A DNA stretch of 64,000 nucleotides from Clostridiales bacterium (lineage in GTDB: Bacteria > Bacillota > Clostridia > Christensenellales > Aristaeellaceae): the NCBI GenBank assembly GCA_024695415.1, contig JAILIE010000142.1, forward strand, positions 4,847 to 68,846. The letters run 5' to 3'. Every line of letters begins with the position of its first letter. Within the stretch, counting starts at the first letter, position 1. The notes beneath the pieces are model-generated. The model worked only from the letters and a program-made list of their open reading frames with translations, was not told the DNA's origin and searched no databases. Position numbers and translations under genes: made by a program. Positions 1-64,000 of the stretch are shown here, in pieces.

Positions 1-594
1 GCACAGCCGGGCAAAATCCGGCAGCGTCAGGTCCGCGCTTTTGCTCATCAGGCCGTAGCCGAGCCGCGCGCCGTCGACGAACAGCAGGATGCCGTATTCC
101 CGGCAGATTCCGGAGATTTCCTCCAGTTCCGCCTTCGTGTAGAGGGTACCGTATTCCGTCGGCCAGGACAGGTATACCATGCCCGGGAAAACCATGTGCT
201 CATGGTTTTCATCCGCGAAGAAGCCCGAGAGATAGCGGCGCAGCGTATCCGGAAGGATCCTGCCGTTCTCCTGCGGAAGCTCCAGCACCTCATGCCCGGA
301 ATATTCAATGGCTCCGGCCTCATGCGCGCTGATATGCCCGGTTTTCGCCGCGATCACGCCCTCATAGTCCGCCAGCATGGTGGAGATGATCACGGAATTG
401 GCCTGCGTCCCGCCGGTCAGGAATTCCACATCACCGTGCTCCAGACCGCATGCCCGCAGGATCTTTTCCTTCGCGCGGGCACAGTACGGATCCGTTCCAT
501 AGCCGGGAAGAGTCTCCAGGTTCGTTTCGCTGAGCCTCCGGATAATTTCCGGATGCGCTCCGGCAATATAGTCGCTTTCGAATGATACAGGCAT
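1..594 (-). CDS. ltaE: Low-specificity L-threonine aldolase family (PLP-dependent), 3' end runs off the window
   Basis: Hand translation from ATG at 594: MPVSFESDYIAGAHPE...GYGTDPY...LTGGTQAN...GHISAHEAGAIE...VDGARLGY. GAAAGGAG RBS upstream. Missing from the ORF track because it has no stop in the window. Confidence 0.85.
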   Translation of the reverse strand, partial: MPVSFESDYIAGAHPEIIRRLSETNLETLPGYGTDPYCARAKEKILRACGLEHGDVEFLTGGTQANSVIISTMLADYEGVIAAKTGHISAHEAGAIEYSGHEVLELPQENGRILPDTLRRYLSGFFADENHEHMVFPGMVYLSWPTEYGTLYTKAELEEISGICREYGILLFVDGARLGYGLMSKSADLTLPDFARLC

Positions 595-789
595 CACAGA
601 ATCTCCTTTCGCGCCGCGCCGGCAGTTCCGCCCGCACGGGGGAAACCGGAAGCGGCAAATAAACATTCCACGCGGCCAAGGCTGAATCCTGTAAGGGTCC
701 TCCCGGCCATTGCTTTTTTGCTGTCTTCCCGGTATCATATGGAGGACGGAGATACGAGCCGGGTTAACCGGAACAGCATGGGAGACAGC

Positions 790-1452
790 ATGAAAAAGCG
801 TGCATGGGCAGCCGCGGCCGCGGCGCTGGTGATCCTTCTCTGCCGCGCGCCGGCGGCGCGGGCGGGCGGCCAGCTGCCTCTGGATATCCGCGCGCAGTTC
901 GGGGCCATTGAAATCGTGGATACCGCGCAATGGGACGGAAACGGAAGCACCTGGTTCGTCCTGGTCCGGACACCGGACCACGTGAACCGGCTCCTTTGCT
1001 ATACCCTGGAAAACGGCGCGTGGACCCAGCAGTTCCAGACCGCCGCGGCCCTGCCGCAGGGAGATGGCCGGGTACGGATCGTAATCACGGACCGGTCGCA
1101 GGACTTCACGCTGAACCGCGTGACCGGGGGGCCGATCCTGCTGATTATGCAGTACGGGACCGGCGAGTACGAATCATCCGTTATACAGCACCATGCCTTT
1201 GCCCGGTCCGAAAACGGGGAATGGCTGCTGTTCAGCGCGTTTTTCACGGAGGAACAATGGAGCGTCGCCATTGATGAGAACGAGGTCATCTACCACAAAC
1301 CGGTGGACCGGGACCAGAATGAGTTCCACACGGTGCCGGTCCGCCTGGAACGGAATCTGCGGCATGCCGACCTCACGGCTGTCCCGCGGACCCCGGAGGC
1401 GGCGGAAGCGAAGATCCCTGAAGAGCCTGCCGGAACAGGATCCGGCCAATAA
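790..1452 (+). CDS. Secreted hypothetical protein, paralogous to the N-terminal domain of 37772..39319
   Basis: GGAGA RBS then MKKRAWAAAAAALVILLCRAPAARA signal peptide. Shared motifs TWFVL, QFxT and RxLR with the 37.8 kb protein. Confidence 0.7.
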   Translation: MKKRAWAAAAAALVILLCRAPAARAGGQLPLDIRAQFGAIEIVDTAQWDGNGSTWFVLVRTPDHVNRLLCYTLENGAWTQQFQTAAALPQGDGRVRIVITDRSQDFTLNRVTGGPILLIMQYGTGEYESSVIQHHAFARSENGEWLLFSAFFTEEQWSVAIDENEVIYHKPVDRDQNEFHTVPVRLERNLRHADLTAVPRTPEAAEAKIPEEPAGTGSGQ

Positions 1453-2562
1453 TCACGGAATATCCACGACCACGGACGCGCCGTCCGTTTCTGTCCACTC
1501 CCCGGGATCCCGGCCGGTGGATTTTTTCATTTTCTCCAGGACGCGTTGCGCGTCCCGTCCGGTCAGGAAGCAGGGGGAATAGTTATTGTAATGGCTGTCG
1601 CTGGTGATCGAAATGGGGAAGAAACGCAGGGTGATCCGGACCAGCCGGCCTTCCGTGAAGGACAGGACGGCCTGGACGGCCAGCGCGTCGGAATCCTTCG
1701 CGTGGGTGGTGCCGCCGAAGGAGCAGTTGCCCAGGGAATAGACCACCGGGACACCGTCCAGGATATCATAGCCCTGCACCACATGCGGATGGTGGCCGAT
1801 GACCAGGGCAGAACCGCATTCCATGGCGCGGGAGACGATCTGGCGCTGGTAGCTGTCCGGCGCGGAATATGAGTATTCTGTTCCGGCGTGCATGACGGTG
1901 ACGACGGCCGCGCACCCCAGTTCCTTGAGGTAATTCATCTGGCGGGTATACTGCCTGTACCGTTCGCCGGTCAGGGAATAGCTGACGCCGATAAAGCCGA
2001 TCATCACTCCGTCGCCGCTCCGCCAGACCGCCGGGGCGTCTGTGCCAAACCAGCAGACGCCGGATGCTTCCAGTGCCGCTTTGGTATCCGCGTAGCCTTC
2101 CTCGCCGTAATCATGGGAGTGGTTATTGGCCAGGGTGACGCAGTCCGCGCCCGCGGAGGTCAGGATCTCCGTATAGGCGGTCGGCCCGCTGAAGTTATAT
2201 TCCTTTTCGACCCTCTTCAGGGACCGGTCGGTGAGTACGCATTCCAGGTTCGCCACGGTGAGATCGTCATAAAGGGTCAGGCGGCTCATCTCCCGCAGCG
2301 GAAAGTCCAGGCCGTTTTCCTCCACCCGTTTCCGGAAACCCAGTTTCGAGTTCCGGCTTTTTTCCTCGCCGCCCAGCGTGCAGTCCCCCAGGAAAGTCAT
2401 GGTGATATCACCGGTATAGTCGTCATCGCAGAGCACGACGTCATCCGGAACAGCGCTGTCTGTCAGCGTCATCCACGTGCCGGAGGCGGATACGGCGGAA
2501 GGGAGAAAGACGGAAACCGCCAGCAGGACAAGAGCGTGCCGGATCCGGGCTGAGAGCGTCAT
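1453..2562 (-). CDS. CapA/PgsA-family metallophosphoesterase (poly-gamma-glutamate synthesis protein family), exported
   Basis: Motifs FLGDCTLG, ANLE, TLANNHSHDYG, MHAGTE, GHHPHVVQ, YSLGN. Start moved to ATG at 2562 (GGAGG RBS, signal peptide follows). Confidence 0.85.
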   Translation of the reverse strand: MTLSARIRHALVLLAVSVFLPSAVSASGTWMTLTDSAVPDDVVLCDDDYTGDITMTFLGDCTLGGEEKSRNSKLGFRKRVEENGLDFPLREMSRLTLYDDLTVANLECVLTDRSLKRVEKEYNFSGPTAYTEILTSAGADCVTLANNHSHDYGEEGYADTKAALEASGVCWFGTDAPAVWRSGDGVMIGFIGVSYSLTGERYRQYTRQMNYLKELGCAAVVTVMHAGTEYSYSAPDSYQRQIVSRAMECGSALVIGHHPHVVQGYDILDGVPVVYSLGNCSFGGTTHAKDSDALAVQAVLSFTEGRLVRITLRFFPISITSDSHYNNYSPCFLTGRDAQRVLEKMKKSTGRDPGEWTETDGASVVVDIP

Positions 2563-2782
2563 AATCGGCCTCCGTTCAGAATCGGTGAAAAGTCGGGCTG
2601 CCGGGGATAAGCCCGCGGAAATGATAGCAGAAATGGCGGCGGATGAAAAGAAAAACCGGAGAGCGCCTGAAACAGCCCGGAGAATTATGTAGGAAATCTT
2701 TTCCAATCCGGGGAAAGGTGATATACTATATTATTATCGACGGAAGTAAACAGCATAGACAGGGCATTGGCAGGGAGGAACC

Positions 2783-3930
2783 ATGCAGCTGGATTATTTC
2801 TTCTTTTACACGGAAGCGAATACTGTCTGTATCGTGATTCTGGCGATTTTACTGATACATGACCGGTTTCACAGCACCCGGCAGGAAAAGCAGATCTGGT
2901 TCAATTGGGCGCTCGTCGCGCACATCCTGTATTTCATTTCGGATATCGGATGGGCAGCGGTCATCAGCGGGCAGCTTCCGCGGACGCGGGGACTGGTGAT
3001 CCTGCTCAACTTCCAGAACTATGTCCTGCTGAGCCTGATGGCCTACGAATGGTTCATGTACATGGCGGCGTCCGAAGGAATGGGCATGGATAACTTCCGG
3101 AAGTTCCGGATTCATTGCCTGACGCCGATGGCAGTCTCGCTGGCCGCCATGATCATCGCGTATGTCTGCGCGCCGACATTCTGGGTATCGGAAGAGGGTG
3201 TGCTGAACGACTGGTATTATCCGATGATGATTTCCGCGCCGGCCCTGTACCTGACCTCCTCGTTCATCATTTCCCTGCGCAACGCGCGAAGGACCGAATC
3301 GCGGGATGAAAAGAAGCTGTACCGGCTGATCGGGATCTATCCGATGGGGGTCATGGCGTTCGGCATGGTGCAGACGTTCGCCCTGAACGCGCCGCTGTTC
3401 TGCTTTGGATGTACCACCATGATGATGTTCTTCTATATCCAGAACATGCAGGCGCTGGTCAGTGTGGATTCCCTGACGCGGCTGAACAACCGCGGGCAGA
3501 TCAACCGGTACATGGACGGGACAAAGTACCGGGAGAATATGAAGATCTACACCATGATGATCGACGTCGACCGGTTCAAGGAGATCAACGACACCTGGGG
3601 GCACGCGGAGGGGGATAAGGCGCTGATCCTAGTTTCCGACGTGCTGAAGCAGGCGGCGGAGAAGATCAGGAGCCCGGTGTTTATCGGGCGGTACGGCGGG
3701 GACGAGTTTACGGTGTTCATCCAGTGTCCGGAGGGAGAGGAGATTCCGGAACAGATGATCCGCGATATCCGGGAAATGCTGGAGGAGAGGCAGAAGGAAA
3801 TCGGGCTGCCCTATGACCTGAAGGTCAGTGTCGGATACGACGCGCTGAGGGACCGGGAGGACACGATGGAAGCCTGCATGGAGCGGCGGACGGGAAGCTG
3901 TACGAGGACAAAAAGGGCAAGGGAAGATAA
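2783..3930 (+). CDS. Membrane-bound diguanylate cyclase (multi-TM + GGDEF); native stop probably at 3930, bypassed by a 1-nt frameshift near 3886
   Basis: About 7 TM segments, DSLTRLNNR, DVDRFKEINDTWGH, RYGGDEF. Restoring one G gives the canonical C-terminus ERADGKLYEDKKGKGR*. Confidence 0.75.
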
Positions 3931-3997
3931 AGGGATAATCCTTCGGGAGAAATACGCAGCTTTTGATGCTTTTGCAAGAAGGAGTCTAAGAACTAAG

Positions 3998-6898
3998 ATG
4001 AACAGGATCCTTCGATACGGGTGCCTGGTGATCTGTCTGGTGCTGGCGGCGGCCCTGCTGCTGCCGCCGGGAGGGGCGGAGGCAGAGGCGAAGGTGGTAC
4101 GCGTCGGATGGTATGAGTCCGCCTTCAACAAGACGAGCGACGAAGGCGTGCGGAGCGGTTACGCATACGAATACCAGATGAAAATCGCGGCCTATACCGG
4201 GTGGAAGTATGAATACGTTTCCGGGAGCTGGCCGGAACTGCTGCAGATGCTGATGCGCGGCGAGATCGACCTGATGAGCGATGTGAGCTACACGGCCGAG
4301 CGTGCGCAGAGCATGCTGTTTCCCTCCCTGCCGATGGGCGAGGAGGAATATTACCTTTTCGTTTCCCGCGAGAACACGGACATCTCCGCCCTGAATTATT
4401 CCACGCTGAACGGAAAGAAGATCGGCGTGAACCAGGGGAGCATCCAGGCGGAGTTCTACCGCGAATGGGCGGAAACGCACGGCGTGGAGAGCGAGATCCG
4501 GGAGGTTACCGGCTCCGAGGAGGAGAGCCTGGAGATGCTCGAAAACGGAGAGCTGGACGGGTACGTCACGGTGGACGCGTTCAACACGGACAACCGGCCG
4601 GTACCGGTGTGCAAGATCGGGGCGTCGGATTTCTTCTTCGCGGTGAGCAAGGACAAGAGCGACCTGCTGGCTGAGCTGGACGCGGCCCTGAACCGGATCC
4701 GGGAGGAGGACTGGGACTATAACCAGCAGCTTTTCCGGAAGCACCTGACGACCAGCGGCGCGAACGCGTTCCTGACCGCGGATGAGAAAGCATGGCTCGA
4801 GGAACACGGAACAATCCGCATCGGGTACCAGAACGACTACCTGGCGTTCTGCGCGGAAGACCCGGAAACAGGCGAACTGACCGGCGCGCTCCGGGATTAC
4901 CTGGAAAGCGCGGAAAACTGCGTGGCGAACGCGCGGCTGAGCTTTGAAGCCAAATCCTATCCCACCGCGGCGGACGCCATCGAGGCGCTGAAGCGGGGCG
5001 AGGTAGACTGCGTATTCCCGGCGAACCTGAGTGCCGGGGACGGCGAGGAAATGGGCCTGTTCATGACACCGGCCCTGATGAACACGGACGTGTTCGCGGT
5101 AGTGCGGCAGGCGGACCGGCAGATGTTCGCGGACCGGGAGCATGTGATCGCCGCGGTGAACCGGGGCAACCCGAACTACGAGAGCTGCCTGCGGGACAAT
5201 TTTCCGGAATGGCGGACGGTTATCTATCAAACGACGGACGACTGCCTGAAGGCGGTGGCCCGGGGCGTGGCGGACTGCGTGCTGATCAGCAGCTACCGGT
5301 TCAACAATATCGCCCGGACATGCGAGAAACTGAAGCTGTCCACCGTAACCACCGGCGCGCAGCTGGAATACTGCTTCGCGGTGGCGGAGGGCCAGCCGGT
5401 CCTTTACTCCATCCTGGCGAAAGTGGCGGACCTGGTGCCGGACAGCACGGTCAACACGGCGCTTTCCCGCTACGTGGCGGAGGACGCGAAAACGACGCTG
5501 CGCGACTTCCTGTCGGAAAACATCTGGACAGTGCTGACCATCGCGGGGGTGACGCTGCTGGCTATCCTGGCGCTGATGCTGCGCAGTATACGGGCCCAGA
5601 GGAAGGCGGCCAGGCTGATTTCCGCGACGGAGACGGACGAGCTGACCGGACTGTACAACCGCGACTACTTCATGGAATATGCCGGACGGATGTGCCGGGA
5701 ACAGCCTGATTCGCCGCCGGACGCGATCGTAATGAACATCGACCGCTTCCACAGCGTGAACGCGCTGAACGGGCGGGAATTCGGCGACCAGGTGCTGCGG
5801 ACGCTGGGAAGCGAGATCCGTGCCGTCGCGAAGGCGCACGGAGGCATTGCCGGACGCTTCGGAGCGGACCGGTTCGACATCTGCTGCCGGCATACGGACG
5901 ACTACCGCGGGATCTATGAGCGGCTGCAGGCAGCACTGGAAGGACTGGCGCCGGCGGCGGGGCTGCGCGTGCGCATGGGTGTGATGCCCGGGCAGGCGGG
6001 ACTGGAACCGGAACAATTGTTTGACCGGGCACGGACCGCCTGCGGAATGGCGAAGAACAGCTACCAGGAGGAGCTGGTGGTGTTTGACGCGAAAATGCAG
6101 GAAAGGGAGAATTACGAGCAGCGGCTGCTGGGCGACCTGCACCGGGCACTGAACTCCTATGAATTCGAGGTGTATTACCAGCCGCAGTACAATATCCAGG
6201 CGGAGCCGCCGAAGCTGGTCAGCGCGGAAGCGCTGGTCCGGTGGAACCATCCGGAGCTCGGGATGATTCCGCCGAACGACTTCATCCCGCTGTTCGAGCG
6301 GAGCGGAAAGATCGCGGAGGTCGACCGCTATGTCTGGAGCGAGGCGGTGAAACAGGTCGCCCGCTGGCGCGAGGATTACGGGATCATGCTGCCTGTATCG
6401 GTGAACCTTTCCCGGGTAGACGTGTTCGATCCGGAACTGGAGGGAACACTGGACCGCGTACTGGCGTACAACAGACTGGAGCGCGGCGCGCTGAAGCTGG
6501 AAGTCACCGAGAGCGCCTATACCGGGAACGCCGACCAGGTAATCGAGGTTGTGAAGAACCTGCGGAGCCGGGGCTTCGAGGTGGAGATGGACGACTTCGG
6601 CACCGGGTATTCGTCGCTGAATATGCTCAGCGCGATGCCGGTCGATGTACTGAAGATGGACCGCGGGTTCATCATGAACCTGGAGGACAACGAAAAGAAC
6701 GCCCAGCTGGTGAGCCTGATCCTCGGGATCGCGAAAAGCCTGAAGATCCCGGTGGTGGCCGAAGGCGTGGAGACGGAGGAACAGCTGCTTTTGCTGAAGC
6801 GGCTGGGCTGCGAGCTGGTACAGGGATATTATTTCTCGAAGCCGCTGCCGGCGCGGGAGTTTGAGGAAAAGGTGCTCCGCGTGACGTACGGAAAGTGA
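3998..6898 (+). CDS. Tandem periplasmic-binding (SBP_bac_3-like) sensor + degenerate GGDEF + EAL phosphodiesterase
   Basis: Own RBS (AAGGAG, 3979-3984) and signal peptide MNRILRYGCLVICLVLAAALLL. One TM, degenerate RFGADRF, and intact EAL motifs SAEALVRW, DDFGTGYSS, VAEGVE, QGYYFSKP. Confidence 0.85.
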   Translation: MNRILRYGCLVICLVLAAALLLPPGGAEAEAKVVRVGWYESAFNKTSDEGVRSGYAYEYQMKIAAYTGWKYEYVSGSWPELLQMLMRGEIDLMSDVSYTAERAQSMLFPSLPMGEEEYYLFVSRENTDISALNYSTLNGKKIGVNQGSIQAEFYREWAETHGVESEIREVTGSEEESLEMLENGELDGYVTVDAFNTDNRPVPVCKIGASDFFFAVSKDKSDLLAELDAALNRIREEDWDYNQQLFRKHLTTSGANAFLTADEKAWLEEHGTIRIGYQNDYLAFCAEDPETGELTGALRDYLESAENCVANARLSFEAKSYPTAADAIEALKRGEVDCVFPANLSAGDGEEMGLFMTPALMNTDVFAVVRQADRQMFADREHVIAAVNRGNPNYESCLRDNFPEWRTVIYQTTDDCLKAVARGVADCVLISSYRFNNIARTCEKLKLSTVTTGAQLEYCFAVAEGQPVLYSILAKVADLVPDSTVNTALSRYVAEDAKTTLRDFLSENIWTVLTIAGVTLLAILALMLRSIRAQRKAARLISATETDELTGLYNRDYFMEYAGRMCREQPDSPPDAIVMNIDRFHSVNALNGREFGDQVLRTLGSEIRAVAKAHGGIAGRFGADRFDICCRHTDDYRGIYERLQAALEGLAPAAGLRVRMGVMPGQAGLEPEQLFDRARTACGMAKNSYQEELVVFDAKMQERENYEQRLLGDLHRALNSYEFEVYYQPQYNIQAEPPKLVSAEALVRWNHPELGMIPPNDFIPLFERSGKIAEVDRYVWSEAVKQVARWREDYGIMLPVSVNLSRVDVFDPELEGTLDRVLAYNRLERGALKLEVTESAYTGNADQVIEVVKNLRSRGFEVEMDDFGTGYSSLNMLSAMPVDVLKMDRGFIMNLEDNEKNAQLVSLILGIAKSLKIPVVAEGVETEEQLLLLKRLGCELVQGYYFSKPLPAREFEEKVLRVTYGK

Positions 6899-6935
6899 GA
6901 AGACGGAAGATACCGACAGGGAAAGGTGAGGACGT

Positions 6936-8555
6936 ATGCACTCATTGAGATCCAGAATCACGACGCTGACGATCTGCATTACCGTGGTGGCTGTGTTCGT
7001 GGTATCGCTTCTGAGCGTAATGTTCATCAAAAACACGGAGCGGAGGAAGTCGGACCAGCTGCTGCTGCTTCTGTGCGAGACGGGGGAGCGGAACCTGAAT
7101 TACTATTTCAACAGCGTCGAGAAATCCGTGAAAAAGGTGGCGGCCTTCGCCCAGAAGGACCTGGACGGGCTGGATGACGAAAAGCTGGATGCCCACACCG
7201 AGCGTACGCGGGTGTATTTCGAGGAAATCGCGAACAAGACGAACGGCGTACTGACGTACTATTACCGGATCGATCCGACGGTATCCGGGAAGGTGAAGGG
7301 ATTCTGGTATACCAACCTGGACGGGAACGACTTCCGGGAGCATGACGTGACGGATATTACGCAGTATGACGTGGAGGATACGTCGAAGCTGGTCTGGTTT
7401 ACGGTCCCGAAGAACCTGGGGAAAGCGATCTGGCTGCCGCCGTACAATACGGAAAACCTGGATGTGACTGTCATTTCCTACAACCTTCCGATCACATGGA
7501 GGGGACAGTTTGTCGGCGTGATCGGTATTGAAATTGACTATTCCGTGATGAAGGAACAGGTGGAGAGCATCGGCCTGTACAACAACGGCTACGCCTTCCT
7601 GACCGACGCGGAGGGGAACCTGATTTTCCACCCCCGGATCGACCTGGCTGAAACACCGGAGGAGGACCGGCCGGCAGCGCCGGACGGGCTCATGAGCGAA
7701 AGCACATTAACCGGTTATGAGTTCGGCGGTGTGAAGAAGGAAGCCGTATGGCTGAAACTGAGCAACGGAATGCGCCTGTATGTATCCGTGCCGGAGAAAG
7801 AGACGGAGGGCGACTGGGAACGGCTGATCCAGGAAATCCTGGTCGCCGGCGGCGCGGTGCTGGTGCTGGCGGTGATCATGACGCATCTCTTCTCCATCAA
7901 GCTGACGAAACCACTGAAGGAACTGACCGAGGCGGCGAAGATGGCAGATCAGGGGAACTATGATTTCACGCTTGACTATGAGGGAAAGGACGAGGTCGGA
8001 ACACTGACCAATACCTTCCGCAAGATGGCCGTACACGTCAAGGAACATATCAGCGACCTGAACAAGCGGGTCTATGTCGACTCCCTGACCTCCGTGCGGA
8101 ACAAGGGCGGATTCTCGGCGTATATCGACGAGATGCAGAAGGCCATGGACGAGGCGCCGGAGAAGATGGAATTCGCGATCGGCGTATTCGACTGCGACGA
8201 CCTGAAGGCCGTAAACGACCAGTACGGGCACGACAAGGGCGACCTGTACCTGAAGACCGCGAGCCGGCTGATCTGCAAGGTGTTCCAGCACAGTCCGGTG
8301 TTCCGGATCGGCGGGGACGAGTTCGCGATCGTGCTGCAGGGCGACGATTTCCGGAACCGGCAGGAGCTGGTGGAACTGTTTGAACGGCGGACGGAGGAGA
8401 TTAACCGGGAAGCGACATGCGCGTGGGAAAAGGTGCAGGTTTCGATGGGTATTTCCGTGTACGACCCGGAAAACGACCATAGTGTGATCGATATCGTGCG
8501 GAAAGCGGACAGGGAAATGTATTCGAACAAGAGAAAGCACAAGACCGAAGGGTAA
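6936..8555 (+). CDS. Cache-HAMP-GGDEF diguanylate cyclase
   Basis: N-terminal TM, Cache-like WF...W.PPY segment, second TM, HAMP (KPLKEL...DEVGTL), DSLTSVRNK, RIGGDEF. Confidence 0.9.
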   Translation: MHSLRSRITTLTICITVVAVFVVSLLSVMFIKNTERRKSDQLLLLLCETGERNLNYYFNSVEKSVKKVAAFAQKDLDGLDDEKLDAHTERTRVYFEEIANKTNGVLTYYYRIDPTVSGKVKGFWYTNLDGNDFREHDVTDITQYDVEDTSKLVWFTVPKNLGKAIWLPPYNTENLDVTVISYNLPITWRGQFVGVIGIEIDYSVMKEQVESIGLYNNGYAFLTDAEGNLIFHPRIDLAETPEEDRPAAPDGLMSESTLTGYEFGGVKKEAVWLKLSNGMRLYVSVPEKETEGDWERLIQEILVAGGAVLVLAVIMTHLFSIKLTKPLKELTEAAKMADQGNYDFTLDYEGKDEVGTLTNTFRKMAVHVKEHISDLNKRVYVDSLTSVRNKGGFSAYIDEMQKAMDEAPEKMEFAIGVFDCDDLKAVNDQYGHDKGDLYLKTASRLICKVFQHSPVFRIGGDEFAIVLQGDDFRNRQELVELFERRTEEINREATCAWEKVQVSMGISVYDPENDHSVIDIVRKADREMYSNKRKHKTEG

Positions 8556-8687
8556 ACAGCGGCACGGGAGCAGATGGTGGTGGGGCCGCGCCCCACGGCC
8601 CGGCCCGGGAGCCGGATGGGTACTTTCATACGCGGTTGGGTATCAGCACACAGGTACAGGTACGATAAAACTGAAAAGGGCAATAAA

Positions 8688-8722
8688 ACAAACGTCCGGA
8701 AGAAGCAACTCCGGACGCTTTG
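8688..8722. terminator. Probable bidirectional intrinsic terminator
   Basis: Stem CGTCCGGA/TCCGGACG flanked by A- and T-rich tracts, between convergent genes. Confidence 0.6.
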
Positions 8723-8735
8723 CGCTGTGTATGTT

Positions 8736-10349
8736 TTATTCCGCTTCTTTGCGCTGCCGGGCGCGCCCGCGAAGGAGAAGGAAGAGGAGAACCAGGCAGG
8801 CAACGCCGAGGATAATGGCGGGCAGCTGGTTCAGCAGCATGTCCATAAAGGACGTGGTGACCGTTTCGGAGGCGTAGTAATTCAGGGAGGCGTTAACGGA
8901 AGATTCCGGCACATGGCCGATGATCTTGGACAGGATGGAGTAGAGTTCCGGATTGCCTTCCTTCACGGCGAGGCAGTAATCCATGTCGACGCCGGTATAG
9001 ACGGTGGTCAGGTTCAGCCGGCGGCATTGCGCGGCAATGTTGCTGTAGCGGTAATTGCTGATGATGATGCAGTCGGCGTTCTTCGCGGCCACTTCTTTAA
9101 GGCATGTCGGCGTATCGGCAAAGAAGACCGGCGTCCAGGAAGGATAGTTATCCATCAGGAACATTTCATAGTTCGGATTGCCGCGGTTAACCCCGACGCG
9201 AACCGTACTCCGGCGAAGGAAGTCCTTCTGGTCCTCCGCACGGACGACGGCGTCCATCTCCGTGCGCATGAGCGGAGTTGTCATGACGACGCCTTCCTGT
9301 TCCGCGTCATAGTCGGTGAGGTTGGCGGGGAACATGCAGTCGACCTCACCGTTTTTCAGCGCCTCAATGGCGGCGGCAGCGGTCGGATAGACGTATGCCT
9401 CGAATTCGACCGCCGCGTTGTCCAGCACGCCGGAGGCGATGGCCAGGTAATCCTTCAGGGCGCCGGTGAGTTCACCGTTTGCGTCCGCCGCGCAGAAGGC
9501 GAGGTAGTTGTCCTGGAAACCGACGCGGATCTTTCCGTGGCTTTCCAGCCAGTCTTTCTCGTCCGTGGTGAGGTAAAAGTTGGTGCCGTAATTCCGAAGG
9601 TATTTGTTCGAGAGCTGTTCGGTATAATTCTTGTTTTCGTCCTGAATCCGGTTCAGCGCGGTGTCCAGCTCCGCCAGGAGGTCCGTACGGTCTTTGGCGA
9701 CAACGAAGAAGAAATCGGAGGAACCGATCTTCCACAGGGGCATATAGGATTCGACATCCCCGTAGGTATCCAGGGTGACAAATGCATCCAGATCACCGCG
9801 CCGGAGCATGGCGAGGGAGTCGAGCTCAGAGCAGCTCAGCTCAATCACGTCCGCGGACACGCCGAAGGTATCCATCCAATCCGCAAAGAGTCCGCACTGG
9901 TAGCTGCCCTGGGTGATGCCGACCTTTTTGCCGTTCAGGGTGGAGTAGTCGTTGGGCAGGATGTCCTTATTGTCCGTGGAGATGTAAAGGTAGTAAAGCT
10001 CGGAACCCATGGGGATATTCGAATAGAGCATGTATTCCGTCCGCTCCTCGACATAGGAGACGTCAGACATCAGATCGATGCGGCCGTCCTTCAGCATCTG
10101 GAGAAGCTCTGCCCAGGAGCCTTCCACATACTCGTATTTCCAGCCGGTATAGGCCGCGATTTTCCGCTGGAAATCATAGGCGTATCCGGAGCGGCGGCCA
10201 TAGGCATCCTTATGGTTGAAAGGTGTTTCATACCAGCCGACACGAACGATGGTTTCAGCCTTTTCTTCCGCGGGAGCCGCGGCGGGGAAAAGGCAGAGGA
10301 CAGCCAGGACGGTAATCAGAAGATATGACGCGAAGCGCCGGAAGGCCAT
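8736..10349 (-). CDS. Membrane-anchored tandem SBP_bac_3-like sensor protein with no cytoplasmic output domain
   Basis: GAGG RBS, start MAFRRFASYLLITVLAVLCLFPAAAPA. Co-linear with the extracellular part of 3998..6898 and ends about 10 aa after the TM. The upstream 430 aa in the ORF track is antisense shadow of glgA. Confidence 0.85.
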   Translation of the reverse strand: MAFRRFASYLLITVLAVLCLFPAAAPAEEKAETIVRVGWYETPFNHKDAYGRRSGYAYDFQRKIAAYTGWKYEYVEGSWAELLQMLKDGRIDLMSDVSYVEERTEYMLYSNIPMGSELYYLYISTDNKDILPNDYSTLNGKKVGITQGSYQCGLFADWMDTFGVSADVIELSCSELDSLAMLRRGDLDAFVTLDTYGDVESYMPLWKIGSSDFFFVVAKDRTDLLAELDTALNRIQDENKNYTEQLSNKYLRNYGTNFYLTTDEKDWLESHGKIRVGFQDNYLAFCAADANGELTGALKDYLAIASGVLDNAAVEFEAYVYPTAAAAIEALKNGEVDCMFPANLTDYDAEQEGVVMTTPLMRTEMDAVVRAEDQKDFLRRSTVRVGVNRGNPNYEMFLMDNYPSWTPVFFADTPTCLKEVAAKNADCIIISNYRYSNIAAQCRRLNLTTVYTGVDMDYCLAVKEGNPELYSILSKIIGHVPESSVNASLNYYASETVTTSFMDMLLNQLPAIILGVACLVLLFLLLRGRARQRKEAE

Positions 10350-10499
10350 GGCGATTACCTCGTTTTCATTCTTTATTGCGTATATCATAGCATAAAAAGA
10401 AGAAAGAGTGAAGGGAAAGAAATGATTGAAAAAAAGGAAGGGATGTGGTATCTTTTGGTCACAGGGAAAAACCAATATATGCCACAGGAGGATCAGGAT

Positions 10500-11993
10500 A
10501 TGTCTGACAATGTATCTAATCAGGATTCCCGCCGCCGCGTCGCGTTTGTCGGCTCGGAATGCTATCCTTTTGTCAAAACCGGCGGCCTCGGCGACGTGAT
10601 GTACGCCCTTCCCCGGGCACTGATCCGGGAGAACTGCGACGTGCGGGTCATCCTGCCGCTGTACCGCTGTATCCCCGAAAAATTCCGGAACAAGCTGGTC
10701 TACCGCGGATCCTTCATGATGGACCAGACGATGGAAGGGCGGACCTTCTTCGTCGGGATCATGGAAACCGTGATGGACGGCGTGATCTATGACTTCATTG
10801 ACAACCGGGAATTCTTCGACTGGGGGAATCCCTATACCGGGCTGTGGGAAGATATTCCGAAATACTGCTTCTTCAGCAAGGCGTCGCTGGCGATCCTGAA
10901 CTACCTGGAGTGGGTTCCGGACGTCATCCACTGCCACGACTGGCAGGCGTCGCTGGTGCCGCTGTACCTGCGCACACGCTTCAACGATACGCCGGTGGGC
11001 AGGGCCCGGGTCGTGCTGACGATTCATAACCTCCGGTTCCAGGGTATCTGCGGCATCCAGCACCTGAAATACTGGTCCGGGCTGCCGGACGGCCTGTTCG
11101 ACTATCCGATCCTGAAGCAGAATGAGGACGAAGCGAACATGTTCAAGGGCGGCCTGGCGTTCGCCGATAAGATTACGACCGTGAGCCGGACGTACGCCGA
11201 GGAGATCCAGACGCCGGCGTACGGGGAACACCTGGAAGGGCACCTGAGCTACCACAGCCCGAAACTGTGCGGCATCGTGAACGGTATCGACGTGGAACAG
11301 TGGGACAGCGCGAAGGATCCGCTGCTGGCCGCGGACTACGATGCCGGGAACTTCCGCGAACTGAAAAAGGAAAACAAGAAGGCGCTGCAGGAGAAGCTGG
11401 GGCTGGAGCCGGACGAGAACAAGATCGTAATCGGCCTGATCAGCCGGCTGACGGACCAGAAAGGCCTGGATCTGGTGAACGCGATCATTCCGCGGATGCT
11501 GGACGGAAATACGCAGATCGTGGTGCTGGGCACCGGCGATCCGCGGTACGAGAACGCTTTCCGGTATTACGAGGAAGAGAACAAGGGCACGTTCTGCGCG
11601 TACATTTCCTACAACGAGACGCTGGCGCACCTGATTTACGCCGGCGCGGACGCGCTGCTGGTGCCGAGCATGTTTGAGCCCTGCGGCCTGACCCAGCTGA
11701 TCGCCATGCGGTACGGAACGATTCCGATCGTGCGGGAGACGGGCGGCCTGAAGGACACCGTGCTGCCGTATGACGCGGAGCGGAACGAAGGGAACGGATT
11801 CACGTTCGGGCCTTACAACGCGGACCTGCTGCTGGAGGCCGTCAACGCCGCCAAGACGCTGTACTTCACTGAGCGGTGGAGATGGGACGAGATGGTGGCG
11901 CGGGATATGGAAAAGGACGTGTCGTGGGAAGCCTCGGCGAGGGCGTATCTCGCGCTGTATGACGAGATTATCGCGTGGGATAAGGAAGAGTAA
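10500..11993 (+). CDS. glgA: Glycogen synthase (GT5)
   Basis: PFVKTGGLGDV, IHCHDWQ, TIHNLRFQG, ISRLTDQKG, PSMFEPCGLTQLIAMRYG. AGGAGG RBS before ATG 10500. Confidence 0.95.
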   Translation: MSDNVSNQDSRRRVAFVGSECYPFVKTGGLGDVMYALPRALIRENCDVRVILPLYRCIPEKFRNKLVYRGSFMMDQTMEGRTFFVGIMETVMDGVIYDFIDNREFFDWGNPYTGLWEDIPKYCFFSKASLAILNYLEWVPDVIHCHDWQASLVPLYLRTRFNDTPVGRARVVLTIHNLRFQGICGIQHLKYWSGLPDGLFDYPILKQNEDEANMFKGGLAFADKITTVSRTYAEEIQTPAYGEHLEGHLSYHSPKLCGIVNGIDVEQWDSAKDPLLAADYDAGNFRELKKENKKALQEKLGLEPDENKIVIGLISRLTDQKGLDLVNAIIPRMLDGNTQIVVLGTGDPRYENAFRYYEEENKGTFCAYISYNETLAHLIYAGADALLVPSMFEPCGLTQLIAMRYGTIPIVRETGGLKDTVLPYDAERNEGNGFTFGPYNADLLLEAVNAAKTLYFTERWRWDEMVARDMEKDVSWEASARAYLALYDEIIAWDKEE

Positions 11994-12006
11994 AAAAATA
12001 CGAACA

Positions 12007-12048
12007 AAAAACGGGAGGCAGTTTGTCAGGCTGCTTCCCGTTTTATTT
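12007..12048. terminator. Bidirectional intrinsic terminator between glgA and the Rrf2 gene
   Basis: AAAACGGGAGGCAG ... CTGCTTCCCGTTTT inverted repeat. Confidence 0.75.
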
Positions 12049-12055
12049 GCCGGGA

Positions 12056-12451
12056 TTACAGGAGGTCGGAGAGCTTTTTCTGGTAGAGGAAATCGTGGAC
12101 GAGCACGTCCAGTTCCTGCCAGAGGGGAAGGGTGACGCAGGAGGCGTACCGCGGACAGGGGTCGGAATCCGACCGGAGGCAGGCCACCGGGGCCAGGGAA
12201 CCTTCCATCAGCTCGACGATTTCGCCGACGGTGTATTCCTCCGGCCTGCGGCGGAGAACATAGCCGCCGCCCTTTCCGCTGGAACCCTTGACCAGCCGGC
12301 CTTCGACCAGGTCATGCATGATGATTTCCAGGTATTTCTTGGAAACCTCCTGGCGTTCGGCAATATCCTTGAGCGGGACGGGCCTGCCGGCGTCCTGTTT
12401 CGCGATATCGATCATAACCCGAAGCGCATAGCGGCCTTTGGTGGAAATCAT
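12056..12451 (-). CDS. Rrf2-family transcriptional regulator (IscR/CymR-like, three Cys)
   Basis: MISTKGRYALRVM, LKDIAERQEVSKKYLE, GKGGGYVL, C-x7-C-x5-C. Confidence 0.9.
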   Translation of the reverse strand: MISTKGRYALRVMIDIAKQDAGRPVPLKDIAERQEVSKKYLEIIMHDLVEGRLVKGSSGKGGGYVLRRRPEEYTVGEIVELMEGSLAPVACLRSDSDPCPRYASCVTLPLWQELDVLVHDFLYQKKLSDLL

Positions 12452-12481
12452 CGGAACAACCTCCCCGACAGATGATTACCT

Positions 12482-12510
12482 ATTTTACCGCGGGGTGAAT
12501 GGGGTGTCAA
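12482..12510 (-). promoter_or_regulatory. Sigma-A-like promoter of the Rrf2 gene
   Basis: Minus strand TTGACA-17 bp-TAAAAT. Confidence 0.7.
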
Positions 12511-12516
12511 GTCCAA

Positions 12517-14046
12517 TCAGGTCTCGATGGATTTAATCCGGTCGACGATGCGGTCGGAAATGAACTGGCAGAAGGGAGAGAGCGGCGCGGGGTCCGGGAC
12601 GGCGCCCTGTCCGGTAAAGACCATGGTGCAGGGAGCCTGGTCGGACCAGGGAGCCCAGGCGGGAAGGCTTTCCCCGTTGCGGTCCTGTCCGTTCGGATCT
12701 CCGGAACGGATGAAGTTGCAGAAGTAGTCGCACATCTGGCGGGCCAGGTCATAATGGCGGCCGGTGAAGGGACGCCAGCACTTGCCCAGCGACTCAAAGA
12801 AGAACCACAGGTCCGAGGAGTGGAAAGTGCCGGGATTGTCCCAGCCGGGGATATCCGGATCAAAGACGTAACGATAGCCTTTCCGGCCGGAGGCAGCGAC
12901 CTGGGAAAGAACGCCGCGGACCGAACAGCCGATTCCGCTGACCGGGGCAAATCCCTGGCCGGGAACGGATCCGCGGGATTCGGGGAAGGCCAGGAATTCC
13001 GGCGCTTTATCACCGAAAAGGCGGGACGCTTCCGCGGCGAGGGCTTCCTCCGAATCCGCGGCGACCGTGTTCAGGAATTCGGAAGCGGTGTTGCCGGCCA
13101 TCATCGTGACGTCCACGCAGTCACCCTTCACATACAGGGCGATCGGATCGCCGGAGCAGATGATATCGTCCCGGACGGTGAAGAAGGGGACGTGGGATTC
13201 CATGTACTTTTCATAGGAACGCTGGAGCGTGACGGCGTCGACCGCGCGGGCTTCCCCGAGGGTTTTGACGCCGAGCCAGGAGAAGAAATCCTCTCCCCGG
13301 CGCTCCGCGTCAGCCAGCTTCTCGGGCCGGCCGACTTCCCGGCGGAGATAGGGGTCAAAAATCATGGCGCTCATGACGACGGCTTTGGAAAAGAGGCCGG
13401 CGTTGGCCTTACAGGCAAGCTGCGTCATGACGCTGCCGCCGCCGGCGGACTGGCCGGCGATCGTGACATTGGCGGGATCACCGCCGAAGGCGGCGATGTT
13501 GCGCTGCACCCAGCGGAGGCCGAACTGCTGGTCCAGGTTTCCGAAGTTGGCCGGAGCGTCCGGCTGACCGGCGGTGATCTGCGGATGGGCCAGGAAACCG
13601 AGGACGCCGACGCGGTAATTGACTGTTACCACGACGATGCCGCGGCGGGCGATGCGCTCGCCGTCAAACTCCATCTCGGCGGTATAGCCGCACTGGAGGC
13701 CGCCGCCGAAGAACCAGACGAGGACGGGGAGCTTCTCGTCCGTGGATTTGGCGGGTGTCCAGACGTTGAGGTAAAGGCAGTCCTCGCTCATGGGGATGTC
13801 GGGATCGACATGCCATTCCCGGCAGTAAATATCGTCGCCGAGGCCGGGAATCCACTGCATGGAGATCGGGCCGAAGCGGACGGCGTCGAGGGTGCCTTCC
13901 CAGTCGGGACAGGACTGCGGCGCGCGCCAGCGGTTGACGCCGACCGGCGGGGCGGCGAAGGGGATGCCTTTGAAGGATGTGACGCGGGGGTCCGCGGCCG
14001 GGAGGCCGCGGACAAGGCCATTTTCGGTCTGAACGAGTCGAAGCAT
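12517..14046 (-). CDS. Type-B carboxylesterase (pNB esterase-like), cytoplasmic
   Basis: FKGIPFAAPP, SEDCLYLNVW, NYRVG, FGGDPANVTIAGQSAGG, FHSSDL. No signal peptide. Confidence 0.9.
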   Translation of the reverse strand: MLRLVQTENGLVRGLPAADPRVTSFKGIPFAAPPVGVNRWRAPQSCPDWEGTLDAVRFGPISMQWIPGLGDDIYCREWHVDPDIPMSEDCLYLNVWTPAKSTDEKLPVLVWFFGGGLQCGYTAEMEFDGERIARRGIVVVTVNYRVGVLGFLAHPQITAGQPDAPANFGNLDQQFGLRWVQRNIAAFGGDPANVTIAGQSAGGGSVMTQLACKANAGLFSKAVVMSAMIFDPYLRREVGRPEKLADAERRGEDFFSWLGVKTLGEARAVDAVTLQRSYEKYMESHVPFFTVRDDIICSGDPIALYVKGDCVDVTMMAGNTASEFLNTVAADSEEALAAEASRLFGDKAPEFLAFPESRGSVPGQGFAPVSGIGCSVRGVLSQVAASGRKGYRYVFDPDIPGWDNPGTFHSSDLWFFFESLGKCWRPFTGRHYDLARQMCDYFCNFIRSGDPNGQDRNGESLPAWAPWSDQAPCTMVFTGQGAVPDPAPLSPFCQFISDRIVDRIKSIET

Positions 14047-14402
14047 AGTGTTTCCTCCTTGACAGGGTGGAGAGTAAAGAGTGCAGGGCGTTCGAATGAC
14101 TAAGAAAATAGTACGGACAAATTATAACATAAAGGAGAAGTGACTGGACATAGACAGAATGGGAATTTTGTCGGATTTGGGAAAGATTTTTCCGGGGTTT
14201 TTGGAAAACTGTCCGATTTGAAACGAAAGGCATCCGTTTTGTCCATAAAATGTACGGACGTTTCAGGAACGTTGATTTTCCTTGCCCGGAGGGGTTTTAT
14301 GGCTTGTTTTTGAACGGGATCAGGGCTTTCTGGGCGGGTTGACGAAAGCCGTTTGGAAGGTGTAAATTTGTTATATAAAATCCATATTCGGAGGATGCGC
14401 AA
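14047..14402. promoter_or_regulatory. Divergent AT-rich control region (esterase / uxaB operon)
   Basis: TTGACG-18 bp-TAAATT at 14339-14368 and several TTTGTC(C/G) motifs. Confidence 0.55.
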
Positions 14403-15893
14403 ATGGCTCAGCTGAATTATCAGGTTCTGAAAGAAGTCGGATATGAGGGATACATCCTGAAAGACGCGCCGGAAAAGGTGATGCAGTTCGGTGAGGGCAA
14501 TTTCCTGCGCGCGTTTGTGGACGCTTTCCTGGACCAGGCGAACGAGAAGGCCGGATTCAACGGGAAGGCCGCGCTGGTGCAGCCGATCGCCCAGGGACTG
14601 ACAGAGCTGATCAACAGGCAGGAAGGGTTGTACACCCTGTACCTGCGCGGCAGCGAGAAGGGCGAAAAGGTGGACCGGAAGCGGGTTATCAGCGCCGTGA
14701 GCCGCTGCATCAATCCCTACGGGGAATGGGACAAGGTGCTGGAGCTGGCGAAGAGCCCGGACCTGGAGATCATCGTTTCCAACACGACGGAAGCCGGTAT
14801 CGTACACGACACGGAAAGCGGGTTCGACCAGGCGCCGCCGATCACCTTCCCGGCAAAGCTGACCCGGGTGCTGTACGAGCGGTTCGTGGCAGGCCAGAAA
14901 GGCGTGGTCGTGCTCAGCTGTGAACTGATCGACAACAACGGGAAAGAACTGCTGAAGTGCGTGAACCAGTACATCGACGACTGGCAGCTGAGCGATATGT
15001 TCCGGGCATGGGTGAACGAGGAAAACATCTTCTGCTCCACGCTGGTGGACCGGATCGTTCCCGGCCGGATCCGCGATCCCAAAGAGGTCGAGGCGCTGAA
15101 CGCGAAGAACGGATACGAGGATCCGCTGACGGACGTGGGCGAGGTGTTCGGCATCTGGGTCATCGAGGGACCGAAGGAGCTGGAGGACCGGCTGCCCTTC
15201 AAAAAGGCCGGCGCGCCGGTGATCGTGGTGCCGGACGTGACGCCCTACAAAAAGCGAAAGGTGCGGATCCTGAACGGCGCGCACACCGGGTTTGTGCCCG
15301 GGGCGTACCTGGCGGGGTTCGACATCGTACGGGACTGTATGCATGACGATACGGTCCGTGGGTATATGAACAAAATGCTGTACGAGGAAGTGATTCCGAC
15401 CCTGCCGCTGGACCGGCAGGACCTGGAGGAGTTTGCCCGGGCGGTGCAGGACCGGTTCAACAACCCGTTCGTAAACCATGAGCTGATGAGCATCAGCCTG
15501 AACAGCACCAGCAAATGGCGCGCGCGGAACATGCCGACCTTCCTGGACTATGTTCAGGAGAAAGGCGAACTGCCGGTATGCCTGACGACGAGCTTCGCGG
15601 CTTATGTCGCCTTCTACAGCAACGACATTCAGGCACTGACAGAGCAGGGACTGATCTGCCGGCGGGCAAAGGGCAACGAGTATACGGTCAGCGACGACCG
15701 GTATGTGCTGGATTTCTACTATGTGCACCGGGAAGACAGCGAGGAGGACCTGATCCACGCGGTTATGACCAACACAGAGATGTGGGGACAGGACCTGACT
15801 AAGGTTCCCGGCTTTGAGGCAGCGGCGGTCCGGATCCTGAAGGTGATCCGGAGCGAAGGCGCGCTGAAGGCATTCCGGGACTGTATCGCGTGA
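14403..15893 (+). CDS. uxaB: Tagaturonate reductase (altronate oxidoreductase)
   Basis: QFGEGNFLRAF, SNTTEAGI, SCELIDNNG, TLVDRIVPG, KRKVRILNGAHT, RFNNPF. Confidence 0.95.
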   Translation: MAQLNYQVLKEVGYEGYILKDAPEKVMQFGEGNFLRAFVDAFLDQANEKAGFNGKAALVQPIAQGLTELINRQEGLYTLYLRGSEKGEKVDRKRVISAVSRCINPYGEWDKVLELAKSPDLEIIVSNTTEAGIVHDTESGFDQAPPITFPAKLTRVLYERFVAGQKGVVVLSCELIDNNGKELLKCVNQYIDDWQLSDMFRAWVNEENIFCSTLVDRIVPGRIRDPKEVEALNAKNGYEDPLTDVGEVFGIWVIEGPKELEDRLPFKKAGAPVIVVPDVTPYKKRKVRILNGAHTGFVPGAYLAGFDIVRDCMHDDTVRGYMNKMLYEEVIPTLPLDRQDLEEFARAVQDRFNNPFVNHELMSISLNSTSKWRARNMPTFLDYVQEKGELPVCLTTSFAAYVAFYSNDIQALTEQGLICRRAKGNEYTVSDDRYVLDFYYVHREDSEEDLIHAVMTNTEMWGQDLTKVPGFEAAAVRILKVIRSEGALKAFRDCIA

Positions 15894-15906
15894 CGGAGGC
15901 GACAGA

Positions 15907-17388
15907 ATGAACGAAATGGTTCGCATTACGGACCGGGACATGGTGGCGGTGGCCCTGAGACCCCTGAAGGCCGGGGAAACCGTGGACTTCGGCGGCGGGG
16001 AACTGCGGCTGAAGGACGATATTCCCATGGGCCACAAAGCGGCGCTGCGGGATGTCCGGCAGGGCGAGACCGTGATCAAGTACGGCTATCCGATCGGAGA
16101 GGCGACAGCGGATATTCCGGCAGGCGGCCACGTGCATACGCATAACCTGAAGACGCTGCTGAGCGGGGAAAAGGAATATGAGTGGCACCCGGCGGCACCG
16201 GCCGCGAAAACGGAGATACCCGCCACCTTTATGGGCTACCCGCGGAAGAACGGGAAACCGGGCATCCGGAACGAGCTGTGGATCCTGCCGACGGTCGGCT
16301 GCGTGAACGACATCGCCAAGGCGCTGGAAAGGCAGGCGCAGGAGTTTACCGGCGGAGCGATCGACGGCGTCTTTGCCTTTCCGCATCCTTACGGGTGCAG
16401 CCAGCTCGGGGATGACCAGGAAAACACCCGGAAGGCCCTGGCCGCCCTGGCCACCCACCCGAACGCCGGCGGCGTGCTGGTGCTTGGACTCGGCTGCGAA
16501 AACAGCGGGATTGGGCAGATCCGTCCTTACATGGGGGATTATGACGAGAGCCGGGTGCGGTTCCTGGTTTGCCAGGAATCAGAAAACGAGCTGGAGGACG
16601 GCATCACGCTGCTCTGGGAGCTCGCGAACCGGATGAGGCAGGACGAACGCGTGCCGTGCGGCTCGGACCAGCTGACGGTGGGCCTCAAGTGCGGCGGATC
16701 GGATGGACTGAGCGGGATCACGGCGAATCCGACGATCGGGGTATTCAGCGACCGGCTGACCTCGATGGGCGGCACGACGATCCTGACCGAAGTGCCGGAA
16801 ATGTTCGGCGCGGAAACGATCCTGATGAACCGCTGCGCAACAGAGGAAAACTTCCGGAAAACCGTGAAGCTGATCAACGACTTCAAGGCCTACTTTGAAA
16901 AGAGCGGAATGCCGGTATACGAGAACCCGTCACCGGGGAACAAGGCCGGCGGAATCACCACCCTGGAGGACAAGGCGCTGGGATGTACCCAGAAGAGCGG
17001 AAGCTCCGCGGTGAAGGGCGTACTGGCCTACGGGGAACGCGCCGGGGCGGCGGGGCTCAACCTGCTGAGCGCGCCGGGCAACGACCTGGTGGCGTCGACC
17101 GCGCTGGCGATCTCCGGCGCGCAGATCGTACTGTTCTCGACCGGACGCGGAACGCCGTTCTCGTGCCCGGTGCCGACGATCAAGATCGCGTCGAACACGC
17201 CGCTGGCGGAGAAAAAGAGGAACTGGATCGATTTCGACGCCGGAAGGCTGCTGGCGGGAAAGAAGCTGGATGATCTGGGCGGGGAACTGCTGGAGCTGGT
17301 CCTGGAGACGGCCTCCGGAAAGAAGACCCGGAGCGAGATCAACGGATTCCACGATATGGCGATATTCAAGCAAGGGGTTACGTTATAA
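15907..17388 (+). CDS. uxaA: Altronate dehydratase
   Basis: SAF domain (IPMGHKAA, KYGYPIG, HVHTHN), HPYGCSQLGDD, GLKCGGSDG, NPSPGNKAGG, STGRGTP. Confidence 0.95.
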   Translation: MNEMVRITDRDMVAVALRPLKAGETVDFGGGELRLKDDIPMGHKAALRDVRQGETVIKYGYPIGEATADIPAGGHVHTHNLKTLLSGEKEYEWHPAAPAAKTEIPATFMGYPRKNGKPGIRNELWILPTVGCVNDIAKALERQAQEFTGGAIDGVFAFPHPYGCSQLGDDQENTRKALAALATHPNAGGVLVLGLGCENSGIGQIRPYMGDYDESRVRFLVCQESENELEDGITLLWELANRMRQDERVPCGSDQLTVGLKCGGSDGLSGITANPTIGVFSDRLTSMGGTTILTEVPEMFGAETILMNRCATEENFRKTVKLINDFKAYFEKSGMPVYENPSPGNKAGGITTLEDKALGCTQKSGSSAVKGVLAYGERAGAAGLNLLSAPGNDLVASTALAISGAQIVLFSTGRGTPFSCPVPTIKIASNTPLAEKKRNWIDFDAGRLLAGKKLDDLGGELLELVLETASGKKTRSEINGFHDMAIFKQGVTL

Positions 17389-17402
17389 AGAGTGGAGTTA
17401 TG

Positions 17403-17433
17403 ATATCTCCCGACTGCGCTCGGGATGACACCG
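17403..17433. repeat. REP-like palindromic half element (..GGATGACACCG)
   Basis: ATATCTCCCGACTGCGCTCGGGATGACACCG. Related copy at 23264-23293. Confidence 0.55.
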
Positions 17434-17518
17434 AAGAGGGCAGCGGAATCAGCTGCTGTGCCGGTGAGATACGGAAGGGTTTCAGAACAGACGAGAACGA
17501 AACGGGAGGAACGAAGTC

Positions 17519-18157
17519 ATGACGGAAATGATGCAGAAACTGAAAAAGATCGGAATTGTGCCGGTGGTGGTGCTGGACAGCGCGGAGGACGCGCTGCCCC
17601 TGGCGGAGCGCCTGATGAAGGGCGGGCTGCCCTGCGCGGAGGTGACCTTCCGGACAGCGGCGGCTGAGGAGTCCATCCGGCGGATGGCGAAGGCCTTCCC
17701 GGAAATGATTATCGGCGCGGGAACCGTTCTGACGACGGAGCAGGCGGACCGGGCGATCGACGCCGGCGCGACATTCATCGTCAGCCCCGGATTCAATCCG
17801 AAGGTCACGGAATACGTGCTGAAAAAGGGCGTGCCGATGACGCCCGGCGTATGCACGCCGACTGAGATCGAGGCGGCGCTGCAGTTTGACCTGGACGTGC
17901 TGAAGTTCTTCCCGGCGGAACCGGCGGGCGGACTGAAGATGATCAAGGCGCTGGCCGCGCCGTATGTGGGCGTGAATTTCATGCCGACGGGCGGCATCAG
18001 CGCGGCGAACGTGCGGGATTACCTGGCGTATGACCGGATCGTTGCCTGCGGCGGCAGCTGGATGGTCAGCGGCAAGCTGGTGAAGGAAGGCAGGTTCGAC
18101 GAAATCGAATCGCTGGTCAGGGAAGCCGCGGACATTGTGAAAGAGATCAGGGGGTAA
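17519..18157 (+). CDS. eda: KDPG/KHG aldolase
   Basis: AEVTFRT, IGAGTVL, FIVSPG, LKFFPA, FMPTGGI, GGSW. Confidence 0.95.
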   Translation: MTEMMQKLKKIGIVPVVVLDSAEDALPLAERLMKGGLPCAEVTFRTAAAEESIRRMAKAFPEMIIGAGTVLTTEQADRAIDAGATFIVSPGFNPKVTEYVLKKGVPMTPGVCTPTEIEAALQFDLDVLKFFPAEPAGGLKMIKALAAPYVGVNFMPTGGISAANVRDYLAYDRIVACGGSWMVSGKLVKEGRFDEIESLVREAADIVKEIRG

Positions 18158-18162
18158 GGAAA

Positions 18163-19260
18163 ATGGATCTGAATCTGAAACCGGCGGAAGCGTGCCGCTA
18201 TGACGCGGTATCCCTGGGTGAAATCATGCTGCGCCTGGATCCCGGCGAGGGCCGGATCCGGACCGCGCGGGAATTCAAGGTCTGGGAAGGCGGCGGCGAA
18301 TACAACGTGGTCCGGGGCCTGCATAAATGCTTTGGCCTGAGGACCGGTGTGCTGACCGCTTTCGCGGACAACGAGGTCGGCAAACTGCTGAAGGACCTGA
18401 TTGAGCAGGGAGGCGTGGACACCAGCCTGATCTGCTGGAAAAAGACGGACGGTATCGGCCGCGTCTGCCGGAACGGCCTGAACTTCACGGAGCGAGGCTT
18501 TGGCATTCGCGGCGCTGTCGGGTGCTCCGACCGCGCCAACACCGCCATCTCCAAGGCGACCCCGGAAGATTTTGACTTTGACAATGTTTTCGGCAAACTG
18601 GGCGTCCGGTGGCTGCATACCGGCGGAATCTACGCCGCGCTGTCCGAACAGAGCTGCGAGACCGTCATCGCCGCGTGCAAAACCGCGAAGAAATACGGTA
18701 CGCTGGTCTCCTATGACCTGAACTACCGGCCTTCCATGTGGTCCGCGATCGGCGGCCTGGAAAAAGCCCGTGAGGTCAACCGGGAAGTGGCCAGATATGT
18801 GGACGTCATGATCGGCAACGAAGAGGACTTCACCGCGTGCCTCGGCCTGCAGGTGGAAGGAAACGATGAAAACCTGAAGGAGCTGAACCTGGACGGATAC
18901 TACAAGATGATCGCGGAAGCGGCGAAGCAGTATCCTAATTTCAAGGCGATCGCCACTACGCTGCGGACCGTGAAAACGGCCACGGTGAACGACTGGAAAG
19001 CGATCTGCTGGGCGGACGGAAAGGTTTACATGTCCAAGGCGTTTGACGGCCTGGAAATCCTGGACCGCGTCGGCGGCGGAGACTCCTTTGCCTCCGGACT
19101 GGTTTACGGCCTGATGACCACCGGCGATCCGGAACTGGCCGTCAACTATGGCGCCGCCCACGGCGCGCTGGCGATGACCACGCCCGGTGACACCAGCATG
19201 GCCAGCAAGGAAGAAGTGGAAGCCATCATCAAGAACGGCAGCGCCCGGGTCAAGCGTTAA
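18163..19260 (+). CDS. kdgK: 2-keto-3-deoxygluconate kinase (PfkB family)
   Basis: LGEIMLRL, GGGEYNV, SYDLNYRPSMW, GNEED, DRVGGGDSF. Context supports the substrate. Confidence 0.85.
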   Translation: MDLNLKPAEACRYDAVSLGEIMLRLDPGEGRIRTAREFKVWEGGGEYNVVRGLHKCFGLRTGVLTAFADNEVGKLLKDLIEQGGVDTSLICWKKTDGIGRVCRNGLNFTERGFGIRGAVGCSDRANTAISKATPEDFDFDNVFGKLGVRWLHTGGIYAALSEQSCETVIAACKTAKKYGTLVSYDLNYRPSMWSAIGGLEKAREVNREVARYVDVMIGNEEDFTACLGLQVEGNDENLKELNLDGYYKMIAEAAKQYPNFKAIATTLRTVKTATVNDWKAICWADGKVYMSKAFDGLEILDRVGGGDSFASGLVYGLMTTGDPELAVNYGAAHGALAMTTPGDTSMASKEEVEAIIKNGSARVKR

Positions 19261-19293
19261 CCAGATCAGAATTGCATGTGAAGGAGAACGACG

Positions 19294-20709
19294 ATGAAAC
19301 AGTTTCTGGACAAAGATTTCCTGCTGAACACGGAAGCGGCGAAGAAGCTGTACCATGAGGCGGCGGAGAAACAGCCGATCATCGACTACCACTGCCACCT
19401 GAGCCCGCGGGAAATCTGGGAGGATATCCGCTATCAGAATATTACGCAGGTCTGGCTGGGCGGGGACCACTACAAGTGGCGCCTGATGCGCTCCGCCGGG
19501 GTGAACGAGAAGTATATCACCGGGGACGCGCCGGACTATGAGAAGTTCCTGAAGTATGCCGAAGTGCTCGGAAAGGCGGTCGGGAATCCGCTGTACCACT
19601 GGAGCCACCTGGAGCTGCGGCGGTTCTTCGGCTATGAGGGAATCCTGAACCGGGACACCGCGGACGAGGTATGGAAGCTGGCGAACGAAAAGCTGCAGAG
19701 CGAAGGCTATTCCGCGCGCGGGCTGATCATGATGAGCAATGTGGATACGATCTGCACGACGGACGACCCGGCGGACAGCCTGGAATGGCATGAAAAGCTG
19801 GCGGCGGACAAGACCTTCCCGGTGACCGTGCTGCCGGCGTGGCGGCCGGACAAGGCGATGAACCTGGAGAAGGTGACCTGGCCGAGCTATATTGCCCAGC
19901 TGGAGGAAGCCGCGGGGATGAAGATCGACTCCTTCGCGGGACTGAAGAAAGCGCTGAAGGCGCGGCTGGACTTTTTCGCGGCGCACGGGTGCAAGCTGAG
20001 CGACCACGCGCTGAACTATGTGGTTTACGCGCCGGCCGGCGCGGAGGAAGTCGAGGAGATCTTCCGCCGGCGGATGGAGGGAGAAATCCCGGACGCGGAC
20101 GCGGAAGCGAAGTTCAAGTACGCGTTCATGACCGCGATGGCGAAGGAATACCGGGAACGCGGATGGGTGATGCAGCTGCACTACGGATGCCGCCGGGACA
20201 ACAATCCGGTGACGTTCCGGAAGATGGGCCCGGATACCGGGTTCGACTGCGTGGACAACTACGCGCCCAGCGCCCAGACGGCGGCGTTCCTCGGCGCGCT
20301 GGAGGACGAGGGAGCCCTGCCGAAGACGATCCTGTACAGCCTGAACACGAACGACAACGCGGCGATTGACACGATCCTGGGATGCTTCCAGAACGACGAG
20401 GCCGTCGGAAAGATCCAGCACGGGTCCGCCTGGTGGTTCAACGACCACTTCGACGGGATGAGCGAACAGCTGAAGAGCCTGGGCGCGCTGGGATACCTGG
20501 CCGGGTTTGTGGGAATGCTGACGGACAGCCGGAGTTTCCTGAGCTATCCGAGGCATGAGTATTTCCGGAGGATCCTGTGCCGCATTCTCGGCGAATGGGT
20601 GGAGGAAGGATTCTATCCGGAGGATTACGATACGCTGAAGCAGATTGTGGCGGATATCAGTTACAACAACGCGAAGAATTATTTCGCGTTTGAGAAGAAG
20701 GAAGTTTAA
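19294..20709 (+). CDS. uxaC: Uronate isomerase
   Basis: PIIDYHCHL, GDHYKWRLMR, CTTDDP, AWWFND, TDSRSFLSYPRHEYFRR. Confidence 0.97.
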   Translation: MKQFLDKDFLLNTEAAKKLYHEAAEKQPIIDYHCHLSPREIWEDIRYQNITQVWLGGDHYKWRLMRSAGVNEKYITGDAPDYEKFLKYAEVLGKAVGNPLYHWSHLELRRFFGYEGILNRDTADEVWKLANEKLQSEGYSARGLIMMSNVDTICTTDDPADSLEWHEKLAADKTFPVTVLPAWRPDKAMNLEKVTWPSYIAQLEEAAGMKIDSFAGLKKALKARLDFFAAHGCKLSDHALNYVVYAPAGAEEVEEIFRRRMEGEIPDADAEAKFKYAFMTAMAKEYRERGWVMQLHYGCRRDNNPVTFRKMGPDTGFDCVDNYAPSAQTAAFLGALEDEGALPKTILYSLNTNDNAAIDTILGCFQNDEAVGKIQHGSAWWFNDHFDGMSEQLKSLGALGYLAGFVGMLTDSRSFLSYPRHEYFRRILCRILGEWVEEGFYPEDYDTLKQIVADISYNNAKNYFAFEKKEV

Positions 20710-20719
20710 GAGGGAAAGC

Positions 20720-22267
20720 ATGGAACTGTTGGTGGTGACCTCGCGGAGCGCCGGTATACTGCTGGATCCGGAGGGAATGTACGAGGCCCGGGAAAAGCAT
20801 GTGCTCTACCTGGACGGGGAGCACGCCGGGGAGGAATACCGGTCGGTGACGTCCCTGTTCGACCTGGAGCCGGATACGGAATACGAGCTCGAAGCCCGGA
20901 CGGAAAGCGGAAAGGCGGAGCGGATCACATTCCGGACGAAAAAGGAAACCTGCACGCTGGACGTGACCGAATTCGGCGCGAGGGGCGACGGGGAGACGGA
21001 GGACACGGCGGCAATCCAGGCGGCGATCCTCTGCTGTCCGACCGGCGGACGGGTGCTGATTCCCGAAGGGAATTACGTCACCGGACCGCTTTTCCTGAAG
21101 AGCCATATGACGCTGGAAATTGCCGGCGGCGCGGCGCTGCGGCTTCTGACCGACCGGACGAAGTTCCCGGTGCTGCCGGGAAACGTTCCGGCGGACAACG
21201 GGGCCGGCGAGGTGCTGACGGGCCTGTTCGAAGGCTGCCGGGCGGACTGCTTCGCAGGGGCACTGAACGGGTTTGACATCGAGGACACCGCGATCATCGG
21301 CGAGGGAATCGTCGACGGCCGGGCGCAGGACGGGGACTGGTGGGTGAACCCGAAGGTTCCGCGGATCGCGTACCGGGGGAACCTGCTGTATACCCAGCGG
21401 TGCCGGAAAATGACGGTGCATGGCGTCATGTTTATGAACAGCCCGTGCTGGAATCTCCATCCGGCGTTCAGCGAGGACCTGGATTTCATCGACATCAAGG
21501 TCCGCGCGCCGTGGGACAGCCCGAATACCGACGGGTTCGATCCGGAAAGCTGCCGGCATGTGCGGCTGATCGGCGCGGAGATTTCCGTCGGGGACGACTG
21601 CATCGCCATCAAGAGCGGGAAAATCGACCTGGGGCGGAAATACAAGGCGCCCTGTGAGGACCTGGAGATCGGCTGGTGCGCGCTGCTGGACGGCCACGGC
21701 GGAGTGACGATCGGCAGCGAAATGGCCGGCGGCGTGAAGCACGTACGGGCGCATCACTGCTACATGAAGGGCAACGACCGGGCGCTGCGGGTCAAGACCC
21801 GGCGCGACCGGGGACGCGACGGCGTGGTCGACGATATCGTGTTCAGCGATATCCGGATGGACGGCGTCAAGATGCCGCTGGTGGTAAACAGCTTCTATTT
21901 CTGCGACGCGGACGGGAAGAGCGAGCGGGTGCAGAGCCGGGTAAAAGCGCCGGTGGACGAAACGACGCCGGAGATCGGGACGGTGTGCTTCGAGCACGTG
22001 AAGGCGGAGGAATGCAAGGCCTGCGCCGCCTATGTCCTGGGTCTTCCGGAAAAGCCGATGAAACACCTGATCCTTCGGAACTGCGAATTCGGGTTCGATC
22101 CGGACGCGGAGCCATTGAAACCGGCGATGGCGCTGAACGTGGAGGACTGCCGCCGGCGGGGCGTAATCGCCCGGTGGGTGGAAAAACTGACGATGGAGAA
22201 CGTCAGGATGGACGGGATCGAAGGGGAGGAACTGGAGGTCCTGGACGTGATGGAAATCGAACAATAA
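20720..22267 (+). CDS. GH28 (exo-)polygalacturonase with N-terminal FN3-like domain, no signal peptide
   Basis: NTDG, GDDCIAIKSG, GHGG, RVKT catalytic motifs. LEPDTEY FN3-like motif. Confidence 0.9.
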   Translation: MELLVVTSRSAGILLDPEGMYEAREKHVLYLDGEHAGEEYRSVTSLFDLEPDTEYELEARTESGKAERITFRTKKETCTLDVTEFGARGDGETEDTAAIQAAILCCPTGGRVLIPEGNYVTGPLFLKSHMTLEIAGGAALRLLTDRTKFPVLPGNVPADNGAGEVLTGLFEGCRADCFAGALNGFDIEDTAIIGEGIVDGRAQDGDWWVNPKVPRIAYRGNLLYTQRCRKMTVHGVMFMNSPCWNLHPAFSEDLDFIDIKVRAPWDSPNTDGFDPESCRHVRLIGAEISVGDDCIAIKSGKIDLGRKYKAPCEDLEIGWCALLDGHGGVTIGSEMAGGVKHVRAHHCYMKGNDRALRVKTRRDRGRDGVVDDIVFSDIRMDGVKMPLVVNSFYFCDADGKSERVQSRVKAPVDETTPEIGTVCFEHVKAEECKACAAYVLGLPEKPMKHLILRNCEFGFDPDAEPLKPAMALNVEDCRRRGVIARWVEKLTMENVRMDGIEGEELEVLDVMEIEQ

Positions 22268-22286
22268 AAGGATGGTGGATAAGGAT

Positions 22287-23129
22287 ATGGACATTCGGTA
22301 CAGCTGCAACCAACGGGACTTCAAACGCTACACCACGGAGGAGGTCCGGAAGGAGTTCCTGATCGAGAAACTGTTCGAGGCGGACCAGGTCACGGCGGTC
22401 TACAGCCACGTGGACCGGATGGTCACGCTGGGCGTGATGCCGGTGAACGAAAAGGTTCCGATCGACAAGGGAATCGACATCTGGCACAACTTCGGCACGG
22501 AATACTTCCTGGAACGCCGGGAATGCGGAATGTTCAACGTCGGCGGCGCCGGAAAGGTCACCGCGGACGGGCAGGTATACGAGCTGGGGTATAAGGACTG
22601 CCTGTACCTGACCCGCGGGGCGAAGGAAGTGGTTTTCGAGAGCGACGACGCGGAGAAGCCCGCGAAGTTCTATATCGTCAGCGCGCCCGCGCACTGCAGC
22701 TATGAGAACCGGCTGATCCGGATCGCGGACGCGGCGAAGCGGCCCTGCGGAGACGCGGCGACGAGCAACAAGCGGGTAATCAACCAGTTCATCCATCCTT
22801 CGGTGCTGAAGACCTGCCAGCTGAGCATGGGCATGACGGTGCTGGACACGGGCAGCGTATGGAATACGATGCCGGCGCACACGCACGAGCGGCGGATGGA
22901 AGTGTACTTCTACTTTGAGGTGCCGCAGGACAATGTCGTGTTCCACATGATGGGCGAGGGGCAGGAAACGCGCCATATCGTGATGCAGAACGAGCAGGCG
23001 GTGATTTCACCGAGCTGGTCGATCCACGCCGGGGCCGGAACGAGCAATTATACGTTTATCTGGGCAATGGGCGGGGAGAACCAGGCGTTCGACGATATGG
23101 ACAATATCGCGACCACGGATCTCAGGTAA
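22287..23129 (+). CDS. kduI: 5-dehydro-4-deoxy-D-glucuronate isomerase
   Basis: YSHVDRM, FLERRE, WNTMPAHTHERRMEVYFYF, PSWSIHAG, WAMGGEN. Alternative start at 22272. Confidence 0.95.
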   Translation: MDIRYSCNQRDFKRYTTEEVRKEFLIEKLFEADQVTAVYSHVDRMVTLGVMPVNEKVPIDKGIDIWHNFGTEYFLERRECGMFNVGGAGKVTADGQVYELGYKDCLYLTRGAKEVVFESDDAEKPAKFYIVSAPAHCSYENRLIRIADAAKRPCGDAATSNKRVINQFIHPSVLKTCQLSMGMTVLDTGSVWNTMPAHTHERRMEVYFYFEVPQDNVVFHMMGEGQETRHIVMQNEQAVISPSWSIHAGAGTSNYTFIWAMGGENQAFDDMDNIATTDLR

Positions 23130-23245
23130 TTTTGGAGGGCTTTCCGATCGCCCTCCAAACCACCTTCGGTTATCATGTGCCGCAGGGCGGGGAGAACCGG
23201 GCGCTTGACGATATGGACAATATCGCGACCACGGATCTGAGGTAA
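23069..23245 (+). repeat. 61-bp direct repeat of the kduI 3' end flanking a hairpin insert
   Basis: 23069-23129 vs 23185-23245 differ at 4 positions. The spacer contains TTTGGAGGGC-TTTCCGATC-GCCCTCCAAA. Confidence 0.9.
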
Positions 23246-23263
23246 GGAAACAAGCGGCAGAAC

Positions 23264-23293
23264 ATATCCTTCACTTCGTTCAGGATGACACCG
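23264..23293. repeat. REP-like palindromic half element
   Basis: ATATCCTTCACTTCGTTCAGGATGACACCG; reverse strand reads TGTCATCCTGAACGAAGTGAAGGAT. Confidence 0.6.
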
Positions 23294-23370
23294 GTGGGGG
23301 TTGCTTCTGCGAAGGAACAGAGCGCTTAAGGGATACATTACAGTTTGATTTGAAAGGACGGGAAATCACG

Positions 23371-24168
23371 ATGGATATGAGCAGCTTCAGCCTGAAGGGA
23401 AAAATCGCGTGGATTACGGGAGCGAGCTACGGGATCGGGTTCGCGATTGCCGAGGCCTATGCCGCGGCCGGCGCGAAGATCGTTTTCAACGACATCAACC
23501 AGGAACTGGTGGACAAGGGCCTGAAGGCGTACGCGGAGAAGGGCATCGACGCGAAGGGCTATGTCTGCGACGTGACCAGTGAAGAGGCCGTGCAGGCGCT
23601 GGTGAAGCAGATCGAAGCCGAAGTCGGCATGATCGATATCCTGGTCAACAATGCGGGCATCATCCGCCGGATTCCGATGATCGAGATGAGCGCGGCGGAT
23701 TTCCGGAAGGTCATCGACGTGGACCTGAACGCGCCATTCATCTGCGCGAAGGCGGTCATTCCCTCCATGATTGAGAAGGGGCACGGAAAGATCATCAATA
23801 TCTGCAGCATGATGAGCGAACTGGGCCGGGAGACCGTGTCCGCCTACGCGGCGGCCAAGGGCGGCCTGAAGATGCTGACGCGGAATATCTGCAGTGAATA
23901 CGGTGAACACAACATCCAGTGTAACGGCATCGGACCGGGTTACATCGCCACGCCCCAGACCGCGCCGCTGCGGGAGAAACAGCCCGACGGCAGCCGGCAT
24001 CCCTTCGACCAGTTCATCATCGCGAAGACCCCGGCGGCCCGGTGGGGCACCCCGGAGGACCTGCAGGGGCCGGCGGTGTTCCTGGCCAGCGACGCGAGCA
24101 ATTTCGTGAACGGCCATATTCTCTATGTCGACGGCGGTATCCTGGCCTATATCGGCAAGCAGCCGTAA
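23371..24168 (+). CDS. kduD: SDR, gluconate 5-dehydrogenase-like; functionally KduD (2-dehydro-3-deoxy-D-gluconate 5-dehydrogenase)
   Basis: TGASYGIG, NNAGII, YAAAK, NGIGPGYIAT. Directly follows kduI. Confidence 0.8.
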   Translation: MDMSSFSLKGKIAWITGASYGIGFAIAEAYAAAGAKIVFNDINQELVDKGLKAYAEKGIDAKGYVCDVTSEEAVQALVKQIEAEVGMIDILVNNAGIIRRIPMIEMSAADFRKVIDVDLNAPFICAKAVIPSMIEKGHGKIINICSMMSELGRETVSAYAAAKGGLKMLTRNICSEYGEHNIQCNGIGPGYIATPQTAPLREKQPDGSRHPFDQFIIAKTPAARWGTPEDLQGPAVFLASDASNFVNGHILYVDGGILAYIGKQP

Positions 24169-24254
24169 GGGAAAGATCACTGTTTTGTCCATATGTTTTC
24201 CTTTTTTTTGCCTTTACGAAAACATACAAATTCATGTATAATAGATTATGATAA

Positions 24255-24902
24255 ATGGACAAAAACGCCAAGACAGCCGGAGGACGCACCGTGCAGACCC
24301 AAAGGAGCATCCAGCAATACCGCGCGATCGACCTGACCCTGTTCGCGGTGATCCTGACTGTATTTGAAACAGTGCTGATCCAGGCGGGGACGAAATGGTT
24401 CCCGCAGGAAGCCTGGATGGTATCAGTCACCCCGGTGATCACGGCAATCGTGATGATGCGGTGGGGTCCCTGGGCAGCAATCCACGCGGTACTCGGCGGC
24501 GCGGCACTGTGTTTCCTGACCGGCGCGGCGCAGACGAATCCCCGGATGATTCCCGTATACTGCATCGGGAACCTGGGAGGAATGGCCGGGCTGATCCTCC
24601 TGAAAAAGGCCGGGAGCGAAAAAATCCGCGGAAACGCTGTTCAGTCCATGCTCTTCGGCGGGGTGGTCCTGCTGGGAATGCTGGCCGGACGGGCGCTGGT
24701 ATCCCTGATTGTGATCCGGGATTTCGGCGCGTTGATCATGTATTTTACCCCCGAAGCGGTGACACTGCTCTTTACCCTGGTGCTGATGTGGGTCGTCCGG
24801 CGCCCCGACGGGCTGTTTGAAGACCAGAAGCACTATCTGAAACGCCTGAACCGACAGGCGGACAACCCCGGCGAACCGGAAGACGAAGGAGGACTCCGAT
24901 GA
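24255..24902 (+). CDS. Uncharacterised integral membrane protein (about 5-6 TM; ECF S-component-like pattern)
   Basis: Hydrophobic 215 aa with an MRWGPWAA motif. Stop overlaps the permease start (ATGA). Confidence 0.7.
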   Translation: MDKNAKTAGGRTVQTQRSIQQYRAIDLTLFAVILTVFETVLIQAGTKWFPQEAWMVSVTPVITAIVMMRWGPWAAIHAVLGGAALCFLTGAAQTNPRMIPVYCIGNLGGMAGLILLKKAGSEKIRGNAVQSMLFGGVVLLGMLAGRALVSLIVIRDFGALIMYFTPEAVTLLFTLVLMWVVRRPDGLFEDQKHYLKRLNRQADNPGEPEDEGGLR

Positions 24903-26005
24903 AAGTCAGAGGATCGGACTATCTGGTCTTTGACAAGGAAACCGGAACCTGGAAAGAGGATCCGGAACAGGCGGTCCGCGACGATGTGGAGAAACACTAC
25001 TGGAAAAACGTCGGCCGCGCGCTCCTGAAAGACTGGCGCCTGTACCTGATGCTGGTTCCGATGATCCTGGTGTTCCTGTTCTGGCGCTATATGCCGATGT
25101 ACGAACTGCTGCGATCCTTTAAGGTGGACGGCAGTGACGCGCAGCCGGTAGCGGAGTGGGCATGGAAGGGATTCGCGAACTTCCGCGCGCTGCTGATGGG
25201 TACCGGTGCGAACGCCACGCTGAGCCAGGACTTCTGGGCCGCTCTGCGGAACACGTTCCTGCTGAGCTTTTACGGATTGTGCTTCGGATTCCCGATGCCG
25301 ATCATCCTGGCATTGTTCTTTAATGAAATCCGGAGCAACGGGATGCGCAGCGTATTGCAAGTACTGACCTACCTGCCGAAGTTCATGTCGACGGTTATCA
25401 TGACGTCGCTGGTGGTTATGCTGGTCAAAGGCGCGACATCCGCCGGAGGACTGACGGCACCGCCCGGGGTGATCAGCCAGGCACTGACAAGCCTGGGACT
25501 GGTGCCGCAGGAAGCGGCGGACGCCGGCCTTCTGCGCAGCGCACAGTACTTTCGCGCGATCTACCAGGTGAGCGGCATCTGGGAGACAGCGGGCTATGAC
25601 AGCATCGTGTTCTTCGCAGCCATCATCGCGATTTCACCGACGAGCTATGAAGCGGCGCAGATCGACGGCGCCGGGAAATGGGCGCAGATGCGGTACGTGG
25701 TGCTGCCCAGCATCCTGAGCACGATCGTGATCATGCTGATCACCCGGATCGGATCGATGCTGAGCATAGGCTATGAGAAAGTGATCCTGCTGACCAACAA
25801 CCTGGCCAGGGACAACGGCGACGTGCTGACAACGGCCCAGGTGGTATCCACCTTTGCATGGTCGACTGCCCAGAGCGGCGGCAGCTCGAGCGGGCAACCC
25901 GGAATTGCCGCGGCGGCTGAAATGATGAACAATGTGGTCGGCATGCTGCTGGTGATCGGCGCAAATACCATCGCCCGCAAGGCGTCCAACGTGTCACTGT
26001 ACTGA
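24899..26005 (+). CDS. Carbohydrate ABC transporter permease (LplB/YteP-like)
   Basis: YLMLVP, NTFLLS, YLPKFMS, EAA loop YEAAQIDGAGKW. Confidence 0.92.
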   Translation: MKVRGSDYLVFDKETGTWKEDPEQAVRDDVEKHYWKNVGRALLKDWRLYLMLVPMILVFLFWRYMPMYELLRSFKVDGSDAQPVAEWAWKGFANFRALLMGTGANATLSQDFWAALRNTFLLSFYGLCFGFPMPIILALFFNEIRSNGMRSVLQVLTYLPKFMSTVIMTSLVVMLVKGATSAGGLTAPPGVISQALTSLGLVPQEAADAGLLRSAQYFRAIYQVSGIWETAGYDSIVFFAAIIAISPTSYEAAQIDGAGKWAQMRYVVLPSILSTIVIMLITRIGSMLSIGYEKVILLTNNLARDNGDVLTTAQVVSTFAWSTAQSGGSSSGQPGIAAAAEMMNNVVGMLLVIGANTIARKASNVSLY

Positions 26006-26018
26006 GGGAGGAGAGAAC

Positions 26019-26912
26019 GTGAAAAGAAAGCTCGAAATCTCCGAACTGATCTTCAGGATCATCAGCTACGTGCTGCTGACAGCGTTCGCGCTGTGCTGCC
26101 TGTACCCGTTCCTTTACGCGGTGTTCGCGTCCATCAGCGGAAGGCACGCCGTGGAATACAACGAGATTGTGCTTCTGCCCAAGGCCATCCAGTATGACGC
26201 GTTCATCTGGATGTTCCAGCAGGATACGTTCTGGAACAGCTACAGCAACACGCTGTTCCTGACAATCTACGGTACGGTCTGGTCACTGGTGATCTCGATT
26301 CTCGGTGCCTACGCACTGAGCAAGAAGCGGCTGAAATTCCGGAAATTCTTCAACTTCTTCCTGGTGTTCACGATGTGGTTCAGCGCCGGTATCGTACCCC
26401 AACGCCTGAATTACCTGGCAACGAAGAACATATTCCACTCGATCGGGATCATGGATGACAAGTGGATGGTAGTCATCGCCATGGGTATGGCGGCCATGAA
26501 CATCATCCTGCTGCGGAACGCGTTTGAGAACGTGCCGGGCGAGATTGAGGAAGCCGCGATCGTGGACGGCGCGACGGAATACCAGGTGCTGCGCCAGGTG
26601 TTCATTCCGATGAGCAAGAGCACAATCGCGACAGTGGCGCTGTTCTTCGCTATCAGCCGGTGGAACGGCTACTTCTGGGCAAAGGAAATGGTGACCAACA
26701 CCTGGGAAAAGCCGCTGCAGGTGTTTATCCGGACGAAGCTCGACGAGCTGGTGTATGATCCGGAAACCATCAATTACTGGAATAAACCCTATGCCACGGA
26801 TTCGGTTATTTACGCGCTGATCGTCTGCTCGATTATTCCGATACTGATTATTTATCCGTTTATTCAGAAGTACTTCGCCAAAGGCGCTAACGCCGGCGGT
26901 GTGAAGGAATAA
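26019..26912 (+). CDS. Carbohydrate ABC transporter permease (LplC/YtcP-like)
   Basis: EEAAIVDGA, LFFAISRWN, YPFIQKYF, GGVKE C-terminus. GTG start with GGAGG RBS. Confidence 0.92.
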   Translation: MKRKLEISELIFRIISYVLLTAFALCCLYPFLYAVFASISGRHAVEYNEIVLLPKAIQYDAFIWMFQQDTFWNSYSNTLFLTIYGTVWSLVISILGAYALSKKRLKFRKFFNFFLVFTMWFSAGIVPQRLNYLATKNIFHSIGIMDDKWMVVIAMGMAAMNIILLRNAFENVPGEIEEAAIVDGATEYQVLRQVFIPMSKSTIATVALFFAISRWNGYFWAKEMVTNTWEKPLQVFIRTKLDELVYDPETINYWNKPYATDSVIYALIVCSIIPILIIYPFIQKYFAKGANAGGVKE

Positions 26913-26943
26913 AAGAAACAATTTTGTTAAGGAGGATGACCCC

Positions 26944-28983
26944 ATGAAAAAGTTCCTGTCTCTGGTTCTGGCGCTGGCACTGCTGCTGACGCTGGCTGGC
27001 AGCGCGCTGGCGGCTGATTATGCCGAAGGCACCACGCTGCGGATGGCGGTTGGTTACAACTCCGCCAAAACCGGCATTGTCTTTGACGCGGAAGTCGCGG
27101 GCGAAGGCGTGACCCTGGCGGACGGCGTGACCTACACAGCCGGAAGCCTGAAGCCCACCTGGGTTGCTTTGGAAGAGATCCTCGGCGTGAAGTTCGAGAG
27201 TAAGTACCAGGGCAACTCCGCGAAGGATGAGTTCGCGTACTGGAAAGACCAGCTGGCCGAGGTCGACATGGTGAGCGGCACCGCTTCCCTGCTGAGCGAG
27301 AACGGTCCTGACCTGCTGATCAACCTGGCTGAGTACCTGGACGTGATGCCCAACTTCAAGGCCTACCTGGAAGCAAATCCGATTGTCCGGCTGTCCATTA
27401 CGGGCGACACCGAAACCGGCGCGATCTACTTCAGCCCCTACTTTGACGGTGTCAACGACATCGAACGGATGCCCCTGATGCGTGTCGACTGGGTGACCAA
27501 GCTGCTGGACGGCGAAGGCGCGTTTGCCGCGGACGCGAGCAACGAGACCGCTGAACCCGTGTATCAGCCCTACATGCCCACCGAAGGCAAGGTCGTAATC
27601 GACGTAGTGACCCTGGATGGCACCGCTGTTGAGACCATTGCCAAGGACTATGACGCCGCCGGCAACATCGTCGCGAAGATGAACGCCGCCGGAAAGATGA
27701 GCGGTGTGGAAGCCGTGAACATGCTGCGGACCTACATCGACGAAGCCTATAACGGATACTACGGCACCGAGCGCTCCAACCTGTTTATCGGCCAGAATGC
27801 CGCGTGGGACGCGGATGAACTGGTTGCCCTGCTGCGCTGCGTCGTGGCCAACCCCCAGACCCTGAACGGCACGGAACAGGTTGAAGGCCTGTTCAGCCGG
27901 GAAGACAACAACAACCAGCGCCGGATCGACCTGTTCCGGTTCGCCGGCCACCTGTTCGGTATCCGCGGCCTCGAATCCCGTCAGGATTACCTGTACGTCG
28001 GCACGGACGGAAACCTGCATGACGCCCGCCAGGAAGCTGTCGCTTATGAAGCGATGGGCTACATGAACGCCATGGCGCAGGAAGGCCTGATTGCCGCTTC
28101 CTTCATCAATGGTGAAGAGCTGAGTTCCAGCAAGTACCTGGAGAACGACGCCGGTTTCATGAGCTATGACTACAACCAGACCCAGACCGCCCTGAACGCC
28201 ACCAAGCTTCAGAACGAAGAGGGCGAGAAGTACATGGCTGTGATGGTTCCCGTTGCCAAGTGGTATGACGGCACCGAAGGCGGCGTATTCATGCGGTTTA
28301 CCGAGAGCTGGCGCTCCGTAAAGACCGACGGCTGGGCTATCTCCAAGGCCGGTGTCGCGGGAAACGATGACAAGCTGAATGCCGCCCTGGCCCTGATCGA
28401 CTATGCCTACTCCGAAGAAGGCCAGATCCTGATGAGCTACGGTCCGAAGGCTTTCATCAAGGAAGGCGAAACCTTCCTGTTCAACGGCAAGGAAATGCCC
28501 GTGATCGCGGACGCGACCTATGAAGAACTGTGGAAGCTGACCGGCGGCAACTACACCAACTACGCGCGGCAGTACCTGGGCTCCACCCTGAGCTTCGCGA
28601 AGAGCCAGGCCTTCGAGTACCAGTGCACGCACGAGATCGGCAAGGAAGGCGCGGGCAGGATCTCCACGGCTATTGGCCTGGGCACGATCAAGCATCCTGA
28701 GCTGGCACTGACCGAGAATCCCTGGTACACCTCCGTTCCCACCGTGCTGCCTACCACCGCTGACGAGAAGAAAGAACTGAGCACCTACAAGGATCTGAGT
28801 GACGCCTTCTCCTCCACCAAGGGCGGCGATAACGGCTTCGTGAACGCGATCGTGAACGGCATCGGCGACGGTGCGGAAACGCTGGCTGAAAAGGTTGAGA
28901 TCGATATGTCCGGCGACCTGTACCTGGAAGTCAAGAACGCCGAATGGGTCCGCATCCAGGATTACTACAAATCCCTGCAGTAA
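26944..28983 (+). CDS. Large extracellular solute-binding protein (oligogalacturonide candidate)
   Basis: Signal peptide ending ALA-A with no lipobox Cys. LxEYLDxMPN, GAIYxxP, RxDW and GWAISK motifs typical of cluster B/D SBPs. Strong codon bias. Confidence 0.85.
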   Translation: MKKFLSLVLALALLLTLAGSALAADYAEGTTLRMAVGYNSAKTGIVFDAEVAGEGVTLADGVTYTAGSLKPTWVALEEILGVKFESKYQGNSAKDEFAYWKDQLAEVDMVSGTASLLSENGPDLLINLAEYLDVMPNFKAYLEANPIVRLSITGDTETGAIYFSPYFDGVNDIERMPLMRVDWVTKLLDGEGAFAADASNETAEPVYQPYMPTEGKVVIDVVTLDGTAVETIAKDYDAAGNIVAKMNAAGKMSGVEAVNMLRTYIDEAYNGYYGTERSNLFIGQNAAWDADELVALLRCVVANPQTLNGTEQVEGLFSREDNNNQRRIDLFRFAGHLFGIRGLESRQDYLYVGTDGNLHDARQEAVAYEAMGYMNAMAQEGLIAASFINGEELSSSKYLENDAGFMSYDYNQTQTALNATKLQNEEGEKYMAVMVPVAKWYDGTEGGVFMRFTESWRSVKTDGWAISKAGVAGNDDKLNAALALIDYAYSEEGQILMSYGPKAFIKEGETFLFNGKEMPVIADATYEELWKLTGGNYTNYARQYLGSTLSFAKSQAFEYQCTHEIGKEGAGRISTAIGLGTIKHPELALTENPWYTSVPTVLPTTADEKKELSTYKDLSDAFSSTKGGDNGFVNAIVNGIGDGAETLAEKVEIDMSGDLYLEVKNAEWVRIQDYYKSLQ

Positions 28984-29020
28984 TCCCGCGCAAAGCGAAT
29001 ACTGAACGGTAAGCAACGAT

Positions 29021-29054
29021 TCCCTCTGCCCGGCCGAAAGGCCGGGCAGAGGGA
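29021..29054 (+). promoter_or_regulatory. Perfect 15-bp stem-loop after the SBP gene (mRNA stabiliser or partial terminator)
   Basis: TCCCTCTGCCCGGCC-GAAA-GGCCGGGCAGAGGGA, no U-tract. Confidence 0.75.
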
Positions 29055-29084
29055 GATGCCTGACGAGGAAGGGACGATAAAATC

Positions 29085-29681
29085 ATGTACAAGAAGCAAA
29101 TGGCTCTGCAGAGAGCCCTGTGCATCCTGGTGGTGGCCGCGAGCGCACTGGTGTTTGTATACGCGCTGGGCTACATGACCGATGTATACGACATGATTTA
29201 TTCGCTGCGCGAAAGCTACAAGACGGATGAGATCAAGGCATTCCTGGAGGATATGGACCAGTTCAATGGAACGCTGGTGCGTGTCGGGATTGGCCTGATC
29301 CTTTGTTCACTGACCCTTCTCCTGACAAACACCCACACCCGCCGGAAATATTACATCGGCAATTACGCAGCCACCGGGCTGAATGTTTGCGCCGCGACGG
29401 CTGTTTCCGTCTGGGCGCACAGCAATATTTCCGCGTTCAAGGCGCGGTATTTTTCCGGGATCATCGACTTTGAAGTGGTGAAAAACTGGGCGGACCGGAC
29501 CGCCCGCAACGGCGGAATCAGCGTATATACTGATTCCACTTTCTGGTTTGATGTACACTGGTTTGTTTTCGGCCTGCTGCTCGCGGCGGCAGTGCTTCTG
29601 ATTTTGAACACAATATGGAAGATACTGCTCATGAGGGATGAGAGCAGGGCGCTTGCGACAGGAAAGGCGGTGTCCGCATGA
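29085..29681 (+). CDS. Uncharacterised 4-TM membrane protein
   Basis: Four hydrophobic segments. Overlaps the next gene (ATGA). Confidence 0.8.
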   Translation: MYKKQMALQRALCILVVAASALVFVYALGYMTDVYDMIYSLRESYKTDEIKAFLEDMDQFNGTLVRVGIGLILCSLTLLLTNTHTRRKYYIGNYAATGLNVCAATAVSVWAHSNISAFKARYFSGIIDFEVVKNWADRTARNGGISVYTDSTFWFDVHWFVFGLLLAAAVLLILNTIWKILLMRDESRALATGKAVSA

Positions 29682-30214
29682 ACGAGGAGCTGACGATCAG
29701 GCAGGACCGGATGAGATTCACCAAGAACACCGCGTCCTCGAGGCTTGCCTTGCTTGCCATCGTGTTCAATGTATTCTTCTTTATCAGCATATATAAGGTC
29801 AACCAGCAGGCGTACTACACCTGGTGGATGGGCGTATCCATCATCTACAACCTGGTATTTATGCTGGCCGCTTTCCTGGCCAGCGAAGGCGCGAAGAATT
29901 ACAAGCAGAGCTTTTCCACGCTGATGATCGTCCTGGGCATTGGCCAGATCGCCCGGATCTTCCTGCTGCCGACGGCGATGCACAGCCGCCTGGTGAACGA
30001 GGCGGTGCCGGTTCTGGAGGAGGAAATCCACTTTCTTGGATACCACATTCCCGTAACAGTGGATAACGTGGTGATGTCCAGCGCACAGTATATCCGGGTG
30101 ATTCTGTACCTGGGACTGTCGGCTGTGTGCCTGATTGCCGGCGCGGTGATCAACCGGCGCAAGAGCAAGGCGCTGGCGGCGCACATCGCCAATCTCAGCC
30201 TGCACCAGGCGTAA
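29678..30214 (+). CDS. Uncharacterised 4-TM membrane protein
   Basis: Four hydrophobic segments. Translationally coupled to the upstream gene. Confidence 0.8.
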   Translation: MNEELTIRQDRMRFTKNTASSRLALLAIVFNVFFFISIYKVNQQAYYTWWMGVSIIYNLVFMLAAFLASEGAKNYKQSFSTLMIVLGIGQIARIFLLPTAMHSRLVNEAVPVLEEEIHFLGYHIPVTVDNVVMSSAQYIRVILYLGLSAVCLIAGAVINRRKSKALAAHIANLSLHQA

Positions 30215-30226
30215 GGAGGAAACGGA

Positions 30227-31303
30227 ATGGCGGAGCTTTCCCTGCAGCATCTGGATAAAATATACGACAATAACGTGCAGGCCGTATACGATTTCAACAT
30301 GGATGTAAAAGACGGTGAGCTGATCGTCCTGGTCGGCCCCAGCGGATGCGGCAAGAGCACGACGCTGCGGATGGTGGCCGGGCTGGAGGATATCTCCCGC
30401 GGACATCTTTTCCTGAACGGGCGGGATATTACCCAGACACCGGCGAAGGACCGGGATATGGCGATGGTTTTCCAGAACTACGCGCTGTATGCCCATATGA
30501 CGATTTATGAAAACATGGCGTTCAGCCTGACCCTGCGGAAGGAAGACAAGAACGTTATCCATAAAAAAGTGATGGCGGCGGCTGAAATCCTGGACCTAAC
30601 GGCCCAGCTGAACAAGAAGCCCGCGCAGCTTTCCGGCGGCCAGCGGCAGCGCGTGGCCATGGGACGGTCGATCGTGCGGAACCCCAGCGTATTCCTTTTT
30701 GACGAGCCGCTGAGCAACCTGGACGCGAAGCTGCGCGGGGCGACACGGCGCGAAATCCTTCTGCTGCATAAGCGGCTGGGCGCGACCATGCTGTATGTGA
30801 CGCACGACCAGACCGAGGCGCTGACGCTGGCGGACCGGATCGTATGCATGAGCATGGGCCATGTGCAGCAAATCGGTACCCCGATGGAACTGTACGATAA
30901 GCCGGCAAATACATTTGTGGCCGGTTTCATCGGCCTCCCTCCGATGAATTTTTACCATGTACGCTGTGCGGACGGCATGCTGAAAGGTGAAGGATATGAG
31001 GTCCCGCTGACAGAAGAAGAGAAGGCCCTGCTGGCGGCGTACCGGAACCGGGAGATCATCCTGGGTGTCCGCCCGGAGGATATGACCGAGGGCGGGACGA
31101 TCCCGGTCGCGGTAACGAACAACGAAAACCTGGGAATGAATACGCTGGTGCATGGATATATCGCGGGTATTCACGGGATGGGTATCGTGGCCAAAATTCG
31201 GGGCTGGAAGGATTACCATGCCGGGGACGGCGTGAAGGTCGCGTTTGCGCGGAAACACTTCTTCGACCCGGAAACCACCGACGCAATCCGAGGGGAGGAG
31301 TGA
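30227..31303 (+). CDS. Sugar ABC transporter ATP-binding protein (MsmX/UgpC-like), copy 1
   Basis: GPSGCGKS, FQNYALY, LSGGQRQR, DEPLSNLD, VTHDQ. Confidence 0.95.
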   Translation: MAELSLQHLDKIYDNNVQAVYDFNMDVKDGELIVLVGPSGCGKSTTLRMVAGLEDISRGHLFLNGRDITQTPAKDRDMAMVFQNYALYAHMTIYENMAFSLTLRKEDKNVIHKKVMAAAEILDLTAQLNKKPAQLSGGQRQRVAMGRSIVRNPSVFLFDEPLSNLDAKLRGATRREILLLHKRLGATMLYVTHDQTEALTLADRIVCMSMGHVQQIGTPMELYDKPANTFVAGFIGLPPMNFYHVRCADGMLKGEGYEVPLTEEEKALLAAYRNREIILGVRPEDMTEGGTIPVAVTNNENLGMNTLVHGYIAGIHGMGIVAKIRGWKDYHAGDGVKVAFARKHFFDPETTDAIRGEE

Positions 31304-31836
31304 AGGAAATGCCGGAGATTATCCGTAAATTCTTCGTGGCGCTCAAGCGCAAACCGCAGACGATTGCACTGGTGTCTGTAGCGGCGGCGTTCATCTGGTA
31401 TTCCTTCAACCTGACGGTAATATCCTTCACTACAACCCGGCTGCAGGGGAACAATATGGGCCTGACCGCCTTCGCGATCATGCTGCTCTCCACGCTGGCC
31501 ATCGTATGCTGCATGAACGCCTTTCCTTACCGTAAAAAGGTGAACAAGCCAATGCTGGCGCTGCTGTTTCTGATGCTGGGTATCATCCTGTTCTGCGATT
31601 TCCACTATATGAACTGCATCGCGAACAAGATTGCCGGCGGAACCATCAACACGGAAAACCTGCCTGAGGTGCTTCAGGCGAACAGGATTATGGTGGTTCA
31701 TGTCATCCTGGTGTGCGTAAGCGTGGCCCTGGTGGCGCTGCTGCCGGTTTACCGGAAGCTGATCCGGAAGATCAGGACCTCCGTTGAGGTGGAAGGCAAC
31801 GCTGAAATGGAAGCCATCGACATCAGCGGCGAGTGA
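31300..31836 (+). CDS. Uncharacterised 4-TM membrane protein
   Basis: GGAGGAG RBS, GTGA overlap with the ATPase stop (ATG 31309 is an alternative start). Four hydrophobic segments. Confidence 0.8.
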   Translation: MKEMPEIIRKFFVALKRKPQTIALVSVAAAFIWYSFNLTVISFTTTRLQGNNMGLTAFAIMLLSTLAIVCCMNAFPYRKKVNKPMLALLFLMLGIILFCDFHYMNCIANKIAGGTINTENLPEVLQANRIMVVHVILVCVSVALVALLPVYRKLIRKIRTSVEVEGNAEMEAIDISGE

Positions 31837-31843
31837 GTGCGGC

Positions 31844-32467
31844 ATGGCAAAGAAGAAACAGCCGCGGGACGCGGACAAGGCCGCCGCGGAGTATTATGAG
31901 CTGAAAACGGACGCGGTAGACAGCCTGATTAACGCGAACGTGACGAATGCCCCGGAAGTATCCGAAAAGGAACTGAAAAAATACCGGCGAAAAAGCATCC
32001 TGAATCTGCCCGAAGGACTGAAATACTTTCTGGTTAAGGCGTGGTTCGCGGGGGTCATCTGCTGGTTTTTTGTGATCGGACTGGGCAGCCTCGGGCTGTC
32101 CGCGCTGGATATGATCGCGATCCTCGGTATCGTGACCGGCCTGGTCTGGGACCTGCCGGTAAATATCTTTATCCGCATGAAAGCGGAAGAAAAGGAATAC
32201 GGCCGCTGGATGATGTTCCCGAAGACGGGAGTCGCGGCAGGCGCGATGAACGCGCTGTACGGAATTGTACTGATTTTCCTGGTCGTGGAGACCTACGCGC
32301 TCGGCAACCGGATTCTTTTCCATACCGGAAGCGAAACGGCACTGTCGGTGGAGCCGATTCTGTACGGATTGTTTACCGCCGGGTGGGACTGGGTCCTGCT
32401 GAGGTTCAGGAAACTGGGGAACAGCATCCTGGCTGATGCGAAGAAAAGCGCGGCCGGACAAAAATGA
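31844..32467 (+). CDS. Uncharacterised membrane protein (charged N-terminus + about 4 TM)
   Basis: MAKKKQPRD...YYELKTDAVDSL then hydrophobic segments. Fills the operon gap. Confidence 0.75.
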   Translation: MAKKKQPRDADKAAAEYYELKTDAVDSLINANVTNAPEVSEKELKKYRRKSILNLPEGLKYFLVKAWFAGVICWFFVIGLGSLGLSALDMIAILGIVTGLVWDLPVNIFIRMKAEEKEYGRWMMFPKTGVAAGAMNALYGIVLIFLVVETYALGNRILFHTGSETALSVEPILYGLFTAGWDWVLLRFRKLGNSILADAKKSAAGQK

Positions 32468-32474
32468 GGACAGC

Positions 32475-33602
32475 ATGCACGAGAAGATTGAACGGTACAT
32501 CCTGGAGCTGATCCGGCGCAGCACGCCGCGACAGACCGCCTGGAACATGGAAAAGATCCGGGCGGGTGAGCCCGTGAAATGGAACTACATCGACGGGTGC
32601 ATGCTGGGTGCGCTGGTGAAGATGACCGAGATCACCGGAGACGACCGTTACTTCGCCTTTACCCGGGAAGTGGCCGACTGCTTCGTGCAGGAGGACGGCA
32701 GCATCCTGACGTTTGAAACGGACAAGCACGCGCTGGACGACTACAACGAGGGACGCATCCTTTTCCCCGTATACGCCGCGACCGGAGATGAAAAATACCG
32801 GAAGGCCGCGGATATGCTGTACCGCAGCCTGAAGGAGCAACCGCGGACGGCGGAAGGGAACTTCTGGCACAAGCTGATCTATCCGAACCAGGTGTGGCTG
32901 GATGGGACCTATATGGCGCTGCCGTTCCTGGCTATGTATGAAAAAACCTTTGGAAAAGGGGATTGCGCCGACATCATCCGGCAGCTGCGCGTGGTGCGCG
33001 ACCGGATGCGGGATCCGGAAACGGGGCTGTACTACCACGGATATGACGCAAGCCGGAAGGCGTTCTGGGCGGATCCGGAAACGGGACTGAGCCGGAACTT
33101 CTGGCTGCGGGCGATCGGATGGTTCTCCCTGGCACTGGCGGACCTGGCGGAGATCCTGCCGGAAGACGCGCCGGACCGGGAGGAAATCGCCGAAATGTTC
33201 CGGGATCTGATGGAGAGCGTTGTGAAGTACGCGGATCCGGAGACCGGTATGTACTGGCAGGTTATGGACCAGGCAGGGCGGGAAGGTAATTATCCCGAAA
33301 CCAGCGGCAGCTCCATGATCGCCTGCGCGATGCTGAAGGGGGCCCGGCTGGGCGTGCTGGACGGCACGTTCCGGGACCGGGGACGGAAAACGTTCGAAGG
33401 CATCCTGCGCGGACACCTGAAGGCGGACGGCGATCTGCTGGAACTGAACAACATCTGCCTGGTGGCCGGTCTCGGGCCGGAGAATAACCGCCGCCGGGAC
33501 GGGAGCTACGAATACTACATTTCCGAACCGGTGGTCAGCAACGACGCCAAGGGCGCGGCGCCTTTTGTGCTGTGCTATACGGAGATCCGGCAGGCGGAAT
33601 AA
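32475..33602 (+). CDS. GH105 unsaturated rhamnogalacturonyl/galacturonyl hydrolase (YteR/YesR-like)
   Basis: WNYIDG, NFWHK, QVWLDGTYM, GLYYHG, FWLRAIGW, ETSGS, RDGSYEYY. Confidence 0.92.
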   Translation: MHEKIERYILELIRRSTPRQTAWNMEKIRAGEPVKWNYIDGCMLGALVKMTEITGDDRYFAFTREVADCFVQEDGSILTFETDKHALDDYNEGRILFPVYAATGDEKYRKAADMLYRSLKEQPRTAEGNFWHKLIYPNQVWLDGTYMALPFLAMYEKTFGKGDCADIIRQLRVVRDRMRDPETGLYYHGYDASRKAFWADPETGLSRNFWLRAIGWFSLALADLAEILPEDAPDREEIAEMFRDLMESVVKYADPETGMYWQVMDQAGREGNYPETSGSSMIACAMLKGARLGVLDGTFRDRGRKTFEGILRGHLKADGDLLELNNICLVAGLGPENNRRRDGSYEYYISEPVVSNDAKGAAPFVLCYTEIRQAE

Positions 33603-33641
33603 GCCGGGAAAGCAATCGAACCTGCGAGGAGGCAGCAGCCG

Positions 33642-34718
33642 ATGTATATCACGCTGAAGGACATCAACAAGATTTATCCCAACGGATTCCACGCGGTGCA
33701 CAACTTCAACCTGGAAATCGAGAAGGGTGAGTTTGTGGTTTTCGTCGGTCCCTCCGGCTGCGGGAAATCCACGACACTGCGGATGATCGCCGGGCTGGAG
33801 AACATCTCCAGCGGCGAGTTCCTGATCAACGGTGAGCGAGCGAACGAAAAAGGCCCCCGGGAACGGGAAGTGGCGATGGTTTTCCAGAGCTATGCCCTGT
33901 ATCCCCAGATGACCGTGTTTGACAACATTGCTTTCGGCCTGACCCTGCAGGGCGTGGACGAGGACGCGATCGAGGAACGCGTGAAGAAGACCGCGCAGAT
34001 CCTGGGCCTGACGGATTACCTGGACCGGCTGCCGCGGGCGCTCTCCGGCGGCCAGCGCCAGCGCGTTGCGATCGGCCGGGCGATTATCCGGAAAGTCGGC
34101 ATCTTCCTGATGGACGAACCGCTGAGCAACCTGGACGCGAAACAGCGGGTGACCATGCGCAGCGAAATCGCCCAGATTCACCAGGAAACCGGCGCGACCA
34201 CGATTTATGTGACCCACGACCAGACGGAAGCTATGACCCTGGCGGACCGGATCGTGGTGATGAAGGACGGGTACATCCAGCAGACCGGTACGCCGCGGGA
34301 GCTGTACTTCCACCCCGTGAACGTGTTTGTTGCCGGATTCATCGGCGAACCGCCGATGAACTTCGTACGCCAGACGGTGGCAAACGGCCGGATCCGCTTC
34401 GGCAGCCAGGAGATCGACCTCGGGAAGCGGCTGAAGAACATCGCCGACTGGGAAGGAAAAGAAATCGTATTCGGCTTCCGTCCGGAAGCTGTTCAGCTGG
34501 CAGGGGCAGCGGAAGGCTATACACTGACCGGCAATGTCGAACTGACCGAGATGCTGGGCGACAACACGAACGTGTATATCAAGGCCGGAGAGCAGAACGT
34601 AATCCTGAAGGTGGACAGCCACGACACGCCGGAAACCGACGTGAACCTTACGTTCCATGTTCCCTTCGAGAGCGTATATCTTTTTGACGGAGAAACGGAA
34701 AAGGTTATCGAAAACTGA
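33642..34718 (+). CDS. Sugar ABC transporter ATP-binding protein, copy 2
   Basis: GPSGCGKS, FQSYALYP, LSGGQRQR, DEPLSNLD, VTHDQ. Confidence 0.95.
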   Translation: MYITLKDINKIYPNGFHAVHNFNLEIEKGEFVVFVGPSGCGKSTTLRMIAGLENISSGEFLINGERANEKGPREREVAMVFQSYALYPQMTVFDNIAFGLTLQGVDEDAIEERVKKTAQILGLTDYLDRLPRALSGGQRQRVAIGRAIIRKVGIFLMDEPLSNLDAKQRVTMRSEIAQIHQETGATTIYVTHDQTEAMTLADRIVVMKDGYIQQTGTPRELYFHPVNVFVAGFIGEPPMNFVRQTVANGRIRFGSQEIDLGKRLKNIADWEGKEIVFGFRPEAVQLAGAAEGYTLTGNVELTEMLGDNTNVYIKAGEQNVILKVDSHDTPETDVNLTFHVPFESVYLFDGETEKVIEN

Positions 34719-35516
34719 TTACGGGTCCAGGCGGACCTTCATACGGTCACTGTCCTGTTCCGGAACGGCGGCGCCGAGCCGGGACTCGAGATAATATCTC
34801 GGGGCGGTACCGTATTTTTTCTTGAACATCTTGGAGAAGTACAACGGATCATGGAAGCCGCAGAGCGGCGCGATATCGGCAATGGTCCGGGCGCCGGCGT
34901 TCGCGTCGCTGACCAGGAGTTCCGCGGCCATTTTCAGCCGCTTGTCCATCAGGTAACGGTGGGGTGTGACGCCGAGCTCCTTCTGGAACAGTTTGCGCAG
35001 ATAGTCATAGCTGAAGGGCAGGGAATGGAGGTAGGCGTCCAGTTCATAAGTGCTGTCGGCGTAATTGGAGATGATATTGTTCTCGATCTGCGCGACGACA
35101 GGGGTCAGGGAACTGCCGGTCTGGTAGGCGGCAAGGTAGCAGCTGATCAGGTCCCCGTAGACGGAAATGAGCGGCGTGGTTTCCTTCCGGTTGGAATAAA
35201 AGTGGAAGAAGACCGCGTTGAACGCGTCCAGCAGGAAGTGGTTGGAGTCGTCGGATATGACGAGCGGCGCGGTAAAGGAAAGCGCCGGGGAAACCATGTT
35301 GATATGGATATTCTGGAACCCGTCCGCGCTGGCGTTGGAGTGGGGAGTCATCGGCGGGATAATGACGACGTCCCCTTCCCGGTAATCCAGGCTCCGGTCA
35401 TCGAACAGGAAAGTGCCGGATCCTTGTGTACAGTAAACAAATTCCCAGCTTTCATGCGCGTGGCGGGAGACGGTATAGATGACGGTGTGCTTGCCGACAT
35501 AGGTAATATCGTTCAC
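34719..35516 (-). CDS. AraC-family regulator with cupin sensing domain
   Basis: HAHESWEFVY cupin motif; YLRKLFQKELGVTP and CGFHDPLYFSKMFKK HTH. GTG start with GGAGG RBS. Confidence 0.92.
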   Translation of the reverse strand: MNDITYVGKHTVIYTVSRHAHESWEFVYCTQGSGTFLFDDRSLDYREGDVVIIPPMTPHSNASADGFQNIHINMVSPALSFTAPLVISDDSNHFLLDAFNAVFFHFYSNRKETTPLISVYGDLISCYLAAYQTGSSLTPVVAQIENNIISNYADSTYELDAYLHSLPFSYDYLRKLFQKELGVTPHRYLMDKRLKMAAELLVSDANAGARTIADIAPLCGFHDPLYFSKMFKKKYGTAPRYYLESRLGAAVPEQDSDRMKVRLDP

Positions 35517-35666
35517 GCGGGTCCCTCCAATCCGGACATGGTCAAAACGGCTCTCTCTTTACCGGCATTGTAACACGGGCTCCGGGGAAAAGACAAGGGA
35601 CATTGACGGAAAGAACCGGGATTTGGTAAAATACATCAAGACGCATACAACCGGCGGGAATGAAAG

Positions 35667-36653
35667 ATGATTACAGTATCGAAAGACGGGCACGGGGATT
35701 TTACCCGTATTCAGGACGCGGTGGATGCCGCTGCCGCGCCGGAGCGGATCCTGATCCGCCCGGGAGAATACCGGGAGCGGATTATCGTGGACCGGGACGG
35801 ACTGACCCTGGCCGGGGAAGACCGTGACGCAACCGTGATCGTATGGAACGGCTGCGCGAAGGATCTGTATCCGGACGGAACAGAGAAGGGGACCTTCCTG
35901 TCCGCCACGGTGTTCATTACCGGACGGGACGTGACGCTGGAGAACCTGACGGTGGAGAACGACGCGGGGGACGGGCGCGCGGTGGGCCAGGCGGTGGCGG
36001 TGTACGCCGCGGGGGACCGCGGGGTTTTCCGGAACTGCAGCCTGAAAGCGCATCAGGATACGCTGTTCTGCGGCCCGGTGCGGCTGCCGAACACGGCGGA
36101 AGCCATCGGCGGGCGAACCGGAAACGCGGAGAAGTGCTTCCGGGTCGAGGACGGGCCGGAAACACACAGCCGCCTGTACTTTGAGGACTGCCTGATCCGG
36201 GGGGACGTGGATTTCATCTTCGGCCCCTACCGCTGCTGGTTTGAGAACTGCGGGCTGTTTATGAACGAACGCGGCGGATGGTATACCGCGGCAAACACGA
36301 ACGCGGCGCAGGAACACGGAATGGTGTTCCACCGCTGCCGCCTGACCGGGGAGTGCGAACCCGGCACCGGATACCTGGGACGGCCGTGGCGCAAAGGCGC
36401 GCGGACCGTATTCCTGGAATGTGAGATGGATGAGCATGTGGCTCCGGAAGGCTTTCAGGACTGGGACGCGGAACGCGTGGTGACCGCACGGTGCGGTGAA
36501 TGGCGGACAAAAGGCGTCCGGGCGAACCAGGAACCCCGGCATCCGGCCCAGAAACGGATGACCGATGAGGAAGCCGGACGCATTACAACGGAAACCGTTC
36601 TGGGCGGGGCGGACGGCTGGCGGCCGGACCTCGGACCGACAAGGGGGAAATGA
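35667..36653 (+). CDS. Pectin methylesterase (CE8), no signal peptide
   Basis: GDFTRIQDAV, PGEYRE, QAVAV, QDTL, DFIFG, YLGRPW. Confidence 0.92.
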   Translation: MITVSKDGHGDFTRIQDAVDAAAAPERILIRPGEYRERIIVDRDGLTLAGEDRDATVIVWNGCAKDLYPDGTEKGTFLSATVFITGRDVTLENLTVENDAGDGRAVGQAVAVYAAGDRGVFRNCSLKAHQDTLFCGPVRLPNTAEAIGGRTGNAEKCFRVEDGPETHSRLYFEDCLIRGDVDFIFGPYRCWFENCGLFMNERGGWYTAANTNAAQEHGMVFHRCRLTGECEPGTGYLGRPWRKGARTVFLECEMDEHVAPEGFQDWDAERVVTARCGEWRTKGVRANQEPRHPAQKRMTDEEAGRITTETVLGGADGWRPDLGPTRGK

Positions 36654-37715
36654 ATGTATACCAGGGAACAGCTGGAACGCTTCCCGTATTTCGCGGAGAG
36701 GCTGGGGGAAAACGACGACGTGTCCGGAATGCTGGATCAGCTGACGGGCCTGGTTTCCCGCGGGCATATCCTGTGGTTCGCCCAGTGGCTGATCGAACGG
36801 GAAATCCCCTTTTCCTTCGCGATGATGGACCTGGATAACTTCAAGTTCGTCAACGACACCTACGGACACCATGTCGGCGACGAGGTGCTGATCCATGTGG
36901 CGGACGACCTGGCGGCATACCTGGGGGAAAAGGGCGTCGCGGGGCGGTTCGGCGGGGACGAGATGCTGATTGTGAACCTGGAGGACGTGACATACGACGC
37001 GGCGAAGGCGCTTTTTATCGGGATGTATGACGGAAAGGTGCTGCGGAAAAATATCCGACTGGAGGACTGCAACCCTTTCATCACGGCCACGGTCGGATGC
37101 GCCTGTTTCCCGAAGGACGCGCAGGACTACAACCACCTTTTTGAGCTGATCGACAAAACGCTGTACCGAGGAAAGTCCAAGGGACGGAACTGCCATATCA
37201 TCTACGTGGAGGAAAAACATAAGGATATCCAGATCCGGCAGATCGCGAAGCACGGAATGTATACCACATTCAGCGGGATCGTCCGCCAGTATGAATTCGC
37301 GCCGGGCCTGGTGAACAAACTGCGAGGCGTGATGCCCCTCCTGATGGAGGAACTGCAGATCACAGACCTGTACTACGTCGGCAGCAAGGGAATCATGAGA
37401 TCAGTGCGCAACACGATGCCGGACGTGCCGGTCAGCGGGCTGGACAAGCTGCTTCGCAGCGACGACCTGTATTCAAACAACACGCTGGCGGACGTGGAGA
37501 AACGGAGCCCGGCATTCTATGAGGTGCTGAAGGCAAGGGAAGTGGAGACGCTCTGCGTGGTCCGGATCGGAATGGACATGCAAACGTTCGGATACCTGAT
37601 CTGCGCGGAGGCACGGAACCGGCGGATCTGGCAGGAGGCGGAATGCGCGATTCTGTTTTTCCTGACGAAAATGATCGCAGGGACCATCCTGATCAATGGG
37701 GAAGAACTGGAATAA
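36654..37715 (+). CDS. Cytoplasmic GGDEF protein with C-terminal GAF-like region
   Basis: DQLTGL, DLDNFKFVNDTYGH, RFGGDEM. C-terminal FGYLICAE...RIWQEAE looks GAF-like. Confidence 0.85.
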   Translation: MYTREQLERFPYFAERLGENDDVSGMLDQLTGLVSRGHILWFAQWLIEREIPFSFAMMDLDNFKFVNDTYGHHVGDEVLIHVADDLAAYLGEKGVAGRFGGDEMLIVNLEDVTYDAAKALFIGMYDGKVLRKNIRLEDCNPFITATVGCACFPKDAQDYNHLFELIDKTLYRGKSKGRNCHIIYVEEKHKDIQIRQIAKHGMYTTFSGIVRQYEFAPGLVNKLRGVMPLLMEELQITDLYYVGSKGIMRSVRNTMPDVPVSGLDKLLRSDDLYSNNTLADVEKRSPAFYEVLKAREVETLCVVRIGMDMQTFGYLICAEARNRRIWQEAECAILFFLTKMIAGTILINGEELE

Positions 37716-37771
37716 AACGCCGGTCCGCGGCGTTTTATATAGCGAAACAAAACACAGGAGGAATTCAGGCT

Positions 37772-39319
37772 ATGAAAAAACGGATTCTGGTGATTGCGGC
37801 AATCGTACTGGCACTGCTGGCGTTATGGGCCGCCACAGCGGCGGCTGACAGCCTGCCCGCGAAAATCCAGGAGTACATGGACAGCACAGGCGCGAAGGTG
37901 ACCGGAAGCGCCGCGGCGACGGACAACACCACATGGTTCGTGCTGGCAAAGGACGGAAAGGGGACGAACGTCCTGTTCTGCTTTGCCTGGAAGAACAATG
38001 AGTGGAAATACCAGTTCAAGACCAGCAAGGCGGTCTGGCAGGGAAAAGGCGAGGTGTATATCGTCACGGACAGCCAGATCCAGGATATCCAGACCGACAG
38101 GGTTTACAAGGGCAGCATCCTGGTCATCGGCCAGAACAGCGAGGACGGCGAGTACGCCGAATCCTTCTGCGCGTTCATGCGCTCCAAATCCGGCGTATGG
38201 AACCTGTTCCGGATGCGGAGCATCAACGGCAAGGGCTACAGCATGCTCTTTGAGGACGGCTCCATTTCCTACTTTAAGGACGTGGAGGGATCCCGGATCT
38301 CCGGTTCCGTCCAGGGAACGTACCAGCGGGACCTGCGGTACCTGAACATCAGCTCGATCCCGAAGACGCTGAAGTCCGCGCAGAGCAAACTGACCGTGGC
38401 GCCGACGCTGCCGAAGGATTCCGACCTGCAGGCCCAGGAAGTCCAGTTCAAGGGCGGGAAAAAGTATGAAGTGTATTCCGCTCCGTCAAAGAACTCCATC
38501 CGCGGGGCCAACGGCAAGGCGAGCGTTTCCACCAACGGATGGATCCAGGTATTCGGCCGGGAGAACGGATGGATCCTGATCCAGTACTCCATCGACAGCG
38601 ACCATTACCGCTTCGGATACATCGAGGATTCCTCCCTGCCGAAGGACGCGGCGGTGAGCTGGCTGGATTTCAACTATATTACGGTGGAGGCGGAAAGGAC
38701 CGTCAGCGTGACGGACGATCCGCTGTATTCCCATAACACCCTGACCACGCTGCAGGCCGGGGAAACGGTGACCTGGCTGGCCAGCGTAGGCGACTGGGCC
38801 TATATCGAGGGCAGCAACTACCGCGGATTCGTGCCTTCCGACGCGGTCTTCATTCCCCAGAGCAAGGAAACATTTACGGACTACACGGCCGCCAACGGAC
38901 AGGTGTACGATCTGTTTGAGATTACGAAGCTGCTCTATGACGCGGGCCACAAGGTATACGCGGTCGAGGGGAACTATTCCCGGATCATCGAGGACGAGGA
39001 CTGCTATGCCAGCGAGGAAGCGGACGGCGGAAAGAAATTCACCTATATGCTGGCGCAGAACTTCCACGCTCGGATGCTGAACCGGAACACGAGCGACCCG
39101 GCGGACACCTTTACCGAGGAAACGGACCTGTATGACTGGTATGTGGCCGCGTACCTGGGAGACGTTCCGGTGACCGGAAACCTGGTGTTCCAGTGCGACC
39201 TGTCCGAGGAGGAGCAGCTGGATACGGAGGTCGATTTCTGGTTCGTAACCACGAAGATCCGCCTGAACAACCAGGGCGAGATCGAATACATGGAATATGT
39301 ATATGTGCCGTGGGGCTGA
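37772..39319 (+). CDS. Secreted hypothetical protein with SH3b-like repeats
   Basis: AGGAGG RBS and signal peptide. Motifs VYSAPS..., GRENGWILIQY, RFGYI, GDWAYIE...RGFVP resemble bacterial SH3 domains. Confidence 0.7.
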   Translation: MKKRILVIAAIVLALLALWAATAAADSLPAKIQEYMDSTGAKVTGSAAATDNTTWFVLAKDGKGTNVLFCFAWKNNEWKYQFKTSKAVWQGKGEVYIVTDSQIQDIQTDRVYKGSILVIGQNSEDGEYAESFCAFMRSKSGVWNLFRMRSINGKGYSMLFEDGSISYFKDVEGSRISGSVQGTYQRDLRYLNISSIPKTLKSAQSKLTVAPTLPKDSDLQAQEVQFKGGKKYEVYSAPSKNSIRGANGKASVSTNGWIQVFGRENGWILIQYSIDSDHYRFGYIEDSSLPKDAAVSWLDFNYITVEAERTVSVTDDPLYSHNTLTTLQAGETVTWLASVGDWAYIEGSNYRGFVPSDAVFIPQSKETFTDYTAANGQVYDLFEITKLLYDAGHKVYAVEGNYSRIIEDEDCYASEEADGGKKFTYMLAQNFHARMLNRNTSDPADTFTEETDLYDWYVAAYLGDVPVTGNLVFQCDLSEEEQLDTEVDFWFVTTKIRLNNQGEIEYMEYVYVPWG

Positions 39320-39334
39320 TAAACAAAACAAATG

Positions 39335-39369
39335 AAAGGGCGGATCCCGGTTTCGGGATCCGCCCTTTT
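39335..39369. terminator. Bidirectional intrinsic terminator
   Basis: AAAGGGCGGATCCCG-GTTT-CGGGATCCGCCCTTTT. Confidence 0.85.
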
Positions 39370-39382
39370 ACGGTTATTTCGG

Positions 39383-40129
39383 TCAATAGGGAGCGGGGAA
39401 ATCACGTTCCACTTTGGCGACGGTTTCCTCCAGGGTCATGCCGGTGAAGTTCTGGGCGCCGAGATACCGGCCGGAACGTCGGTCGTCCGCGAAAACGCCG
39501 GCGACGATTCCGGGAATCGCGCTTTCCGGCGCGTTCGGCGCCTGCTGTCCGCCCAGATCCGTCCGGCACCAGCCGGGATCGGTCAGGTTGATCATCACGT
39601 CCGTCCCGTTCACCTTCGATCCCAGATCGATCGTGATCTTGTCCAGCGCGGCCTTGCTGGCGGAATAGCCGGCCTGGCAGACGTCCAGGGCAATCCCGCT
39701 GGTGGTGTTCAGGATCCGGCCGGATCCCCGGGCGATCATGCCGGGCAGGAAATGGTAGCAGATCATCGCCGGCGCGATGGTGTTCACCCGGAAGCTGATC
39801 TCATAATCCGATACCGGCGTATTCAGGTAATCCGTGCGGTAGGCGATCTGCAGCCCGGCGTTGTTCAGCACGATGTCCACCGGGACGCCGAGGGCGTCAA
39901 TCTCCTGAAGCATTCCGCGGACGGCTTCCGGGTCGCCGAGATCCGCGGCGACAGCGCAGGCGGAGACGCCCATGGAGCGCACTTCCGCCAGGACTTTTTC
40001 CGTATGGCTGAGGCTGCGGCTGTGCAGGATCAGGTTGCAGCCCTGCTCCGCCATAAACCTCGCGGTCAGATAGCCGATTCCCCGCGCGGCGCCGGTGATC
40101 AGCGCCCATTTTCCCTTGACCTCATACAT
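39383..40129 (-). CDS. Short-chain dehydrogenase/reductase
   Basis: TGAARGIG, NNAG, YSASK, DPGWCRTDLGG. Confidence 0.9.
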   Translation of the reverse strand: MYEVKGKWALITGAARGIGYLTARFMAEQGCNLILHSRSLSHTEKVLAEVRSMGVSACAVAADLGDPEAVRGMLQEIDALGVPVDIVLNNAGLQIAYRTDYLNTPVSDYEISFRVNTIAPAMICYHFLPGMIARGSGRILNTTSGIALDVCQAGYSASKAALDKITIDLGSKVNGTDVMINLTDPGWCRTDLGGQQAPNAPESAIPGIVAGVFADDRRSGRYLGAQNFTGMTLEETVAKVERDFPAPY

Positions 40130-40195
40130 GAACTGTTCCCTCCTGTATGTACGGTCCGGCCGGCAGGCGGCGGACCGGAATTGATGTCCGGAGAC

Positions 40196-40272
40196 ATCTT
40201 AAACCTTCGAGCAAACTCTAAGTCAATAGCGCAGAAAAAGATTGACTTAGAGTTAACTTTAAAGGATAGGAT
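40196..40272. promoter_or_regulatory. Back-to-back MerR-type promoters (19-bp spacers)
   Basis: Plus strand TTGACT(40242)-19 bp-TAGGAT. Minus strand TTGACT(40226)-19 bp-TAAGAT. Spacer dyad TTAGAGTTAACTTTAA. Confidence 0.75.
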
Positions 40273-40317
40273 ATATTCCTGTGATAAGCGGATCAACGGA
40301 CGAACAGGAGGCTGCCT

Positions 40318-42063
40318 ATGAAGATGCTGTGGAGACTGAGCCGGGAGGCTGTCCGCTACCGGGGACTGTACGTCATCGCCATACTGGCCACACTGGGGCT
40401 GACCGCGGTGAACCTGGCGGCGCCGAAGGCGCTGTCCGCGATGACGGGCATCGTGGAGCGCGGCGTGGACGAGGAAGGCCTGCGCCAGATCGGTATCCTG
40501 ACAGCGGTGCTGATCGGCCTGTACCTGCTGCGGATCCTTTTCCGCTTCCTGAGCAATTACCTGGCGCACAAGGCCGCGTGGTACCTGGTGGGCGACCTGC
40601 GCACGCGGACTTATGACAAGCTGGAGCGCATGCACCTGGGATACTTCCACGATAAGCAGACCGGCGACCTGATGAGCCGGGTGGTGAACGATACCCGGGA
40701 TTTTGAACTGCTTTACGCGCACATGATCCCGGACACCATCACCAACCTGGTGACGTTTCTCGGCGTGCTGGCCGTCCTGCTGACGATCAACCCGAAGCTG
40801 GCGCTGATCACCTGCGCGCCGATTCCCCTGATCCTGGTTTCCGGCGTGGTTTTCTCCAAAAAAGTCAGGCCGTATTTCCGGATATCCCAGAAGAAGATGG
40901 GCGAGCTGAACGGGAAACTGCAGGACAATCTTTCCGGCGTGCATGAAATCCAGTCCTTCGGACGGGAGGAATATGAGACCGGCAAGGTGAACGAGCGGAA
41001 TTTCGAACACATCCGCGCCATGCTGCAGGCGCTGAAAATCAGCGCGATTTTCCATCCTTCCGTCGAGTTTATTTCCTCCCTGGGTACGATCCTCGTCGTC
41101 GGCTTCGGCGGATACCTGGCGTATCGGGAGGGCCTGAAGGTGGAGGACATTGTCGCCTTCCTGCTGTATCTCGGGTTGTTCTACGGACCGGTGACCGGGC
41201 TGGCCAACATGCTGGAAAGCATGCAGCAGTCCATGGCCGGCGCGGAACGCGTGCTGGCGGTGCTGGATACTCCCTGCGAAATCATGGACAAGGCCGCGGC
41301 GGTTCCGCTGGAGAACGTCCGGGGCGACCTGGTTTTCGACCATGTCAGTTTTTCCTACAACGAGGACATCCCTGTCCTGAAAGATGTATCCTTCCATTGT
41401 GAGCCGGGGAAGATGCTGGCGCTCGTCGGTCCGACCGGCGTCGGAAAAACGACGCTGACCCAGCTGATCTCCCGGTTCTATGAGCCCACGGAGGGGCAGA
41501 TCCTGATCGACGGGCAGGATATCAGCGGCGTGACGCTGGAGAGCCTCAGGCGATGCATTTCCCCGGTGCTGCAGGATACGTTCCTGTTCAACGGAAGCAT
41601 CGCGGAGAACATCGGCTACGCCGTGCCGGACGCCGGGATGGACGAAATCATGGAGGCTGCGAAAGCCGCGAATATCCATGAGGACATCCTGGCGATGCCC
41701 GACGGATATGAAACCCAGGTCGGGGAGCGCGGACTGCGCCTTTCCGGCGGACAGAAACAGCGCGTCGCTATCGCGCGCGCCATTCTGCGGAAATCCCCGA
41801 TTATTATCCTGGACGAGGCGACCGCCTCGGTGGATGTGGAAACAGAGCAGCAGATCCAGAAGGCGATCGCCGGGATCGCGGGAAGCCGGACGATCATCGC
41901 CATCGCGCACCGGCTGTCCACCATCCGCAACGCGGACAAGATCCTGGTGATCGAAAACGGAAGCGTGACGGAGGAAGGCACCCACGAGGAACTGGTGGCC
42001 CTGGGCGGAAGCTATGCCCGGATGAACCGGATCCAGACCGCGGAAACCGGCGGGATCGCCTGA
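40318..42063 (+). CDS. ABC exporter, fused permease/ATPase (MDR-like)
   Basis: TM domain, GPTGVGKT, LSGGQKQR, LDEATAS, IAHRLST. Confidence 0.95.
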   Translation: MKMLWRLSREAVRYRGLYVIAILATLGLTAVNLAAPKALSAMTGIVERGVDEEGLRQIGILTAVLIGLYLLRILFRFLSNYLAHKAAWYLVGDLRTRTYDKLERMHLGYFHDKQTGDLMSRVVNDTRDFELLYAHMIPDTITNLVTFLGVLAVLLTINPKLALITCAPIPLILVSGVVFSKKVRPYFRISQKKMGELNGKLQDNLSGVHEIQSFGREEYETGKVNERNFEHIRAMLQALKISAIFHPSVEFISSLGTILVVGFGGYLAYREGLKVEDIVAFLLYLGLFYGPVTGLANMLESMQQSMAGAERVLAVLDTPCEIMDKAAAVPLENVRGDLVFDHVSFSYNEDIPVLKDVSFHCEPGKMLALVGPTGVGKTTLTQLISRFYEPTEGQILIDGQDISGVTLESLRRCISPVLQDTFLFNGSIAENIGYAVPDAGMDEIMEAAKAANIHEDILAMPDGYETQVGERGLRLSGGQKQRVAIARAILRKSPIIILDEATASVDVETEQQIQKAIAGIAGSRTIIAIAHRLSTIRNADKILVIENGSVTEEGTHEELVALGGSYARMNRIQTAETGGIA

Positions 42064-42096
42064 GCGCCGGGCAACAGAAAGGGGCGCGGAGCCCCG

Positions 42097-43245
42097 TCAG
42101 TCCAGGGACGCGTACATGGAGGCCATCAGCTTCGGAATAAACCGGTAATGATCCCCGGGCAGGTTGGTGGTCAGGTAGACACAGGTCAGGTTCTCCTTCG
42201 GATCGACACAGAACCAGTTGCCGAACGCGCCGTCCCAGCCCCATTCACCGACGGAGCCGTTGATGCCCGCCAGCTCGGGATTGGTCATCACCCGGACGCC
42301 CAGGCCGTAGCCGTAGCCGCGCTGGGTATCCCAGCTGTCCCCCTTGCGCTGCTGGGGCGTCAGGTGGTCGGTGGAGATCAGGTCGACGGTCTTCCGGCCG
42401 AGGACGCGGACGCCGTCAAGCGTGCCGCCGTGGAGCAGCATCTGGGCAAACCGTGAATAATCCCGGACGGTGGAGGACAGTCCGCCGCCGCCGCTTTCGA
42501 ACTGCGGCGTGCATTTCGGATACCATTTCTCCTCCGGCCGCAGGTTCTCGTGGATATGGTACAGCGTGGCGAGACGGCCGCGCTTTTCCTCCGGAACGAA
42601 GAAACCGGTGTCCTCCATGCCGAGCGGGTCAAAGATATTTACCTTCAGGTATTCGCCGAGGGATTTGCCGGTCAGCACCTCAATGACCGCACCGAGCACA
42701 TCGATCGAGAAACCGTACATCCATTTTTCACCGGGCTCAAAGGCCAGCGGCAGCTGCCCGACCAGGTTCGCGTATTCCACGGCCCCGGGCATATCCTTCC
42801 CGCTTTCCTCCCATTCCTTTTCCTTTTCCATCCGGATCCGGCCCGCGGCGGTGTCCGCCCATCCGTAGGGAACGCCGCTGGTCATGGTGAACAGCTGGCG
42901 CATGGTGACTTCGCCCTTCGCGTCCACGATCTCACAGGACCCGTCCGGCTTTTCCACCGCGACCTTCGGGTTTTTGAATCCCGGCAGGTATTCCGATACG
43001 GGATCCCACATTTTGAAACGGCCCTGCTCATACAGCTGCATGATGCCGGCGACGGTGATCACCTTGGACATGGAGGCAATCGGAAAGATCGTGCTTTCCG
43101 GGGCGATCCCGACCTTGTTTTCAATATCTGCGTATCCGAAGCCGTCCTCCAGAAGGACTTCGTCGTTCCGCAGGATCCGGACGGCGCATCCGGCAATCTG
43201 CCCGGAGGAAACAAAACCGCTGAGCGTGTTCTGAATGAGATTCAT
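42097..43245 (-). CDS. Serine hydrolase, beta-lactamase/class C esterase family
   Basis: IASMSK (SxxK), LFTMTSG, FEPGEKWMY, GGGLSST, WDG. GAAAGGA RBS. Confidence 0.88.
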   Translation of the reverse strand: MNLIQNTLSGFVSSGQIAGCAVRILRNDEVLLEDGFGYADIENKVGIAPESTIFPIASMSKVITVAGIMQLYEQGRFKMWDPVSEYLPGFKNPKVAVEKPDGSCEIVDAKGEVTMRQLFTMTSGVPYGWADTAAGRIRMEKEKEWEESGKDMPGAVEYANLVGQLPLAFEPGEKWMYGFSIDVLGAVIEVLTGKSLGEYLKVNIFDPLGMEDTGFFVPEEKRGRLATLYHIHENLRPEEKWYPKCTPQFESGGGGLSSTVRDYSRFAQMLLHGGTLDGVRVLGRKTVDLISTDHLTPQQRKGDSWDTQRGYGYGLGVRVMTNPELAGINGSVGEWGWDGAFGNWFCVDPKENLTCVYLTTNLPGDHYRFIPKLMASMYASLD

Positions 43246-43427
43246 TCCAATCATCCTTTCCGTCTGTTCCGTATATGGTTCCGCCGTTGAGAGAGTCGCG
43301 AACAATATACCATATTCCGGGAAAATCGGAAAGCGGATGTTCGCTTTTCCGGCGCGGAGATGGTATAATACCCCTGTCACGAACCCGCGGCAGGAAAGCG
43401 GAACTACCGAAAAATGGAGGAAACCAT

Positions 43428-45125
43428 ATGACCCGTTTCAGTGAGATTCCCTATAAGCGCCCGGATATGGAAGGCCTGAAGGCCGCCATGGAGGAAGCGA
43501 CCCGGAAGGTCCGGGAAGCGAAGGGTTACGAGGAGGTCCGCGAAGCGTATTTCGCGGTGCAGGAAAAGGAAACCGAAGCAGATACCATGTATACCGTCTG
43601 CTTTGTCCGCAATTCGATCGACACGACGGATCCGTTCTATGAAAGCGAGTTCGCGTGGCTGCGGGAGGCCGAAGCGCAGCTGATCCCGACCGGCAAAACC
43701 TGGCAGGAGGCGCTGGCCGGATCCCCGTTCCGCGGGGCGTTCGAGGCGGAGTTCGGCGCGCAGCTTTTCCGGAAGATCGACGCCGACCTTCTGACCAATG
43801 ACGAAAAGATCATCGCCGATACGATCCGCGAGGGAGAACTGCGCCAGGCGTACCAGAAGGAGACGGCGGCCGCCTCGACGGAGTTCCGGGGAGAAAAGTG
43901 CAATTTCTACGGCCTGCTGAAGCACATGCAGAGCACGGACCGTGCGGAACGGAAGGAAGCGTTTGAGGCCTGGGCGGGGCTGTATGAAAAAATCAGCGGC
44001 ACGCTGGAGGAGCAGTACGGCGAGATGGTCCGGCTGCGCGACGGGATGGCCCGGAAGATGGGTTTCGAAACCTATACCGATATGGCCTATATCATGCGCA
44101 AGCGTTTCGACTATACCCGGGAGGACGCCGCCCGGTTCCGGGAGCAGGTGCGGACGATCATTACCCCGGCGGTGGCGGAAATCCGGGAAGCCCAGCGGAA
44201 GAAGCTGGGTGTGGACGTGCTGCGCTATTACGACGAGGGAATCAAGTTTCCGGACGGCAACGCCCTGCCGATCGGCACCGCGAAGGAGCTGACGGAGAAG
44301 GCGCGGAAGATGTACCGGGAGATGAGCCCGGAGACCGGGGAGTTCTTTGATTTCATGGCCGAACACGAGCTGTTCGACCTGGAGACGAAGCCCGGCAAGC
44401 GGATGGGCGGATATATGACCTCCTTCCCGGCTTTCAGGGCGCCGTTCATCTTCAGCAATTTCAACGGCACCGAAGCGGACGTGGACGTGCTGACCCATGA
44501 GGCGGGGCACGCCTTCCAGGGCTACCTGGCCATGCGCTCCATTCCGGTGGCGGCGCTGCGCGGATCCACGTCGGAAATCAACGAAATCCATTCCATGTCC
44601 ATGGAGCATTTTGCCTATCCCTGGATGGAATACTTCTTCGGCGGCCAGAAGGAAAAATATATCACGGCCCACCTCTTCGGCGCGCTGTGCACGATTCCGT
44701 ACCTGGTCAGCGTGGACGAGTTCCAGCACGCGGTATACGCGGATCCCGGCATGACGCCGGCGGACTGGCGGAAGACGTGGCGGGAGATCGAAAAGAAATA
44801 CATGCCCTGGCGCGACTATGACGGCAACGCGTTCCTGGAGGAGGGCGGTTTCTGGATGCAGAAGCAGCACATCTTCCTCTATCCGTTCTACTATATCGAA
44901 TACGCGCTGTCCCAGATCTGCGCGTTCCAGTATTACGGCCGCATGAAGGAGGACCGGAAGGCGGCGTGGGAGGACTATCTGCGGCTGTGCCGCGCCGGCG
45001 GAACGAAGGGATATTTCGAACTGCTGGAGACCGGTAACCTGCTGAGTCCCTTCGGGGACGGCACGGTGGAGAAGAGCACCGCGCACGTGATCGCGGAGAT
45101 CCGGGAACGGTATATCGGAGACTGA
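43428..45125 (+). CDS. M3-family oligoendopeptidase
   Basis: KPGKRMGGY, PFIFSNFNG, THEAGHAFQ, EIHSMSME, PFYYIEY. Confidence 0.92.
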   Translation: MTRFSEIPYKRPDMEGLKAAMEEATRKVREAKGYEEVREAYFAVQEKETEADTMYTVCFVRNSIDTTDPFYESEFAWLREAEAQLIPTGKTWQEALAGSPFRGAFEAEFGAQLFRKIDADLLTNDEKIIADTIREGELRQAYQKETAAASTEFRGEKCNFYGLLKHMQSTDRAERKEAFEAWAGLYEKISGTLEEQYGEMVRLRDGMARKMGFETYTDMAYIMRKRFDYTREDAARFREQVRTIITPAVAEIREAQRKKLGVDVLRYYDEGIKFPDGNALPIGTAKELTEKARKMYREMSPETGEFFDFMAEHELFDLETKPGKRMGGYMTSFPAFRAPFIFSNFNGTEADVDVLTHEAGHAFQGYLAMRSIPVAALRGSTSEINEIHSMSMEHFAYPWMEYFFGGQKEKYITAHLFGALCTIPYLVSVDEFQHAVYADPGMTPADWRKTWREIEKKYMPWRDYDGNAFLEEGGFWMQKQHIFLYPFYYIEYALSQICAFQYYGRMKEDRKAAWEDYLRLCRAGGTKGYFELLETGNLLSPFGDGTVEKSTAHVIAEIRERYIGD

Positions 45126-45136
45126 CGGGGGAAAGC

Positions 45137-45868
45137 ATGGAAACCATCAACGGTGAATGGATCATGAAAGGGTGCCGGCGGACGGACCGGGACTGCCTGC
45201 ACTCGCCGGAGGACCTGCTGGCGCTGGTTCAGCAGGTCGGTTTCCTGCCGCTTTTTTCCAATGAAATCCCCGGCTTTTCGGTGGAGGAACACACGCCCGG
45301 CGCCGACTGGTGGACGGACGATCCGGCGACGGATCCATGGGCCTGGCGGCAGGTGCTGGCGTCCAATGAGTTCATCGCCTACGGCAAGTTCTTTGACAAA
45401 AAGGCCGGGTTCGTATCCCGGGACTGGTTCCCGGACTTCGCGAACTGGCGCCGGGACGGGTACGACTATGAAGGCATGTATGAAGACGGGAAGATGAAGC
45501 ACCGGAACCGGCAGATCATGGACGCGCTGGAACCGGACGACCAGTGCCGGGGGCTGGAACTGTTGTCCTGTGACCTGAAAAAGAAGGCGGCGGTTGAAAA
45601 AGGCTTCGAAGGGGCGCTGACTGAACTGCAGATGCAGACCTTCCTGATCATGAGCGATTTCCGGCAGCGGAAAAACAAATACGGGGTCGGGTACGGCTGG
45701 CATGTGGCGGCGCTGATGACTCCGGAAACGAAATGGGGATACGACCGGGTGAACGGCTGCGGCCGGAAACCGGACGAATCCCGGGAGCGGATCCGGGAGC
45801 AGATCCTCCGCTTTTTCCCGGACGCCGCGGAAAAAGACATCGGAAAGGTCACGGGGATCCGGAATTAG
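45137..45868 (+). CDS. Conserved hypothetical protein, probably AlkZ-related winged-helix family
   Basis: GFLPLF, DPWAWR, AYGKFFDKKAGFVS, LQMQTFL, YGW motifs, recognised from memory of this family. Confidence 0.55.
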   Translation: METINGEWIMKGCRRTDRDCLHSPEDLLALVQQVGFLPLFSNEIPGFSVEEHTPGADWWTDDPATDPWAWRQVLASNEFIAYGKFFDKKAGFVSRDWFPDFANWRRDGYDYEGMYEDGKMKHRNRQIMDALEPDDQCRGLELLSCDLKKKAAVEKGFEGALTELQMQTFLIMSDFRQRKNKYGVGYGWHVAALMTPETKWGYDRVNGCGRKPDESRERIREQILRFFPDAAEKDIGKVTGIRN

Positions 45869-46627
45869 ATGGGCATTGCGGAGGAATACCGGGACGCCGT
45901 CGCGCGGCTCGGTGAAATCATCAGCCGGTCGAAACGGATCGTTTTCTTCGGCGGGGCCGGGGTATCCACCGCCAGCGGAATTCCGGATTTCCGGTCCCCG
46001 GAGGGCCTGTACGCGGAGGAATGGAACGGCCTGAGCCCGGAGATGATCCTGAGCAAGAGCTTTTTCTGGCTGCAGACGGAAACGTTCTTCGACTTCTACC
46101 GGAAACACATGCTGTTTCCCGGCGCGAAGCCGAACGCCGCCCACCGCTACCTGGCGGAGCTGGAAAAGGAAGACAGGCTCCGGGGAATCGTGACCCAGAA
46201 TATTGACGGACTGCACCGCGCGGCCGGCAATATCCGGGTATACGAGCTGCACGGGAACGTGCACGAAAACCACTGCACGGAATGCAACGCGGCCTGGCCG
46301 ATGGAGGCTGTCCTGCGTTCGGAGGGCATTCCCCGGTGCGAATGCGGCGGGATCATCAAGCCGGACGTCGTGCTGTATGGGGAACCGCTGGAAAAGTATG
46401 TGTGCATCGGCGCCCGGCGCGAGATCACCAACGCGGACACCCTGATCGTGGCGGGAACATCCCTTTCCGTGGAACCGGCGGCCTCCTTCATCGGGGATTT
46501 CCGGGGAAAGCACCTGGCGGTGATCAACCGGGAAGCCACGCCGGCGGACGAAAACGCGGAGATCCTGATCCGCGGGGATGTGGCGGAAGTGATGGAAATG
46601 CTCCCCGCTCCGGGGAAAAGGGACTGA
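45869..46627 (+). CDS. cobB: NAD-dependent protein deacylase (sirtuin)
   Basis: GAGVSTASGIPDFRS, TQNIDGLH, ELHG, CxxC..CxC, KPDVVLYGE, GTSL. Confidence 0.92.
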   Translation: MGIAEEYRDAVARLGEIISRSKRIVFFGGAGVSTASGIPDFRSPEGLYAEEWNGLSPEMILSKSFFWLQTETFFDFYRKHMLFPGAKPNAAHRYLAELEKEDRLRGIVTQNIDGLHRAAGNIRVYELHGNVHENHCTECNAAWPMEAVLRSEGIPRCECGGIIKPDVVLYGEPLEKYVCIGARREITNADTLIVAGTSLSVEPAASFIGDFRGKHLAVINREATPADENAEILIRGDVAEVMEMLPAPGKRD

Positions 46628-46735
46628 AGCGCAGGCGCACGGACCTGCGTTTTCAGTTGCCGGGGATTGCCCCGCTGTGGTATTCTGAACGGGAATGGAA
46701 GAAAATGGCGGAAAGCCGGCAAAGAAGGGTTTCGG

Positions 46736-47224
46736 ATGGAATATCGGATTGTCATGGCGACGGAGGCGGATACGGACGCGGTACTCCGTTTGTACCGGGA
46801 ACAGGTCGGGCAGGAGTTTTGCTTCTGGAATGAGGATTATCCCGGAAAAGAGACGATCGCGTTTGACCTGTCCCGGGACGCGCTGTTTGTCATGAAAGAC
46901 GAAAACGGCCGGATCATCGCCGCGATTTCCGCGGAAGAGGACGAGGACGTGAACCGGCTGGACTGCTGGACGGCCTCCCTGCAGCCGGGCGGGGAGTACG
47001 CCCGGCTGGCGGTTGCCCGCGACTGCCAGAACCGGGGACTGGCCCGGAAAATGGTCGTCCATATCCTGGGCGTACTGAAGGAGCGGGGATACCGGAGCGT
47101 GCACATCCTGGTGAACCGGGACAATATCAAGGCGATCCGATCCTATGCGCATATCGGGTTCCGTACGGCCGGGGAATGTGAGATGTACAACCAGCATTTC
47201 CTCTGCTACGAGAAGGAACTGTGA
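46736..47224 (+). CDS. GNAT acetyltransferase
   Basis: RLAVARDCQNRGLA, NIKAIRSYAHIGF. Confidence 0.85.
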   Translation: MEYRIVMATEADTDAVLRLYREQVGQEFCFWNEDYPGKETIAFDLSRDALFVMKDENGRIIAAISAEEDEDVNRLDCWTASLQPGGEYARLAVARDCQNRGLARKMVVHILGVLKERGYRSVHILVNRDNIKAIRSYAHIGFRTAGECEMYNQHFLCYEKEL

Positions 47225-47268
47225 ACGGAAAAGGCATCCGGAAGACGGCCTGAAAGGAAGAGGCGAAT

Positions 47269-47697
47269 ATGTCAGAATCAATCATCCGGAGAATCGACGG
47301 GGACGATCCGGAAATCGGGGAATTCATCCACCGGGAGTTTACCCGGTACGGCGAGCAGAACGGCGTAGTGCTGAACTATGACGAATTCTGCTTTGCCGCG
47401 TCGGATGAAACGGGAAAGATTACGGGCGTGATCACCGGACGGGCGTACTACAACGAGGTCCATATCGGGGACCTGATCGTGGTTGAATCCTGCAGGGGCA
47501 GCGGGCTGGGCAGCCGCCTGGTCCGCGCGGCGGAGGACGCCTACCGGGGCAGGGGATACGACGTGGTCACCCTGACGACGTTCGGGTTCCAGGCACCCGG
47601 GTTCTACAAAAAGCTCGGGTATCACCTGGAATTCGTCCGGGAGAACCCGGATCCGGCGCTCCGCAAGTATTTCCTGAGCAAGCGCCTGGAAGCGTAA
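47269..47697 (+). CDS. GNAT acetyltransferase
   Basis: LIVVESCRGSGLGSRL, TFGFQAPGFYKKLGY. Confidence 0.88.
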   Translation: MSESIIRRIDGDDPEIGEFIHREFTRYGEQNGVVLNYDEFCFAASDETGKITGVITGRAYYNEVHIGDLIVVESCRGSGLGSRLVRAAEDAYRGRGYDVVTLTTFGFQAPGFYKKLGYHLEFVRENPDPALRKYFLSKRLEA

Positions 47698-47731
47698 AAA
47701 ACCGGAAACATAAGAAAGCGGAGGGAGAAAA

Positions 47732-48280
47732 ATGGACGTATTCGAAGCCGTTGCGCAGAGGCACAGCTACCGGGGAAAATTCAGCCCGGCACCCGTTCCG
47801 CGGGAGGACCTTGTAAAGATCATGCAGGCGGGACTGGACGCGCCTTCCGGATGCAATAAACAGACCACCAGCCTGATCGCGGTGGACGATCCCGAAGTCC
47901 TGGAAAAGCTGCGTGAAGTGATCGATCCGCCGATTGCGGAAACCGCCCCGGCGGCCATTTGCGTCCTGACGCAGCGGATCAACGCGTACCGGGACAGGTG
48001 CTTCGCGGTCCAGGATTATTCCGCGGCAATCCAGAACATGCTGCTGGCCATCGTATCGCTGGGCTACCAGAGCTGCTGGTATGAGGGGCATATCACGGAC
48101 ACGGACGGAATCGGAGCAAAGATGGCGAAGATCCTGGGCGTACCGGACGGGTATGAGCTGGTCTGCTTCCTGCCGGTCGGGATCGCGGAGGGAAAGCCGG
48201 CGGTTCCGGGGAAGAAGCCCTTCGGGGAAAGGGCATGGTTCAATGCTTTTCCCGTCCCGGAAAACGGTTCAGCCCGGTGA
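47732..48280 (+). CDS. Nitroreductase family protein
   Basis: RHSYRGKF, APSGCNKQ, IQNMLLA..SLGYQSCW. Confidence 0.9.
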   Translation: MDVFEAVAQRHSYRGKFSPAPVPREDLVKIMQAGLDAPSGCNKQTTSLIAVDDPEVLEKLREVIDPPIAETAPAAICVLTQRINAYRDRCFAVQDYSAAIQNMLLAIVSLGYQSCWYEGHITDTDGIGAKMAKILGVPDGYELVCFLPVGIAEGKPAVPGKKPFGERAWFNAFPVPENGSAR

Positions 48281-48331
48281 CCGCGGGAGAAAAAACGGAT
48301 TTCGCATTTTGAGTTCAGGAAGGCTTCTGAG

Positions 48332-50539
48332 ATGAAACGCCGGATTGCAGAAACAATTGTCCGTTACCGGATCCTGATTCTGATCCTTACGGTGCTGGCC
48401 GCGGGATGGAGCGCGACCCGGATCAGCGCTACCCATATCAATTATGACCTGACAAAGTACCTGTCCGAAAACACGATGACCCGGAAGTCCCTGGAGATCA
48501 TGAAGGAGGAGTTCGGCTCCTCCGAGCAGCTGCGCCTCGTGTTTTCCGGACAGGACGGGGAAGCCATGGACGGATATGCGGCCGCGCTGAAGGATATAGA
48601 GGAAATCCGGACGGTTCAGTACAGGCCCGGCGAGGACGAACGGGAAGCGGACGGGACCACCTGGCAGATGGTGACGGTGACACTGGCCGACTGCGACACG
48701 GCGGAACTGGTTACGCGCCTGCGCGGGATGTTCCCGGAAGCCGGCGGCTGCCTGGTCGCCGGCAGCGCCGCGAGTCAGCTGGATATCCAGAAAAGCGTCG
48801 GCGCCGAGATTCCCGGCGTGATGGCCGTCGCCGCGGCGGTCGTGCTGGCGGTCCTGCTGCTGACCAGCCACGCCTGGCTGGAGCCGCTGGTCCTGCTGAT
48901 CGTTTTCGCCCTGTCCATCCTGATCAATATGGGCACCAATTTCCTGTTTCCGGATGTTTCGTTCATCACGTTCGCAGTCTGCCCGATCCTCCAGCTGGCA
49001 TTGTCCATCGACTACGCGATCATGCTGCTGCATACCTGGAACGCGCTGCGCGATGAAGGAATGAGCCCGGAAGAAGCCATGACCGGGGCGCTGACGGAAT
49101 GCTTTATGCGGATTACCTCCAGTGCCGTGACCACGATCGCCGGCCTGATGAGCCTTTTGTTCATGAGCTTCACGATCGGCTTCGATATCGGCATGGTACT
49201 GAGCAAAGGCATCGTGATCAGCATGCTCAACGTGTTCCTGCTGATGCCTTCCGTTACCCTGCTGCTGGCCGGCCCGCTGGGGAAAACCAGGCACGCTCCG
49301 GTCCGGCTGGGCGGTGAAAAGCAGGGACGCCTGATCTGGACCCACCGGAAGGCCGTCGCCGCGGTGATGCTCCTGGTCGTCGCGTGCGGCGCGTTCCTGA
49401 CCACCCGGAACGTATACAGCTTCACGGAAAGCGCTTCGATGCGGGACAGTGAAACCGACCGGGTCAACCGGATATTCGGCGCGTCCAATCCGCTCGTGCT
49501 GCTGGTGCCCGGAGGCCCGGACGCGGAGGATTTCGACCGCCAGCGGGAACTGGTCCGGGAACTGCAGGCGGCGGTCCGGGACGACGGCAGCCCCGCGGTC
49601 AAGGAAGTCAAAGCCATGGTCACGACCGGGGAGGCGGCGCTGAAGGAATACACGCCGGCGGAGGTCGCGGAGATGACCGGCATCGGCGAGGACACGATAC
49701 AGCGCTTCTTTGACATGATGGGTTCGGGGAATACGCTCCGGGCGGACCGGCTGCTGGACGCCGCGGCGCTTTTCGCCGGGGACAACGGGACGGTCAGGGA
49801 ACTGAAGGAAGCCCTGGACACCGCCAGGGGCGCGTTTATCGGGAAACACTATGACAGGATCCTGGCGGAACCGTCGTTCACGGCGGCGGATCCGGATTTC
49901 CGGACCACCATGGACCGCGTCCTGGACGCGGCGTCCTCCGTGTACGGGGACGACTGGTATATCACCGGAAACGCCATGTCGGTCTACGATATCGGCAGCG
50001 CGTTTCACGGAGACCTGATGAAGGTGAATCTGATTACGCTGGCGGCGATCCTGCTGGTGGTCATGGCCAGCTTCCGGGCGGCGCGCCTGCCCGTATTGCT
50101 GGTCCTGGTCATTGAAGGAGCCATCTGGGTGACCATGGGGATCAACCGGATCACCGGTCAGCCGATCTTCTTTATTTCCTACCTGATCTGCCTGTCCATC
50201 CAGATGGGCGCCACCATCGATTACGGGATTCTGCTGTGCGATCAGTACCGGACGCTCCGGCGGAAGGGAGCAGCACCGAAGGAAGCCCTGTCCGCCGCCC
50301 TCGGAAAGGCCCTGCCGACCGTGGCGACATCCGGGATTATCCTGGTAACCGCCGGATTCATTATCGGGAAGATGTGCAGTATTTACTATATTTCCAGTAT
50401 CGGGCTGCTGGTCTCCCGGGGCGCGCTGATATCCGGGATCCTCGTGGTGACCCTGCTGCCTGCCCTGCTGGCCCTGTGCGACCGGATGATTATCCGGGAA
50501 CCGTTCCCGCTGAAACGACAAAGGAGGAACCGGGCGTGA
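48332..50539 (+). CDS. MMPL/RND-family membrane protein
   Basis: Two repeats of TM + large loop + 5 TM; LQLALSIDYAI and QMGATIDYGIL. Confidence 0.88.
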   Translation: MKRRIAETIVRYRILILILTVLAAGWSATRISATHINYDLTKYLSENTMTRKSLEIMKEEFGSSEQLRLVFSGQDGEAMDGYAAALKDIEEIRTVQYRPGEDEREADGTTWQMVTVTLADCDTAELVTRLRGMFPEAGGCLVAGSAASQLDIQKSVGAEIPGVMAVAAAVVLAVLLLTSHAWLEPLVLLIVFALSILINMGTNFLFPDVSFITFAVCPILQLALSIDYAIMLLHTWNALRDEGMSPEEAMTGALTECFMRITSSAVTTIAGLMSLLFMSFTIGFDIGMVLSKGIVISMLNVFLLMPSVTLLLAGPLGKTRHAPVRLGGEKQGRLIWTHRKAVAAVMLLVVACGAFLTTRNVYSFTESASMRDSETDRVNRIFGASNPLVLLVPGGPDAEDFDRQRELVRELQAAVRDDGSPAVKEVKAMVTTGEAALKEYTPAEVAEMTGIGEDTIQRFFDMMGSGNTLRADRLLDAAALFAGDNGTVRELKEALDTARGAFIGKHYDRILAEPSFTAADPDFRTTMDRVLDAASSVYGDDWYITGNAMSVYDIGSAFHGDLMKVNLITLAAILLVVMASFRAARLPVLLVLVIEGAIWVTMGINRITGQPIFFISYLICLSIQMGATIDYGILLCDQYRTLRRKGAAPKEALSAALGKALPTVATSGIILVTAGFIIGKMCSIYYISSIGLLVSRGALISGILVVTLLPALLALCDRMIIREPFPLKRQRRNRA

Positions 50540-51654
50540 CCGTCTATTTCCCGAACTGGAATATCCATTCCGACCGCCGCAGCCAGGTCAGATACCTGCC
50601 GTGGGACCGGCTGGACTGCGTCAACCACGCCTTCTGGCACGTGGTTCCCCGGGACGGCGGCTATTCCGTCGAGTCCACCGATTTCAAGGCGGACGCGGAT
50701 CCGGACAACCCGGACGCGCATTTCCGGCAGTACGCGGAATGCGCCGCGAAATATCCGGATAAAAAGATCCTGCTTTCCATCGGCGGATGGACCGACTGCG
50801 GGTATTTCTCCGAAATGGCGCTGACCGCCCAAAACCGGGCGTCCTTTATCCGAAGCTGCCTGGAGACGCTGGAAGCCTGGCCTTTCCTGTCCGGCCTGGA
50901 CATCGACTGGGAGTATCCCGGCGTGGCCCGGGAGCCCGGGCATAACGGGGACGAAGGAAACCCGGTCCGGGGAGACGACCGGACCAACTACACGCTGCTT
51001 CTGAAAGAACTCCGCGAGGCGATGGACGCGCGTTTCGGCCCGGGAAAGATCCTGACCGTCTGCGCGGGAGCGCCCGTCGGGACGCTTTCCATGCAGGACT
51101 ACGCGTCACTGCATCCCTATGTGGACCGGATCAACCTGATGACCTACGATATGGCCGGTTCCTGGAACGATCACACCGGGCACCAAACGGCGCTGCGCGG
51201 ACCGGGCTCGGCGGAGACGGCGGTGCAGTACCTGCTGGAGCAGGGAGTGCCGGCGGAAAAGATTGCCATCGGTTCCCCGCTGTACAGCCACGGATGGAAG
51301 CTGCGCGGGACGGAGGGAAGTCCGGTGGGCGCGCCCGCGGACGCGGCGGAGAAAGGCGGCCGGACATGGCGCAGACTGCTTCCCATCGAGCGCTCCGCAG
51401 TCCCGGAAGGCACACCGGGATGGCATACCGGCTATGACGGGGAGAAGGAAGCGGCCTGGCTGTGGAACGACGATCCCGTCTCCTCCGACTATCTGATGTT
51501 CCTGACCTATGAAAGCGCCCGGTCCCTGGACGCCAAGCTCAGATATATCCGGGAAAACGGGCTGGGCGGACTGATCGTCTGGGAAGCCTCCGGCGACAGC
51601 ATGGACGAGGACTGGCCGATGATTACCCGGATGTATCACGGGCTTCATCCATGA
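50536..51654 (+). CDS. GH18 chitinase-like glycoside hydrolase, no signal peptide
   Basis: AAGGAGG RBS and GTG overlapping the MMPL stop. YFPNW, LSIGGW, GLDIDWEYP, LMTYD, GGLIVWE. Confidence 0.88.
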   Translation: MTVYFPNWNIHSDRRSQVRYLPWDRLDCVNHAFWHVVPRDGGYSVESTDFKADADPDNPDAHFRQYAECAAKYPDKKILLSIGGWTDCGYFSEMALTAQNRASFIRSCLETLEAWPFLSGLDIDWEYPGVAREPGHNGDEGNPVRGDDRTNYTLLLKELREAMDARFGPGKILTVCAGAPVGTLSMQDYASLHPYVDRINLMTYDMAGSWNDHTGHQTALRGPGSAETAVQYLLEQGVPAEKIAIGSPLYSHGWKLRGTEGSPVGAPADAAEKGGRTWRRLLPIERSAVPEGTPGWHTGYDGEKEAAWLWNDDPVSSDYLMFLTYESARSLDAKLRYIRENGLGGLIVWEASGDSMDEDWPMITRMYHGLHP

Positions 51655-51673
51655 ATCCAAACAAACTGAAATA

Positions 51674-51744
51674 CGGCGCGGAAGATTTATCCGCGCCGAA
51701 AAAAGAACCAGGCCGTCATCCGGAAGAATGGCGGCCTGGTTTTT
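51674..51744. terminator. Twin hairpins between convergent GH18 and uxuA genes
   Basis: CGGCGCGGA..TCCGCGCCG, and AACCAGGCCG..CGGCCTGGTT followed by a T-run. Confidence 0.7.
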
Positions 51745-51771
51745 CAGATGGCAATGCCCCTGTTTTCGCTT

Positions 51772-52845
51772 TTATTTCGCCTGCCGGTCGATTGCTTCCC
51801 ACAGGCCGTTCAGGTAGGCGGCCCCGAGCGCGCGGTCGTACAGCCCGTACCCCGGCCGGCCTTCCTCGTCCCAGATCATGCGCCCGTGGTCCGGCCGGAC
51901 ATAGGTGTCCGGACAGGTCTCGTGGATCGCCTTCATGATTTCGTACATGTCCAGGTCGCCTGTGGAGGACAGGTGCGCCGCTTCCCGGAAATGGTGGTAT
52001 CCCAGATACTTCACGTTCCGCACGTGCATGGCGCCGATCCGGTTCATCTTTCCGAAGTGGCGGATAATCGCCGGGATATCGTTGTCCGGATTGCTGCCCA
52101 GGGAACCGGTGCACAGGCACAGCGTGTTCGCCGGGCTGTCATGCAGCTTCACCATGATGTCGAAATCCTCCTGGCTGTGGGTGATCCGCGGCAGGCCGAA
52201 GATCGGCCAGGCGGGATCGTCCGGATGGCACGCCATGCGCACGCCCGTCTCCTCACACACCGGAATCACCGCGTCCAGGAAGTATTTGAAGTTCTTCCGC
52301 AGGTCGTCCGGCCCGATATTCCTGTACTGCTTCAGGGTGGTTTCCAGCAGTGCCAGGCGCTCCGGCTCCCATCCCGGCAGCGTGAATCCCTTGCTGCCCT
52401 CCGCGGTCCGGCGGACGATTTCCAGCGGGCCCATTTCCCCCAGGTCCTTCTCGTCGAAGTACAGGCTGTTGCTTCCGTCCTCCGGGATCACCCGCGCCAG
52501 GTCGGTGCGCAGCCAGTCAAACACCGGCATGAAGTTGTAGATGATTACCTTCACGCCCTGCCGGGCCAGCATACGGATGGTGGATATATAGTTCGCGATG
52601 TATTCGTCGCGGGAGGGAACGCCCAGCTTGATGTCCTCGTGCACGTTGACGCTCTCGATGACCTCGATCTCCAGCCCGGCGTCGTTCACTTCCTTTTTCA
52701 GGGCGGCGAACTCCTCCTCCGGCCAGTCCACGCCCGCCGGCTTCTCCAGCAGGCCCATCAGGCCGGTCATGCCCGGAATCTGCTTCACGTACTTCAGCGG
52801 GATCGGATCCGTCTGGCTTCCATACCAGCGAAAAGTCATTTTCAT
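51772..52845 (-). CDS. uxuA: Mannonate dehydratase
   Basis: [57 protein letters not shown]. Confidence 0.97.
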
Positions 52846-53077
52846 CGTTCAGGCGCTCCTTTTTCTTGCTTGAATTCGTGTGTTGACGGCGGAAAACGGT
52901 CAGGAGGACGACAGATCCCGGAATGAGATGATCTCATCCTTCTGATGATACTATTTAACCATATTCGCTCCGGACAGTCCACGGTTTCAGCACACATTAT
53001 ATATTGAAAATACCATCAAAGCAAATATAATGAAAAACATGAGCGGAACACCACGACCGGAGAGGATGAACACCTGT

Positions 53078-53875
53078 ATGAACGAAGAAAACGCCCGGAC
53101 GCCGGAATCCATTGCCGGAATCCTGGGAAACGCGTCCGGAACGACAGACGACCTGGGGAAATCCGGGGCCCGGGTATTCCTGTATGCGGATTACGTCCTG
53201 AAAGTCCGGCCCGCGGGCGGATGGGAAACCGTGGATACACGGATCCTCCGGTGGCTGGCGGGGAAGCTTCCGGTTCCGGAAGTGGCCGCGCACGAGGTCC
53301 GGGATGGGCTGGACTGGCTGCTGATGACCCGGATCAGGGGAAAGATGCTGTGCGATCCTTCCGTCATGGAAAATCCCGCGCTGCTGCTGGACTGCATGGC
53401 GGAAGCCCTGCATATGCTGTGGTCTGTTCCCGCGGAAGGCTGCCCCTTTATCCGGCCGGTGAAGGAGAACCTGGATCACGCCGAAAAAGCGATCCTGTCC
53501 GGCAGGTTCGATCCGTCGGACTGTGAGCCGGAAACCTTCGGGCCGGGCGGGTTTGCCGATCCGGCGGAGCTCCTGGAATGGCTGAGGAACCATCAGCCGG
53601 AAGAGGACAGCGTACTGACGCACGGCGATTTCTGCCTGCCGAACCTGTTTACGGACGGGAAGCGTTTCAGCGGTTTCATCGACCTGGGAAGCGCCGGGAT
53701 ATGTGACCGGTGGATGGATCTTGCCCTGGGATGGCGGAGCCTGAAGCATAACAGCGACGGGCACTACGGAAAGATCTATCCGCGAATCAACCCGGACGAT
53801 CTGTTCCGGGCCGCGGGGGTTCCGAAGGATGAGGAGAAACTGCGGTATTATATCCTGCTGGACGAACTGAACTGA
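53078..53875 (+). CDS. Aminoglycoside 3'-phosphotransferase-like kinase
   Basis: GKSGARV, WLAGKLPVPEV, THGDFCLPN, FIDLG, DRWMDLA, YYILLDEL. Start uncertain (53066 or 53078). Confidence 0.85.
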   Translation: MNEENARTPESIAGILGNASGTTDDLGKSGARVFLYADYVLKVRPAGGWETVDTRILRWLAGKLPVPEVAAHEVRDGLDWLLMTRIRGKMLCDPSVMENPALLLDCMAEALHMLWSVPAEGCPFIRPVKENLDHAEKAILSGRFDPSDCEPETFGPGGFADPAELLEWLRNHQPEEDSVLTHGDFCLPNLFTDGKRFSGFIDLGSAGICDRWMDLALGWRSLKHNSDGHYGKIYPRINPDDLFRAAGVPKDEEKLRYYILLDELN

Positions 53876-53954
53876 AAACCGGTTCCCAAACGCCGGAAAC
53901 CGGTCCGCCATGGATTCCGGGATCAACCCACACCATAACAGAACCATACAGCAA

Positions 53955-53978
53955 GGGGGCAGGCCGCAGCCTGCCCCC
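53955..53978 (-). terminator. Hairpin terminator
   Basis: GGGGGCAGG-CCGCAG-CCTGCCCCC downstream of both convergent genes. Confidence 0.55.
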
Positions 53979-53999
53979 TGCCCGTATCGCGCGGACGGT

Positions 54000-54425
54000 T
54001 TATTCTTTTTCGGAATCGTCCGGATTGACTTCTACCGTGGGGATATCCTCTACCGCGCCGCTCTCGCCGGCGGGCTCCTCTTCATTCTCTTCGCCGGGAG
54101 CGCATTCTTCGGGATCGTCGGCCGACAGCGTATCCCAGGCCTTCTTCACTTCATCACTGACTGTCTTTACAGCCTTTTCGGCTGTGCCGGCGACGGTATC
54201 CGCGGCTTTCTTCACGGCCTTGCCGATATCCACCCCTTTGCCTTCCTCATTCTCCAGATGGAGGCTGCATCCCAGAAGCGGAGCGATCACCATGCCGGCG
54301 ATGCTCATCTTCGGAGCGATCAGCAATCCGGGAAGAGCCAGAATTCCGGGCATATTGACGAGTTCCTTGCCATCCCGTTCGACCTTTACGCGATAAGCGG
54401 TCAGTTCATCCACAAAGTTCTTCAT
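54000..54425 (-). CDS. DUF4342-like small membrane-associated protein with acidic tail
   Basis: RVKVERDGKELVNMP followed by a hydrophobic hairpin LLIAP...LLGC. AAGGAGG RBS. Confidence 0.6.
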   Translation of the reverse strand: MKNFVDELTAYRVKVERDGKELVNMPGILALPGLLIAPKMSIAGMVIAPLLGCSLHLENEEGKGVDIGKAVKKAADTVAGTAEKAVKTVSDEVKKAWDTLSADDPEECAPGEENEEEPAGESGAVEDIPTVEVNPDDSEKE

Positions 54426-54640
54426 GTTCGTTCCTCCTTCCGCGGAAATCATGATCCTTTCGATCCGGTATCCTTTTTCCGCTCCAGTTTAATCGTGTAC
54501 CGTACGGGAAGGGGGCCGTACACCTCATCCCCCCCGGTACGTATACAGGATAACCGGATCCGGGGCAGAAAAACAGGGATAGAAGAGAGAAATACGATCC
54601 TCTATTTTTCCAACCGGACGCGTAAACGCCGGAAAGGATA

Positions 54641-56563
54641 TCATTCCTTTCCCTGCGTTTCGGGTTGTTTTCCTCCTTTCAGGACAATCACCGCGTCCGG
54701 ATCGAACTTCCGGTCCATTGTATGGGCGGCCTTCCGGTTGGCAACGGTATCGAAAACAATCGAGAAATTGTAGTCCGGCGGGTAAAGCTCAGCGGCCGGG
54801 ACAAGAAGCTTCAGCCGGTTGTGGCGTACGGTCATCTTCACTCCTTGCAGCTGGATCACGACATTGCCCTCATCATCCGCGGGCCGGTATACGATCGCGT
54901 TCTTTTTGTCCGGCAGCAGCTGGACGCTGTCGCCCACGCAGAAATGTTCAAAGCTGCCTTCCGCCTTTTTCTCCAGGCGCTGCAGGCGGGTGACGGGGAT
55001 AGGCATGGCTTTGTGCCGCGCTTCCTGCGCCGCGCCCGGCCCGCGGTCCGCGACCTGCCGGGCCCTGTCCAGCAGGCCTTCATCCATGCCGAGCCTGCGG
55101 GCAATCTCAATTGCGCAGCTTTTTCCGCTTTTACCCAGTTCCAGCCGGTAAAGCGGCATCAGGGACGCACGGTCAAACGCCATCCGGGCGGAGATCACGT
55201 GTTCGGTCTGCTCTGCCCATTGTTTGATCTGTGGATCATGGGTGGTGACCAGGAAGAAACATCCGCGCCGGAGCAGTTCCTCCAGGATCGCGGCCGCCAG
55301 GCCGGAACCTTCCGCGGGGTCGGTGCCGCTGCCGAGTTCATCCAGCAGGACCAGGCTGTCCCGGCTGCATTTCCGGAGAATCCGGATGACATTGGTCATA
55401 TGGCCGGAAAAGGTGGAAAGGTTCTGGCTGATGCTCTGGCTGTCGCCGATATCGCACAGGACGCGGTCCATCATCCCGATGACGGTTCCTTCCGCGCAGG
55501 GAATGTGCAGCCCGCTCTGTGCCATCAGGGTCAGCAGGCCCACGGTTTTCAGGCAGACGGTCTTTCCGCCGGTGTTCGGCCCGGTGACAGCGATGCCGGT
55601 GTCCGGCAGGGAAAGCTCCAGGTTCAGCGGTACGCAGGCGGCACGGTCCAGCAGGGGATGCCGGGCGTCCACCAGGCGGATCCTGCGCTCCGCGGTAATC
55701 TCCGCGGGCCGGGCACCCATCTCCAGGCTCAGTTTTGCCCGGGTAAAAAGAACGTCCAGATCCGTCATGACCCGGATCGCGCTGCGCAGGGAATCCGCTT
55801 CGGAAGCGACCCGGTTGCTGAGCTCCCAGAGGACCCGGCGCTCTTCCGTATCAATATCCATCATCAGCTGATCAAGTTCCCCGCGGAGGGCCTGGACGGC
55901 GGAGGGCTCAATAAAGACAGTGGTTCCCTTGCCGGAAGCGTCGACAAGGCGTCCGGGGAATTGCGCCTGGAAGCGCTTCTGCACCGGAACGACATAACAG
56001 CCGCTGCGCCGGGTGATATAACTGTCCGCCAGCTCTTTCCGGTGGTGGAGAATGATCTGATTCAGCTTTTCACGGATGCGCTGTTCCGTATGCTCTTTCC
56101 GGCGCCGAAGATTCCGGAGCGCGGGGGAGGCGTCGTCCAGGATCGCATCCTCCCGCACCGAACGCTCGATATCTTCTTCCAGCGAGGTCAGGTCCGGCAA
56201 TTCGGTATGCCAGGAGGCAATGCCGGCACTATAGCCCTGTACGTTCTGCAGATAGCGGCACAGACGCCGGACAGCGGTACAGAAACGGGCGACTGAAGCA
56301 AGCTGCGCGGGCAGCAGCATGCCGTCCCGGAGCGCTTCGTTCAGGCCCTCTTCCGTTCCTTCTGTTTCCGCCAGCGGCGGTGTGCCGGCGCCTTCCATGA
56401 CGCGGCGCGCGGCGGTGGTTTCTTCCATCCGGGCGCGGCAAAGCCCTTCATTCATGAGCGGAGCGGTATCCGCCAGAATCCGGCGGGCCGCCCGGGAAAC
56501 GGCCTGGTCTTTCAGTTGTTCGATGATCTGATCAAAACCGAGTGATATCATATCCTGTGTCAT
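54641..56563 (-). CDS. MutS2-family ATPase paralogue lacking the SMR domain
   Basis: ILDDASPAL, DASGKGTTVFIEP, ARHPLL, TGPNTGGKT, DIGDSQSISQNLSTFSGH, LDELGSGTDPAEG, TTH. KOW-like VGDSV C-terminus; no HGxG SMR motif. AGGAG RBS before ATG 56563. Confidence 0.88.
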   Translation of the reverse strand: MTQDMISLGFDQIIEQLKDQAVSRAARRILADTAPLMNEGLCRARMEETTAARRVMEGAGTPPLAETEGTEEGLNEALRDGMLLPAQLASVARFCTAVRRLCRYLQNVQGYSAGIASWHTELPDLTSLEEDIERSVREDAILDDASPALRNLRRRKEHTEQRIREKLNQIILHHRKELADSYITRRSGCYVVPVQKRFQAQFPGRLVDASGKGTTVFIEPSAVQALRGELDQLMMDIDTEERRVLWELSNRVASEADSLRSAIRVMTDLDVLFTRAKLSLEMGARPAEITAERRIRLVDARHPLLDRAACVPLNLELSLPDTGIAVTGPNTGGKTVCLKTVGLLTLMAQSGLHIPCAEGTVIGMMDRVLCDIGDSQSISQNLSTFSGHMTNVIRILRKCSRDSLVLLDELGSGTDPAEGSGLAAAILEELLRRGCFFLVTTHDPQIKQWAEQTEHVISARMAFDRASLMPLYRLELGKSGKSCAIEIARRLGMDEGLLDRARQVADRGPGAAQEARHKAMPIPVTRLQRLEKKAEGSFEHFCVGDSVQLLPDKKNAIVYRPADDEGNVVIQLQGVKMTVRHNRLKLLVPAAELYPPDYNFSIVFDTVANRKAAHTMDRKFDPDAVIVLKGGKQPETQGKE

Positions 56564-56696
56564 GATGGTTTCTCCTGTTCGTTTCGGTATATGACATGAA
56601 CAGGAACCGGAGAAGGCGGCACAGGGAAAACGCAAACAAAAAAGTGCCCGGTTTCCGTCTGTACCGCGCCATGGCATCAGCAAACAAGCGGTCATG

Positions 56697-56720
56697 TCAC
56701 CGCTTTATTTCATTCGCCAT
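56697..56720 (-). promoter_or_regulatory. Putative leader peptide MANEIKR* in an attenuator-like 5' UTR
   Basis: GGGGA RBS, 7-codon ORF whose end lies in hairpin AAGCGGT-gacatg-ACCGCTT, followed by a weaker stem and a U6 tract. Confidence 0.5.
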
Positions 56721-56798
56721 GTTCCCCGTTACAGAACAGTCTCCAAACACACCTCGTACGCAGGATTGCCTGTTTGAATCAGGATCACTGCCAGGCAG

Positions 56799-56828
56799 AT
56801 TATAGGGGGACTGAAACGGACTTGTCAA
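56799..56828 (-). promoter_or_regulatory. Consensus sigma-A promoter for the MutS2-like gene
   Basis: TTGACA-18 bp-TATAAT. Confidence 0.8.
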
Positions 56829-56859
56829 CAGTTTCCCGGCATGAAACGAAAAAAGACGC

Positions 56860-56911
56860 TTGACAAGTCACAATTCCCCGCCTATAATAATTGCGCACAA
56901 GTAAATTGTGC
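56860..56911 (+). promoter_or_regulatory. Consensus sigma-A promoter plus OhrR-type operator
   Basis: TTGACA-17 bp-TATAAT, then dyad GCACAAGT-A-AATTGTGC, similar to the OhrR box TACAATT-N-AATTGTA. Confidence 0.8.
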
Positions 56912-56944
56912 AAGATCATGTAGCATTCGGGAGATGAGACGGAG

Positions 56945-57406
56945 ATGGAAGCAAAGAACCTGACCTATGAAAGCGTTAAGCTGTGCAACCAGGTCTGTTT
57001 TCCATTGTATGCCTGCTCCAAGGAAATGATCCGGCAGTACGGGCCGCTCCTGAAGGAAATGGACCTGACCTATACGCAGTATCTGGTGATGATGGTCCTG
57101 TGGGAAAGGCAGACGGTATCCTCCCGGGAGCTGTCAGAGTGCGTTCACCTGGATTACGGCACCCTGACGCCTGTGCTGAAACGGCTGGAGCATGCCGGCT
57201 ACATTCAGCGGACACGTTCGCCCGAGGACGAGCGCCTGCTGACGCTGACACTGACCGAGTCCGGAAAAAGCCTGCGGGACCAGGCAGTTTCCATTCCCCC
57301 CGCCATCGCGGAATGCATGGGACTGACCCCGGAGGAATTCCAGGCCCTGTATGCGCTGACGTACAAAGCGCTTCGCCACATGGAAGAAAACAATACCATC
57401 AAATAA
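56945..57406 (+). CDS. ohrR: MarR-family regulator, OhrR-like
   Basis: QVCFPLYACS sensing Cys, LTYTQYLVMMVLWE, TLTPVLKRLE, DER. Confidence 0.8.
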   Translation: MEAKNLTYESVKLCNQVCFPLYACSKEMIRQYGPLLKEMDLTYTQYLVMMVLWERQTVSSRELSECVHLDYGTLTPVLKRLEHAGYIQRTRSPEDERLLTLTLTESGKSLRDQAVSIPPAIAECMGLTPEEFQALYALTYKALRHMEENNTIK

Positions 57407-57423
57407 AAACGGAGGGAAAAACG

Positions 57424-57969
57424 ATGAAAAACGTGTATGATTTCACAGTGAAGGACAGGACGGGAAACGAAGTGAGCCTCGGCGATTACACCGGGAAGGT
57501 GCTGCTGATCGTCAACACGGCTACCGGCTGCGGCTTCACCCCGCATTATGACCCCCTGGAGGCGATGTATAAGGAATTCCGGGACCGGGGATTCGAAATC
57601 CTGGATTTTCCCTGCAATCAGTTCGCGAACCAGGCCCCCGGTTCGGAGGATGAGATCCATGAATTCTGCACGCTGAAATTCGGCACGGAGTTTCCGCAGT
57701 TCGCCAAGATCGATGTCAACGGAGAGGACGCTGACCCGCTGTTCGCGTATCTGGCGACCGAAAAGCCGTTCGCCGGTTTCGGAAAAGGCCTGAAGAACGC
57801 CGCGCTGAACAAATTCGCGGATATGAACAACCGGAAATTCGGCGAGAAGGCGTACATCAAATGGAATTTCACGAAGTTCCTTGTCAACCGGAACGGCGAA
57901 GTCGTCGCGCGCTTTGAGCCCACGACCGATATGGAGGAAGTCCGGGAGGCTGTCGCTGCCGCGCTGTAA
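57424..57969 (+). CDS. gpx: Glutathione peroxidase family (Cys type)
   Basis: VNTATGCGFTP, FPCNQF, KIDVNG, WNFTKFLV. GGAGG RBS. Confidence 0.92.
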   Translation: MKNVYDFTVKDRTGNEVSLGDYTGKVLLIVNTATGCGFTPHYDPLEAMYKEFRDRGFEILDFPCNQFANQAPGSEDEIHEFCTLKFGTEFPQFAKIDVNGEDADPLFAYLATEKPFAGFGKGLKNAALNKFADMNNRKFGEKAYIKWNFTKFLVNRNGEVVARFEPTTDMEEVREAVAAAL

Positions 57970-58181
57970 AAGAACGCGGATGTGCCATGAACGGTTACAG
58001 GCGATTGCGGTATATCTTCACGGCCGGGAATCGTATATGATCCTTTCGCAAGGGGAGCGGGAAAAGTGTCAGTCCCGCAGGCGGTGAGGCAAAGCCGGAA
58101 GGAACCCGGACGGGTCCGTCGGAACGGACGGGAGATCTGCTCTGTAGATTTTCCCGGAAAGAATACGGAAGGAGCAACCCC

Positions 58182-58928
58182 ATGGGATACCGAAACGCGC
58201 AGGACATTTTCCCGGAAGGGCTTTTGCGGCAGATCCAGCGTTATGTGGCCGGTGAGACGATCTATATTCCGGCCGGGGACGAGCGGAAAGCCTGGGGTGA
58301 AACATCCGGATACCAGCGCTATATCCGGGAAAGAAACGGGGAAATCCGAGCGGCTTTCGCGGACGGCCGGACGATTGAGGAACTGATGGAAAAATACGCG
58401 CTCTCCTACGATTCCATCAAACGGATCGTATACAACAGAAAGGAGACCGCTATGCTGAAATACGGCGCAACCCTGTCCGCCGCGAAAGCCTATGCCGAAG
58501 CGGGGAAACTGGATGCCTGGATCCATCTGTACCTGAATGAGGAAGGACGGAATATTCCCTTCTCGGACGGCCTGAAGCTCTTTGACCGGTATTATATCAG
58601 CCCGGCGCTGTTTCCGGTCAGTTTATTCAGACGCTGCACCGGACCGGAACCGGAGATGAAATACCGGATCGACCGGGACTGGTGGGATCATCGCATCCGG
58701 GAACTGGAGAAGGCTATTCCGGAAAACGGCGATCTGCCCCCGCTGATCGTCCATTATGTCGACGGGGAGTTCGAACTGAACGACGGAAACCATCGCCATC
58801 AGGCATATGAGAACCTGGGGATCGAGAAGGCCTGGGTCATCATCTGGATTACAGAGAAGGAAGAACTGGACGACTTCATGGAGAAATACGGCAGTTATGT
58901 CAGTGACTGCCGGATCATCCGGAGATAA
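58182..58928 (+). CDS. Fusion of a CD3324/Mor-like HTH domain and a ParB/Srx-like domain
   Basis: N-terminus YxNAxDIFPxxLLxxIQxYVxGxxIYIP...WG...RNxxI...LSxxSIKRI. C-terminus PPLIV...LNDGNHR. Internal RBS AGAAAGGAG before in-frame ATG 58452. Confidence 0.75.
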   Translation: MGYRNAQDIFPEGLLRQIQRYVAGETIYIPAGDERKAWGETSGYQRYIRERNGEIRAAFADGRTIEELMEKYALSYDSIKRIVYNRKETAMLKYGATLSAAKAYAEAGKLDAWIHLYLNEEGRNIPFSDGLKLFDRYYISPALFPVSLFRRCTGPEPEMKYRIDRDWWDHRIRELEKAIPENGDLPPLIVHYVDGEFELNDGNHRHQAYENLGIEKAWVIIWITEKEELDDFMEKYGSYVSDCRIIRR

Positions 58929-58943
58929 GGCGGTGAAAGCGAT

Positions 58944-59456
58944 ATGAAACTGTTTATTATTTCCGGCACCTGCGGGGCGGGCAAGTCCACCGTGAAGGAT
59001 AAACTGGCGGCCATCCTCGATCCGGAACGGTACGCGTGTGTCGACTCGGATGAGACGGGGCTGAACTGGTGGGATTACGCCGGAACAGACCGTGAAACCC
59101 AGTACGGCGCGGATACCCTGAAGGCCGCCTTCCGGATGGCCGGCAAAAGGGATCTGGTCTTTGTCACCTGCATGGTACCGCAGGATTACATGACAAAAAC
59201 AACGGTGCCGGAAGAACTGGAGGCAACGTATTACATCGCGCTGTGGGCACCGGACGGGGTGATTGAGCAGCGCCTGCGCGCCCGGCCGAAGGAGCGGGGA
59301 TTCACTTCGGACGAGGTGATCCGGCCGCACATTGAGTACAATCAATGGATCGGAAGGAACCGGGGCAAGTACCAGCTGTTCATCAGCAACGAAGCGCAGA
59401 GCGAGGAAGAGACCGCAAGGATCATTATGGAATATATCCAGGCCCTGGGGAAATAA
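58944..59456 (+). CDS. Small P-loop kinase (AAA_33/nucleoside-kinase-like)
   Basis: ISGTCGAGKST, VDSD, lid motif RLRAR. Confidence 0.8.
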   Translation: MKLFIISGTCGAGKSTVKDKLAAILDPERYACVDSDETGLNWWDYAGTDRETQYGADTLKAAFRMAGKRDLVFVTCMVPQDYMTKTTVPEELEATYYIALWAPDGVIEQRLRARPKERGFTSDEVIRPHIEYNQWIGRNRGKYQLFISNEAQSEEETARIIMEYIQALGK

Positions 59457-59465
59457 GTCCGGACG

Positions 59466-59500
59466 GATTCCGGATATTTCAGAAGTATCCGGAATCTTTC
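59466..59500 (+). terminator. Hairpin after the kinase gene
   Basis: GATTCCGGATA-tttcagaag-TATCCGGAATC followed by TTT. Confidence 0.55.
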
Positions 59501-59557
59501 CGCGTTCTGCCGGAGGGAACCGGAAAACAGACGGAGTGAAGCATCGGGGGTGTTGAT

Positions 59558-60556
59558 TTGGACCACGGGAAAATCATGAAGCGCTGCTATGAACTGGCAG
59601 TCCAGGCAGGAAAGAAGGGATTTGATACCTTCGGCGCCGTGCTGGTTCATGACGGGGAGATCCTGGAGGAAGCGGAGAACACGGCGGACTGGGAAAAGGG
59701 GATCTTCGGCCATGCGGAGTTCAACCTGGTCCACAAGTGCGCAAACCGTTACCCCGACGCCGTTCTGAAGGAATCGACGCTGTATACCAGCTGCGCGCCC
59801 TGCGAACGCTGCCTTTGCGCAATCGCGTCACTGGGTGTGGAGAATGTCGTCTTCGGCGTCTCATATGAAGCTTTTTCGCAGCTGACTCCCGGTGACGCGC
59901 TTCCGCTGGACAGGGAGGGCCTGCTGGGGAAACTCGGCATCCGGATGAAACTGAGCGGCCCTGTACTGGAAGACGAAGGAATGCATGTTTTTGAATGGTG
60001 GGGCGGAGAGTACCGGCCGCTGGAGGACCTGATCGCGGAAATGGCGGAAATCAAAGCCGCGGATAAAACCAGGGAAGGGCAGGTACTCCTTCGCTTCGCG
60101 GAGGAAAAAGACCTGCCGGAAGTCATCCGGACATGGCCTTCGGATCACCGGCCTGTACCGGAGGAAGAGGCGCGCGGCGCGATCTCCTATATGCGTGACA
60201 GCCGCGCGAAAAACAAAAAGGGATCTATCAGCCATCTCTGCCTGGCAGTCTGCAGGACGGATGATCCGGATACAATCATGGGCTGGTGCGGACTGGACGG
60301 CCGGAGAAACCATACGGAACCGGAAATCTTTATCCTGCTGGATGAAGAATACCGCAACAGGGGATACGGTACACAATGCGTGAAAGAACTGCTGCGGATG
60401 GCCGCGGAGGATTATGACCTTTCCAGCGTGCACGGGGGATGCGACAAGGACAATACCGCTTCCCGACGGGCCATGGAAAAGGGCGGAATGGTTCAGTACG
60501 GCACGGAAGACAACGGGGATCCGCTGTTCCGGTTTACCGCAAAAAAGAAAGGCTGA
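59558..60556 (+). CDS. Zn-dependent nucleoside/nucleobase deaminase fused to a GNAT (RimJ/RimL-like) domain
   Basis: FGAVLV, GHAE, APCERC. C-terminal EYRNRGYG and NTASRRAMEKGG. TTG start. Confidence 0.82.
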   Translation: MDHGKIMKRCYELAVQAGKKGFDTFGAVLVHDGEILEEAENTADWEKGIFGHAEFNLVHKCANRYPDAVLKESTLYTSCAPCERCLCAIASLGVENVVFGVSYEAFSQLTPGDALPLDREGLLGKLGIRMKLSGPVLEDEGMHVFEWWGGEYRPLEDLIAEMAEIKAADKTREGQVLLRFAEEKDLPEVIRTWPSDHRPVPEEEARGAISYMRDSRAKNKKGSISHLCLAVCRTDDPDTIMGWCGLDGRRNHTEPEIFILLDEEYRNRGYGTQCVKELLRMAAEDYDLSSVHGGCDKDNTASRRAMEKGGMVQYGTEDNGDPLFRFTAKKKG

Positions 60557-60751
60557 CGATGCCTGCCGAAGCATCTGTGACGGCCGGGCAAGCCCTATAG
60601 TAACAGTGAAAACCTGATTGATCCGCCACGGGATACCCCGTGGCGTTTTGAATTCCGGCCATGCGCGGAACATGCGGAGGCGGGACGAAGCGGGATTCAT
60701 AACTCATACCGACAGTAGATTTAATAATTTCCTGACAGTACGAATTGTATG

Positions 60752-60780
60752 TTCACTTTCCCGCGCCCTTCCGATATAAT
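60752..60780 (+). promoter_or_regulatory. Sigma-A-like promoter
   Basis: TTCACT-17 bp-TATAAT upstream of the XRE gene. Confidence 0.55.
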
Positions 60781-60809
60781 CATCTTCAGAAACGGGAGGA
60801 GGCCGAACG

Positions 60810-61895
60810 ATGGAGATGAAACTGGCGGAGAATATCCGCAGATTCCGCAAGGAACGGAAACTGACGCAGGAGCAGCTTTCAGAGGCGCTGGGAGTGACGC
60901 CCGGAGCGGTATACAAATGGGAAGCGAAACTGTCGGTGCCGGAACTGAACCTGATCATGGAGATGGCGGATTTTTTCGATACCTCCGTAGACGTCCTGCT
61001 GGGGTATGAAATGAAAGACAACCGCCTTGAAATGACTGTAAAGCGCTTGCAGGAATATCGCCGGGAGAAGGATCCGGAAGGCCTCGCGGAAGCGGAAAAG
61101 GCGCTGAAAAAATACCCGAACTCTTTCGCGGTAATCCAGGAGTGCGCACAGATGTTCGCCTGTTTCGGGTGCGAAATCCATCACAGGGATCATCTGCTCC
61201 GCGCGCTGGGACTGCTGGAAAAGTGCCGCCTGCTGCTGGAGCAGAACACCGACCCGAGGATCAGTGAACAGACGCTTTTCGGAGAAATGGCAACCGTCTA
61301 TCTGGGCCTGGATGAAACGGACAAGGCGATTGAGCTGATGAAAGCGCATAACTCAGGCGGAATGTTCAATCACAGAATCGGCTTCAGCCTGACCCAGAAG
61401 GAGAAAACGGAGGAAGCGGTCCCGTTTCTGTCGGAAGCCCTGGCGAACATGGTGATCGAACTGATCTACATTATCCTGGGATATATCAACGTCTTCTTTG
61501 AACGGAAAGACTATGCTTCCGCTGAAGCTATCCTGCGCTGCGGAACAACATTCCTGCTGGGACTGCGAAAGGAAGGCAGGGCCAATTATCTGGACAAGAT
61601 CAACAGCGGACTGCTTGCCGCCCTGGCCGGCGCGCAGTTCCTGTCCGGACGGAAGAAAGAAGCACGGGCTTCCCTGGAACAGGCCCGTGATCTCGCAGCA
61701 TTTTTTGACGCTTCCCCGAGCTATGACGAAAGCGATATCCGCTTTATCACCCGAATTGAAGGGGCCGGCGCCTATGACGACATCGGAGCGACCGCGCTGG
61801 ATGTAGTCAATAAAGTGGTAAGCGGCGTGGAGAATGAATCCTTTGCCGCACTGTGGGAATCCATCCGGAATAAGGAGAAAGAAAGCAATGAATAA
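60810..61895 (+). CDS. XRE-family HTH regulator with TPR-like helical C-terminus
   Basis: LTQEQLSEALGVTPGAVYKWE...FDTSVDVLLG, followed by helical repeats. Confidence 0.85.
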   Translation: MEMKLAENIRRFRKERKLTQEQLSEALGVTPGAVYKWEAKLSVPELNLIMEMADFFDTSVDVLLGYEMKDNRLEMTVKRLQEYRREKDPEGLAEAEKALKKYPNSFAVIQECAQMFACFGCEIHHRDHLLRALGLLEKCRLLLEQNTDPRISEQTLFGEMATVYLGLDETDKAIELMKAHNSGGMFNHRIGFSLTQKEKTEEAVPFLSEALANMVIELIYIILGYINVFFERKDYASAEAILRCGTTFLLGLRKEGRANYLDKINSGLLAALAGAQFLSGRKKEARASLEQARDLAAFFDASPSYDESDIRFITRIEGAGAYDDIGATALDVVNKVVSGVENESFAALWESIRNKEKESNE

Positions 61896-63615
61896 AAAAG
61901 AACCGCAGGCGCTGAGACGCCCTTTTATCAAAGAACTGTTCCGAAACAACCGGTTCAACCTTGCGATGACCGTGCTGGCCGCCCTGCTTGGCGCTGCGGC
62001 GCAGCTGGTGATTTCGTGGCTGATCAAGGAGGTTGCCGATCTGATCTCCGGCGACAGTTTATACAGCTTTGGTACGCTTCTGCTGATTGCGGGAGGAGGC
62101 TTCGCGCTTTTCGCCCTGGCATGGATGCTCGACCGGGTATTCCTTTCCGAATTCCGGGCCAAAGCAATGAAACAGTACCGGGAATACGTCTTCGACCGGC
62201 TGATGGAGAAAGGCATCCAGGCCTTCTCCGGGGAGAATACTTCGCTTTACATTTCCGCCCTGTCCAACGACGTGAACACGATTGAGCAGGATTTCGTCGG
62301 AAAGCTGCAGAGCACGATCCAGGTCGGCATTACGTTTGTCGGCGCGCTGGGCATGATGCTCTGGTACAGCCCTCTTCTGACGCTGATCGCGATCGGTTTT
62401 TCCCTGATTCCCATCCTCGTCTCCGTCGTGCTCGGCGATAAAGCGGCAAAAGCGGAAAAGAACCTTTCCGATCAGAAGGAAAGCTACACCGGTATCCTGA
62501 AGGACGCGCTCGCGGGCTTTCCGGTCATTAAAAGCTTCAAGGCGGAGCAAAGCATTACCCGCCTGCATGGCCGCAGCAGTGAAAGCGTCGCGGACGCGTC
62601 CAGGAAACGTACACGCGTCAACGTGATGGTCGGTTATTCCTCCGGTATTGCCGGGGCGGTCCTGCAGTTCGGCGTATTCTTTGTGGCTGCCGCGCTGGCC
62701 CTTTCCGGCAAGGGAATTACCGCCGGTACCGCCATCGTTTTCGTGCAGCTTCTGAACTATGTCCTGGGCCCCATCCAGACATTCCCGGTATTCTTCGCGG
62801 GGATGAAAGCCTCCTTCAGCCTGATCGACAAACTGGCGGAAGCGCTCCGGAAAAACGTGCCGGACGAAGGGGAAACGGTGGCTCCGGACCTGACCTCCGG
62901 TATTTCAATCCGGGACCTCAGCTTTGCCTATGAGGAAGGGAAAAGCGTACTGAACGACATCGATATGGAGATGAAAGCCGGCGGATGCTACGCGCTTGTC
63001 GGCGGATCCGGCAGCGGCAAGTCCACCATCCTGAACCTGCTGATGGCTTCCTCCAGGGATTACCGGGGCGAGATCCTTTACGACGGAAAAGAACTGAAGA
63101 CCGTTTCCGCTTCTTCCCTTTATGAACTCGTCTCGATCATTCAGCAGAATGTATTTGTTTTCAACAGCACGATCCGCAACAATATCACGATGTTCTCCGA
63201 TTTCCCCGAAGAGGAAATTGAACGCGCGATCCGCCTGTCAGGTCTCTCCGGACTGATCCGGGAGAAGGGCGAGGACTACCTGTGCGGTGAAAACGGCTCC
63301 GGGCTCTCCGGCGGTGAGCGCCAAAGGATTTCCATCGCCAGGGCGCTTCTCCGGAAGACGCCTGTGCTTTTCGTGGATGAAGCCACAGCGTCCCTGGATG
63401 CCGAAACCTCCTTTGAGGTGCTGGACGCGATCCTGAAGCTCGACGGTTATACCCGTATCATTGTGACCCACGACCTGGATGAAAGCATCCTGCGCCGCTG
63501 CACCGGGCTGTTTGCCCTGAAAAACGGCGTGGTATCGGAACAGGGAAGCTTCAGCGAGCTGATGGAACAAAAAGGCTATTTCTACTCCCTGTATACGGTC
63601 GCGCAGGGAGCGTGA
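61888..63615 (+). CDS. ABC exporter, fused permease/ATPase
   Basis: TM domain, GGSGSGKS, LSGGERQR, VDEATAS, VTHDL. Overlaps the XRE stop. Confidence 0.92.
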   Translation: MNKKEPQALRRPFIKELFRNNRFNLAMTVLAALLGAAAQLVISWLIKEVADLISGDSLYSFGTLLLIAGGGFALFALAWMLDRVFLSEFRAKAMKQYREYVFDRLMEKGIQAFSGENTSLYISALSNDVNTIEQDFVGKLQSTIQVGITFVGALGMMLWYSPLLTLIAIGFSLIPILVSVVLGDKAAKAEKNLSDQKESYTGILKDALAGFPVIKSFKAEQSITRLHGRSSESVADASRKRTRVNVMVGYSSGIAGAVLQFGVFFVAAALALSGKGITAGTAIVFVQLLNYVLGPIQTFPVFFAGMKASFSLIDKLAEALRKNVPDEGETVAPDLTSGISIRDLSFAYEEGKSVLNDIDMEMKAGGCYALVGGSGSGKSTILNLLMASSRDYRGEILYDGKELKTVSASSLYELVSIIQQNVFVFNSTIRNNITMFSDFPEEEIERAIRLSGLSGLIREKGEDYLCGENGSGLSGGERQRISIARALLRKTPVLFVDEATASLDAETSFEVLDAILKLDGYTRIIVTHDLDESILRRCTGLFALKNGVVSEQGSFSELMEQKGYFYSLYTVAQGA

Positions 63616-63619
63616 CACA

Positions 63620-63655
63620 AATCCGGGCAGTGGATGCTGCCCGGATTCTCTTTCT
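63620..63655 (+). terminator. Intrinsic terminator
   Basis: AATCCGGGCAG-tggatg-CTGCCCGGATT followed by CTCTTTCTGTT. Confidence 0.75.
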
Positions 63656-63853
63656 GTTGTAGTCTGAAGCCGGAAATACGGCGATAAAGAAAAAAGGGAA
63701 TACCGACGGCAAACGGCGCAATGGCCGCGTATACCGGAGAAAGACGCAGGGATACTGAAACCGGAAAGGGCGGGAATAAAATAACAGTTTATACCATCAT
63801 GGATCCATTCAATTCCGCTATGGCCATTTCACAATGGTTCAGCGGAAACAGAA

Positions 63854-64000
63854 TCATGAACGCCTGTTATTCTCTGTATAAATATCCTCCAAATCAACGC
63901 CCAGTGCCTCAGCGACAGCCACAGCATGCGCAAGAGGAACATCACCACAGCAGGCAATATACTCTCTCAGCTTTTTCACGGGGACCCCGCTTGCAATGGA
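63854..64000 (-). CDS. C-terminal part of a probable HTH (XRE-like) protein, 5' end outside the window
   Basis: Hand translation SIASGVPVKKLREYIACCGDVPLAHAVAVAEALGVDLEDIYTENNRRS*. Confidence 0.5.
   Translation of the reverse strand, partial: SIASGVPVKKLREYIACCGDVPLAHAVAVAEALGVDLEDIYTENNRRS

Follow-up and report, generated by a model that had tools for sequence, protein, structure and literature searches.

A single co-directional operon on the + strand permanently joins a type I ABC importer to five unnamed membrane proteins, one of them with a predicted ECF S-component fold and the others from four further families. The window, which is the whole stretch of 64,000 nucleotides that was analysed, carries the operon in the order A, P1, P2, SBP, hairpin, B, C, K1, D, E, GH105 and K2. 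On balance, the cassette is probably a type I importer of uronate oligosaccharides with which A to E work together, most likely as extra membrane subunits. All eleven open reading frames that the initial annotation had placed on the + strand were present, and they are listed here together with two further elements.

24213..24242, + strand: promoter-like site (TTTACG, 18-nt spacer, TATAAT) from a consensus scan in which the site count was not above that of shuffled sequences
24255..24902, + strand: A, first gene, 215-aa membrane protein with ECF S-component fold (AF2 model, structure comparison)
24899..26005, + strand: P1, LplB/UgpA-like type I ABC permease, 368 aa (BPD_transp_1, 8.7e-9)
26019..26912, + strand: P2, LplC/UgpE/MalG-like type I ABC permease, 297 aa (BPD_transp_1, 7.3e-11; UgpE and MalG matches)
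26944..28983, + strand: S (SBP), 679-aa putative secreted binding protein, distantly AlgQ1-like (signal peptide; AlgQ1, E 1.8e-4)
29020..29055, + strand: hairpin with a perfect 16-bp G+C-rich stem and a GAAA loop, without U-tract (folding versus shuffles)
29085..29681, + strand: B, 198 aa, four predicted transmembrane helices, N-in (conservation, topology prediction)
29678..30214, + strand: C, 178-aa protein with four predicted transmembrane helices (conservation, topology prediction)
30227..31303, + strand: K1, UgpC/MalK-type ATPase between C and D (NF008653, 2.7e-131; ABC_tran, OB_MalK)
31300..31836, + strand: D, 178-aa predicted four-helix transmembrane bundle, GTG start (conservation, topology, model of the L002 orthologue)
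31844..32467, + strand: E, 207 aa, a conserved 57-aa cytoplasmic N-terminal domain followed by four transmembrane helices (conservation, topology, model)
32436..33602, + strand: GH105, GH88/GH105-type unsaturated uronyl hydrolase, 388 aa, cytoplasmic (Glyco_hydro_88, 5.3e-88)
33642..34718, + strand: K2, second UgpC/MalK-type ATPase (ABC_tran, OB_MalK, TOBE_2)

The promoter-like site ends 12 nt before the start of A, and no Shine-Dalgarno sequence was found upstream of this gene. The ATG at 32475 is possibly the true start of the GH105 reading frame. The operon is embedded in a pectin locus with genes for GH28, KduI, KduD, AraC and CE8 around it; the GH28 gene lies upstream of the operon in the window and inside the operon at many other loci. 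AraC and GGDEF genes adjoin the operon in the window. The three stop/start overlaps noted initially at 24899, 29678 and 31300 are real and measure 4 nt each. In other species, such overlaps occurred between A and P1 at 44 of 71 loci and between B and C at 54 of 74 loci, and between K1 and D at just 13 of 70 (median gap, 3 nt). The hairpin separates A-P1-P2-SBP from B-C-K1-D-E-GH105-K2. Its folding energy was -49 kcal/mol (z -6.5), and an equally good fold was obtained with 0 of 200 shuffled sequences. The spacer between SBP and B had a median length of 114 nt (77 loci).

Judged by sequence, P1, P2, K and the putative binding protein SBP are the parts of a type I (CUT1, LplABC/AlgM1M2SS-like) binding-protein-dependent ABC importer. 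Both permeases exceeded the cut-off of 26.4 bits for PF00528 (BPD_transp_1, the EAA-loop domain), P1 with 35.8 bits and P2 with 42.6 bits, and P1 was 67-85% identical across close loci. K1 and K2 are UgpC/MalK-type ATPases with OB/TOBE tails and a mutual identity of 48%; they had been described as two distinct ATPases with intact motifs, and Walker A, LSGGQ, Walker B and the H-switch are readable in both. K1 reached 437.8 bits with NF008653 (cut-off, 432), matched OB_MalK as well and forms a clade of its own, and K2 belongs to a separate old clade. K2 was not found within the fetched stretch of several variant cassettes. The SBP has an AxA-type signal peptide and no lipobox cysteine; the cysteine is also absent from most orthologues, and some SBPs carry a classical lipobox. 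A Pfam search of the 679-aa protein gave no match, including none to an SBP family, and its only sequence relative in the PDB was AlgQ1, with a weak match over residues 329-504. The gene context points to uronate-containing oligosaccharides as the substrate, and to pectin fragments in this window. In a distant variant, the uronate context consists of DUF4962, heparinase II/III-like, alginate-lyase-like, SDR and IclR genes.

Strict co-occurrence of the five membrane proteins with the transporter had been predicted, and it was found in both directions. Every locus of sufficient length that was retrieved with the SBP had all five genes in the same order, and all strong matches to the A-E profiles in the sampled genomes of the order lay inside the cassette. 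The arrangement A-P1-P2-SBP-B-C-K-D-E was kept wherever the contig allowed, at 80 loci found with the SBP and 13 from whole-genome searches, down to an SBP identity of 28-38%; at 28% the flanking genes were polysaccharide-lyase-like and only one ATPase was present. Among 401 genomes of the order, A was matched in 14, D in 12 (strong matches) and E in 15, and among 151 genomes of the order B was matched in 6 and C in 4. With B, 400 genomes sampled across the phylum gave only three marginal matches (E 0.003-0.007) beyond G000. A, B, C, D and E are each single-copy in the genome of the window. A scan of about 185,000 species genomes detected the cassette in at least 288, mostly in gut and rumen Clostridia and also in Anaerolineaceae-labelled genomes, and no published description of it was found in the literature searched. 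Rough dN/dS values against the closest relative were 0.13-0.41 for A-E and 0.09-0.19 for the core genes, with dS near saturation. Given the low dN/dS and the conservation at the protein level in more than 90 loci, A-E are taken to be real genes under purifying selection, far beyond chance reading frames.

All five small proteins, which the initial annotation had called integral membrane proteins, are predicted to be polytopic, and they are uncharacterised in that none matched a sequence family in Pfam, NCBIfam or the PDB. Profile searches of the PDB with B, C, D and E returned nothing. DUF624 (PF04854) was matched by none of the single A-E sequences at E <= 0.01 and likewise, at E <= 0.1, by none of the aligned A and C sequences. 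Only 2 of 37 members of the C family resembled acyltransferase-3 (PF01757, Acyl_transf_3); at 24.2 bits the similarity stayed below the cut-off of 31 and was dismissed as chance. Paralogy among A-E was ruled out by blastp and by hhalign comparison of the profile pairs B/D, C/E, C/D and B/E. The ESM Atlas contained just 'hypothetical protein' clusters for D and for a B-C fusion, and the E family comprised only 438 clusters of 50% identity among 1.84 billion representatives.

B, C, D and E each have four helices and are conserved within the membrane and on the cytoplasmic side; they vary outside, where the loops of C, D and E also carry lineage-specific inserts. The helices of B-E contain many conserved polar residues. 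In B, C and D the cytoplasmic loops span just 1-6 residues, and a cytoplasmic loop of B contains an invariant RRxYY motif. B-C fusion proteins occurred in L025 and in at least 13 divergent clusters of 90% identity, and because of them B and C are considered to behave as one eight-helix unit. No fusion of any of A-E to P1, P2, SBP or K was found. A long form of E in L043 was rejected, as it contains an in-frame stop. The model of the L002 orthologue of D is a simple up-down four-helix bundle, for which no specific match was found. In a D-E read-through model both parts were confident helical bundles, and from its pTM of 0.70 no D-E interface can be deduced. For D, fold searches yielded nothing beyond generic four-helix bundles, and coverage of the E part was minimal.

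The AF2 model of A (pLDDT 88.9, pTM 0.84) has the six-helix fold of the ECF S-components. Comparison with known structures (VIA) gave whole-chain alignments to S-components over 160-176 residues with Z scores of 13-14 and rmsd values of 3.1-3.6 A. The best 19 chains were all S-components, followed by a next match with a Z score of 7.2, and the best 15 Foldseek matches were likewise S-components. None of 34 members of A matched an S-component family of Pfam or NCBIfam at E <= 0.1, and a PDB profile search with A returned no S-component. A weak PDB profile match to EMC subunit 4 (57 columns, E 0.004) was discarded. D26, R69, G105, G145 and R/K146 are retained in all variants; R69 and R/K146 are two basic residues in membrane helices. 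The C-terminus forms a conserved amphipathic tail, GxxEDQxxYxxR. A possible AxxxA docking motif of helix 1 was read from the consensus by eye only. An A-P1 fusion in L010 was rejected because of an in-frame stop, and one dubious 415-aa candidate, on a 1.4-kb contig, turned up when longer proteins with an A part were sought. No EcfT or EcfA gene was found in the cassette. The absence of EcfT from a genome was uninformative as a test of the role of A, because EcfT was present in all genomes tested, namely that of the window and 5 of 5 Anaerolineaceae-labelled genomes bearing the cassette.

From the co-occurrence in both directions and the lack of matches to unrelated families, a functional link of A-E to the importer is well supported. 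The initial annotation had gone further and regarded the extra proteins as stoichiometric accessory subunits; the functional part of this claim stood, and a physical association in one complex is inferred. Conservation within the membrane and at the cytoplasmic face, the position of the ATPase gene between C and D and the translational coupling argue for A-E as subunits. They would be packed around P1 and P2 and contact the ATPase side. A may bind a carboxylate-bearing substrate or product within the plane of the membrane via its two conserved basic residues, and K1 and K2 probably form a heterodimer in the window's clade. Imported pectin fragments would be cleaved in the cytoplasm by GH105, at many other loci also by GH28, and the products would feed KduI and KduD. 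Two roles suggested earlier were weakened. Docking of the SBP agrees poorly with the variable outside loops of C, D and E and with the persistence of B-E where the SBP lipobox is normal; a scaffold for a heterodimeric ATPase agrees poorly with single-ATPase variant cassettes, which retain B, C, E and an open reading frame in the position of D.

A more specific version of the subunit reading is tentative and rather unlikely. According to it, the S-component-fold protein A and the units B·C and D·E, of eight helices each, would belong to the binding-protein-dependent type I machine itself, a hybrid ABC importer in which the basic membrane-helix residues of A would handle the carboxylates of uronate oligosaccharides. 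Some observations speak against A-E as subunits in general, among them the lack of fusions to P1, P2, SBP or K. The genome of the window has three further LplB-type permease systems, related importers that work without A-E; the N-terminal extensions of the paralogous permeases had no similarity to A-E. A was not detectable in one variant of the same genus (G594), which retains B, C and E, and D is too diverged for detection in distant variants.

The conserved polar residues in the helices of B-E would also fit a separate translocation path. P1-P2-SBP would then be a normal importer, and the same operon would encode a second, ECF-like translocator composed of A, B·C and D·E and driven by K, with the eight-helix units replacing EcfT and A as a toppling carrier, for example of uronate monomers or unsaturated dimers. 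The S-component fold of A, the order B-C-K-D-E with the ATPase between two eight-helix units, the B-C fusions, the hairpin just before B and the two ATPases in the window's clade are consistent with two machines. We nevertheless regard this as improbable, since the hairpin separates A from B-E and the translational coupling of A is to P1 instead, K1 and K2 are of the MalK/UgpC type and not of the EcfA type, the short cytoplasmic loops of B, C and D leave no room for coupling helices, no resemblance of D to a transporter fold was found, and the variant without detectable A still has B, C and E. As EcfT is encoded elsewhere in the genome, A could also serve a normal ECF module. It would be an ordinary group II S-component on a shared EcfAA'T, importing a small solute for uronate catabolism, and B-E would be unrelated small membrane proteins.

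The whole-length fold match and the EcfT genes in the window's genome and in all five Anaerolineaceae-labelled genomes would agree with a shared ECF module. This is quite unlikely, however, because A matches no S-component sequence family, was found only inside the cassette (401 genomes), co-diverges with it and overlaps the start of P1 in most species; to our knowledge, the substrates of ECF transporters are vitamins, metals and precursors, not sugars. Very improbable is a third possibility, that B-E and perhaps A are not transport subunits and act in anchoring, assembly or signalling, for example as a tether for the non-lipidated SBP or in sensing substrate flux for the nearby AraC or c-di-GMP regulators. 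The missing lipobox cysteine in the SBP of the window and most orthologues and the adjacent AraC and GGDEF genes would fit, and in receptors the S-component fold is known to recur as a sensor domain (PMC11109136). However, B-E are kept unchanged where the SBP has a classical lipobox, their outside loops are their least conserved parts, and the proteins have no output domain. The regulators moreover differ among variants (AraC in the window, IclR in L092), whereas A-E stay constant.

In textbooks, type I ABC importers have four parts, and ECF transporters count as a class of their own. Five unnamed membrane proteins, one of them S-component-like, always beside an ordinary ABC importer in hundreds of species point to an undescribed, more elaborate pectin-type sugar importer. 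New here are the predicted S-component fold of A, its two conserved basic residues, the B-C fusions and the conservation pattern of B-E. If A-E are indeed subunits, ABC importers have a broader set of subunits than so far described, and one building block is common to both classes. Should the hybrid also prove true, A would be the first S-component to act apart from an ECF module, and the importer the first for sugars to have about 22 further transmembrane helices. The five protein families would gain a first functional context, and the results bear on the uptake of pectin and uronate glycans by abundant uncultured fibre degraders, a step poorly known in Gram-positive gut bacteria.

The type I polyuronate importer AlgM1M2SS with AlgQ1/AlgQ2 of Sphingomonas sp. 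A1 resembles the cassette in its two BPD_transp_1 permeases, the MalK-type ATPase, the oversized binding protein and the acidic uronate-type substrate, which for the cassette is predicted from context. The alginate importer consists of four polypeptide types only, whereas the cassette adds five fixed membrane proteins and, in the window's clade, a second ATPase; its SBP is about 180 residues longer than AlgQ1 and marginally similar. The MsmX-served CUT1 importers of Firmicutes (LplABC, YtcQP-YteP, YesOPQ) likewise have LplB/LplC-like permeases, a large SBP and a pectin or rhamnogalacturonan context, but the cassette has dedicated ATPases in the operon and not a shared MsmX; MsmX-like genes lie elsewhere in the genome of the window. 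With YesL (DUF624), an uncharacterised membrane protein is already known from a sugar ABC operon; the cassette has five such proteins instead of one, without a match to DUF624 or another Pfam family. ECF S-components (ThiT, RibU, PanT, FolT, BioY, NikM/CbiM and the solitary BtuM) are similar to A in fold, size and helix number. A differs from them in lacking sequence-family membership, in its conserved C-terminal tail and in being encoded with a type I importer and not with EcfT/EcfA, in an oligosaccharide rather than a micronutrient context. We know of no accessory membrane proteins of TogMNAB, the CUT1 oligogalacturonide importer of Dickeya. TogMNAB is cited in PMC13543919 as a four-component system, and it resembles the cassette in its substrate class, which for the cassette is predicted, and in being linked to catabolism by KduI/KduD.

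The eleven genes from A to K2 form a single co-directional string on the + strand of the window.

Genes of the string (window positions)
24255-24902, + strand, A, ORF of a small membrane protein
24899-26005, + strand, P1, permease with BPD_transp_1 domain
26019-26912, + strand, P2, permease with BPD_transp_1 domain
26944-28983, + strand, binding-protein (SBP) gene
29085-29681, + strand, B, ORF of a small membrane protein
29678-30214, + strand, C, ORF of a small membrane protein
30227-31303, + strand, K1, UgpC/MalK-type ATPase with OB/TOBE tail
31300-31836, + strand, D, ORF of a small membrane protein
31844-32467, + strand, E, ORF of a small membrane protein
32436-33602, + strand, GH88/GH105-type hydrolase
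33642-34718, + strand, K2, UgpC/MalK-type ATPase with OB/TOBE tail

The three 4-nt overlaps reported in the initial annotation were all found in the sequence, and the ATPases K1 and K2 were 48% identical. The string is flanked upstream by GH28, KduI and KduD and downstream by a convergent AraC regulator gene followed by a CE8 pectinesterase gene, and the locus was therefore regarded as a pectin-utilisation locus. The CE8 gene is directly followed by a GGDEF diguanylate cyclase gene (window 35667-37715; both Pfam domains were confirmed). The host genome is a 2.16-Mb MAG, 80% complete; the nearest relatives of the locus carry Clostridia or Clostridiales labels and came from rumen and gut.

All five of A to E were predicted to be polytopic membrane proteins, and tblastn gave matches to each of them (31-73% identity) in all adequately long loci that the SBP, used as bait, had retrieved. 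The dN/dS values against the closest relative, which are rough with dS near saturation, were 0.13-0.41 for A to E and 0.09-0.19 for the core genes. In other species the start/stop overlaps recurred for A/P1 in 44 of 71 loci and for B/C in 54 of 74, and the K1/D and D/E gaps were mostly shorter than 10 nt. From the membrane predictions, tblastn conservation, dN/dS values and recurrent overlaps it follows that A to E are real genes; where sources name them, the label is 'hypothetical protein'. Membership in known, unrelated families, named in the initial annotation as the case against its proposal, was not observed, as none of the five had a Pfam or NCBIfam match. Acyl_transf_3 was rejected for C, since the weak match lay below the cut-off and was confined to 2 of the 37 family members. 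No S-component sequence family was found among the members of family A, profile searches of PDB sequences with A to E yielded nothing of substance, and relatedness was detected neither among the five by blastp nor by profile-profile comparison of the pairs B/D, C/E, C/D and B/E.

The association with the importer was examined in both directions. A to E were present in all SBP-bait loci of sufficient length (80 species), always in the order A-P1-P2-SBP-B-C-K1-D-E and usually with GH28 and/or GH105, and K2, behind them. For the reverse direction, whole genomes sampled from the order of the window, most of them MAGs, were searched with profiles.

Genomes with a match in the reverse search
Family A: 14 of 401 genomes searched
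Family B: 6 of 151 genomes searched
Family C: 4 of 151 genomes searched
Family D (strong matches, E <= 4e-20): 12 of 401 genomes searched
Family E: 15 of 401 genomes searched

The 20 kb around every E match contained the same cassette each time, and the matches of A, B, C and D fell within these stretches; D matches beyond the strong set were weak, partial and located within long unrelated ORFs. Among 400 genomes across the phylum, B gave only three marginal matches (E 0.003-0.007) outside genome G000. The genome of the window has one copy each of families A to E and three further LplB-type permease systems. At 50% identity, the E family amounted to only 438 clusters out of 1.84 billion representatives. 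The strict co-occurrence anticipated in the initial annotation thus holds from the SBP to A to E in the SBP-bait loci and, for the strong matches in the sampled genomes of the order, from A to E to the cassette.

The cassette persists well outside the pectin clade. Two loci with SBPs of 36-38% identity (L090 and L091) retained all nine core genes, with K2 relocated upstream of A in L090. Two more distant loci (L092 and L093; SBP 28-30% identical) had the order A-P1-P2-SBP-B-C-K-(161-aa ORF)-E with one ATPase, K; in a similar locus from the window's own genus (L095), A was not detectable. L092 is flanked by genes for DUF4962, heparinase II/III-like and alginate-lyase-like proteins, an SDR and an IclR regulator, and the cassette family therefore appears to serve differing uronate-containing glycans. 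K2 was not found within the 20 kb examined in several variants. A quick tree gave four separate, well-supported clades: one of K1, one of K2, one of the lone K from the distant variants and one of the genome's further MsmX-like ATPases. Five MAGs labelled Anaerolineaceae, Flexilinea, Leptolinea or Chloroflexi (L020, L035, L050, L069 and L071) also carry the cassette, with SBPs about 70% identical, and K1 of L020 nested among Clostridia sequences; either lateral transfer or mis-binning accounts for these cases.

The model of protein A was confident (pLDDT 88.9, pTM 0.84) and matched ECF S-components over their whole length (Z 13-14, rmsd 3.1-3.6 Å, 160-176 residues). The best 19 chains were all S-components (HmpT/FolT, PanT, ThiT, RibU, BioY, NikM, CbiM and BtuM), the next reached Z 7.2, and Foldseek likewise placed S-components on top. 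The modelled fold of A is that of an S-component. Residues D26, R69, G105, G145 and R/K146 were retained in every variant, the most distant ones included, and R69 and R/K146 lie within predicted membrane helices.

Hydropathy and charge, averaged over the alignments, indicated four helices with both termini inside for each of B to E, and E has a conserved cytoplasmic N-terminal domain of 57 residues. Near-invariant positions of B to E were found within the helices, where many are Asn, Asp, Arg, Gln or His, and in cytoplasmic loops; variable stretches include the outside loops of C, D and E. Single lineages carry inserts of 80-226 residues in a predicted outside loop, of C in one genome and of D in two (L003:12768-13679; L018:14512-15282; L019:14390-15586). 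B and C form a single uninterrupted ORF in L025, and B-C fusions of 341-357 residues make up 13 further clusters with mutual identities of only 39-88%; judged by these sequences, B and C act as one unit. A D-E chain of L002, with the stop read through, was modelled as two helical bundles (pLDDT 86.4, pTM 0.70), and fold searches with D returned only generic four-helix bundles. Other joined ORFs were seen as well. GH105 and K2 form one uninterrupted 731-aa ORF in one genome (L004:15581-17776), and K2 of L025 (17374-19368) is extended at its C-terminus by about 300 residues; true fusion or faulty assembly could explain either case. The database protein P0272 (379 aa, 1.7-kb contig), in which the C family is joined to an SBP fragment, is probably a chimeric assembly.

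Upstream of A (window 24213-24255) a promoter-like site was found, with 12 nt between the end of its -10 box and the ATG, and no Shine-Dalgarno sequence was visible there. The mRNA from which A is translated may be almost leaderless, or the true start of A may lie further downstream; the A orthologues start about 12 codons later. Between the SBP gene and B (29020-29055) lies a perfect 16-bp G+C-rich hairpin without a U-tract (z -6.5), and the spacer of about 100 nt at this junction was retained in 77 loci. Its probable role is in mRNA stabilisation or processing, by which more SBP would be made relative to the products of the genes behind it.

Among PDB sequences, only the alginate-binding protein AlgQ1 was related to the SBP (E 1.8e-4). 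The SBP of the window (N-terminus at 26944-27030) starts with an AxA-type signal peptide that lacks a lipobox Cys. Among the orthologues (L002-L081) most share this form, and in others a classical L-x-G-C lipobox precedes a long low-complexity linker. In the genome's other three LplB/LplC-type permease pairs, BPD_transp_1 is preceded by N-terminal extensions of 200-400 residues (L111:3516-5576(-), L112:7281-9008(-), L113:8639-10165(+) and L113:10178-12025(+)), one of which has about seven additional TM helices. These extensions had no detectable similarity to A to E. Sugar permeases with additional membrane modules may be common in the lineage.

With a conserved nine-gene core, families A to E restricted to the cassette and a uronate-glycan context, A to E probably act together with the importer as membrane subunits. 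Of the roles offered for them in the initial annotation, SBP docking is disfavoured, as the conserved parts lie in the membrane and on the cytoplasmic side and B to E are kept with an ordinary lipoprotein SBP; this conservation pattern, together with the placement of the ATPase gene between C and D, speaks for intramembrane and cytoplasmic-side contacts. A scaffold for a heterodimeric ATPase is ruled out as a general role, because the one-ATPase variants keep B, C, E and an ORF at the place of D. Hypothetically, the basic residues in the membrane helices of A would handle substrate carboxylates.

The cassette can also be read in three other ways. A, B-C, D-E and K might build a second, ECF-like translocator, which we consider unlikely. 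A might instead be a normal S-component serving a shared ECF module; EcfT genes do occur elsewhere in this and other cassette-bearing genomes, and A matches were located within the cassettes. This reading, too, is improbable. Roles of the extra proteins outside transport are very unlikely. Action as membrane subunits of the importer is the reading we prefer.

No described counterpart of the A to E additions was found in the literature searched, including a review from 2026 on glycoside transporters (PMC13543919). Reuse of the S-component fold in receptors was described in 2024 (PMC11109136); term searches of that paper turned up no mention of sugar importers. The importer core itself is a type I CUT1 member. 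Its nearest counterparts are the alginate importer AlgM1M2SS/AlgQ and the Firmicutes systems of LplABC/YesOPQ type.

Follow-up and report, generated by a model that had tools for sequence, protein, structure and literature searches.

An Smr-less MutS2 paralogue of Clostridia preceded by a conserved uORF and a predicted ribosome-dependent transcription attenuator

The gene for P0001, a 640-residue paralogue of MutS2, lies on the minus strand of the 64,000-nucleotide stretch of Clostridiales DNA analyzed here (the window). On balance, we favour the reading that this gene is monocistronic and has its own promoter, that it is controlled by a ribosome-dependent transcription attenuator, and that its product most likely splits stalled or collided ribosomes. 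The short MutS2 would probably be induced when ribosomes stall, as some antibiotic-resistance genes are. The functional claims, namely that translation inhibitors induce the gene and that its product clears ribosomes and confers resistance, are drawn by analogy with MutS2 of Bacillus subtilis (PMC10897456), the vmlR leader (PMC9226507), and hflXr (PMC6310831). The first-pass annotation of this DNA had already placed an attenuator ahead of an Smr-less MutS2. Its uORF-dependent layout is strongly supported and is conserved across Clostridia, but the sensing role falls to another uORF, and the terminator has a make-up other than the one described.

The features of the promoter and leader are the following, all on the minus strand.

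56799..56828, minus strand: sigma-70-type promoter TTGACA-18 nt-TATAAT, with 12/12 consensus matches.
56752..56755, minus strand: Shine–Dalgarno (SD) sequence GAGG of the uORF, 5 nt 5' of the TTG start of METVL*.
56743..56750, minus strand: 5' strand of the long-range helix, GUGUUUGG, which holds the uORF start codon and pairs with CCGGGCAC at 56651-56644.
56729..56746, minus strand: conserved uORF of 5 codons, TTG GAG ACT GTT CTG TAA (METVL*), the likely ribosome-stall sensor.
56697..56720, minus strand: ORF MANEIKR*, present in the sequence but probably incidental.
56670..56721, minus strand: stem P2, CAUGGC (56721-56716) with GCCAUG (56675-56670), enclosing the P3 hairpin.
56687..56704, minus strand: hairpin P3 (AGCGGU GACAUG ACCGCU), the apex of the leader; with the outer pair it reads AAGCGGU/ACCGCUU at 56705-56686.
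56682..56687, minus strand: TTGTTT, directly 3' of P3, matching the NusG-dependent pause motif TTNTTT; a pause is predicted.
56638..56663, minus strand: 3' strand of the long helix (UACAG ACGG AAA CCGGGCAC) followed by U6 (56643-56638), the predicted intrinsic terminator of the attenuator.
56572..56614, minus strand: 3' leader with UUCUCC (56614-56609), UUCCUGUUC (56606-56598), and the invariant UCAUG (56599-56595).

The consensus promoter and the leader of about 230 nt that the first-pass annotation had described were both found: transcription is expected to start near 56792, which gives a leader of ~229 nt ending at the main-gene ATG at 56563, and TTGACA...TATAAT boxes were also seen 5' of orthologue leaders. 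The folding that had been proposed as a check showed that the leader folds better than its shuffles (z = -3.9). No Rfam family, whether riboswitch, T-box, or ribosomal-protein leader, matched the leader when positions 53500-58000 were scanned with E values up to 1. Within the source genome, the covariance-model search returned one leader match, and a pattern search found no copy beyond the known one. A weak covariance-model match in G064 (L131, E 0.007) was set aside, as it lay at a contig end and faced a convergent gene.

A METVL*-type uORF was present upstream of 28/28 orthologue loci of the family, in ~50 metagenome loci, and in 64 of the 74 loci from other Clostridia. Its SD is GGAGG in most orthologues, and every orthologue leader examined has an SD-like G-rich run 4–9 nt 5' of the uORF start. 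The start codon is ATG, TTG, or GTG at a fixed distance from the SD, the stop codon switches between TAA, TGA, and TAG, and the length differs by whole codons. The codons that follow the start are GAG/GAA, ACT/ACG/TCG/TCT, GTT/GTC/GTA/GTG, and a variable codon before TAA/TGA, so that Glu and Val vary synonymously only and codon 3 encodes Ser or Thr only. On the pSOL1 plasmid of Clostridium acetobutylicum the uORF is GTG AGT GTT TAG (MSV*), where the Ser codon is AGT, not TCG. This codon comparison shows that the uORF is under coding selection on Ser/Thr-Val, and its translation is predicted. Chloramphenicol-type arrest requires Ser, Thr, or Ala in the penultimate position, and chloramphenicol stalls ribosomes on M-T-I; the invariant Ser/Thr-Val of the uORF peptide therefore fits drug-dependent arrest of the chloramphenicol type, and some other translation defect could fit too. 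Val, Ile, and Leu abound in the long-form uORFs (MLIVSVMVNFN, MSVVSVEVKDN, MLIVFVAVIVK), and for Val-rich long versions such as the first of these, sensing of amino acids or simple constraints on the RNA are alternative explanations. Moreover, an ORF of 5 codons with so strong an SD might be highly occupied by ribosomes even without stalling.

The secondary structure of the leader was supported by covariation. In the leader alignment, 94% of the cells were paired, compared with 29–48% when the partners were slid, and 15 pairs carried double changes against 2.9 in the shuffles (0/500 reached 15). RNAalifold recovered the long-range helix, P2, and P3. Helices 2–3 were 96–97% paired, with changes on both sides in 7 of 9 pairs, and P3 was 98% paired, with a GC-to-UA double change in seven sequences; this is the AAGCGGT/ACCGCTT hairpin of the first-pass annotation, which is thus conserved with compensatory changes. 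The U6 run that had been described is also there, at 56643-56638, and nearly all orthologue leaders have a run of T5–7 between the uORF and the gene. The second imperfect stem proposed to precede it does exist (-8.9 kcal/mol), but the strand before U6 has a better-supported partner in the ribosome-binding region of the uORF. In nine sequences, G-to-A changes on the 3' side of the long helix convert U.G to U-A, and G-to-A changes at alignment columns 126–128 are compatible with the long-range helix, not with the local hairpin, whereas the conserved GCGCGG is better explained by the latter. When the ribosome-binding region of each uORF was matched against the downstream leaders, its own leader was the best partner (median rank 3 of 28). 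Distant leaders follow the same pairing principle, and in the ground state the uORF region is paired throughout. When the uORF region is blocked, the local hairpin still precedes U6 and might terminate transcription even then. No separate antiterminator was found in the clade of the source organism; in other lineages the terminator seems to be a separate element that is reached through a relay, so that the geometry of the switch differs between lineages.

The pause motif directly 3' of P3 is TTNTTT in 49 of 56 leaders and YTNTTT in six more, 21 of 28 diverse lineages have a TGTTTG-type motif 3' of their inner hairpin, and the single-stranded UGUUUGC is near-invariant. Further downstream, elements of the 3' leader show complementarity both to the start codon and to GGAG, the main SD (56575-56572), and an SD-sequestering hairpin of 9 bp is predicted in the MFE fold. 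GUUCAUGUC and UUCYCCG are near-invariant across 39 leaders. This hairpin showed no covariation, as RNAalifold gave five invariant pairs only, and it is therefore proposed on the basis of conservation and one MFE fold.

The protein is encoded by the following segments.

54641..56563, minus strand: gene for the 640-aa MutS2 paralogue P0001, which has no Smr domain and no coiled coil.
55043..56563, minus strand: core, clamp, and ABC ATPase domains, residues 1–507, with pLDDT >90 over most of the segment.
54800..54934, minus strand: KOW-like/MSSS SH3-type beta barrel, residues 544–588, assigned by fold match.
54689..54796, minus strand: C-terminal tail LYPxDYxFSIxFDTVxNRKAxHxMxRK, residues 590–625, family-specific and basic, replacing Smr.

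The results largely agreed with the domain composition read earlier from the DNA. Residues 6–506 of P0001 matched TIGR01069 (mutS2) with 561 bits (cut-off 400), and the protein has the MutS domain III–V core without the mismatch-recognition domains I and II. MutS_V was the only Pfam family above its cut-off; PF01713 (Smr) had no match in P0001 while it gave 89 bits in the canonical paralogue. Among solved structures, the closest were MutS2 of B. subtilis bound to the collided disome (7qv3; E 1e-89 by sequence) and the MutS2 cores of Thermotoga maritima and Thermus thermophilus, and the predicted fold matched 7qv3, 9kce, and 7vuf with E values of 1e-35 to 1e-45. The ATPase is intact: 28 orthologues show no variation in Walker A (GPNTGGKT, residues 328–335), in Walker B (LLDELGSGTDP), in STFS, or at the histidine of TTH. 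A low-confidence linker of ~35 residues (508–543) stands where the canonical paralogue has a coiled-coil segment of ~130 residues, which is without a counterpart in P0001. The KOW-like domain is predicted from its fold and is weak by sequence. The best PDB fold match of the barrel was the KOW domain of B. subtilis MutS2 on the collided 70S ribosome (8r55_z, E 4e-4), followed by Spt5/NusG KOW domains, and the barrel aligned with the KOW domain of the canonical paralogue (E 0.009), whereas the Pfam MSSS match was below its cut-off (E 0.002; 18 bits against 26.8) and MSSS was found in only 3 of 28 members. In the tail, Y594, P595, Y598, N609, R610, and K611 are invariant, and the tail module occurred in 359 clusters (50% identity), always at the extreme C-terminus. 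The B. subtilis protein, MutS2/RqcU, is reportedly the subject of work by Cerullo et al. in 2022. Its coiled coil and Smr domain help recruit it to disomes, and we counted the loss of both from P0001 against the ribosome-splitting reading.

The source genome encodes a separate full-length MutS2 of 922 aa with MSSS and Smr domains, the presence of which had been put forward as a check, and it also encodes RqcH. A canonical MutS2 was present in nearly all carriers of the short paralogue. In a quick IQ-TREE search the short paralogues branched apart from the canonical MutS2 proteins of these genomes and evolved faster. Smr-less MutS2 paralogues occurred in at least 594 species genomes of gut, rumen, and soil Bacillota. 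Aristaeella lactis, C. acetobutylicum ATCC 824 (pSOL1 gene CA_RS19705), Eisenbergiella porci, and Diplocloster are among the carriers that can be cultivated. No neighbour (DUF4342, MarR, glutathione peroxidase, or a 316-aa ORF) was conserved across ~109 loci. The leader is portable, since in two genomes it stands ahead of a gene for a GNAT acetyltransferase. A GNAT-family regulon was considered and rejected, as the leader was found at only 2 of 31 GNAT loci, which speaks against a general regulon. Our literature search found no described Smr-less bacterial MutS2 or MutS2 attenuator, and a search for C. acetobutylicum CAP0099 and CAP0100 (guessed tags) gave nothing relevant.

Building on the uORF anatomy, its conservation and coding selection, the covariation, and the intact ATPase motifs, we infer the following scheme for pausing, ribosome occlusion, the inducing signal, and the action on ribosomes. 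RNA polymerase would first make the SD-led 5-codon uORF (M-E-T-V-L) and next hairpins P2 and P3, and would probably pause at TTGTTT after P3, which would give time for a ribosome to load on the uORF. If the ribosome finishes the uORF and departs, the uORF SD, start codon, and coding region would pair with the strand before U6, and the resulting long hairpin, capped by P2 and P3, would end transcription at 56638. Since, in this clade, the ribosome-binding site of the uORF is the 5' strand of the helix that ends at U6, termination should be prevented by a ribosome that stays on the uORF; it would cover the 5' strand, leaving only the weak local hairpin and allowing read-through into the gene. 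Translation may be controlled as well, through the second hairpin, which covers the start codon and the main SD. The product, a MutS2-family ABC ATPase that retains the ribosome-clamping core and, by fold, a KOW-like domain while lacking Smr and the coiled coil, would most likely split stalled or collided ribosomes under translation stress, beside the constitutive canonical MutS2.

The closest parallels to this scheme come from resistance genes, in the group of ribosome-dependent transcription attenuators of the vmlR, hflXr, msrD, and bmrCD type. The leader of vmlR, an ABC-F resistance gene of B. subtilis (Takada et al. 2022, PMC9226507), has its SL-2 followed by a TTNTTT pause motif. Its four modules recur, in unchanged order, in the MutS2 leader, known here from sequence alone: a tiny uORF with an SD of its own that lies inside a helix (3 codons in vmlR, 4–6 in the MutS2 leader), a hairpin with TTNTTT, the NusG pause motif, after it, an intrinsic terminator, and a hairpin that sequesters the main SD. 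Downstream lies a translation ATPase in vmlR and, by prediction, in the present case. The two leaders have no sequence relationship, however, and a MutS2 paralogue is controlled here instead of an ABC-F protein. In the clade of the source organism, the uORF region pairs directly with the 3' strand of the terminator, whereas vmlR uses a local anti-antiterminator with a separate antiterminator, and the conserved Ser/Thr-Val of the MutS2-leader peptide suggests arrest at the elongation stage, in contrast to arrest at initiation in vmlR. The rli80-hflXr locus (lmo0762) of Listeria monocytogenes (Duval et al. 2018, PMC6310831) resembles the present one, as we interpret it, in that a paralogue of a housekeeping ribosome-splitting factor is governed by a uORF-dependent transcription attenuator and the constitutive copy is kept alongside. 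It is the precedent for resistance by ribosome splitting, with both induction and resistance demonstrated (PMC6310831), but HflX is a GTPase and not a MutS-type ABC ATPase, and the rli80 peptide has 14 residues with a macrolide RLR motif, compared with 3–12 residues with Ser/Thr-Val here.

As for the protein, the core, clamp, and ATPase of P0001 align end to end with B. subtilis MutS2/RqcU (PDB 7qv3, 8r55; E 1e-89, fold TM about 0.7), the ATPase motifs are intact in both, and P0001 has a KOW-like barrel by fold match; unlike that protein, P0001 has a conserved basic NRK tail in place of the coiled coil and Smr, and its gene is predicted to be attenuator-controlled. B. subtilis devoid of MutS2 is hypersensitive to chloramphenicol, tetracycline, and erythromycin (Park et al. 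2023, PMC10897456), and the ATPase of MutS2 is essential, including for disome splitting, while Smr and KOW mutants are partly defective (PMC10897456). The plastid MutS2A of plants (10.1101/2025.09.02.673837; PMC11275761) is likewise a natural Smr-less MutS2 beside an Smr-containing paralogue, and genetics assigns to it a role in plastid ribosome quality control and tolerance to plastid-ribosome inhibitors. It differs from P0001 in being an independent, cyanobacterium-derived duplication with no uORF attenuator.

A more specific form of the proposal is tentative, and we regard it as possible rather than probable: the system may be an undescribed inducible class of antibiotic tolerance, in which Ser/Thr-Val would sense phenicol-type inhibitors, the arrested ribosome would block the terminator, and the ATPase would split drug-stalled ribosomes as HflXr does. 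The tolerance reading includes reuse of the same sensor cassette for the GNAT acetyltransferase. The attenuator may also be ribosome-dependent and yet answer a natural signal other than an antibiotic, such as general translation trouble, shortage of charged Val or Ser tRNA, slow termination or recycling on tiny ORFs, or ribosome shortage, with the protein acting as a helper of ribosome quality control in times of stress. We consider this rather unlikely. The Val/Ile/Leu-rich long-form uORFs, which resemble branched-chain amino-acid leader peptides, are in its favour, as are the chromosomal position of the gene with no conserved neighbours or nearby resistance genes, and the confinement of all plasmid copies to non-mobilizable replicons. 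Classical amino-acid leaders contain runs of regulatory codons, however, and uORFs of 4–6 codons with a single Val codon would be poor amino-acid sensors; moreover, a penultimate Ser/Thr is the known context of chloramphenicol arrest, and vmlR and hflXr, the closest systems in architecture, respond to drugs. It is improbable, in our judgment, that the protein acts on DNA like classical MutS2 (in suppression of recombination, or on branched or oxidised DNA) and that the leader merely ties its level to translation. MutS2 proteins do bind branched DNA as well, and in Thermus and Helicobacter the MutS2 core binds Holliday junctions and D-loops (summarised in PMC11275761); in the window, moreover, the gene and a MarR-glutathione peroxidase pair point away from each other. 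That neighbourhood was found in only 1 of ~109 loci, however. P0001 lacks Smr, the domain associated with nuclease activity, the barrel that it keeps matches the one that contacts ribosomal protein uS10, and a sensor of ribosome occupancy is hard to rationalise for a DNA enzyme.

Two other readings concern the leader itself. The first-pass annotation had taken MANEIKR* to be an RBS-led 7-codon uORF, stalling on the last codons of which would melt the AAGCGGT/ACCGCTT hairpin. The ORF exists at 56720-56697, but it is not the conserved uORF, and we hold it very improbable that it is the sensor. Of 56 close leaders, 50 retain its ATG, 7 codons with basic ends (KR, RTR, KKR) are seen in many versions, and re-initiation is conceivable, as the start lies 8 nt 3' of the METVL* stop. 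Against this, the proposed check of conservation upstream of orthologues turned out negative: the length ranges from 2 to >20 codons and the peptide varies, the ATG is absent from leaders L009, L010, L012, and L013, distant lineages have no counterpart, and the G-run is merely 3 nt from the ATG. The ORF is probably incidental because its ATG belongs to P2, where it lies within a self-complementary CAUG, and in L038 the change of ATG to ACG is accompanied by a compensatory change of the partner. The strongly conserved structure, the near-invariant single-stranded UGUUUGC, and the ground-state pairing of the entire uORF region could point to a riboswitch that binds a ligand or a protein, perhaps the MutS2-like protein itself, with the tiny ORF as a structural by-product. 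This is scarcely credible, since pairing alone cannot explain the use of all four Val and both Glu codons, a codon 3 restricted to Ser/Thr, the switching of stop codons, AGT versus TCG for Ser, or ATG/TTG/GTG starts at a fixed SD distance, and the leader matches no Rfam family.

MutS2 has only recently been recognised as a splitter of collided ribosomes in Gram-positive bacteria, and, to our knowledge, there is one known case of ribosome splitting as an antibiotic-resistance mechanism, HflXr. If the favoured reading is true, annotation would be affected, since the short MutS2 genes now carry the labels 'endonuclease MutS2' or 'DNA mismatch repair protein MutS'. A second, regulated MutS2 lineage would then exist in hundreds of species of Clostridia, including gut and rumen commensals and the model organism C. 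acetobutylicum, and inducible ribosome rescue would reach a new ATPase family. P0001 and its relatives would then offer a natural variant without Smr and coiled coil for dissecting ribosome recognition by MutS2. The leader would constitute a new family outside Rfam, and its mini-peptide could reveal natural inhibitors met by anaerobes.

Short MutS2 (P0001), the 640-aa Smr-less MutS2 paralogue of the window, is preceded by a leader with the following features.

56828-56799, minus strand: sigma-70-type promoter TTGACA-18-TATAAT, a perfect consensus match
56755-56752, minus strand: Shine-Dalgarno (SD) sequence GAGG of the conserved uORF, 5 nt ahead of its TTG start
56746-56729, minus strand: conserved uORF TTG GAG ACT GTT CTG TAA (METVL*), upstream of MANEIKR*
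56720-56697, minus strand: ORF MANEIKR*, present in the sequence and not conserved
ATG at 56563, end at 54641, minus strand: 640-codon frame of short MutS2, its ATG about 229 nt downstream of the promoter

The consensus promoter, the leader of about 230 nt, the hairpin AAGCGGU/ACCGCUU and the U6 run (56643-56638) described in the first-pass annotation were all found. The leader also folded better than shuffled sequence by a wide margin (z = -3.9), and had no Rfam match up to an E-value of 1.

The first-pass annotation had taken MANEIKR* as the regulatory uORF. When upstream regions were compared, which were still alignable at protein identity as low as 50%, the conserved uORF proved to be METVL* instead. 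A uORF of this kind was present at 28/28 family loci, in approximately 50 metagenome loci, and in 64 of the 74 usable loci from other Clostridia. The family loci contained short forms of 4-6 codons (METVL, MESVR, MLSVL, MSVR, MSVC and others) alongside longer ones with 9-12 codons (MSVLSVKGLHN...). Aligning 54 leaders gave, codon by codon, TTG; GAG/GAA; ACT/ACG/TCG/TCT; GTT/GTC/GTA/GTG; a variable codon; and TAA/TGA. Since the Glu and Val positions changed only synonymously, codon 3 was confined to Ser or Thr with the stop codon kept, lengths differed by whole codons (with ATG, TTG or GTG starts), and the Clostridium acetobutylicum uORF, GTG AGT GTT TAG (MSV*), takes its Ser from the other codon family, the sequences indicate that translation-level selection, and not base pairing alone, produced this pattern.

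MANEIKR* does exist, but its ATG belongs to the self-complementary CAUG of stem P2 (56721-56670). In one leader (L038) this ATG is replaced by ACG with a compensatory change, and it was not found in four others (L009, L010, L012, L013) nor in any distant lineage compared; the length of the ORF at this position ranged from 2 to >20 codons. In close relatives it often has a basic end (KR, RTR, KKR, RRR). MANEIKR* starts 8 nt past the stop of the conserved uORF, and re-initiation there is conceivable.

The alignment of 56 leaders was analyzed with RNAalifold, which predicted P2, its enclosed hairpin P3 (56704-56687), and a long-range helix between the SD-start region of the uORF, GUGUUUGG (56750-56743), and CCGGGCAC (56651-56644), which directly abuts U6. 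Counted on this structure extended by a few pairs, 94% of the cells were paired versus 29-48% with slid partners, and both-side changes occurred at 15 pairs versus 2.9 in shuffles (0/500 as high), covariation that supports all three elements. G-to-A changes in CCGGGCAC of nine sequences convert U.G to U-A in the long-range helix, and would break the local hairpin GCGCGG/CCGGGC at two of three columns. In single-sequence folds, the remaining uORF pairs with the strand preceding CCGGGCAC, with lineage-specific compensation (codon 5 CUG against CAG in the window, CAG against CUG in leader L005). The best partner of the uORF ribosome-binding region was its own downstream leader (median rank 3 of 28, 28 lineages), and in distant leaders, C. 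acetobutylicum included (z = -5.1), this region forms the 5' strand of a long helix, the terminator frequently being a separate hairpin. TTGTTT follows P3 directly in 49 of the 56 leaders and fits TTNTTT, the motif of NusG-dependent pauses described for SL-2 of the Bacillus subtilis vmlR leader (PMC9226507). Two near-invariant stretches of the 3' leader, UUCYCCG and GUUCAUGUC, show complementarity to the SD and start codon of the main gene; conservation and folding predict a 9-bp SD-sequestering hairpin here in the window, an element for which no covariation was seen.

A covariance model of the leader matched 18/150 family genomes, and all matches but three adjoined short MutS2. In genome G013 (L120:763-1720, minus strand), a complete leader (E 4e-31) stands ahead of a gene for a 217-aa GNAT acetyltransferase, the junction lying exactly at the start codon, and in G005 (L132:1440-2100, plus strand) a diverged second copy with the uORF MESVA* precedes a homologous GNAT. 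The third exception, a marginal match at the end of a contig, was not considered further. It is notable that both clear non-MutS2 carriers belong to the same GNAT family; since the leader stands at only 2/31 GNAT loci, there is no general regulon.

The MutS2 core and ATPase reported for the protein were borne out by NCBIfam TIGR01069 (561 bits, residues 6-506) and by Walker A, Walker B, signature and His-switch motifs unchanged across 28 orthologues. The nearest solved relative by sequence was B. subtilis MutS2 in the collided-disome complex 7qv3 (E 1e-89, residues 6-519), and the AlphaFold model (pLDDT 84) superimposed on MutS2 cores. As had been noted, Smr and the long coiled coil are missing: MutS_V was the sole Pfam domain, and a low-confidence linker of ~35 residues after residue 507 replaces the coiled coil. 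A five-stranded barrel follows. The proposed KOW-like domain is upheld by fold, the top structural match being the KOW from ribosome-bound B. subtilis MutS2 (8r55_z, E 4e-4) followed by Spt5/NusG KOW domains, but its sequence match to Pfam MSSS is weak. The Smr position is taken by a conserved C-terminal motif, LYPxDYxFSIxFDTVxNRKAxH.

The host genome, a MAG (~80% complete) related to Aristaeella, also encodes MutS1, an RqcH homologue and, as the first-pass annotation had proposed checking, a separate canonical MutS2 of 922 aa with MSSS and Smr domains (L002:115-2883, plus strand, contig C134). The latter has, directly ahead of Walker A, a ~130-residue insert of four ~33-residue Gly/Pro/Arg-rich repeats (EPPRAASGGKSVGGEVNRSKRAPQ...); some relatives also have oversized canonical frames (1020 and 1109 aa). 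The short form occurs in ~29/121 family genomes, nearly every one of which also has a canonical ~790-aa MutS2. In a quick maximum-likelihood tree, one branch (SH-aLRT 92) splits 28 short from 21 canonical proteins, the short ones having longer branches. A profile of the C-terminal module found 359 clusters (50% identity) among 1.84 billion representatives, invariably at the extreme C-terminus, with full-length carriers of 630-730 residues. P0169 (2426 aa), from the representative library, gave 19 separate matches to the KOW-like part of the profile, amounting to a long array of such barrels. Scanning one genome per species confirmed at least 594 relatives, the hosts listed including Christensenellales, Oscillospiraceae, Lachnospiraceae, Ca. 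Limiplasma and Desulfotomaculum, with replicon copies on C. acetobutylicum pSOL1 and in Paenibacillus.

Gene neighbours were not conserved across orthologue loci. In the window, a MarR/OhrR-like regulator gene (56945-57406, plus strand) is divergent from short MutS2 and lies with a glutathione peroxidase gene (region 56860-57969) behind a second perfect promoter, TTGACA-17-TATAAT (56860-56888, plus strand). The intergenic region that both transcription units share has an inverted repeat, TGCACAATTTACTTGTGCG (56912-56894), which is a likely operator. The neighbourhood of these genes with short MutS2 was not kept at the other orthologue loci compared.

The predicted layout is that of the vmlR leader, i.e. 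uORF, pause hairpin, terminator and SD-sequestering hairpin (PMC9226507), and the logic would be that of Listeria hflXr, where the regulated gene encodes a paralogue of a ribosome splitter (PMC6310831), if short MutS2 splits ribosomes. B. subtilis lacking MutS2 is hypersensitive to chloramphenicol, tetracycline and erythromycin; MutS2 function there requires the ATPase, and Smr deletion or KOW mutation causes only a partial defect (PMC10897456). Plant MutS2A, which acts in plastid ribosome quality control, is likewise naturally Smr-less (10.1101/2025.09.02.673837; PMC11275761). Our literature search found no publication on a bacterial Smr-less MutS2 lineage or its leader.

We propose that a ribosome completing the uORF would free the 5' strand, the long hairpin would form and transcription would stop at U6, whereas a ribosome arrested on the uORF would mask this strand and allow read-through; a pause after P3 would synchronise polymerase and ribosome. 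In computed folds, the long hairpin gained ~15 kcal/mol in stability over the blocked state, the weak point being a residual local hairpin (-8.9 kcal/mol). Chloramphenicol arrest needs a penultimate Ser, Thr or Ala, e.g. M-T-I (10.1101/2021.06.17.448903), a context that the [Ser/Thr]-Val of the conserved uORF fits, as a lead rather than a result. The first-pass observation was largely right apart from the choice of uORF, and the uORF attenuator is plausible and well supported as architecture; we infer the inducing signal and the biochemical activity by analogy. The relative on the pSOL1 megaplasmid of C. acetobutylicum ATCC 824 (CA_RS19705, L264:1090-3282) has an SD, the MSV* uORF, a long helix that takes in the ribosome-binding region of this uORF and, apart from the helix, a terminator (AGCUGUGG...CCAUGGCU, then U6), and this model organism offers a tractable system for the family.
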